A DNA stretch of 50,635 nucleotides, from the NCBI RefSeq assembly GCF_001194135.2, contig NC_068985.1, positions 124,155,996 to 124,206,630 of the forward strand. Direction: 5' to 3'. Position numbers and translations under genes: made by a program. This DNA comes from Octopus bimaculoides. Lineage: Eukaryota. Numbering within the stretch: the stretch's first letter is position 1; every line of letters begins with the position of its first letter. The notes under the pieces were generated by a model that worked only from the letters and a program-made list of their open reading frames with translations, did not search any database and had not been told where the DNA came from. Of the stretch, positions 1 through 50,635 are shown in pieces.

Positions 1-11529: not shown

Positions 11530-11944
11530 ACTCATTTACTTACGTGTTTCAGTCATTTTGACTGCGGCCATGCTGGAGCACCGCCTTTAGTTGAGCAAAT
11601 CGACTCCAGGACTTATTCTTTGTAAGCTTAGTACTTATTCTATCGGTCCTTTTTGCCGAACCGCTAAGTTACAGGGATGTAAACACACCAGCATCGGTTG
11701 TCAAGCGATGTTGGGGGACAAATACAGACACACAAACATATACACCTATACATATACACACACATATATATACATATATACGACGGGCTTCTTTCAGTTT
11801 CCGTCTACCAAATCCAATCACAAGTCTTTAATCGGCCCGAGGCTATAGTAGAAGACACTTGCCCAAGATGCCACGCAGTGGGACTGAACCCGGAATCAAT
11901 GTGGTTGGGAAGCAAGCTACTTACCTCGCAAGCCACCCCTACGC
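11530..11944 (-). mobile_element. SINE family B, full length
   Basis: Reverse complement carries tggcttgcgaggtaagtagc head, B-box gggttcagtccc, catcttgggcaagtgtc and the 3' tail ggcggtgctccagcatggccgcagtc. Confidence 0.9.
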
Positions 11945-12249
11945 TCATGTTTGCCTACTATCCAAAATGTGGATTTGTATACAAGCATCATGCAATCTTA
12001 CTCAGTAGGAAAATGAATCCCCTTCTTATCAGCGGATGTAAGACTTCCTTTTGCCGCCCCCGCCACCTGTTCTTATTCTGGCTACTGTGCTTTCAGAACA
12101 ACATGCTTCTATTGCTGATTAAGTCACTTAGGTAACAGAAACCGTGATTACTTCTAAGAAGACACCTGATCACTTGGCAACAACATTTTGTGGATGTAGT
12201 TAATATTGTCTACTCTATCTACTCTTCTCCGTCGGCTAAATGCGAAGTC

Positions 12250-12522
12250 TGCTTCTGTCATCTTGACTGCGATCTGCTATTTTAAATGATCAACAATGGT
12301 TGTAAAGTATTTGAAACACAGATAATCTACCGATCCATCTTCAAACGAAGACTTCGTAAACAGAACTTAACTTCAATTTTAGACACTTTTCTAACTGAAG
12401 ATGTTTCTAACATCGGCACTAGGGTTCGTTTGTCTAAAGACGGACTTGCAAATCACATGAGAAATCATGACGGCATTTACTAATTAAAAAGAGAGCCTTC
12501 ATCGGCAAAGAACTAGTTGGCA

Positions 12523-12525
<3 letters not shown>
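12250..12525 (+). mobile_element. RTE (BovB-like) LINE 3' end with decayed terminal C2H2-like motif
   Basis: ORF 12286-12483 INNGCKVFETQ...RVRLSKDGLANHMRNH resembles the RTE C-terminus (G...FE ... CxxCxRxCxSxxGLxxHxRxH); short 3'UTR then a (TG)n tail. Confidence 0.6.
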
Positions 12526-12562
<37 letters not shown>

Positions 12563-13158
12563 ATGACAAGGGGGCTTCCAAAGGTATCTGAAATCCTGGG
12601 GCCATTCGTTGTTGAGTTTGATTAGTGTAAAAAGTCACAATTCAGAACCCCACAGTGATTAGTCATTAAGTTTCGTTTATCTATACTGCAACTGTGTTGA
12701 GATGACGGTAGGTCTGTCGGGGTGCAGAGAGATGTAGGTATCTCAGTTTATTGTGACTTTTCTTCAAGTTTTTTCCGCGTGTGAAGAGTGATGGCACACT
12801 TATCGGCGAGACTTGATACCCTAGACGAAATTTGAACTCAGAACGCAAAAAAAAAAAAGAANNNNNNNNNNNNNNNNNNNNNNNNNNNNNNNNNNNNNNN
12901 NNNNNNNNNNNNNNNNNNNNNNNNNNNNNNNNNNNNNNNNNNNNNNNNNNNNNNNNNNNNNNNNNNNNNNNNNNNNNNNNNNNNNNNNNNNNNNNNNNNN
13001 NNNNNNNNNNNNNNNNNNNNNNNNNNNNNNNNNNNNNNNNNNNNNNNNNNNNNNNNNNNNNNNNNNNNNNNNNNNNNNNNNNNNNNNNNNATATATATAT
13101 ATATATATATATGTATGTAGGTATGAATATTCGTGGTCTGATCAATAAATATATATCA

Positions 13159-13199
<41 letters not shown>

Positions 13200-14228
13200 A
13201 AAACTTATGTGTTAGTGTGTATGTGTGTGTGATATCTGCATTCGTATGTGTATATACAAATGTATACACAAGTATTTATGCTTGTGTGTGTGTATGTGTG
13301 TGTGTGTATGTGTTATGCGTGTATGTGTGTAATGTATGTATGTATGATGTATCGATGTATGTATCGTTGTATGCATGTGAATATGTATTTTAATATGTAT
13401 CTAAGTATATGTATTTATGCCATCGTTGTAAAAAATGAATAAAAATATGCCGGAGCATAATCGAATATTACAATGGTGAAACAATAATGGCAAGCTGCGC
13501 GGAAGGATTCAACACCTTTTAACTTGTCATCCTGACACCACCTTTATATCCAGGACCAACCCACCTTTTATATTTTCTCACTTCTAGACTTTAGCCAATC
13601 ATACTTTCCAAATTTCCATATACTTTTCTCTCAGAGCTCTCACTTAATTTACTGCATTAAAAAAAATAAAGCAAAGCAGAGGAAAAAATAATGAAAAACT
13701 ACTAGCAAACAAATAAGAACAAACAATATCTAAATAGTTATTGCGTATTACTAATGGCGGTATCACAAAAAAACACTTCTGCTGGTTGGCACAAAGCAAA
13801 GTAAAAACATAATTCCCATATGACTCAGTCAATATGTGTGTATATATGTATTTGTGTGTCTGTGTGTATGCCTGTATGCATATGTGTGACTATCGTAAGC
13901 ATAAATATAATAATCTGATATGATATAATTTAAAACACATAACAATACCACACTAACAACAAGAACTAAAGTTAGTTATATAGAAAAGTCGATCTTTGAA
14001 GTGTCTATGAATCGCATATGTATGTATGTATGTATGTACGTATGTATGTATGTACGTACGCACGTATGTATACACATATTTATAAATATACACATATATA
14101 TACACACACACACATATATCTATATGCGAAAACATAAATATGTATACATACATATGTACGTGTGTATATATACATACATCTATATATATTCATATATATA
14201 TATACATATATGTATATCAATATATGGT

Positions 14229-14282
<54 letters not shown>

Positions 14283-14559
14283 TGCGCTATATGCGCACGG
14301 AGAAAGAGCAGTAACCCGCTTTACTTGATATAGACATTAGTTTGCGATGATGCTGGAGCACCCTCTGAGCTTATGCATCTGCGCGCGCACGTGTGTGTGT
14401 GTGTGTGTGTAAGTATGTATGTATATATGATATATAGTATAATTATAAATATATGCATACATGTATATATACTCATACTTATATATATATATATACATAT
14501 GTATATATGTTATCAATAACACTCTTACAAAAATATACTTTTCAACCCGCCAAAACGAA

Positions 14560-14995
14560 TGGAGCTTTGGCGAAGAAGAATTGATGACATCTGGCTGCAT
14601 TCGATGCTCATCGAGTATTTCTGCCTTGAACCGTAAGATCCACTCCTTTTTGTGTCAGCAGATGTGACCAACTTTCTGCTTATCATCTCCTCCTGGCTTC
14701 CACTTTAACCCCTCTTTTTTGTCCCATAAAGAGCAAGACGCTCTTCCTGCTGCCTCTCACATTCTGCGCTCTGCCACCCTTCACTCTTTTCCTATCATTC
14801 CAATGGCTGTAAACATCTTCTATACTGACTGGATGTGGAATCCCCTTCAGCCAACCTCGAATGGCAAAAGCCAAGACTTCCATCCCTTCTGTCTACAACT
14901 CTGCATAAGGTGCTTGTACTTATCGCCCTTCCACTCGTAATCCTGACCACACCCGTTTTCCCATGAAACTTTAAAGCCCAATCAAGTTTATTTTT
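14560..14995 (-). mobile_element. HERO-like (R2-group, REL endonuclease) LINE 3' end
   Basis: Minus frame from 14966: VSWENGCGQDYEWKGDKYKHLMQSCRQKGWKSWLLPFEVG*RGF...EAAGRASCSLWDKKEGLKW fits the HERO-type REL C-terminus (VPWE..KxxKY..L...C...GW.....EVGxRGF...EAAExAS.WLW); several stops. Confidence 0.8.
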
Positions 14996-15009
14996 CTTAC
15001 TATTCATCT

Positions 15010-15574
15010 GGCCTCAGGGTTGTATGAACGACCTGGAAAAACTGCAGTCTCCTCCCTAGATCCGAAAATCGTGTCACTGCGACGTATCAGCTCCTGGATA
15101 AAGCTGAAACGGTTAACCATGTATTCCCTAGAACGAAAGCGGGTAAGATTTATAGTGATATACATCTGGAAAATCCTAGAATGATTTGTACAAAACTCTG
15201 ACATTGAAAGATATACATACAGCAGAACGGGGCGCGACTGCCTAGTGCCAAAGGTCCCAACATCTTCATTAAGATACAGGACTAGATATTGCAACAGCTT
15301 GGATTTCAAAGGCTTACAGCTCTTAAACATCGCCCGTAAAAGCCTAACAGACCTGCATGGGGTGGATGTAGGTGTTTTCAAATAAAAACTGAGTATCCTC
15401 TTGTCAAGAGTTCCGGAAGATCTTACCTCGCAGCAGGAAACGCAGAGAAGGGCAGCAGCACCAAACTCCCTCATTCACCAAATGCCACATATCAGTGGAG
15501 GTTTCAAGTAGTGAAGTTATAGCAAAGCTAACGGCGATGCCCCAGTATGGCAGCAGCTCTCGTGATGAAACTAG
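15010..15574 (+). mobile_element. CR1/L2-group LINE 3' end
   Basis: One frame from 15089 to 15511: SSWIKLKRLTMYSLERKRVRFIVIYIWKILE*...FK*KLSILLSRVPE...RAAAPNSLIHQM matches the LxxLxLYSLERRR..IY.WKILEG motif; short 3'UTR then a (TAGA)n tail. Confidence 0.85.
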
Positions 15575-15648
15575 ATAGATAGATAGATAGAGATAGATAG
15601 AGACAGACAGACAGACAGACAGGCAGACAGGCAGACAGACAGACAGAC

Positions 15649-15696
<48 letters not shown>
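15572..15696. repeat. (TAGA)n/(CAGA)n microsatellite, LINE tail
   Basis: Seen directly, abutting the LINE 3' end. Confidence 0.9.
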
Positions 15697-16379
15697 GCAC
15701 CACACACACACACACACATACACACCACCACCACCACACCACACCTTTGTGCACGCGTGCAAGCGTTTTAAAGGGCTTCGACTTTTGCACGCTTACATCA
15801 TATCTACCAGCTTTACTTTCTCTCCATAACGGAATGTTCGTACACCCGCTGTGTGTTCTGAATGTTACATAACTGTATAAAAATAACTGTAGCTGTTTAT
15901 ATTGTATAAGTTGATTGTTTCCTTTGTAAATTCTACAAGCTCGTTAACGACTGCTCTCGCCCGATATCTATGTCAAATATCTGATTTATACATAGATACA
16001 CGGGTAATTATAATTCATATCCTGTTGCTTCATTGAATTTTGAACATAGAATTTCGGTGCAAAACTGGTCTGTAGTTTAATCGGTCTGACTGCTGCTGGT
16101 CCAGTGGAATCGAAATACTTACGAATCTCATGTCTATGAAGGAAGGTAAATAATGTTAGATTATCCAGTAAAGCGTTTATAATTGATACTTTGTTGGTTC
16201 TGGACGTTTAGAAAAGCTGTGGTATAATCGGTAACACAGCTGTCCAGTAAACAACAGATACGGGTTTCGAGCATGGAAAATGGTTCTGCACATTTCTTCA
16301 TTCTTATGTTATACTTATAAATTGTTTTATATTACGCACGCGCACGTACGCACACACACACTCAGACAGACAGGCATGC

Positions 16380-16414
<35 letters not shown>

Positions 16415-16419
16415 GAGGT

Positions 16420-16458
<39 letters not shown>

Positions 16459-17800
16459 NNNNNNNNNNNNNNNNNNNNNNNNNNNNNNNNNNNNNNNNNN
16501 NNNNNNNNNNNNNNNNNNNNNNNNNNNNNNNNNNNNATATATATAGATAGATAGATAGATAGATAGATAGGTATACTCATATGATCCAATAAAAAAATAC
16601 ATGTATGCGTGTTGAGTAATGCGAATGGATGGGACCGGCAGCATTTCTTCACGTACCTTGGTTTTATGTTCAAGTGATTAAGCTTTCCAGTCTCACGAAA
16701 CAGGTGTACATTATACAAAGCAGTAATTCTGACTAGGTTTTCTGTGTACCTTATCCATATACACACACATATACATACATACATACATACATACATACAT
16801 ACATACGTACATGCATACATACATATGTACACCAAAGTATGCACACATACCCTATCTCCCTTATCTGCACTCCCAAATGCACATATGCGCCTACTGTCAA
16901 CATTTTGCCTGTGAATATGAATAAGTGTGCGAGAGAAAGAGATAGTAGTGGTTTATGTTCGAAAGTATGGAGAGAGGTAGACGATGTTGCTTCGCACGTA
17001 CGGAAACTGTGTAGCTTCAGTTGACGATGGCATGAAACACAAAAATTAAACCTATGCAGAATAATGTATGTATAAGCTTCGTTCTCTAGTACATCAGCAA
17101 AAAATGATGTCACATAGATAAATGCTAATAGAGTTAGTGTTAGAACGGCAAATATTTGAGTTGCTTCAAATGAGTTCTAAATGAATAAGCTGAAATAGAA
17201 TGTGATCCTTTTGAAGAACAACATTCGATAAAGATCTACGCTTGTGATTGCGGTCATACAATAAAAGTCGTATTGTGCGATTAGTTTAAAATTAGATATA
17301 CATCAGTGAAAATAAACATTCTGAAACTAGCTACATTAAGTAGTATTCAACACAGATTTCACTGAAATGAAACCTATTTTATACAATGTACCCAGTAAAC
17401 TTTCGTGCACTCAAAACATATCAGTTCACATATTTTCTTTGATCTATAGTTTACTTTCATTTCAAACACTTGAATTCTAGACATTAAAAAAAACAACAAC
17501 AACAACAACAAAAACGTTAACTCTGGATTTTATGGCGATCAGAAATGTTGATTCAAGTGCATCTGTAATCGATTTTTCCTGTTTGAAAATATTTTTAATG
17601 AGTAATCGCTTGCATTACTTTCAGGATATTTGATTCTTATTTAATATATGTATTTTTTGTTTAAACACCAAACGACTTGTCTTCTGTGAATGAGAGCTCA
17701 GTCACGTTTGCTTATTTTTGTTGAAAATGGCTTTTGATGATGGTGACTATAGAACGCTTGTCGTTCTGTTACCGTCTCTTTTTATATTCTACGATTTCAG

Positions 17801-17824
17801 CTGAAATTGCAACACGAGGAGGAT
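17801..17824 (+). other. Candidate 24-nt microexon
   Basis: ctctttttatattctacgatttcAG | 24 nt | GTGAGT; open in two phases (LKLQHEED or xEIATRGGx); no homology recognised. Confidence 0.3.
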
Positions 17825-19241
17825 GTGAGTAGAATGTGTCAATTTCGAATTTCACACTTCCGTTTCGATAAAATACATACCGGAAATACATTCTAGATTG
17901 GGTCGTTGGCAAAACTGAACATCAGTTCTTTCCTGTGTTGCCCGTAACAAAGGCACTTGACTCTCCACATCTGAGTCCAACTCGTATTTTCTTTTATATG
18001 AATTGCAGAGCGACGTAATTTGCTGCAGCAAGAAATGGCAGCACTGGGGGAAGACAAGCGTCTTGTTCACTCACTGAACATAGTTTAGTTCCCTTCCCAA
18101 GGAAAAATATCTGCAAAAGATAACTCATAGCCAGCAGAAAAGTTATCTTTTATCGGCTAAACGCTACCAAAACTAGATACAAGCTCTAATTCTATGCAAT
18201 GCATCGATTCGGCTAGCTTTTATCACTTTCAGTATACTAGGAACGATTAACTCTTGCTACTATACATTTCTCTAACGGTTATTGGTTTGTATCTAGTTGA
18301 AAGACATCAGAAGACGGTGTAAGGACGGCAAAAGATAGGAACTATGAGAAAACTGATTATAAAACATGGCTGTATCATTTCATATTGACTGTGCGTTGAA
18401 TGATTTGTGACAAAAAAGAAATATCAAATTATTTGTGAGGAGAAAAGGGCAGTCGTGGAATTGGAGTTGGAGAATACTGATACAGTTAGTTTAGGCGAAT
18501 TAGGTATTAAGCTATAAGCTCATGGGTCACCATTTCAAATTTACTGCAGGAATCTCCTTATACTTCCAGGAAGAACATACTACGTCATATACGCCTCACC
18601 TTACTTAACTGTTAGGAATATATACATATCGATATGGATTCAGTTAAACTAGCCGGCTGTCATTGATCACCATATGAAAATGAAATCAGTTCAACTATCG
18701 CGAATCTGAGCTTTGTTCAAATAACTATCAGGAATAGATACTGGAAAACAATTCCCTTAATTGTCTAGTTCAACCTAGGCTTGACTTACTTAACTATCGA
18801 GAATAGAAGCCATATCTATCCGAGCTGTTGGTTACATGCTTCAGCAGATCCCTCCGAATTCTATGCATTTAACTGTTGGGAACAGATACCGGCCAAAAAT
18901 AATATACAAGCGAGCAATATGAGTGACCGAAAGTATTTCAAAGAATCATTCTCCTATTAAGTATGCATAAGATTAAGTCTCACTTACATTATATATTGTG
19001 AGTTTGAAAACATGACTGAGTTTATCCATGCAGTTAGTAAACAAAAACCTAAATGTGTTGAAAAATCTAAAAGCAACGCACGAAGATAACACCCGATGAA
19101 GACAGAAATAGTTCTTGTCTTTAAAGGCAACAAACGTATTTCGTTCTTGTTAAGCCTCGCCAGCGAAGCATATTCTACCCAGTTGGCAAGACTTGGCAGT
19201 GTTCATTATATGTATATAGAAGAGAAAAAGTAAAATAGGGG

Positions 19242-19410
19242 AGGCGGCGAGCTAGCAGAACCATTAGCATGCCGAACAAACAGCTTAGCGGCATTTCCTC
19301 TGGCTTTAGGCTCTGAGATCAGATTCCGGCGGGTCGACTTTGCCTTTAACCCTTTCGAGGTCGATAAAATAAGTACCAGTTGAGCACTGGAGTCAATATA
19401 ATTGAATATA
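19242..19410 (+). mobile_element. SINE family A
   Basis: Head aggcggcgagctagcagaacc, core gtcgactttgcctttaaccctttcgaggtcgataaaataagtaccagttgagcactgg. Confidence 0.85.
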
Positions 19411-19856
19411 AACAGAGGCAACGTTGTGAACGCTGATTATGAATATCTCAAATATGGCTAACAGAAAATTCCTCAGGGGAGCTTACTGTGTATTAAATAC
19501 TTTAGGGTAGGGGATTGGATTTGTAATGCAATAAGCTAGGAAAACATCGACTGCCTGCGAGCTTAATAGACAAAAACAAGTAAGGGAAACAACTGCAATA
19601 GGATCAACTAATTGAAACACTTGAAGAATAATGATGAGAAAAATAGGTGTGGATTTTGTTTTAAAAGTTAGCAGGTGGAAGCAACAATGATATATATAAA
19701 AACGCAGATACATACATACACACGTACACACACACGCGCAAACATAAATTATACACTTAGAAACACAGATATACATCCTCATGTATATCAGTATACGCAC
19801 GTGTGTATGTGTATACGTGCGTGTATATATATATATATACAAACAGAAACGTGTAT

Positions 19857-19927
<71 letters not shown>

Positions 19928-19954
19928 TGTGTGTGTGTATGTGTGTGTATGTGT

Positions 19955-19994
<40 letters not shown>

Positions 19995-20816
19995 ATGTGC
20001 ATATATAATCGTATGCAAGCATACTTATATGCTTAATCAGAGCAAGAGAGGATGATAAAATGAAAGATAGGCAAGAAAGCGGACGAGAGCAGACAGAGGG
20101 AAACAGAAAGGAGGGGTGAGAGAAAGAGACAGGTAGACAGAAACAGAGACAGCGAAAGGGAACGGAGAGTGGTGATAGTCACTTCTGCATAAGAGCTGGT
20201 CTAAATATTTAATCGTTGGCTGCTGGCTGGAGCTATCGAATAGCTGGTGACAATGGCTCAAAGTTAATGAACGATTGATTTATTTCGGCCTCGATGTAGT
20301 GTCTAGAGGAAGGTGTTTGATGGGGGTGAATACGTACGTGTGCGCGCATATGTACACATACATACAAACATACATACATACACACACACACACACATATA
20401 TATATATACAAATACATACATAGGTACATATATATGTATTTATAAATATATGCATACACATATACACATATGGATATATATATTGTGTGTAAATATCTAT
20501 ATATATATATATTTAAACATACACACCTATATATATGAATATTTATATGTATGCATACATTACATACATACATACATACATTACATACATACACACAAAA
20601 AACACACCTGTACACTTGTATATGCGTATATGCAGATGTAGCATTAGAGGTACCGAAGGACAATCAATAAAGTATTGATATTTTAACGGAATGAATGAGC
20701 TGCAAGTAGTTTAGGTAAGTAGGTAGATTATTAGGTAGGGTAGTACGATTGGTTGATAGATAGGTTCATAGACATATAGGTTGATAGGTATGTAACTGGA
20801 TAAACATTATGCATGC

Positions 20817-20855
<39 letters not shown>

Positions 20856-21059
20856 NNNNNNNNNNNNNNNNNNNNNNNNNNNNNNNNNNNNNNNNNNNNN
20901 NNNNNNNNNNNNNNNNNNNNNNNNNNNNNNNNNNNNNNNNNNNNNNNNNNNNNNNNNNNNNNNNNNNNNNNNNNNNNNNNNNNNNNNNNNNNNNNNNNNN
21001 NNNNNNNNNNNNNNNNNNNNNNNNNNNNNNNNNNNNNNNNNNNNNNNNNNNNNNNNNNN

Positions 21060-21122
<63 letters not shown>

Positions 21123-21180
21123 GCATGCATTGACAAATATGTGTCTATATATGAATGTATATATGTATATACGTGTATAC

Positions 21181-21532
21181 TCCTTTACTCCTTTACTTGT
21201 TTCAAATCGATCCCAGGACTTATTCTTTGTAAGCTTATGTACTGATTGCATCGGTTCTCTTTTGCCGAACCGCTAAATTACGGGGGCGTAAACACACCAG
21301 CATTGGTTGTCAAGCGAGGTTGGGGAGACAAACACAGACACACATACATATATAAATGTACATATATACGACGGGCTTCTTTCAGTTTCCGTCTACCAAA
21401 TCCACTCACAAGGCTTTGGTCGGTCCGAGGCTAGAGCAGAAGACACTTGCACAAGGTGCCATGCAGTGGGACTGAACCCAGAACCATGTGGTTGATAAGC
21501 AAGCTACTTACCACACAGCCACTCTTGCGCCT
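21181..21532 (-). mobile_element. SINE family B with ~45-nt 3' internal deletion
   Basis: Complete head (aggcgcaagagtggctgtgtggtaag) and body; lacks attcgact...aaatgact relative to the 37.7-kb copy. Confidence 0.9.
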
Positions 21533-22000
21533 ATATATATANNNNNNNNNNNNNNNNNNNNNNNNNNNNNNNNNNNNNNNNNNNNNNNNNNNNNNNNNNN
21601 NNNNNNNNNNNNNNNNNNNNNNNNNNNNNNNNNNNNNNNNNNNNNNNNNNNNNNNNNNNNNNNNNNNNNNNNNNNNNNNNNNNNNNNNNNNNNNNNNNNN
21701 NNNNNNNNNNNNNNNNNNNNNNNNNNNNNNNNNNNNNNNNNNNNNNNNNNNNNNNNNNNNNNNNNNNNNNNNNNNNNNNNNNNNNNNNNNNNNNNNNNNN
21801 NNNNNNNNNNNNNNNNNNNNNNNNNNNNNNNNNNNNNNNNNNNNNNNNNNNNNNNNNNNNNNNNNNNNNNNNNNNNNNNNNNNNNNNNNNNNNNNNNNNN
21901 NNNNNNNNNNNNNNNNNNNNNNNNNNNNNNNNNNNNNNNNNNNNNNNNNNNNNNNNNNNNNNNNNNNNNNNNNNNNNNNNNNNNNNNNNNNNNNNNNNNN

Positions 22001-22033
<33 letters not shown>

Positions 22034-22270
22034 GTAATACTGATATCATTAGTCTTAACGCTAAGGTATCTGCAAATGAAAACAATATACTAAGCGCAAA
22101 CAGGAACATATACACACGCGCACACGCGCACACGCACACGCACAAATACGAACAAACACACACATACACACACATAGAGCCACAGAGGGAGAATGATAAA
22201 GGGATAGTCGGAACACGATGGATCAATTGTGTGGATAGGTCAATAAGTACGTACATTAGAATACATGTAT

Positions 22271-22327
<57 letters not shown>

Positions 22328-22332
<5 letters not shown>

Positions 22333-22358
22333 CGGGAACCTTTTGATACCACCTCGTA
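22328..22358. mobile_element. Solitary mariner terminal inverted repeat
   Basis: 29/31 identical to the right TIR at 47930-47960 and ends in TA; embedded in (TA)n. Confidence 0.8.
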
Positions 22359-22592
22359 TACATATATATATATATAAAGAATTTGAATAGCATACAAAGA
22401 GGTAGATAGAATAAGGTTTTTAGAATGACATCTAGACTGTTATACTAACAGAATTGGTTTTAGGTATTCTAATTGGTACAAAATGCGTGATTGTTTGCGA
22501 AATTAATGTATGTGATTGAGGATATGTGTGTGGATGAGTGTACCTATAACTCTGCGTTTGTGTGTGTGTATATATGTGTCTGCGCGTGCGCA

Positions 22593-22623
<31 letters not shown>

Positions 22624-22834
22624 CATAGGATTAGCATTGGATATTTAACGACGAGTACTTATTTAAAGGACTCACTTCTAACAACAAAATTGAATATGAT
22701 GGCCGACTATAACTTCAAATTTCTTTTCTTGCGGCTTAAAAACAAGTCTATTAACACTTAATTTGTGTGTGTGTGTTTGTGTGTAATGTTGTGTGGTATG
22801 AGTGTGTGTGCGCATGCGTGCGCGCACGTTGTGT

Positions 22835-22871
<37 letters not shown>

Positions 22872-23177
22872 GACATGCATGTCTGAGTGATATTTTTGCG
22901 AGCACTGTAAATTACATGGAAAAGTAACTACTGGACACATTCTGCGACACGGCCTCAATTCACCGGTTCATTGTTATATCCACCTTACATTACTGCATTC
23001 ATTACAATATTAATACTTGTGGGAAATGTTTGAATATCAATGCTTCTTCCAATGTCCTGTCCTGTCTCGTCGCCATTTTAAACTATGTGTCCACATAGGA
23101 AATCAATGTTATTATTGTACAGATATTCCAGTAACACATCTTCCCACCTAATGATTGTGCGTGGTGGGTGGGTGTGT

Positions 23178-23233
<56 letters not shown>

Positions 23234-23542
23234 CTGTGTGTGTGTGTGTGGTGCTGTGTGGTGTGTATGTACGTGCTAAAATGCGTTCAATGAGACTCAC
23301 CGTGGAGCTGTTTATATGAACAGAAAAAACATATCCCTGTAAATGAAGGCACAATTAATGATGCATTACACGTACACAAATATAGATATGCGAATATATG
23401 TACTTACGTATACATACATATGCGTATACATACAGAAAGAAGTTATATACGTATGTATGTATGCATCAATATATCTATGTATATATATAAATAAACACAT
23501 ACGTATAAAATACATATACACATATACACGCATCTAAATATG

Positions 23543-23605
<63 letters not shown>

Positions 23606-23896
23606 GTGTGTGTGCGTGTGTGTGTGCGTGTGTGTATACACGTAAATATATATATAATATACGCACACACATATTAACACACGCGCACACGTACACACCC
23701 ACTAACACATACACATATACATATGTGTGCGTGTGTGTATGTGTGTGTGTGCATCAGTGTGTGTGCGTAGAGGAAAGACAGAGAGAAAAAGATGTATGGA
23801 CATTGAACTTGCGGAATCTGGAAAATGTAAAGATTTGCTTTTGTACAATTATATTTAACTCTTATGGCGTCCTTTGGTTCAAGAATTGCTATGTAG

Positions 23897-23999
<103 letters not shown>

Positions 24000-24869
24000 T
24001 GTGTCTGTCTGCCTGTCTGTGTATTGTGTTTTTCTTTGTGTGTGTGTGTGTTAGTGTGTGTGTAAACCAAAAATTTCACGTACAGGTATATACCAGTGCA
24101 GAGATATAAAATATATATTCGCATAAATGTGTGTCCTTATATCTGCAAACCTCTTTTGAAACGTGCATACAGTTGTATGGCAATAAATAGATAGATAGAT
24201 AGATAGATAAACACACACCCGCACGTAGAAATATGCATATGTACATATATATTTATGTACCCTCACATAATAGTGGTTATATAAATTTATTTGCGTTTAT
24301 ATCCATGTATAAAATTTTAATGATTTTATGGGTAAAACGATAAACTTAAACATGCTCTTGTACGCATTCACACCCTCAGAGACACACACCAATGTGAACG
24401 TGTATCTGTATACAAGTCTAAGTGTATGTACATATATCCATACATATAATTTATGCATATATATACAGTTATGTGTGTATAATGATTTGGGCTTAATGAA
24501 TAGAATTACGTTTATATACACCGCTTGCAAATAAATGAATTCCTGTAAAACCGCTATCATGTCCTTCGCCATTGTAAATCGCCTTCGTACCAACCACACC
24601 GTCTACCTTGTGTTCCCCTTACCTTCATTGTTAATATCTAGCTCTACCTGCAGTAATCAACCCTCTCCCCACACCTATCACCTCTCACTCCAACATCGGT
24701 ATCTACCTACCTCAGCATATGTTCTACTTCTCTTCATTATTAATATCTAATTTTCTTTAGTCATTAACTCTCCTGCCACATCTAATACTTCTCTACAATC
24801 AGTCCCACAACTACCTCTTTCGACATTAATATTAACAACACTAATGTCATCTTCTTAATCCCACCCACT

Positions 24870-25065
24870 CTCTCGACTTGCAGAAACAGCTGCCAAATTT
24901 CCCCCAAAACCACACCGTACAGTCTTGGAAAGCGATACAATCTATATCATGATTTTAAATTCTCTTGCACATATAGCAATAAAGGACGAAACGGTAATGG
25001 CTGGAATACCTCTGATTATTGATTTTTTTTTTATCAGAGATGATTTGGCCTTAAACAACAAAAAA
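24870..25065 (+). mobile_element. Repeat family D (SINE or LINE 3' end, (CAA)n-type tail)
   Basis: Motifs gaaacagctgccaaatttccc and ggtaatggctggaatacc...taaacaacaa recur at 25.2, 27.1, 28.2, 28.3 and 49.35 kb. Confidence 0.55.
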
Positions 25066-25419
25066 CACCACAATAGCAACATCGATTTCTAATGTTCCCG
25101 CCAAACCCCTATCATCGCCGTTACTAATAGTAACACCTGGACTATCAAGGAAAGCCACGGCCACCACAACCAACAATAATTATGCAATATTTCAACGACA
25201 TATTAGATAAAATAGTTGGGTAATGTTATTCCGGACAAAAGCCGTGTTGGAATGCCTTCTGACCAAAGACTGCTTGACCAGCGCTGATGTAGGGCTGAAC
25301 TACTGCCAATATCGATAACAGTAACAACACATAATGCAAATACATGCTTCAAAGATATGAACACAAACATTGATAATGCAAACATAACCGACAAGACTGA
25401 AAGCCATTATTTACTTCAA

Positions 25420-25890
25420 ACCGCCATGACTCTCACTACCACGATCATCATTATCTCCACCGTAAAGTTATTATCATCATACCATAAGCAATATTATTAT
25501 CGCTACCATATCCACCATTATCGCACCACAAGTATTACTATTATTATCACCACGTCAACCATCTTCGTTGCTACCATACCTATCAGTATCACAACTACGA
25601 CCATTATTATTACAACGATCATCGTTATCACTACCAGAGCCATCATTATTATCACTATCATTATAATTATCACTGTCATAATCACCATCTCTGCCATAAC
25701 TATCCTTATCATAGCTATAAACATTATCATCTCTACAATAACCATCATCTCTGTCACAACTATAATTTTCATCTCTACATTACTACAACGATCATTATCT
25801 CTACCACAACTATATTTATCACAACCGTAAACATTATTATTATGAATACCACAAACATCATTATTAGCATTACCATAACCATCATTATAA
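25420..25890. repeat. Degenerate (ATC/ACC/ATT)n tract
   Basis: Seen directly. Confidence 0.85.
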
Positions 25891-25895
25891 TTACT

Positions 25896-26440
25896 ACCCA
25901 GAGATCTCACCCAGAGATCTCACCCAGAGATCTCAAGAGGCAACAAGTTAGAAGTTCATGTTGGTATTATGCCTAGGGTGCCATATATTTGGTTTTGTAC
26001 ATAGTGTTGTTCTAGAGAATGTTTAAGAAACCATAAGAAAATTATGTGTTTGTTTTAAAATTTGAGATTACATAGAAAGTATTTTGCGTAGGATATGGGC
26101 AGTTCACATGAGCAGTATCTTTTGAATTTCTGCCATTTTAGGTTTTCCTGGTACCTGAGCTAGATAGCAATCAGCCCCCTTTGCTATCATTGCTAGGGCA
26201 CCTATGACAACAAGTATTGTTTTAGTCTTCAAGTTCTACATTTTGCTAATTTCTATTTAAAGATCCTTATACTTGCTCAGTTTTTAGTAGGTCTTGACAG
26301 ATACGTTTATATCGATTGGGACAGTCATATCAATGAGGAGGCATGATTTTTGTCTGAAGTCTTTCAATATGATGTCTGGCCTATTTGCATCTATCTTTCT
26401 GTCAGTTTTAATGGTGAAGTTCCAGAGGAGTGAGATGTGA
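25896..26440 (-). mobile_element. R4/Dong-clade LINE REL endonuclease 3' end, family 2
   Basis: Single minus frame LLWNFTIKTDRKIDANRPDIILKDFRQKSCLLIDMTVPIDINVSVKTY*KLSKYKDL*IEISKM*NLKT...VIGAL...TAHILRKILSM* with the PD-(D/E)xK REL motif; four premature stops. Confidence 0.9.
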
Positions 26441-26579
26441 TCATTTTCAATATTATTATTATTACCATAACCATCGTTATCACTAACACAGCCCTCATTA
26501 TCAATACCACAACTGTCATTATCATTGTCACAAGCAGTGCAATTATTTCAGCTACCACAACCACCAACTTTAACATTGT

Positions 26580-26759
26580 TTTCGGGGAGTGGATAAATCG
26601 ATTACATCGACCCGTGTTCAACTGGTACTTATTTTATCGACCGCGAAAGGATGTAAGGCAATGTCGACCTTGGTAGAATTGGAACTCAGTGCGTAAACAC
26701 GGACTAAATGCCGTTAAGCATTTCGCCTGGAGTGCTAACGATTCTGCCAGCTCAGCGCC
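26580..26759 (-). mobile_element. SINE family A (3'-truncated)
   Basis: Reverse complement reads ggcgctgagctggcagaatcgttagcac...gagttccaatt...gtcgataaaataagtaccagttgaacacgggtcgatgtaatcga. Confidence 0.88.
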
Positions 26760-26780
26760 TTACCACCAACATTAAGATTA

Positions 26781-26985
26781 GTTTCAAATTTTGGCACAAG
26801 GCCAACAATTTTGGGCGAAGGAGTAAGTCGATTACATCGACCCCAGTATTTAACTGATACATATTTTATCAACGCCGAAAGGATGAAAGGCAACCTGGGT
26901 GGAACTTGAGCTCGGAACGTGAGGACGGACAAAATGTCGCTAAGCATTTTGCCCGGCGTGCCAACGATTCTGCCAGCTCACCACC
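26781..26985 (-). mobile_element. SINE family A, full length, with 14-bp flanking direct repeat
   Basis: Head ggtggtgagctggcagaatcgttggcacg, tail ttggccttgtgccaaaatttgaaac; ttaccaccaacatt at 26760-26773 and 26986-26999. Confidence 0.9.
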
Positions 26986-27049
26986 TTACCACCAACATTG
27001 ATATTACCAACAATAACGCATCAGTGGAGTAGCCTTTATAAAGGAATTT

Positions 27050-27240
27050 GACTTACTAGAAATAGCAACCAAACTTCTTGAAATCATATTATACTATCTG
27101 ACAAAAAATGGTCATATTGGATAATATAATCAAAGAAACATTGGCAGGATAAAAGACGGCAAGGTTACAACTAGAATGCCTTTGATCGTATGCTAAATCA
27201 TCACTGATTTTGTGGCATATCCTCATCAACAACAAAATCT
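27050..27240 (+). mobile_element. Repeat family D copy
   Basis: ctagaaatagcaaccaaac...catattggataat...tagaatgcctttgatc...caacaacaa. Confidence 0.55.
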
Positions 27241-27569
27241 TCATGTCAATCTTGATAATTGCCACGCATATCCTCATCATAATCTCTGTTATTACTATAA
27301 ATGCTACCACCATCATATACATATTTACTATGGAGTTACTGTGTGTTGTTCGCACAACGTGCCAGAAACAGCAACCAAATCTCATTCTCAAAACCGCCAT
27401 CTTCGAAAAGGAAACGACACATTAAACGGTCATCATAAACAGCAGCAGTATCAACGGGTATGGCTTGCTCTCGGCAGGTTCATAGATTGCTGTACTGCTA
27501 CCCTTTGTTAACAATATATATGTATAGGTCGAGGATCCAGTCCCCTCCATGTTTGACGGTGGACCCCTA

Positions 27570-27780
27570 CGTGATTTGAACTCAGAATTGAACGAACAGA
27601 AACAAATAGCACCAAGTAGCCAGTCCGTCCGTTGCTCTAACAATTCTGCTAGTTCACTGCTCTAAATTGAGACTATCAAATCCGAAAGGATGAAAGGCAA
27701 GGTGATATGGGCTAGATCTGAACTCGAAACGCAAAGAACCAGAAGAGATTTCGTTTAACGCTTTAACGCTCCTATCAATT
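27570..27780 (-). mobile_element. Two degenerate SINE family A heads in tandem
   Basis: tttgaactcagaa B-box (reverse) with ctctaacaattctgctagttca head; second piece ccgaaaggatgaaaggcaagg...tctgaactcgaaac. Confidence 0.6.
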
Positions 27781-27943
27781 CGATGCCTTTTTCCTACATA
27801 TGTTTCTAAAGGGACAGCATGGTAGTAACGCAAATACCAATGATCATAGGTGTTCTCGGTTCGATCAGGTTTAATCAGGTAGTCAGCAACAACAACAACA
27901 ACAACAACTACTACTACTACTACTACTACTACTNNNNNNNNNN

Positions 27944-27983
<40 letters not shown>

Positions 27984-28204
27984 AATAAAAACAACAGCAA
28001 TTCAGCCATTATACTTATTCTGAACATGACAAACATTTTCTTCCACAATTCCGAACATGGCAAACAATTCCTGCCACAACAATTCACCACGACAGTCACC
28101 ACTAATGTCACCACTAATGGTCACTTAATGTGAATGAAGTACATTCTACACTCACGAGATAAAGTGCATGTTGAATAATGTAGTGATATATGTATATATA
28201 AACA

Positions 28205-28450
28205 GATGTGATGGTCATGGCTCGAATGCATTTGATCATTGGTCGACATGATCAGGCTTGAGCTGGGGTTAAACAACAGCAACTTCACTAAGATTTTGAG
28301 CCAATGAAAAAACCACTTCATGATCCTGCAATAAGCTAGAATTAGCAGACAAATCTCCTCTAGATGACACTAAATCGTGTTTAAAGACAGGAGGACATGT
28401 CGGATAATAAGATGAAATTTGAGACGGGATGGTCATTACTACGAGAATTA
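28205..28450 (+). mobile_element. Two adjacent repeat family D fragments
   Basis: gatggtcatggctcgaatgcatttgatc...ggggttaaacaacagc, then ctagaattagcagacaaatctcc...ggataat...ggatggtca. Confidence 0.55.
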
Positions 28451-28661
28451 TTAGCACCATCAACAACACAACTAATGCCACTACTTCTACTACTACAAAT
28501 ACTACCACCACCACCACCACCACCACCACAACTACCACCACCACCACCACAAAATCATCATTCACCACACTACTACCACTGATAGCACTATTACCACCAC
28601 CAACAACAACAGCTAACAACGCCACTGCAACCAATACAACCACTAATACCAACGACTACTA

Positions 28662-28728
<67 letters not shown>

Positions 28729-28902
28729 CACTACTACTACTACTAGTACCACCACAAACATGAATAGCATCAACCACTGACACTAAGGATACAACCACTA
28801 ATAAAAGCAGCTTTATCCACCACCACCACCACCACCAATACCACTATCAATATCATTACTAGCACAAAAAAAACAAACATCATCTACTACACAACAGCAA
28901 CA

Positions 28903-28977
<75 letters not shown>

Positions 28978-29170
28978 GCTGCTGCTACTTCCGCTGCTGC
29001 TACTACTACTACTACTACTACCACCACCATCTCCAAAACCACTATTAACACTGAGCAACGTCAATGGTCACTACCACTACTTTTAATACCACCACAAACA
29101 CCGAAAAGCATCAAATACCACCACCATTACTACCACTACTAATGCTAGTGCAAACGACGCTAACGCCCCC
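28440..29170. repeat. Compound (ACC/ACT/AAT/CAA)n tract
   Basis: Seen directly. Confidence 0.9.
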
Positions 29171-29478
29171 CCCCTNNNNNNNNNNNNNNNNNNNNNNNNN
29201 NNNNNNNNNNNNNNNNNNNNNNNNNNNNNNNNNNNNNNNNNNNNNNNNNNNNNNNNNNNNNNNNNNNNNNNNNGGCCGTATCACTGAACATCATATAGCG
29301 GAGTCTATATTATATAGACTGAAAGATCAATACATGTAAAATACTGGTTTGTAGCTTCACAGACAAGCGTCCACGTCCTCCAAGATCTGTGTCACCGGAG
29401 TACTCCCCTTCCTTACACCACACTCCTTGTTCGTATACAGATTTTCTACCATAGCCCCTCCCCCCTCTCTCTCTCTGC

Positions 29479-29519
<41 letters not shown>

Positions 29520-30275
29520 CCTGACTGTATTTCTTGTATGCTGATGTAATGGTAATATTATTCTATGAAAGAAGCAATACACTACGTAGTAGAGTATCGG
29601 TTATATTATCTCTCTTTTTCTGACAATTTCTCCATTAACCAGGGGCTTTCTCTCGCTCTGTCTATGTGGCTGACTGTCTGTCAATGTCTCTATCTATCTA
29701 GCTAATTATCTATTGGTCTAACTTCTAAGTTATATGTGACAGACATATGCACACGTACACGCGCGCGCACAAACACACACGCACACACACGCACGCACGC
29801 ACACACATACACATATTTGAAGCATTACTTCGAATAAATGTATGTCTATATGTCTATGCTCTCTTTGCAAATTCGTGTTTGCGTACGTATACATACATAC
29901 ATACATGCATGCATACATACATACATACATACATACACGCATACATACATACGTACATACATACATGCACGCATGCATGCATGCATGCATGCAAACAAAC
30001 AGATAGCTTATCTATCTATTCACCTGCCTATTTATACAAATAAACATTTATATACTGTAGCATACCCGTGTCGTCAAAAATGCCGACAATTTTATTAATG
30101 ATAGAAAATAGCGCATCAATATACTGGGGCAAACCATAAATAAATGTTAGAAATCTAACAAATACATGTACATACAGAGGATTGAAACGCATGAAGAAAC
30201 AGACACGATTGTAACGTATCGGTTGAAATTATCACCCACATAATGCATGTGAGTATGTATATCTACAAACACACG

Positions 30276-30320
<45 letters not shown>

Positions 30321-31174
30321 ATACACACATACACACATACACACAAAAACAGACATATGTACACATACAAACATATATACGTATTTATACGTATATATAT
30401 ATATATATGCACATATATATATATATATACGTATATATATGCACATGTGTGTGTTTGTATTTATATAAGCATACATACATACATACATACATACATACAT
30501 ACATACATACAAATACATATATACATACATATAACATTTATATGTACATTATACGAACGATAATATTTTGAAAACAAAAGTGATATTTAATTTCACATAT
30601 ATATATTTGTGTGTGTGAGAGAGAGGGGGGGAGAAGGAGGGAGAGAAATATTTCCTACAGATTTTTACATTTTAATTATCATCATTCCTTCATTATCGTT
30701 GTTGTTGTTGTTGTTGTTATTGTTGTTGCTGTTATTGTTGCTGGTGGTGCTGGTGGTGGTGGTGGTAGTGGTGGTAGGAGTAGCTGTGGTAATTGAACTT
30801 TAAACCCGAAAATAAGATAATTTTTACTGACTTTTCTCTTAAATTAGCTAGTATTTTTCCTGCTATCGTCATAATGAGCACCTTTAATATTGTTGTTATT
30901 CTTAGTGTCAATGGTCGTAGCAGTAGAAATAGTACCTCTAAGTATGAGCATCATTGTTTATTTAGCTTGCGTTGGAATTTATTAGTAAAGTTCTTTTCTC
31001 TGATTTTTTTCTTTCAATTTCACTTGGACTGTGTAGTTACCATTCTACTAACTACACAGTTTGTACAATGAGTTACAAAACAATGAGTCAAGAGAGAAAC
31101 AACGAGATACATGACCGATGTTCTAACAGCGCTGCAAATCCACAACCCTGGAAAGGATTATAAGCAAAGTTGAT

Positions 31175-31229
<55 letters not shown>

Positions 31230-31334
31230 TAAATTTGCTTTCCATGCTTTAGGAGTATATCTATTAAATTCAACAGAACTGACTTCATTCAGCTCATGTA
31301 TAGACAGAATTGATCTCCGTGGATGTGTGTTTGA

Positions 31335-31477
31335 AAGATTGCCTTGCTACCACATGGTTCCAACTTCAGTCTCACGGCATGGTACATTGGGCTTGTGCCT
31401 TCTATTATAGCCCTTAGCCGAATAATGCCTTGTGAGTGAGTCTGGTGACCGGAAAGTGTGTAGAAACCCGTCGTTTA

Positions 31478-31564
<87 letters not shown>

Positions 31565-31765
31565 ATCTATAACTGTGCTTATACATGGCTACACTACCGC
31601 TTGAAACCGGTGTTGGTTTGTTTACTTACCGGGAACATAGCGGTTTCGGCAAAAGTGATCCCATAGAATAAGTGTCAAACTTAAAAATATAAATACTGTA
31701 ATCGATTCGTTCGACTGAGCTCTTCAAGGTATGGCATTAATCCAATGACTGAAACTAATAAAGGA
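31335..31765 (+). mobile_element. SINE family B, old diverged copy
   Basis: ccacatggttccaacttcagtc, ggtacattgggcttgtgccttctattatagccc, internal (TG)n, gcggtttcggcaaaag, and tail caatgactgaaactaataaagg. Confidence 0.75.
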
Positions 31766-31882
31766 TTAAATAAAATAGGGACGAAATATCGAAACCCTAA
31801 TTATGGTCTTATAAACTAGGCATATAAACTAGGCTACTCTTGGTTAGGCTTTGCAAACCATGTCTATCTTACTCTTCAATAG

Positions 31883-31976
31883 GCCGTATCAGGTGTTTTG
31901 GAGAATTCAGTATCCTAAAAGAGGAGGAAAATTACTCAGCTACATTGATGTTAATGACAGGGGCGTCATACAAAAG
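31883..31976 (+). CDS. Candidate internal coding exon (94 nt), possibly a beta-sandwich ectodomain segment
   Basis: tatcttactcttcaatAG acceptor and AAG|GTAAAT donor in non-repetitive DNA; open frame RPYQVFWRIQYPKRGGKLLSYIDVNDRGVIQK; weak recalled likeness to the TMEM132 WxVEYP...SxIxV segment. Confidence 0.4.
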
Positions 31977-32813
31977 GTAAATGGGACAAAGATTCCTGAT
32001 TGTGAAGCATATCTTTGTTGCAGCCACTTGAGAAGGAAGTTAAATATATTTTTTATATATGCATCATCCTCAAACTTCTGTTTCGATCTAAATCAACCAC
32101 ACAAAATTTCCATCCGCTCCTCCCTCCCACTCTCTCTGTATCATCTCATGTTTTCTGTCACACTATCCTTTTATGTTACTAAGGTATTAAGTCAGGGAAA
32201 ATGAATTGCAAACATCATCGAGATGTGAGCTCCAATCTAAAATAATATGACAAAATATTCGGCTTGTTTATCAAGACAAGGAGATGAGAGGCTGGGAAGT
32301 GCTAGCAATCCTTCCAAATTCTCAGAATCTAACTTCAGGCGTTACAAAACATGGCTTTCTCAATGATATGCGTAACATTCATAATTCATATGTTTACCCA
32401 CAGCAAGTAGTAGGCACACATATTGCATAACAGATACACGCGGACATTTACACAACAATATACATAGATATATTCGTGAGCATAAGATTATTGCATGTTT
32501 GTAAATGAATACACGCCTTATATAATTCTCTTTCTATTGCTAATAATAAATCACTCGCTATTTTAAACAAACAACTACACTTTTCACGCGCATATACACA
32601 ATACGCACAGATTCGCAGGTGTACATATGTATACGTGTGTATTATGCGCGTATCTGTGTGTGTACGTCTGTGCATGTGTGTGTGTGTGTGTGTAAGCACA
32701 TATACATCTGAAATTATTAACGTGTTCACAATATATAGTATACTTATATAGCTATAGATATATATGTTTATACACACACATACATAGACACATATATGTA
32801 TGCATACATACAT

Positions 32814-32854
<41 letters not shown>

Positions 32855-33265
32855 NNNNNNNNNNNNNNNNNNNNNNNNNNNNNNNNNNNNNNNNNNNNNN
32901 NNNNNNNNNNNNNNNNNNNNNNNNNNNNNNNNNNNNNNNNNNNNNNNNNNNNNNNNNNNNNNNNNNNNNNNNNNNNNNNNNNNNNNNNNNNNNNNNNNNN
33001 NNNNNNNNNNNNNNNNNNNNNNNNNNNNNNNNNNNNNNNNNNNNNNNNNNNNNNNNNNNNNNNNNNNNNNNNNNNNNNNNNNNNNNNNTATATATATATA
33101 CTGAATTATATATTTATGAACTGAGAGTTTTACATCAGAGATTAGTAATTGTACATTCATTACAGTCAATGTTGCGCCAAAAGAACATGGCTTCACTTCC
33201 GGCGCTGGCATATTTAGCCCTCTACCGTTAACGTTTCCAGTTTTCCGCTTGGGACATGTGTGTGG

Positions 33266-33306
<41 letters not shown>

Positions 33307-33386
33307 TATACATAGCTACACTTGTATACAAGTATATGTGTGTATACTTGTGTACATATACAAGTATATGCGTGTTTGTATATATA

Positions 33387-33418
<32 letters not shown>

Positions 33419-34423
33419 AATACACACGTATATATATGCGTATATTTATACATATATGTATATATGTTCATATACACATATTAGTAAATATATATATACA
33501 TGTGTGTGTCTGATCCAGAATTATGTAACATCTGCCTGCTGTACAGATGTGTGTGAATTTTATGAAAGGATTACAATGATCTATCACACAGACGGCTGAT
33601 CAAAATGATTCGTGGGCTACTGTGTTATTACTACGATTATTGTCTGTCTATATACAGCTCGCTGGCTTAGACCTCTAGCTATATAATAGGCACCATAGTA
33701 ATAGATTTTTCTGCCTGTAGCAATTGCACCTCAGTTAGATTCGTTGTAACATTCTAAAATGAATTATAATCGCACAAACTCATTTATCATCTCTTCGCCC
33801 TATAAAGCTATGAACTCTTCGCTCGCTCTAAATATCTGTGAACTCGTTCCTGACGATCAAAAAAATAGGAAAAAGAAAAAATCGATATGTCATACATATC
33901 TACGCCACTTCCTTTGTTTTCTATAATTTCTATCTTGCATTTTTGCTTTCTTTCTCGAATTCTTTCCCTGTTTGTATTTTCACGTTATTTTCTCTCACTC
34001 TCCCACTACCCCGTCTCTCCCCCTCTCTCTCTCTCCCTCTCTCCATACTCTATTCTTCATATTTTATTTGTTAGTTTTTTTTCTTATTAACCAATATCAC
34101 TTTTGTAATTCATTCCATTCTCTTTGGTTTTACTATTTACTTATTCTTCCTTCTATTCTTATCCCTTTTTCTTTTTACCTCTCTCTTTCAACAGACACAC
34201 AGACACAAATACAAACACGTTCACACGCGCGCATAATTAATTGCAAGTTCACTCAACTTCACATTACTCAAAGTTTCCTAGGCACACGTAATAAGGATTT
34301 GGGTGAAGCGGTTAATAGCCAGTTACAACTCCAACTCCAACTCAGTGCTACTTTTTTGCGTTTGTTCAGTTATCTGCGCCCATATACAAGCATACACCTA
34401 CACATATTTATTATTATTATTAT

Positions 34424-34722
34424 TTATTTTTATAACGTGCTTTCACTTCACTACCGAGCGCAGCTCTGTGCGCCTTGGGTATGTGCTGTGGTTTGCTGTG
34501 GTGCTCTTATGTTTACTGTATTGAAACTGTTTTGCGTAGAATGTGTGCAGTACCCAGTAGTGCAATTTTCTGTATGTTATATATATTTGTAAGTCCTGGT
34601 GTTTTTGTTATGTATTTGTCTGAATATTTTTTTTATTATACCTAAGGCACCTACTATGATAGGAATTGTTTCTGTTTTTAGATTCCACATTCGAGTTATC
34701 TCTATTTCCAGGTCTTTGTATT
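34424..34722 (-). mobile_element. R4/Dong-clade LINE 3' end, family 3 (runs into gap)
   Basis: Minus translation YKDLEIEITRMWNLKTETIPIIVGALGII/KKYSDKYITKTPGLTNIYNIQKIALLGTAHILRKTVSIQ*, with one slip in an A8 run; (TAA)n tail at 34407-34423. Confidence 0.9.
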
Positions 34723-34896
34723 NNNNNNNNNNNNNNNNNNNNNNNNNNNNNNNNNNNNNNNNNNNNNNNNNNNNNNNNNNNNNNNNNNNNNNNNNNNNNN
34801 NNNNNNNNNNNNNNNNNNNNNNNNNNNNNNNNNNNNNNNNNNNNNNNNNNNNNNNNNNNNNNNNNNNNNNNNNNNNNNNNNNNNNNNNTTATTATT

Positions 34897-35185
<289 letters not shown>

Positions 35186-35262
35186 GTTCTTTCAACTTTC
35201 CATTTCTTGTCGAGTGTCATTCCGACACTGATCGAGTGTCTTCCCTAGGAAAGGTAAGTACC

Positions 35263-35335
35263 AGTTGAACATTGGAGTCGATGTAATCGTCTTAGACCCA
35301 CCCGTAAAATTGCTGGCCCTGTGTCAAATTATTAT
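35263..35335 (+). mobile_element. SINE family A 3' fragment
   Basis: taagtaccagttgaacattggagtcgatgtaatcg...aaattgctggccctgtgtcaaatt. Confidence 0.7.
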
Positions 35336-36156
35336 CATCACTTTTTCTTTTCTAGCTTTGTTTTAAGTTATACGAGTTGCACCCCCAAGTCTCAACCAAA
35401 GATGTTAAGGAGCAGCAAGGTTTTGCATTTGAAGATGTTAAAAGGTGAATTGCAATACAATTGAAAATACTGTTGTCTGTGGGTGAGAAAAATGAAGAAT
35501 GAGTAAGACTGCATTTAGATGGAAGAGGATTTACATAAAATATGGAAAAGTGCGCATAGCTATGATCTTTTGCAATTCAATTATTCTTGAGACTGCCAAG
35601 AATTTGGTCAACATTTCATTCCAAGTGCTCCAATAAATAGGTAATGTTGATGCTTTGAGATGCCAAAATTTCTGGAGATTCTACCTTCCGCCAGGTGGTA
35701 TTTGTTTACTTGTTTTCACGTTCTGATTCGCAATCTTGTCCAGATATGCGTTATATATCACCATCCCGCGTACGGTAACCTAAAGAATGAAGACAAACTA
35801 ATCGACGTCTGAGAAGACGGTACCAAAGCATGGCTACCTACCATGATTCTTACCACTGTGTTTTTGTTGTTCCTGGTGTTGTTGGCGGTGGTGGTGGAGG
35901 AGGTGGTAGTGGCAGCGGTGTGGTGATGGTAATAGCATCGGCAGTAGTAGTGGTTATAGTGGTATTGACAGTGGTATTGTGGCGACAATTATGCTTGTCG
36001 TATTACTGCGACATTAGCTACATCTGTTGCAAGCTAAATGTAATTGTTGGGTAAAGACAGACAAGATAGATAGACAGATAGATAGATAGAAAACTAGATA
36101 GACGTGAAATATATGCATATAGAAACACACACACACACGCATATATATATATATAT

Positions 36157-36255
<99 letters not shown>

Positions 36256-36286
36256 AATATATGCACACACACGTAAACTACATAAT

Positions 36287-36327
<41 letters not shown>

Positions 36328-36786
36328 GCGCGCAAACATACATATAAAGACAAAAAGGGGGAGAAAGAGAAACGTATATACATACACACAGATTATATAA
36401 TACATGTATATATGTATATATTTGGGTGAGTGTACGTGTCAGCATGATTTGCATAGCAAAGAACAGGCATGTATATATGTATAACGAGGGAGAGTAAAGG
36501 AGAAAGAGAGAGTATAACAGATTGACACATGGAGAGTAAAGCAATTTATAGAGAGTGAAAGTTGGAAAGAAGAGCAGGAAAGAGAGAAAAGAGGGAGAGA
36601 GAAGGGAGGAATAAAGTAAAAGATTGGCAATGAAGTTTATTAATTGGTCATTTGTTGAAGGCATGCCAACAACAAGTTTAATCTTACGAGCTGAAAGAGC
36701 TAATTGTTAAAAAACATTCGAAAGCTGCGCCATTTTGAATGTAATGTAGTCACTTTATTTTCTTGTTTATTTCGTTATTTATATAG

Positions 36787-36917
36787 TTTCAATGACGAGA
36801 AAAAATGCAACGGTGTTACTGCGTAGAAGGAGCGTGGTTGTCAATGTTTTCGATAGATGTAGTTTGGTGGAGAACGACGGGAGAAATGAGGAGGAACAAC
36901 TAGAAAATATGGTCAAA
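36787..36917 (+). other. Weak candidate exon (131 nt)
   Basis: About 30-nt T-rich tract then AG, a single open frame SMTRKNATVLLRRRSVVVNVFDRC...ENMVK and donor AAA|GTAGGT; no recognised homology. Confidence 0.22.
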
Positions 36918-37722
36918 GTAGGTTTAAAAATCAACATACATATATGCATACACAGACACATGCACACACACATGCATACATACATACATACATGCATGCA
37001 TACATACATACACCCACATACACACACACACCATATATACATACATACACACCCGTATATACATACGTATACATGCGTGGGTACAATTATATTTAACACA
37101 TTCGTCGAAATATCTTTGCTGCAGAAACTATCCAGAAAGAGCAATCCTCTTTATATNNNNNNNNNNNNNNNNNNNNNNNNNNNNNNNNNNNNNNNNNNNN
37201 NNNNNNNNNNNNNNNNNNNNNNNNNNNNNNNNNNNNNNNNNNNNNNNNNNNNNNNNNNNNNNNNNNNNNNNNNNNNNNNNNNNNNNNNNNNNNNNNNNNN
37301 NNNNNNNNNNNNNNNNNNNNNNNNNNNNNNNNNNNNNNNNNNNNNNNNNNNNNNNNNNNNNNNNNNNNNNNNNNNNNNNNNNNNNNNNNNNNNNNNNNNN
37401 NNNNNNNNNNNNNNNNNNNNNNNNNNNNNNNNNNNNNNNNNNNNNNNNNNNNNNNNNNNNNNNNNNNNNNNNNNNNNNNNNNNNNNNNNNNNNNNNNNNN
37501 NNNNNNNNNNNNNNNNNNNNNNNNNNNNNNNNNNNNNNNNNNNNNNNNNNNNNNNNNNNNNNNNNNNNNNNNNNNNNNNNNNNNNNNNNNNNNNNNNNNN
37601 NNNNNNNNNNNNNNNNNNNNNNNNNNNNNNNNNNNNNNNNNNNNNNNNNNNNNNNNNNNNNNNNNNNNNNNNNNNNNNNNNNNNNNNNNNNNNNNNNNNN
37701 NNNNNNNNNNNNNNNNNNNNNN

Positions 37723-38063
37723 TGGCATCTTGGGCAAGTGTCTTCTACTATAGCCTCGGGCCGACCAAAGCCTTGTGAGTGGATTTGGTAGACGGAAACT
37801 GAAAGAAGCCTGTCGTATATATGTATATATATGTATGTATGTGTGTGTATATGTTTGTGTGTCTGTGTTTGTCCCCCCAACATCGCTTGACAACCGATGC
37901 TGGTGTGTTTATGTCCCCGTAACTTAGCGGTTCGGTAAAAGAGACCGATAGAATAAGTACTAGGCTTACAAAGAATAAGTCCTGGGGTCGATTTATTCGA
38001 CTAAAGGTGGTGCCCCAGCATGGCCGCAGTCAAATGACTGAAACAAGTAAAAGAGTAAAAGAG
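37723..38063 (+). mobile_element. SINE family B (5' part in gap)
   Basis: Body and complete tail ggtggtgccccagcatggccgcagtcaaatgactgaaacaagtaaaagagtaaaagag. Confidence 0.92.
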
Positions 38064-38154
38064 TATACATGTGTGTGCGTGCGTGCATATATAAATGTGT
38101 GTGTCTGTGTGCCTGATTGCCTCTGTGTGTATGTGTCTATATGCATGCATATAA

Positions 38155-38192
<38 letters not shown>

Positions 38193-38350
38193 TATGTATA
38201 TAGAGAGATAAACATAGATATAGATGTAGATACAGGAAAATTGGGTTTCTTTACACGAATAGAAGTACAAATAAGAGAAAACTGAGGAAAAATTAAAATA
38301 AAATTGAAAACAAAACTTTCGTGGGGAGAGTAAAATAATTGATAATAAAA

Positions 38351-38425
<75 letters not shown>

Positions 38426-38594
38426 AAGCAGCAGCAGTAGCACCTGGAGAGAATTGGGTGGCTGATAACAAGAAAATCACCAACTACAGCTACACACAAA
38501 GAACAAGCAGAGAAATGGTTGGATATAGAATTTACTGGTAAAATATTTAGAATCACACTTTGTGATAAAAAAAAAAAAAAAGTGNNNNNNNNNN

Positions 38595-39427
38595 CATACA
38601 TACACCCACATACACACACACACCATATATACATACATACACACACGTATATACATACGTATACATGCGTGGGTACAATTATATTTAACACATTCATCGA
38701 AATATCTTTGCTGCAGAAACTATCCAGAAAGAGCAATCCTCTTTATATACATTGCACGCAAACAACACATCGCTGCTCAATGAATGACGTCACTGAATCG
38801 GAAAAGAATTGCATTTCTGCGTCTTTATGCACCATCCTGAAAGTTTAACGAATCCGTTTATATTTAAACAACAAATAGGATATCTGTCGATGTGCTCAAT
38901 GCTTGTTGCAGTCGGAAGTAATCAAAGAGAGGCGCATGAAGCAACATTGACTGAAAATAGGCGTGTACAACTATATTTAATATGTTCGTGTACACTCGAA
39001 CGTAGAAAGAACTTCGCTTCGGAAACTGACTCGCGAGAAAAGTTCTCTTCATAGCTATCTATGTGTGAAGATATAACCACATATACATACAGTAGTGGCT
39101 GTGTGGTAAGTAGCTTGCTTACCAAACACATGGATCCGGGTTCAGTCCCACTGCGTGGCATCTTGGGCAAGTGTCTTCTACTATAGCCTCGGGCCGACCA
39201 AAGCCTTGTGAGTGGATTTGGTAGACGGAAACTGAAAGAAGCCTGTCGTATATATGTATATATATGTATGTATGTGTGTGTATATGTTTGTGTGTCTGTG
39301 TTTGTCCCCCCAACATCGCTTGACAACCGATGCTGGTGTGTTTATGTCCCCGTAACTTAGCGGTTCGGTAAAAGAGACCGATAGAATAAGTACTAGGCTT
39401 ACAAAGAATAAGTCCTGGGGTCGATTT
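38595..39427 (+). repeat. Duplicate of 37003-37994 (probable uncollapsed haplotype)
   Basis: 38595-38748 matches 37003-37156 with 2 substitutions; 39156-39427 matches 37723-37994 with no difference seen; a 10-N gap sits at the junction. Confidence 0.85.
39093..39427 (+). mobile_element. SINE family B (3' part in gap)
   Basis: A-box-like tggctgtgtggtaag, B-box gggttcagtccc; same sequence as the 37.7-kb copy. Confidence 0.92.
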
Positions 39428-40212
39428 NNNNNNNNNNNNNNNNNNNNNNNNNNNNNNNNNNNNNNNNNNNNNNNNNNNNNNNNNNNNNNNNNNNNNNNNN
39501 NNNNNNNNNNNNNNNNNNNNNNNNNNNNNNNNNNNNNNNNNNNNNNNNNNNNNNNNNNNNNNNNNNNNNNNNNNNNNNNNNNNNNNNNNNNNNNNNNNNN
39601 NNNNNNNNNNNNNNNNNNNNNNNNNNNNNNNNNNNNNNNNNNNNNNNNNNNNNNNNNNNNNNNNNNNNNNNNNNNNNNNNNNNNNNNNNNNNNNNNNNNN
39701 NNNNNNNNNNNNNNNNNNNNNNNNNNNNNNNNNNNNNNNNNNNNNNNNNNNNNNNNNNNNNNNNNNNNNNNNNNNNNNNNNNNNNNNNNNNNNNNNNNNN
39801 NNNNNNNNNNNNNNNNNNNNNNNNNNNNNNNNNNNNNNNNNNNNNNNNNNNNNNNNNNNNNNNNNNNNNNNNNNNNNNNNNNNNNNNNNNNNNNNNNNNN
39901 NNNNNNNNNNNNNNNNNNNNNNNNNNNNNNNNNNNNNNNNNNNNNNNNNNNNNNNNNNNNNNNNNNNNNNNNNNNNNNNNNNNNNNNNNNNNNNNNNNNN
40001 NNNNNNNNNNNNNNNNNNNNNNNNNNNNNNNNNNNNNNNNNNNNNNNNNNNNNNNNNNNNNNNNNNNNNNNNNNNNNNNNNNNNNNNNNNNNNNNNNNNN
40101 NNNNNNNNNNNNNNNNNNNNNNNNNNNNNNNNNNNNNNNNNNNNNNNNNNNNNNNNNNNNNNNNNNNNNNNNNNNNNNNNNNNNNNNNNNNNNNATAAGT
40201 TCTGGCATATGT

Positions 40213-40250
<38 letters not shown>

Positions 40251-40524
40251 ACACACACACACACATACACACACACACTCACACTCACACACACACACAC
40301 GCACGCACACACACACACACACACCCATACACACATATATATTGTTAATGTCAGAAACTTAGAAACTTCGGGAGAACGCGAAATAATTATCTTTTGGAAC
40401 AACAAAATTCGAAGTGGATTAAGCAACTTCAACTTTATCGACCCAAAGGACTTTTTAACCCAATATTTACATGTTGTGATATATAGCGTTGTCTGCTTCC
40501 AGCTCCACCGTTCCCGAATAGAGA

Positions 40525-40653
<129 letters not shown>

Positions 40654-41616
40654 ATACACACACGCACACGACTGTATGTATATATCCTTTACTTCGTTTC
40701 CAGGAAACGTTTTTGAGCACGCTTACAAAAGCCCAGATTTCATTATGTCGGCTACGGCGTAGTGATACCAACCTGCAACAGCAGTTTTGTGGGATCGTAC
40801 CGAGCTGTGTCGACATAGCGTAGGATGATTACAGTAGAAATAATCAAAATAATTCAAGAATGGAATTTATAATTCTATCCTTAGATTATTTATATTATTC
40901 TTACTACATGTATACATGTATACATGCATGCATACATACATACATACATACATGCATACATACATACATACATACATACATACATACATACATGTATGTA
41001 TGTATGTATGTATATATTAAAGCCAGACAGTAGTGTCAATTAAATCAGTATGGTGCTTATGAACAGTAACGTTCTTCACCAATAACTGGCGTCCCCTCTA
41101 GATTTCATTTACCTAATTTCACTCGCAACAACAAAAACATCAATAATAATAAATATTTTTTAATAATAATAATAATAGAAGAAGAACATGTATTTTACCA
41201 CACACACACACCCATTATGTGTATTCATAAAGACACACATTTTAGATGCATGTATGCATATGTTAGTGTGCGGAGAAATGTATAGACACCCGTACAAACA
41301 TATGTTGGGAAATTTGCATACATGCCTAATGTGCGATCGAAATCAAAAGCACAGAGTTGCGACACGAAAATATTACGTACACAGCTATACCTGCGCTTGA
41401 TAGATTGATTGATAGGTTCATGAATGAAGCTTAGATTCGAAAATATGAGAAAATATTTTTTCGATCAATATTAAGGATATTGATTTTTTTTTTCTTCTTT
41501 TTACAATATCACATTCAGCACATTTTCGAGGATGATTATGAAAGTTGCTTGAATTGACAACTAGGCAAGAGCGTTTACACACACACACACACATACACAC
41601 ACAAACGCGCATATAA

Positions 41617-41703
<87 letters not shown>

Positions 41704-41963
41704 GTTAGCGTGTTATCCATTATCAGCTATGATAAGACAGACATGCTATGACCAGTTCTTCCTGACCGTGAACAGGCCTTCTTATTCACACACTATGTGT
41801 TCAGTAATCCTCGAATTACATCATCTAATAAGGACTTCCTTTTCTTTTAAGATGTTTTTTTTTAAACTTTTACCAGAGTTTAGCTACTATGGCGAAATGC
41901 GTGAGCAATTACACTGGGCCTCCAGTGGACAAATATATAGATTAGATAGATAGAAAGACGGAT

Positions 41964-42029
<66 letters not shown>

Positions 42030-42053
42030 TCAACCACTCCGTTAATCTAGAAG

Positions 42054-42275
42054 TGGAACCGCGTGGCTTAGTGATTAGGGTGTTGGACTCATGATCGTAA
42101 GATTGTGGTTTTGATTCCTGGAGCTACCGAGGCGTGGGGTTCTTAAGCAAAACTCTTCATGTCACGTTACTCCAGTCCACTCAGCTGACAAAAATGGGTA
42201 ATCCTGCAGCGGATCGGCATCCCGTCCATGTGGGGAATATATACGTCGTGGAAACCGGGAAACCGGCCCTATGAA
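42054..42275 (+). mobile_element. tRNA-derived SINE family C (V/Meta-like central domain)
   Basis: A-box tggcttagtgattag, degenerate B-box ggttttgattcc, central ccagtccactcagctgacaaaaatgggt...cctgcagcggatcggcatcccgtcca, 3' ggaaaccgggaaaccggccc. Confidence 0.8.
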
Positions 42276-42339
42276 TTTATATAAATTGGCAAGCAACTTT
42301 ACTAACTTACTCCATTTGGTTAATCAGTCCATCCAAATG

Positions 42340-43130
42340 AACCCATGGAAGAATTATCAAGTACGTCCTCGACTTCATCGCACCAATTGTTAAGGAACAT
42401 GTTAAGCTAATCCCTTGAGACTATTCCGGAGATGATATTACTTTGTTTAATAGATTAGCTAAGTCTTATCCTTCCTTTTTACAACTGGTTATAGAAAATT
42501 ATTATTCTTATCTTCGCTAGAAAATTTACCAAAATCTCCCAGGTAGGATTAGACATTATAACTTACAGCTAGAAATACTCCCATCCTTTTCTAAAGTCAT
42601 CTTTATGGGAGAAAACCTCGTATTGATAACTTTAATACTGTCATGGGCTCTTCTGACTCCGCTCAGGTGATGGATTTCGTGTGTATAATCCTCGTCAATA
42701 CTCCCTTGATTTAGGTGGGTGTATGTATAGGGAAGACAAATTGCTTACCGCTGTAGACCATACGCCTATAGCCCGGTAGAAAACTAGAGAGATGGTTCAT
42801 AAATTCTATAAAAGCTATGGCTTGACAATCCTCTGCAACCACGGAATAAAAATAGTTGGCTTCCTACCTCTTACACCCGACAGTTGAACAGAGTTAAACT
42901 TTCCCAACCATAACCTAACGAGTTGCTACATTGCATCAATAATACTTCCTGTCACACAAATTCCATAATTAAGCGTTTCGTAAAAAAAAATTGTATCAGT
43001 AAGCATATCCAATAATTCCGCCAACAAGCAGATTTTGAATAATACGCCCAATACTATAATGAGGTCCTAGCTAGCAGCGATTTCGCCGACAGTGTTCAAT
43101 ATTATACGGGTCCTTCCTTGAAACATTCTC
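42340..43130 (+). mobile_element. Penelope-like element reverse transcriptase fragment (decayed)
   Basis: Frameshifted pieces DNFNTVMGSSDSAQVMDFVCI (42628-), YRED (42726-42737), FYKSYGLTI...IVGFLPLT and SISNNSANKQI resemble PLE RT motifs (TMGSxDxA, YRDD, FKxxGLxI...VNFLDVT). Confidence 0.72.
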
Positions 43131-44387
43131 TCAGAGAACCCCCCCCCACACACACACACACTCACGCGCGCGCAAAACCCCTATCAGTCCGGGATTCGGT
43201 ATATTTCACCTAGAAATAAACCTTCCGAAGTTGATACATGCAAGGATTGCCCCGCTATCCTGATATATAGTGGGATGAACAGCCCACCTGATCTAATATA
43301 CACACGTGTGAAAATTCCCTACAGTAGAACTATATAGTAGTAACTATATAGAAATTATTACTCTTAATGCTATACATCATATACATGTCCGTATGTCATT
43401 ATGCTATATGTGTATGTTCGTGCATGCTTCAACGAATACATATGTCTTTGTGTTTGGAGGTGCAGTGTATGCAGATAAGACCCAGCTGAGTGACGAAATC
43501 CGCTCTTAGCTATTCAGACATGTACTTTCTATTAAAAATACTGTCTATAATATTTTCGAAGCGTAGATTCTAGGATAGCTGAATCAAATATAAGTAAGTG
43601 TATGCATGCATATATGTATATATCTACAAATACACACACATATACACACACATACATATATACATACATACATACATACATACATACACACACACATACA
43701 AACCGTGAAACCCATGAAAGAAATGATAGCCAGGGGTAGAATGCTTTTGATAATGGGCCTGCTAGACAGGGAGATGATCAGGGACTAAACAACAACAATG
43801 AATTCATATTGAACGTATGAAACCTCAGATTACAGACGTTTATTTCTGTGCTGAGATAGATAGTAGCTGTATCAGTGAAGGTTGGCAGTAAGACAAAGCC
43901 ACAGCAATATCATCATGTCTGAATGCACTCTCCGACATTGATACAATAGAAAGGAGGAAATATTGGCAAGTCTAACATGTTCGACAACGGACGAATGTCT
44001 CTCTGTGATTTTCTGTGTGAGTGTTTGTGCCTGCGTGAAAATGCGTGTTTTTAAGTAACAAATATATGTATGTATGAGTGCATATATGTGCGTGCGTGTA
44101 CTATACAACTCGAGGAAAATATCAATATATGCTTGCATTAGCGTGAGGTAGGTGTGGAAGTGCGTGTGTATGTATGTGTGTACAGGTATTGTCATTGAGT
44201 GGTGCTTAAAAGCATGCATATTAGAAAACATGTTTATATGCGTTGAAGCTTTTACATGTGTTTGTGTATGTAAATGTAATGTGTGCATTATGGAAGTCTT
44301 TCTCTCTCTCACTCTCTCAATTACTCTTTATACACACGCACGCACGCACACACATACACACATACACACGCAAACACACACATATTA

Positions 44388-44433
44388 TTCTTTTAGTCTT
44401 TCATCTCTTTCAGTCATTTGACTGCAGCCATGC
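44388..44433 (-). mobile_element. SINE family B 3'-end fragment
   Basis: ttcagtcatttgactgcagccatgct is the reverse complement of the family B tail. Confidence 0.6.
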
Positions 44434-44992
44434 TAAACAAATATTTACATACACAGATGCAGAACATATAGTCATATATGCAAATATACGCATGTTATAA
44501 CATATTTATGCGTATATATAAGCACTGGCAGCTTCACCAGTCATTTTTATGTCGTACAAATTCAAGCGCTTCATAATCTTTCAAAATGGTTTTTACTACC
44601 TAAAAAATGTTCCTCATTACTATTTTCACTTTCCTTTTTTCCGCTAATCATCATACAAACATCTGGCGTTTTGCTTTTAATTACTATCATTCTTATCAGC
44701 ACAATGCGTCGAATCTGATCCTCGATGTATACACCCAAGAATCATACCATTTTAAGCATTACATAAAATCTATGAAAATATAATGTCCAAATACTTAACA
44801 GAGTAACTTTTGAGTGCTTGCCTTAATCTTTTCTTTACTGGCAATATGGCTTGTAGGGTTTTCTTCTGCATTTTTAAAACATTAAATTTAATGTCCAGCA
44901 ATATTTTATGACTAAAGTTAGTGGACAGGTTACCTAACTGTTCATGAGCCCTTCACCACTTGCACCTCCGACTTCAACTGAGAAAACTACAA

Positions 44993-45030
<38 letters not shown>

Positions 45031-45073
45031 ANNNNNNNNNNNNNNNNNNNNNNNNNNNNNNNNNNNNNNNNNN

Positions 45074-45126
<53 letters not shown>

Positions 45127-45611
45127 TGCACGCGTGCAAATACATCCTTGTAATGACATGCAACATATGTAGCTACAGACTTTGCTATCATGCTGATATC
45201 GTTATTGTCATTTCTTTATTCACAAGTTTTAGGTTTGTAGTCACAGAGCTGATGATTTTGGATTTTGGCGTTGATGATGGTGGTAATGATGATGATGTGA
45301 CATTATTTGTAGTGGTTGTCATAGTGACCTTGATACTTTTATTTCTGGTGTTTAGTGTCAAGTCAATCACCATTGATCTAAGATCAAAGAAACTTCATTC
45401 AACATTCAAAAGACACTACACAGCTACGTTATCACGTCATTTTCAGTTTACATGGAATTGCTTATATTGTTCGTGCTGTTAGTGTTGTTGCTGTTAGTAG
45501 TGGTGGAGGTGGTGGTGGTGGAGGTGGTGGTGGTGGAGGTGGTGTTGGTGGTAGTGGTGGTGATTGTATCCAGAGTTAATGACGGATAGACGTCGGGATG
45601 AAGGTTAATTT

Positions 45612-45644
<33 letters not shown>

Positions 45645-45649
45645 AAGAC

Positions 45650-45680
<31 letters not shown>

Positions 45681-45698
45681 TAGATAGATAGATTGATT

Positions 45699-45762
<64 letters not shown>

Positions 45763-45971
45763 TTCACTGTGACCGAGGAAAATATATACAAATACACAAA
45801 TTCACAGTAAAATATTCTACTTCATACTTCGTAAGCGTTTGCTGTGACGCATACAAACTTTTTGTACACACACACACATTTTATGTATACATACATACAT
45901 ACATCCATATATACATACATACACACACGCGCGTACACACACATACATACATACATACATACATACATACA

Positions 45972-46002
<31 letters not shown>

Positions 46003-46240
46003 TGGAAAAGTCGAGAAACTACATTTTGGCTAGGCGGATTGGTGTAGTCTTTAAAATCTTAAAATCTAAGTTTCTATAAGAGCAAAATTGCAGGCCGCAT
46101 TCTGAAACTCGTGGTCATACTTCATAATTTCCGTAAGCACAAAATACCGTAACTTGAGGTATTTGTAACGCAAGGACTACCTGTATTTATGTATGTATGT
46201 ATGTATGTATCTTTCTATCTATCTATCTATCTATCTATCT

Positions 46241-47100
46241 CGACGAGAAATTCCTAACCCACCTTTACAAGACGACGTTCGGGCCGGGAACTATGGATAA
46301 TTTCCAGAGATCCCTGGCTTGGCAATGCTATCGAGACGCACTACCAGTTCGAGAGAAGATCTACAGACACGGTTCGAAAACCACCGGACCGACCTGCCCG
46401 AGATGCGGTCAAAGCGACGAAACCGTTCTGCACGCACTCGTGCAGTGTCCAGATATTTCAGAGCTGTGGACCTTCGTCGAACGGATGTTGTCGCGTGTGG
46501 GACGAGCCCACTTATCAGCTGAGTCTACCGTGAATATTGTTCCGCCACCTTCCTTTAAACGGGAAGGAAAAACGGTTTTTGTAACACTGATAGCTATGGC
46601 AAAAGAATGCGTGTGGTGGACGCGTTTGAAAGGTCTACAAACAAACACTTTCGTCTCTGGTCAGTCCCTCGTCAACTTTTTCAAGTACCACTTGAAAAGG
46701 AGGATGAGGATAGAGAGGAAAGTGTTGTCGAATGAAAGTTTCAATAACAAATGGGTAAATGTGGCAAGAATGGTAAGAATGAAAGACGACACCATTTTAA
46801 GCATAGACTTGTAACAAAAAGAGACAAAAAGAGAGAAGGTACTTACTTTTAAAAAAAAAATGCCTGAGGTGACCGTGGTCTTTTCCGTAGGCTTTTCTCT
46901 CCACGGATAAACCTAATATGTTCCCCGTTTTTTACATCGACTGTGATACACGATCCCTATTGATCGCCCCCCACCCACGTTTCTTTTTTTTCTTCCCGCG
47001 ATCCCTTTTGATCGAAATTATCCCCCCCCCCAAGAAAAGCTCTACTTTGTAATTTGTCCATTTTCTGTATTTAGCCCTGTGTGGCTATAATAAAAAGATA
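46241..47100 (+). mobile_element. Tx1/L1-clade LINE 3' end, young (ORF2 C-terminus with zinc knuckle plus 3'UTR)
   Basis: About 190 uninterrupted codons to TAA 46812-46814, including CPRCGQSDETVLHALVQC (CCHC knuckle) and AKECVW; AATAAA at 47089-47094; (TATC)n on both sides. Confidence 0.9.
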
Positions 47101-47122
47101 TCTATCTATCTAGGACTGTATG

Positions 47123-47960
47123 TACGGGGTGAGGTGTCAAATCGTTTCTGGACTAGTCATGTTTAATAAAAAAAATAACCTATTTACCTAAGTTTTAATA
47201 TCATCTCCTTCGTTTTGGTCGCCTTGCGGAGCAACACACTGGTCCCAGCGTTCCTATCACTCTTGGAATCAGGCCTGGAAGTCTCTTTTCGTAAGCGAGT
47301 CGAGGATCTTCTGCGACAACGATATTAAAACGACGACCTTTGAATGCATTTTCATCCTGAGTAAGTGATGGAAGTATGCAAATGCTAAATATGGTGATTG
47401 GGGCGAGTGTAGAAGCAATACCATGTTGGTTTGGGCGAGAAAATCACGAGTAAAGAGAGCTCGGTGAAGAATCCAATTCTTCGCGCTCCACAGAGCCAGT
47501 AGCTTTCGCCAAATGCCCTCCCTCATCCGCTTCAAAAGGTCGCAGTAGAACTTTCAATTGACGGTCTGCCCCTGGGGAGATCGAATTCTCGATGCCTAAT
47601 ACCGCATTTCCGGCGGTGAAGCTCGTGGTAAGTCTTCCAGTTCGATGATCGTCTTCCGTAGACATCTTTCCGCCTTTGAAGCGCCTGTACCACTCGTCGT
47701 CTTAAACTCGGCAAAGCATGCTCAGTGTCTCTGTAGCAGATGTCCCAAGTTTAACGCAAAATCTCAAGTTGACACTTTTTTGCTGCCCACGACAATATCG
47801 CAGACTACACCATACACGTGATCACAAAAACACAAATTTCTCAACTTGCGAAGTAAACACAGTGATGTCACTGCTAGCTCTCACTTCGCCCGCAACCGTG
47901 TGCTGCCACTTGTTAGGACGCTACAGAACTAGTCCGGGAACCTTTTGATACCACTTCATA
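47123..47960 (-). mobile_element. Internally deleted mariner (non-autonomous)
   Basis: Imperfect ~33-bp TIRs with TA at 47123-24 and 47959-60; minus-strand EWYRRFKGGKMSTEDDHRTGRLTT (N-terminal HTH) and HSPQSPYLA (HPPYSPDLA motif) ... ERWDQCV; catalytic middle missing. Confidence 0.88.
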
Positions 47961-48089
47961 CGTATGTATTCGCATGCGTTATTATTTATATTTACTTGTC
48001 CCGCAACTTTGAAGTTCAATGAATAAATTCAATGAAATATAGAAATGTCTAAAATCAGTATTGAAGACGATATGATCGACCTAACGCTT

Positions 48090-48135
48090 AAAGGCATTGC
48101 TCCAGCATGACCACCGTCCAAAGACTAAAGCCGAT
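48090..48135 (+). mobile_element. SINE family B 3'-end remnant
   Basis: aaaggcattgctccagcatgaccaccgtccaaagactaaag resembles the family B tail. Confidence 0.5.
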
Positions 48136-48180
48136 ATACAGACAAAAGATAACAATAACAATATATTACACCGTTTGTGC

Positions 48181-48219
<39 letters not shown>

Positions 48220-48300
48220 CGCACATGCACACAGACACAGACACACGCACAGACGCACACATACATACATGCATGCATACATATATACATATCTACATAT

Positions 48301-48349
<49 letters not shown>

Positions 48350-49115
48350 CGCTTAGCTTTAGAATGGTGGCAGCTGATGAAGGAAATGTTCTCTATGTGA
48401 CCTGTGTGTTTTCTGTGCTCTGTTTATGTTCTGTTTCTCATTTTGTCTACATTGTTTTTGTGCCGTCCTTTACCCAGATATGCATCTATATATACATGTA
48501 GATGTAGGTATGTACATACATGTACGTATGTATGCATATACTCACATATTATTTGTATTATATATATATATATATATATATATTCACACAGACACACATA
48601 CAGGGTATGGAAGACAGAGAGAAGTAGAGGAGAACGAAAGAGAGGTTAGCCAGTAACTCCAAGCTATTAGATAGCAAGCAATAGGGTTGATACTCATCTA
48701 AGCTTCTTAACAGTTAAAGGTGTTATGTATTGACCACAGCTCAATTAGGCAAAAGACTTGGCAAGTGAGTCGATCTTTTGAAGGAGATCATCCAATATAA
48801 ACTGTGGCTTACACTAGTGAGATTTACCTAGCCAATGTTGCTGTAAGCTAAATCTACATGCGTGTGCATGTGTGTGCGTATGTATGTTTGTGTTTAAGTA
48901 TGTGTTTGTATTTGTGTGTATGCGCGTGTGTTCGTGTGTGTTCGTGTGTGTGCGTGTTCGTGTTGGTGTATGCTGTATTAAATAAATGACTGCGTTTTCT
49001 GTTGTTTTATATATAATTTCCTAATGTGTTCTGTATTGTTTGTTTGGTATGCTAATACCATAAACTGTAAAGAACTAATAACACACATACACACCACACA
49101 CATACACAGATATGC

Positions 49116-49183
<68 letters not shown>
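49116..49183. repeat. (GATA)n microsatellite
   Basis: Seen directly. Confidence 0.95.
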
Positions 49184-49184
<1 letters not shown>

Positions 49185-50254
49185 AAAAAATACGTGATTT
49201 CACCCAGTTCTAATATCAGCAGATACGAGGTAGTTATGATGTAATTATCAGAAATGTCAAGGACTATTTATTATCAGGTGAGGGATATTCCAAGAAGATT
49301 TCTTCATTGTTCTTATTTTTTTACCAGCATTAAAACAACGAGAAGAGGGCCACACGGTCGATTGACCTGTAAAAGTATGGTGCCAAATCTCTTTCAGTTA
49401 GTAGTTTACATTATATATACAAAATAAACTAGTACTAAATATAAAACACCGGAAAAATAGACAGCACAGTGATAACTAGAAGGCCTATAAATATCTGAGT
49501 TCTCTCAATCAGAAACATTCCTTAGAATTCACGCAAACGCGGTTGAAGAACAACAGTTCTTTGATGGCGTTTACTAGTGTGAGAGATAATTCATAAAAAC
49601 TCATGTTTATAGCAATTGTGTAAAGAAAAATAATGATAGCGAAAACGGAAGACCACTAGAAAATTAAATTTTATCATGCATATTTCTCCAAACAGGAATT
49701 CATTTCATGTTTATTAAATTCATTGTTAAGAATCTTTACACGAACGAAATATTTTCTCTACATTTCTGTTCATTTTTACTACTTTATTTTGAATGCTCTT
49801 ATGATTATTAAAGTTCTTGTAACATTTCAGCTCTAGTTAATTTTCCGTTTTAAATTCTGCATTTCACTGGCTCTATATACAACCAGTAATTTTCTGTAAA
49901 AGCTACTTCCGTTTACTATCGACTGATGAAGACATTACACAAGTTATTTTACTATTGCAGACTAAAGAAACACGAATTTGTGTCTCTAGAAGATATTTCG
50001 TTCTTATATATAAATGACATGATATTGTTTCTAATGTCCTTTCTTTTTCTTCATCATTGTATTTCTGCATAGTATTGATCTAAAACATGAATTCATTTCC
50101 TGTTTAACGAGCTCTTTGCCAAAAGACTTTACACAGAGTTGTGTTTTCGTTCTAATTGCACGATATGGATTTTTTTATTACACAAACGTGCGCACGCACA
50201 CATACATTCGTATATACGCACACACGCATCTTCTTATCTATCTATATAGTTCTC

Positions 50255-50392
50255 ACTTGCTTCCAAACCACATTGTTCTGGGTTTGGTCCCATTGCGTGA
50301 CACCTTCCTCAAGTGTCTTCTACTATAGTCTCGGGCCGACGAAATCTTTGTGAGTGGATTTGGCAAACGAAAACTGAAAGAAGCCTGTCGTA
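50255..50392 (+). mobile_element. SINE family B left arm
   Basis: cttgcttccaaaccacattgttctgggtttggtccc...aagtgtcttctactatagtctcgggccgac...ctgaaagaagcctgtcg, ending in (CA)n. Confidence 0.8.
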
Positions 50393-50439
50393 TTACACAC
50401 ACACACTCAGACACACACACACTCAGACACACACATATA

Positions 50440-50521
<82 letters not shown>

Positions 50522-50635
50522 TATGTGCGTAAAGCTTACAAACGACCATCGTGCACTGATTAACGAAAACAGTCTAATAATGGGGCATATAAGCCCGTGA
50601 CAAAAACCAGTAGGTTTTCCCGTACGCGTCTAAAT

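What the first reader, a model, noticed from the sequence alone, without database searches (positions are those of the whole stretch)
47060..47111. SINE family A shares a 3' stem-loop tail with a Tx1/L1-clade LINE, with swapped stem bases
Seen: the LINE ends tttagccctgtgtggctataataaaaagat, and the SINE A copy at 5182-5212 ends ttcagcccttgtgcctatagtagaaaggat (25 of 31 columns in my manual alignment). The copy ending near 7085 also matches. The LINE end folds as TAGCC-[CTGTGT]-GGCTA, while other A copies (7377, 26781 minus) fold as (T)TGGC-[CTTGT]-GCCA(A): similar loop, different but still paired stem. Known: shared 3' tails mark SINE-LINE partnership in 'stringent' clades (CR1, L2, RTE), whereas mammalian L1 is 'relaxed' and poly(A)-driven. 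Inference: an octopus Tx1-type LINE that recognises a 3' hairpin may mobilise this abundant SINE. I do not know whether this pair has been described.
Basis: partly seen in the sequence, partly recalled or inferred. Interest (0 to 1): 0.72.

Follow-up and report, generated by a model that had tools for sequence, protein, structure and literature searches.

The report
Octopod SINEs copy a LINE's 3' hairpin
A short parasitic repeat (SINE) in this octopod genome ends with the same small hairpin-plus-tail as a nearby L1/Tx1-type LINE. This is the classic sign that the SINE borrows that LINE's copying machinery; it is a known kind of partnership, but a rare one for this LINE group, and I found no description of it for octopus.

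Summary
The window carries a 5'-truncated LINE (46242-47112, +) whose ORF2 end has the zf-RVT CCHC motif.

**Tail match in the window.** The LINE's last ~30 nt are a hairpin (U-AGCC-CUGUGU-GGCU-A) plus an A-rich stretch. They align 25/30 with the tail of SINE A "type 1" copies (5186-5212, 7060-7086). No shuffle out of 3000 reaches that score.

**Relatives settle it.** In Argonauta hians, SINE families with different bodies end in 35-60 nt almost identical to the 3' end of the related LINE (score 39, 0/3000 shuffles). Four full-length copies have 12-15 bp target-site duplications.

**Stem pairs covary.** 85% of cells pair, against 73% when shuffled. Pair 3 is C-G in six octopod-type LINEs. It is G-C in three decapod-type LINEs and in SINE A "type 2".

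**The "swapped-stem" type 2 tail.** It is not significantly like the window LINE. It resembles a second LINE lineage seen in cuttlefish.

**LINE clade.** It is L1-group by domain architecture and closest solved structure. The Tx1 assignment is by elimination only; no RT tree was made.

**Best reading.** A stringent-type L1/Tx1 LINE whose 3' hairpin is parasitised by octopod SINEs. This is a new member of a known kind, and I found no description of it in the literature I could search.

The parts
46214..46241 (.). (TCTA)n microsatellite abutting the 5' junction of the truncated LINE copy. It is the same repeat unit as the LINE's own 3' terminal (ATCT)n.
   Evidence: Read directly.
46242..46814 (+). 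C-terminal ~190 codons of LINE ORF2, open to the stop codon at 46812-46814. It contains the motif CPRCGQSDETVLHALVQC (CX2CX8HX4C). The copy is 5'-truncated: no RT or endonuclease domain lies upstream.
   Evidence: Frame translation. Pfam zf-RVT PF13966: 33.4 bits against a cut-off of 27.5. 71% and 55% identity to ORF2 ends from an ENA contig and from Argonauta hians.
46815..47099 (+). LINE 3'UTR. It is homologous along its length to the 3'UTR of a related LINE copy (L001), up to 4 nt before the terminal hairpin. No SINE body lies inside it.
47072..47087 (+). Terminal hairpin U-AGCC-[CUGUGU]-GGCU-A (5 bp, 6-nt loop). It is followed by the A-rich stretch UAAUAAAAAGAU (47088-47099).
   Evidence: It is part of the minimum-free-energy fold of the tail.
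47100..47112 (+). Terminal short repeats (ATCT)3A of the LINE copy. The Argonauta SINEs and LINE copy L004B end in a single ATCTAT.
5054..5212 (+). SINE A copy with a type 1 tail. Hairpin region 5186-5198 (AGCC cttgt GCCT, with C x C at pair 3), then tail ATAGTAGAAAGGAT, then (TAT)n from 5213.
6881..7086 (+). SINE A copy with a type 1 tail (hairpin region 7060-7072, AAAT cttgt GATT).
7443..7700 (+). Two more type 1-like tails. One is a full copy at 7443-7644 (hairpin region 7618-7630). The other is a 5'-truncated tail-only copy at about 7655-7700 (7669-7681), followed by (TTG)n.
6658..6869 (+). SINE A copy with a type 2 tail (6842-6854, TGGC tttgt GCCG). It is the first member of a head-to-tail cluster of five copies spanning 6658-7700, and is preceded by (ATT)n.
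7196..7402 (+). SINE A copy with a type 2 tail (7376-7388, TGGC cttgt GCCA, then AAATCTGAAACC), followed by (TGT)n.
26778..26982 (-). SINE A copy with a type 2 tail (hairpin 26792-26804 on the minus strand). A second, tail-less copy lies at 26580-26754 (minus strand), 23 bp downstream in the same orientation.
2433..2530 (+). 5'-truncated SINE A copy with a type 2 tail (2505-2517, TGGT tctgt GCCA).
35252..35328 (+). 5'-truncated SINE A copy with a type 2 tail (35314-35326, TGGC cctgt GTCA).

Best explanation
**What it is.** The element at 46242-47112 is a 5'-truncated copy of an L1-group (most likely Tx1-clade) LINE of octopod cephalopods.

**The LINE's 3' module.** The RNA of this LINE family ends in three parts:
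- a short GC-rich 4-5 bp stem with a CUUGU-type loop;
- about 12 purine-rich nucleotides;
- one or more short terminal repeats (AUCU or AUU).

**What the SINEs do.** SINE A in the window, and at least two SINE families with different bodies in Argonauta, have acquired the last 35-60 nt of that 3'UTR as their own tail.

**Inferred mechanism (the 'stringent' model).** The LINE's ORF2 protein recognises the hairpin and its 3' flank on the RNA. It nicks the target with its APE endonuclease. The terminal repeats anneal to the T/A-rich nicked strand. Target-primed reverse transcription then copies either the LINE RNA or a SINE RNA that presents the same tail.

**The swapped-stem tail.** The TGGC/GCCA variant (type 2) most likely comes from a second, related LINE lineage that carries GGC/GCC in the same hairpin.

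**Shown versus inferred.**
- Shown: sequence sharing, position at the extreme 3' end, covariation of stem pairs, target-site duplications.
- Inferred: protein recognition of the hairpin, priming on the repeats, and that this LINE family rather than another is the active mobiliser.
For: 1. **Window.** The type 1 SINE tail against the LINE end gives 25/30 identities. 0/3000 shuffles reach it, z = 7.7.
2. **Argonauta hians.**
   - The S1 and S2 SINE consensus tails against LINE copy L004B score 39 and 34 (0/3000 shuffles, z 17.6 and 12.5). The S1 alignment spans about 60 nt.
   - S1 and S2 have unrelated bodies but the same tail.
   - A third tail variant (GGCC/GGCC) occurs in three further Argonauta copies whose bodies I did not characterise. 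It matches L004B best (z 12.5); a JGI LINE copy, L062, carries the same GGCC/GGCC stem (z 8.3).
3. **The motif ends the LINE 3'UTR.** It closes the 3'UTR in 6 octopod-type LINE copies from the window, Argonauta, and ENA and JGI contigs. A homologous hairpin sits near the 3' end of 3 decapod-type copies: Acanthosepion, ENA and JGI.
4. **Covariation across all tails.** On 35 tails, 85% of cells pair against 73.1 +/- 2.2 shuffled (0/500). The covariation score is 0.413 against 0.206 (0/500), and 0.01-0.13 for slid partners. Pair 1 takes GU, AU, GC and UA forms. Pair 3 takes CG and GC.
5. **Covariation among LINEs only.** Pair 3 is C-G in 6 copies and G-C in 3 (17/5000 shuffles).
6. **Structure prediction.** RNAalifold predicts only this helix in the tails. 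It is in the minimum-free-energy fold of 5 of 6 tails.
7. **TSDs.** Four full-length Argonauta S1 copies have 12-15 bp target-site duplications, two of which begin with the element's own terminal (C)TAT.
8. **LINE architecture.** ORF1 has a CX2CX4HX4C knuckle; there is an APE domain, an RT domain, and a zf-RVT CCHC motif. The best solved-structure match is human L1 ORF2p at 5e-22, against R2 at 1e-13.
Against: - The window offers only 9 SINE tails and 1 LINE end.
- Type 1 copies have a C x C mismatch at pair 3, and copy 5212 does not fold the hairpin.
- The hairpin is short, and its folding z-scores are not significant alone (-0.5 to -1.65).
- Within the octopod-type set there are only one-sided changes. 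The double-sided changes come from one SINE subfamily and one LINE clade split, so they represent few independent events.
- The type 2 tail is not significantly similar to any octopod LINE end that I could obtain. Some type 2 and type 1 copies are followed by (TTG)n, a tail repeat reported for RTE-clade LINEs and their SINE partners in plants (PMC3747384).
- I could not screen LINEs of other clades (RTE, CR1, Dong-R4), which are abundant in octopus (PMC13282606).
- The host species of the ENA and JGI contigs are unknown.
Confidence: 0.72

Rival explanations
1. Fossil tail. The SINE tail did derive from this LINE family, but the SINE is or was amplified by a different LINE (for example an RTE or CR1 element), or by relaxed recognition of the terminal microsatellite alone. 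On this reading the hairpin is a relic, not a recognition element.
For: - Type 1 copies carry a mismatch in the stem, and copy 5212 does not fold it.
- Copies are followed by varied microsatellites: (TAT)n, (TGT)n, (TTG)n.
- RTE, CR1 and Dong-R4 LINEs are abundant and recently active in octopus (PMC13282606).
- The type 2 tail has no significant match to octopod LINE ends.
Against: - Three different SINE tail variants in Argonauta each track a LINE tail variant closely.
- Two SINE families with unrelated bodies independently carry the same tail.
- Stem pairs stay complementary across variants.
- The 98% identical S2 copies lie beside a LINE that has open reading frames with only one frameshift, which suggests concurrent recent activity.
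Confidence: 0.15
2. Primary-sequence motif, not structure. The conserved GCC-CTTGT-GGC block is recognised (or merely inherited) as linear sequence, and the apparent covariation reflects a few lineage-specific substitutions counted many times.
For: - The stem is only 4 bp, and its folding z-scores are not significant.
- RNAalifold finds no double-sided change within the octopod-type set.
- The G-C state at pair 3 is found in one SINE subfamily and one LINE clade, so it may reflect only one or two events.
Against: - The four positions that differ between the Argonauta tail (GGCC..GGCT) and type 2 (TGGC..GCCA) are exactly the two members of pairs 1 and 3, and both stay paired.
- Pair 1 occurs as A-U, G.U, G-C and U-A.
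- The distant copy L065 keeps a 4-bp stem (CGGC/GCCG) with a different loop.
- Slid-partner controls are far lower.
Confidence: 0.2
3. Reverse direction or chimera. The LINE copies end in a captured SINE fragment, or a SINE inserted next to the LINE end, so the LINE is not the source of the tail.
For: SINEs and LINEs of these families do insert head-to-tail next to each other's tails.
Against: - The motif lies at the same distance from conserved 3'UTR blocks in every LINE copy, with no SINE body present.
- L001's 3'UTR is collinear with the window's up to 4 nt before the stem.
- A homologous hairpin is present in cuttlefish-type LINEs. SINEs are reported as scarce in decapod cephalopods (PMC8967140).
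Confidence: 0.04
4. Chance resemblance of two AT-rich 3' ends.
For: The regions are short and AT-rich.
Against: 0/3000 shuffles reach the score in the window. The z-score is up to 17.6 in Argonauta, and the match recurs in independent loci and species.
Confidence: 0.01

Closest known systems
Stringent-type SINE/LINE pairs with a common 3' tail. Examples are eel UnaSINE1/UnaL2 (L2 clade) and many CR1, L2 and RTE pairs (Ohshima et al. 1996; Kajikawa and Okada 2002, as reviewed in PMC3747384).
   Same: The SINE's 3' end copies the last tens of nucleotides of the LINE 3'UTR. There is a stem-loop near the end, followed by short terminal repeats, and TSDs are present.
   Different: The LINE here is of the L1 group, where such pairs are rare. 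The stem is very short (4-5 bp). There is no experimental assay.
L1-clade tail-sharing pairs in plants and a green alga: the maize/sorghum SINEs with a monocot L1 lineage, and Chlamydomonas SINEX-3_CR with L1-1_CR (Ohshima 2012, PMC3472496).
   Same: An L1-group LINE with a conserved 3' end, a hairpin with compensatory changes and conserved loop residues, shared with SINEs.
   Different: Those are plant or algal elements that end in poly(A). This one is an animal element with AUCU/AUU terminal repeats. [quoted passage not shown]
Crocodilian SINEU mobilised by Tx1-Mar LINEs (Kojima 2015, PMC4494074).
   Same: A SINE proposed to depend on a Tx1-clade LINE in an animal.
   Different: That link rests on a shared target site (a Mariner transposon) and on shared snRNA-derived 5' ends. 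No LINE matching the SINEU 3' region was reported there (PMC4758252). Here the link is a shared 3' tail.
Microsatellite-targeting Tx1 elements: Kibi and Koshi in fish, and crocodilian Tx1 families in (TTCC)n/(TTTC)n (Kojima and Fujiwara 2004, as cited in PMC4494074).
   Same: The window LINE copy sits in a (TCTA)n repeat that matches its own terminal repeat. Copies cluster head-to-tail at each other's repeat tails.
   Different: Target specificity is not established here. The Argonauta S1 copies have ordinary, varied TSDs.
Octopus SINEs OK, OR1 and OR2 (Ohshima and Okada 1994), and the tRNA-Core / tRNA-Deu SINEs that dominate octopus repeat annotations (PMC8967140).
   Same: Same host group. 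These are abundant SINEs of a few hundred bp, described as tRNA-derived.
   Different: I could not obtain those consensus sequences, so identity of SINE A with any of them is untested. None of the octopus repeat papers I read names a LINE partner.

Membership tests
L1-group (L1/Tx1) non-LTR retrotransposon | N-terminal APE-type endonuclease followed by an RT domain in ORF2 | tested here: met
   This is not in the window copy, which is 5'-truncated. It was tested in the Argonauta relative L002: Exo_endo_phos at 5e-11. RVT_1 was found on relatives P0005-P0007.
L1-group (L1/Tx1) non-LTR retrotransposon | C-terminal cysteine-histidine (CCHC) motif in ORF2 | tested here: met
   Window 46242-46811 gives zf-RVT at 33.4 bits against a cut-off of 27.5. 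The motif is CX2CX8HX4C.
L1-group (L1/Tx1) non-LTR retrotransposon | Closest to L1 ORF2p among characterised RTs | tested here: met
   PDB search: human L1 ORF2p at 5e-22, against R2 proteins at 1e-13 or worse. The PDB holds no CR1, RTE or L2 RT, so this is a weak discriminator.
Tx1 clade specifically | RT-domain phylogeny grouping with Tx1 references rather than L1 proper | not tested
   No named Tx1 or L1 reference sequences were obtainable. Support by elimination:
- Octopus and mollusc repeat surveys list L1-Tx1/Tx1 as the only L1-group LINEs they mention (PMC13282606, PMC10294476).
- ORF1 has a CCHC knuckle and no Pfam L1 ORF1 (Transposase_22) hit.
Tx1 clade specifically | Target-sequence preference | tested here: inconclusive
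   For:
- The window copy lies in (TCTA)n.
- There is a strong excess of head-to-tail neighbours: at least 4 seen against 0.107 expected, P about 5e-6.

Against:
- The Argonauta S1 TSDs are varied.
Stringent-type LINE with SINE partner | The extreme 3' end is conserved among LINE copies and shared with a SINE | tested here: met
Stringent-type LINE with SINE partner | 3' stem-loop supported by compensatory changes | tested here: met
   (the last predicts the helix). There are few independent events, so the support is moderate.
Stringent-type LINE with SINE partner | The 3'UTR or hairpin is required for retrotransposition, and the SINE tail is mobilised in trans | not testable with these tools
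   Needs a retrotransposition assay.
SINE (Pol III-transcribed, tRNA-derived) | tRNA-related head with A and B boxes | tested here: inconclusive
   ARAGORN and Rfam find no tRNA in the copies. B-box-like GTTCGAATCC / GAGTTCAAATTCC and an A-box-like segment are visible by eye only.
SINE (Pol III-transcribed, tRNA-derived) | Short, non-coding, dispersed multi-copy element with TSDs and a LINE-derived tail | tested here: met
   There are about 15 copies or fragments of 60-215 bp in the window. TSDs of 12-15 bp flank four Argonauta S1 copies.
CORE-SINE superfamily | Central CORE domain shared with MIR | tested here: not met
This is a weak test, but I do not file SINE A as a CORE-SINE. From memory its core looks more like the Deu/Nin-DC type (untested).

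The most novel reading that the evidence does not exclude
Coleoid cephalopod L1/Tx1-group LINEs are ancestrally 'stringent'. They would recognise a small CUUGU-loop hairpin at their RNA 3' end that has been kept, with compensating stem changes, since before octopods and decapods split (about 220 Myr, PMC9795677). Different sub-lineages of this LINE, not the RTE element highlighted in brain studies, would then have driven the octopod-specific SINE explosion (SINEs are about 11.6% of the O. vulgaris genome), each SINE subfamily tracking its LINE's hairpin variant. This would be an animal counterpart to Ohshima's plant evidence that stringent recognition is ancestral in the L1 clade.
Probability: 0.35. 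Interest if true: 0.7.

Novelty: new member of a known kind. Interest (0 to 1): 0.5.

Why it matters
**Octopod genomes.** SINEs are among the largest components of octopod genomes, and their expansion is octopod-specific. None of the octopus repeat papers I could read names the LINE that moves them. A shared tail points to a concrete candidate: L1/Tx1-group LINEs, which are reported as recently active in O. vulgaris. It also gives a testable RNA element.

**LINE biology.** For LINE biology more widely, it would add an animal example of 3'-sequence-specific ('stringent') template recognition in the L1 group. That group is otherwise known for poly(A)-driven 'relaxed' recognition. This bears on which mode is ancestral.

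Tried and rejected
1. **Metagenome scan for more SINE copies.** I scanned metagenome contigs with an 18-nt SINE-body pattern, chosen to be unbiased for the tail. All 54 hits were chance matches; none is a SINE by nhmmer.
2. **Bacterial/archaeal and viral contig scans.** I searched bacterial/archaeal genome contigs and viral contigs for host-contaminant LINE or SINE copies. Nothing was found.
3. **Look-up of P0009.** This LINE fragment is annotated as a Herbaspirillum MAG protein. It is not on record.
4. **Contigs that end too early.** L001, L006 and L061 stop before the LINE 3' end.
5. **CORE-SINE idea for SINE A.** Not supported by alignment to a remembered MIR consensus. I dropped it.
6. **tRNA and Rfam searches on SINE heads and the LINE 3'UTR.** No meaningful hit.
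7. **Thermodynamic significance of the hairpin.** Not significant on its own.
8. **Covariance model of the tail.** It only re-found its training copies plus a few extra Argonauta fragments. There were no new families in the window.
9. **MAFFT on tails with different loop lengths.** It put the stems out of register. I therefore used loop-padded, equal-length tails for the pair count and my own table for the LINE-only set.
10. **Octopod member of the decapod-type LINE lineage.** This would be the predicted partner of the type 2 tail. The third protein search returned no named octopod member. The last look-up gave a third lineage of unknown host.
11. **Naming the LINE clade from database names.** Nearly all relatives are unnamed.
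Full report
**What is at the coordinates.**
- Bases 46242-46814 (+) are an open reading frame with no internal stop. It encodes the last ~190 residues of a LINE ORF2, including CPRCGQSDETVLHALVQC.
- That region matches Pfam zf-RVT above its cut-off.
- Upstream there is only microsatellite, (TATG)n then (TCTA)n, so the copy is 5'-truncated.
- The stop codon at 46812-46814 is followed by a 285-nt 3'UTR.
- The 3'UTR ends ...uuuAGCCcuguguGGCUauaauaaaaagau at 47099, then (ATCT)3A to 47112.
- The closest proteins are ORF2 ends from short ENA contigs (71-74% identity) and from the octopod Argonauta hians (55%).

**The observation.**
- Nine SINE A tails are readable in the window, and they fall into two types.

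| Type | Tail | Copies (tail ends near) |
|---|---|---|
| 1 | ...aaauuuc AGCC cuugu GCCU auaguagaaaggau(uau)n | 5212, 7086, 7644, 7700 |
| 2 | ...aaauugu UGGC cuugu GCCA aaauuugaaacc | 2530, 6869, 7402, 26778 (minus strand), 35328 |

- Type 1 against the LINE end gives 25 identities in 30 columns. No shuffle out of 3000 reaches that score, and z is 7.7 with the repeats included.
- Type 2 against this LINE end is not significant (score 7).
- No other sequence in the window shares the tail.

**Relatives make the case.**
- Locus L002 from Argonauta hians holds a nearly full-length relative. It has:
  - an ORF1 with a CX2CX4HX4C knuckle;
  - an ORF2 with APE, RT and zf-RVT domains and a single frameshift;
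  - a 3'UTR ending ...uuu UGCC cuugu GGCU aauaaaagaaauaa(uua)4.
- Locus L004 holds a second copy (AGCC aggu GGCU). Just downstream lies a 5'-truncated third copy, L004B, which ends GGCC cuugu GGCU aauaaagaaaucuau.
- The same two loci contain two SINE families with different bodies:
  - S1 is about 240 bp, and its core is homologous to that of SINE A.
  - S2 is about 160 bp, with a different tRNA-like head.
  - Both end ...uucuguguuc GGCC cuugu GGCU aauagagaaaucuau.
- S1 against L004B aligns over about 60 nt with a score of 39 (0/3000 shuffles, z 17.6). S2 scores 34.
- A third Argonauta tail variant, GGCC/GGCC, is seen on three further copies whose bodies I did not characterise. It matches L004B best (z 12.5); LINE copy L062 from a JGI contig has the same stem, GGCC cuugu GGCC aauaaaagaaauc(auu)n (z 8.3).
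- The LINE 3'UTRs are collinear up to the hairpin and contain no SINE body. The tail therefore belongs to the LINE.

**The hairpin.**
- I compared 35 tails: 6 LINE ends, 9 window SINE tails and 20 Argonauta SINE tails. Loops were padded with N so that the stems stay in register.
- The 4-bp helix is paired in 85% of cells, against 73.1 +/- 2.2 in column shuffles (0/500).
- The covariation score is 0.413, against 0.206 for shuffles (0/500) and 0.01-0.13 when partners are slid.
- Pair 1 occurs as G.U, A-U, G-C and U-A. Pair 3 occurs as C-G and G-C.
- RNAalifold on unpadded tails predicts this helix and nothing else. Within the octopod-type set it sees only one-sided changes.
- The helix is in the minimum-free-energy fold of five of six tails. 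The z-scores (-0.5 to -1.65) are not significant alone, and copy 5212, which has C x C at pair 3, does not form it.
- The evidence for structure is therefore comparative and moderate. The double-sided changes trace to few events.

**Two LINE lineages, two tail types.**
- A more distant relative (35% identity to the Argonauta LINE's ORF2 C-terminal half) comes from the cuttlefish Acanthosepion pharaonis (L063). Another comes from an ENA contig (L064, which carries two tandem copies).
- Both have, about 35 nt from the end of a ~0.7-kb 3'UTR, CGGC cuugu GCCA cauuuguac.
- A third lineage (L065, JGI) has CGGC uugac GCCG at the homologous place.
- Among the nine LINE ends, pair 3 is C-G in the six octopod-type copies and G-C in these three (17/5000 shuffles).
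- The window's type 2 SINE tail (UGGC cuugu GCCA aaauuug) matches these decapod-type ends (z about 4.8) but no octopod-type end (z below 2).
- The 'swapped stem' is therefore most simply inherited from a second LINE lineage, rather than evolved inside the SINE.
- I could not find that lineage in an octopod. This remains a prediction.

**Insertion signatures.**
- Four full-length Argonauta S1 copies have 12-15 bp TSDs. Two of them begin with the element's own terminal (C)TAT, which fits annealing of the nicked target to the RNA end.
- The window LINE copy has (TCTA)n at its 5' junction and (ATCT)3 at its 3' end.
- Copies cluster head-to-tail:
  - five SINE A copies of alternating tail type lie at 6658-7700, preceded by (ATT)n;
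  - two lie at 26580-26982 (minus strand);
  - three S2 copies in L002 are followed within a few bases by the 5' end of the full-length LINE;
  - two S1 copies lie together in L004;
  - LINE copy B lies just after LINE copy A.
- In the window at least 4 such neighbours are seen, against 0.107 expected (P about 5e-6).
- This suggests insertion into existing repeat tails. Many Tx1 elements show such target preference (PMC4494074). It is not proof of target specificity.

**Clade.**
- The LINE is L1-group by domain order (APE, RT, CCHC) and by the best solved-structure match, human L1 ORF2p at 5e-22 against R2 at 1e-13.
- ORF1 has a zinc knuckle and no L1-type ORF1 domain.
- Octopus and mollusc surveys list L1-Tx1/Tx1 as the L1-group LINEs present, with 13 recently active families in O. 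vulgaris (PMC13282606, PMC8967140, PMC10294476).
- I made no RT tree with named references, so 'Tx1' remains an inference.

**What is known.**
- Tail sharing between SINEs and 'stringent' LINEs is textbook knowledge (PMC3747384).
- For the L1 clade it is rare. Three SINEs among more than 800 L1 families were counted, all in plants or a green alga, one with a covarying hairpin (PMC3472496).
- In animals, crocodilian SINEU was linked to Tx1-Mar by shared target, not by shared tail (PMC4494074).
- Bivalve SINE partners reported so far are CR1, CR1-Zenon, L2 and Nimb (PMC11481361).
- The octopus repeat papers I read name no SINE partner.
- I could not consult Repbase, Dfam or the 1994 paper on octopus SINEs. 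The pair may already be noted there.

**Verdict.**
- It is a new member of a known kind of system, of moderate interest to transposon biologists.
- It yields one clear prediction: an octopod LINE with a UGGC/GCCA hairpin as partner of the type 2 tail.
- It also offers a small RNA element that could be tested directly.

Noticed in passing
window 6600-7720: Five SINE A copies of alternating tail type sit head-to-tail, separated by gaps of 10-110 bp. An (ATT)n microsatellite precedes them and (TTG)n/(TGC)n follows. Similar head-to-tail pairs occur at 26580-26982 (minus strand), L002 1-362 and L004 14824-15313. This suggests insertion into earlier copies' repeat tails.
   Followed up: partly
window 3131-3170(-), 11827-11867(+), 21418-21455(+), 37729-37769(-), 39162-39202(-), 50304-50340(-), about 31400(-): A second repeat family ('B') is present, with the core ...ggcccgaggctatagtagaagacacttgcccaag.... 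It shares a 12-nt word (CTATAGTAGAAA/G) with the type 1 tail, and on its other strand it has ...aaGCcttgtGa.... From memory it resembles the CORE-type octopus SINE. Its relation to the LINE tail was not examined.
   Followed up: no
window 46872-46907: There is a second hairpin early in the LINE 3'UTR, ACCGTGG-[22 nt]-CCACGG. It is conserved as AACCGTGG...CCACGGTT in the related copy L001 (about 983-1018).
   Followed up: no
L063 12597-12625; L064 6923-6947: Decapod-type LINE ends have a second small hairpin just 3' of the first: UGUAC-uuu-GUGCA in L063 and UGUAC-ucccg-GUACA in L064. The difference is one-sided (U.G against U-A).
   Followed up: no
L064 348-13712: Two full-length LINE copies lie in tandem, head-to-tail, on an ENA contig of unknown host. 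Their sequence is identical beyond the presumed 3' end, so this looks like a tandemly duplicated unit rather than two insertions.
   Followed up: no
protein P0009: A cephalopod-type LINE ORF2 fragment (60% identical to the Argonauta LINE) is deposited as a 'zinc-binding domain-containing protein' of a Herbaspirillum MAG. This is probably host-DNA contamination of the bin.
   Followed up: no
window about 1310, about 37770, about 45030-45075: Runs of N (assembly gaps) occur here. Nearly identical flanks at about 37.74-37.90 kb and 39.18-39.33 kb suggest either a local duplication or two copies of one repeat on either side of a gap.
   Followed up: no
window 39119-40816 (-): This 565-codon ORF has no Pfam hit. 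It overlaps other long ORFs in a low-GC, repeat-rich stretch and is probably not a gene.
   Followed up: partly
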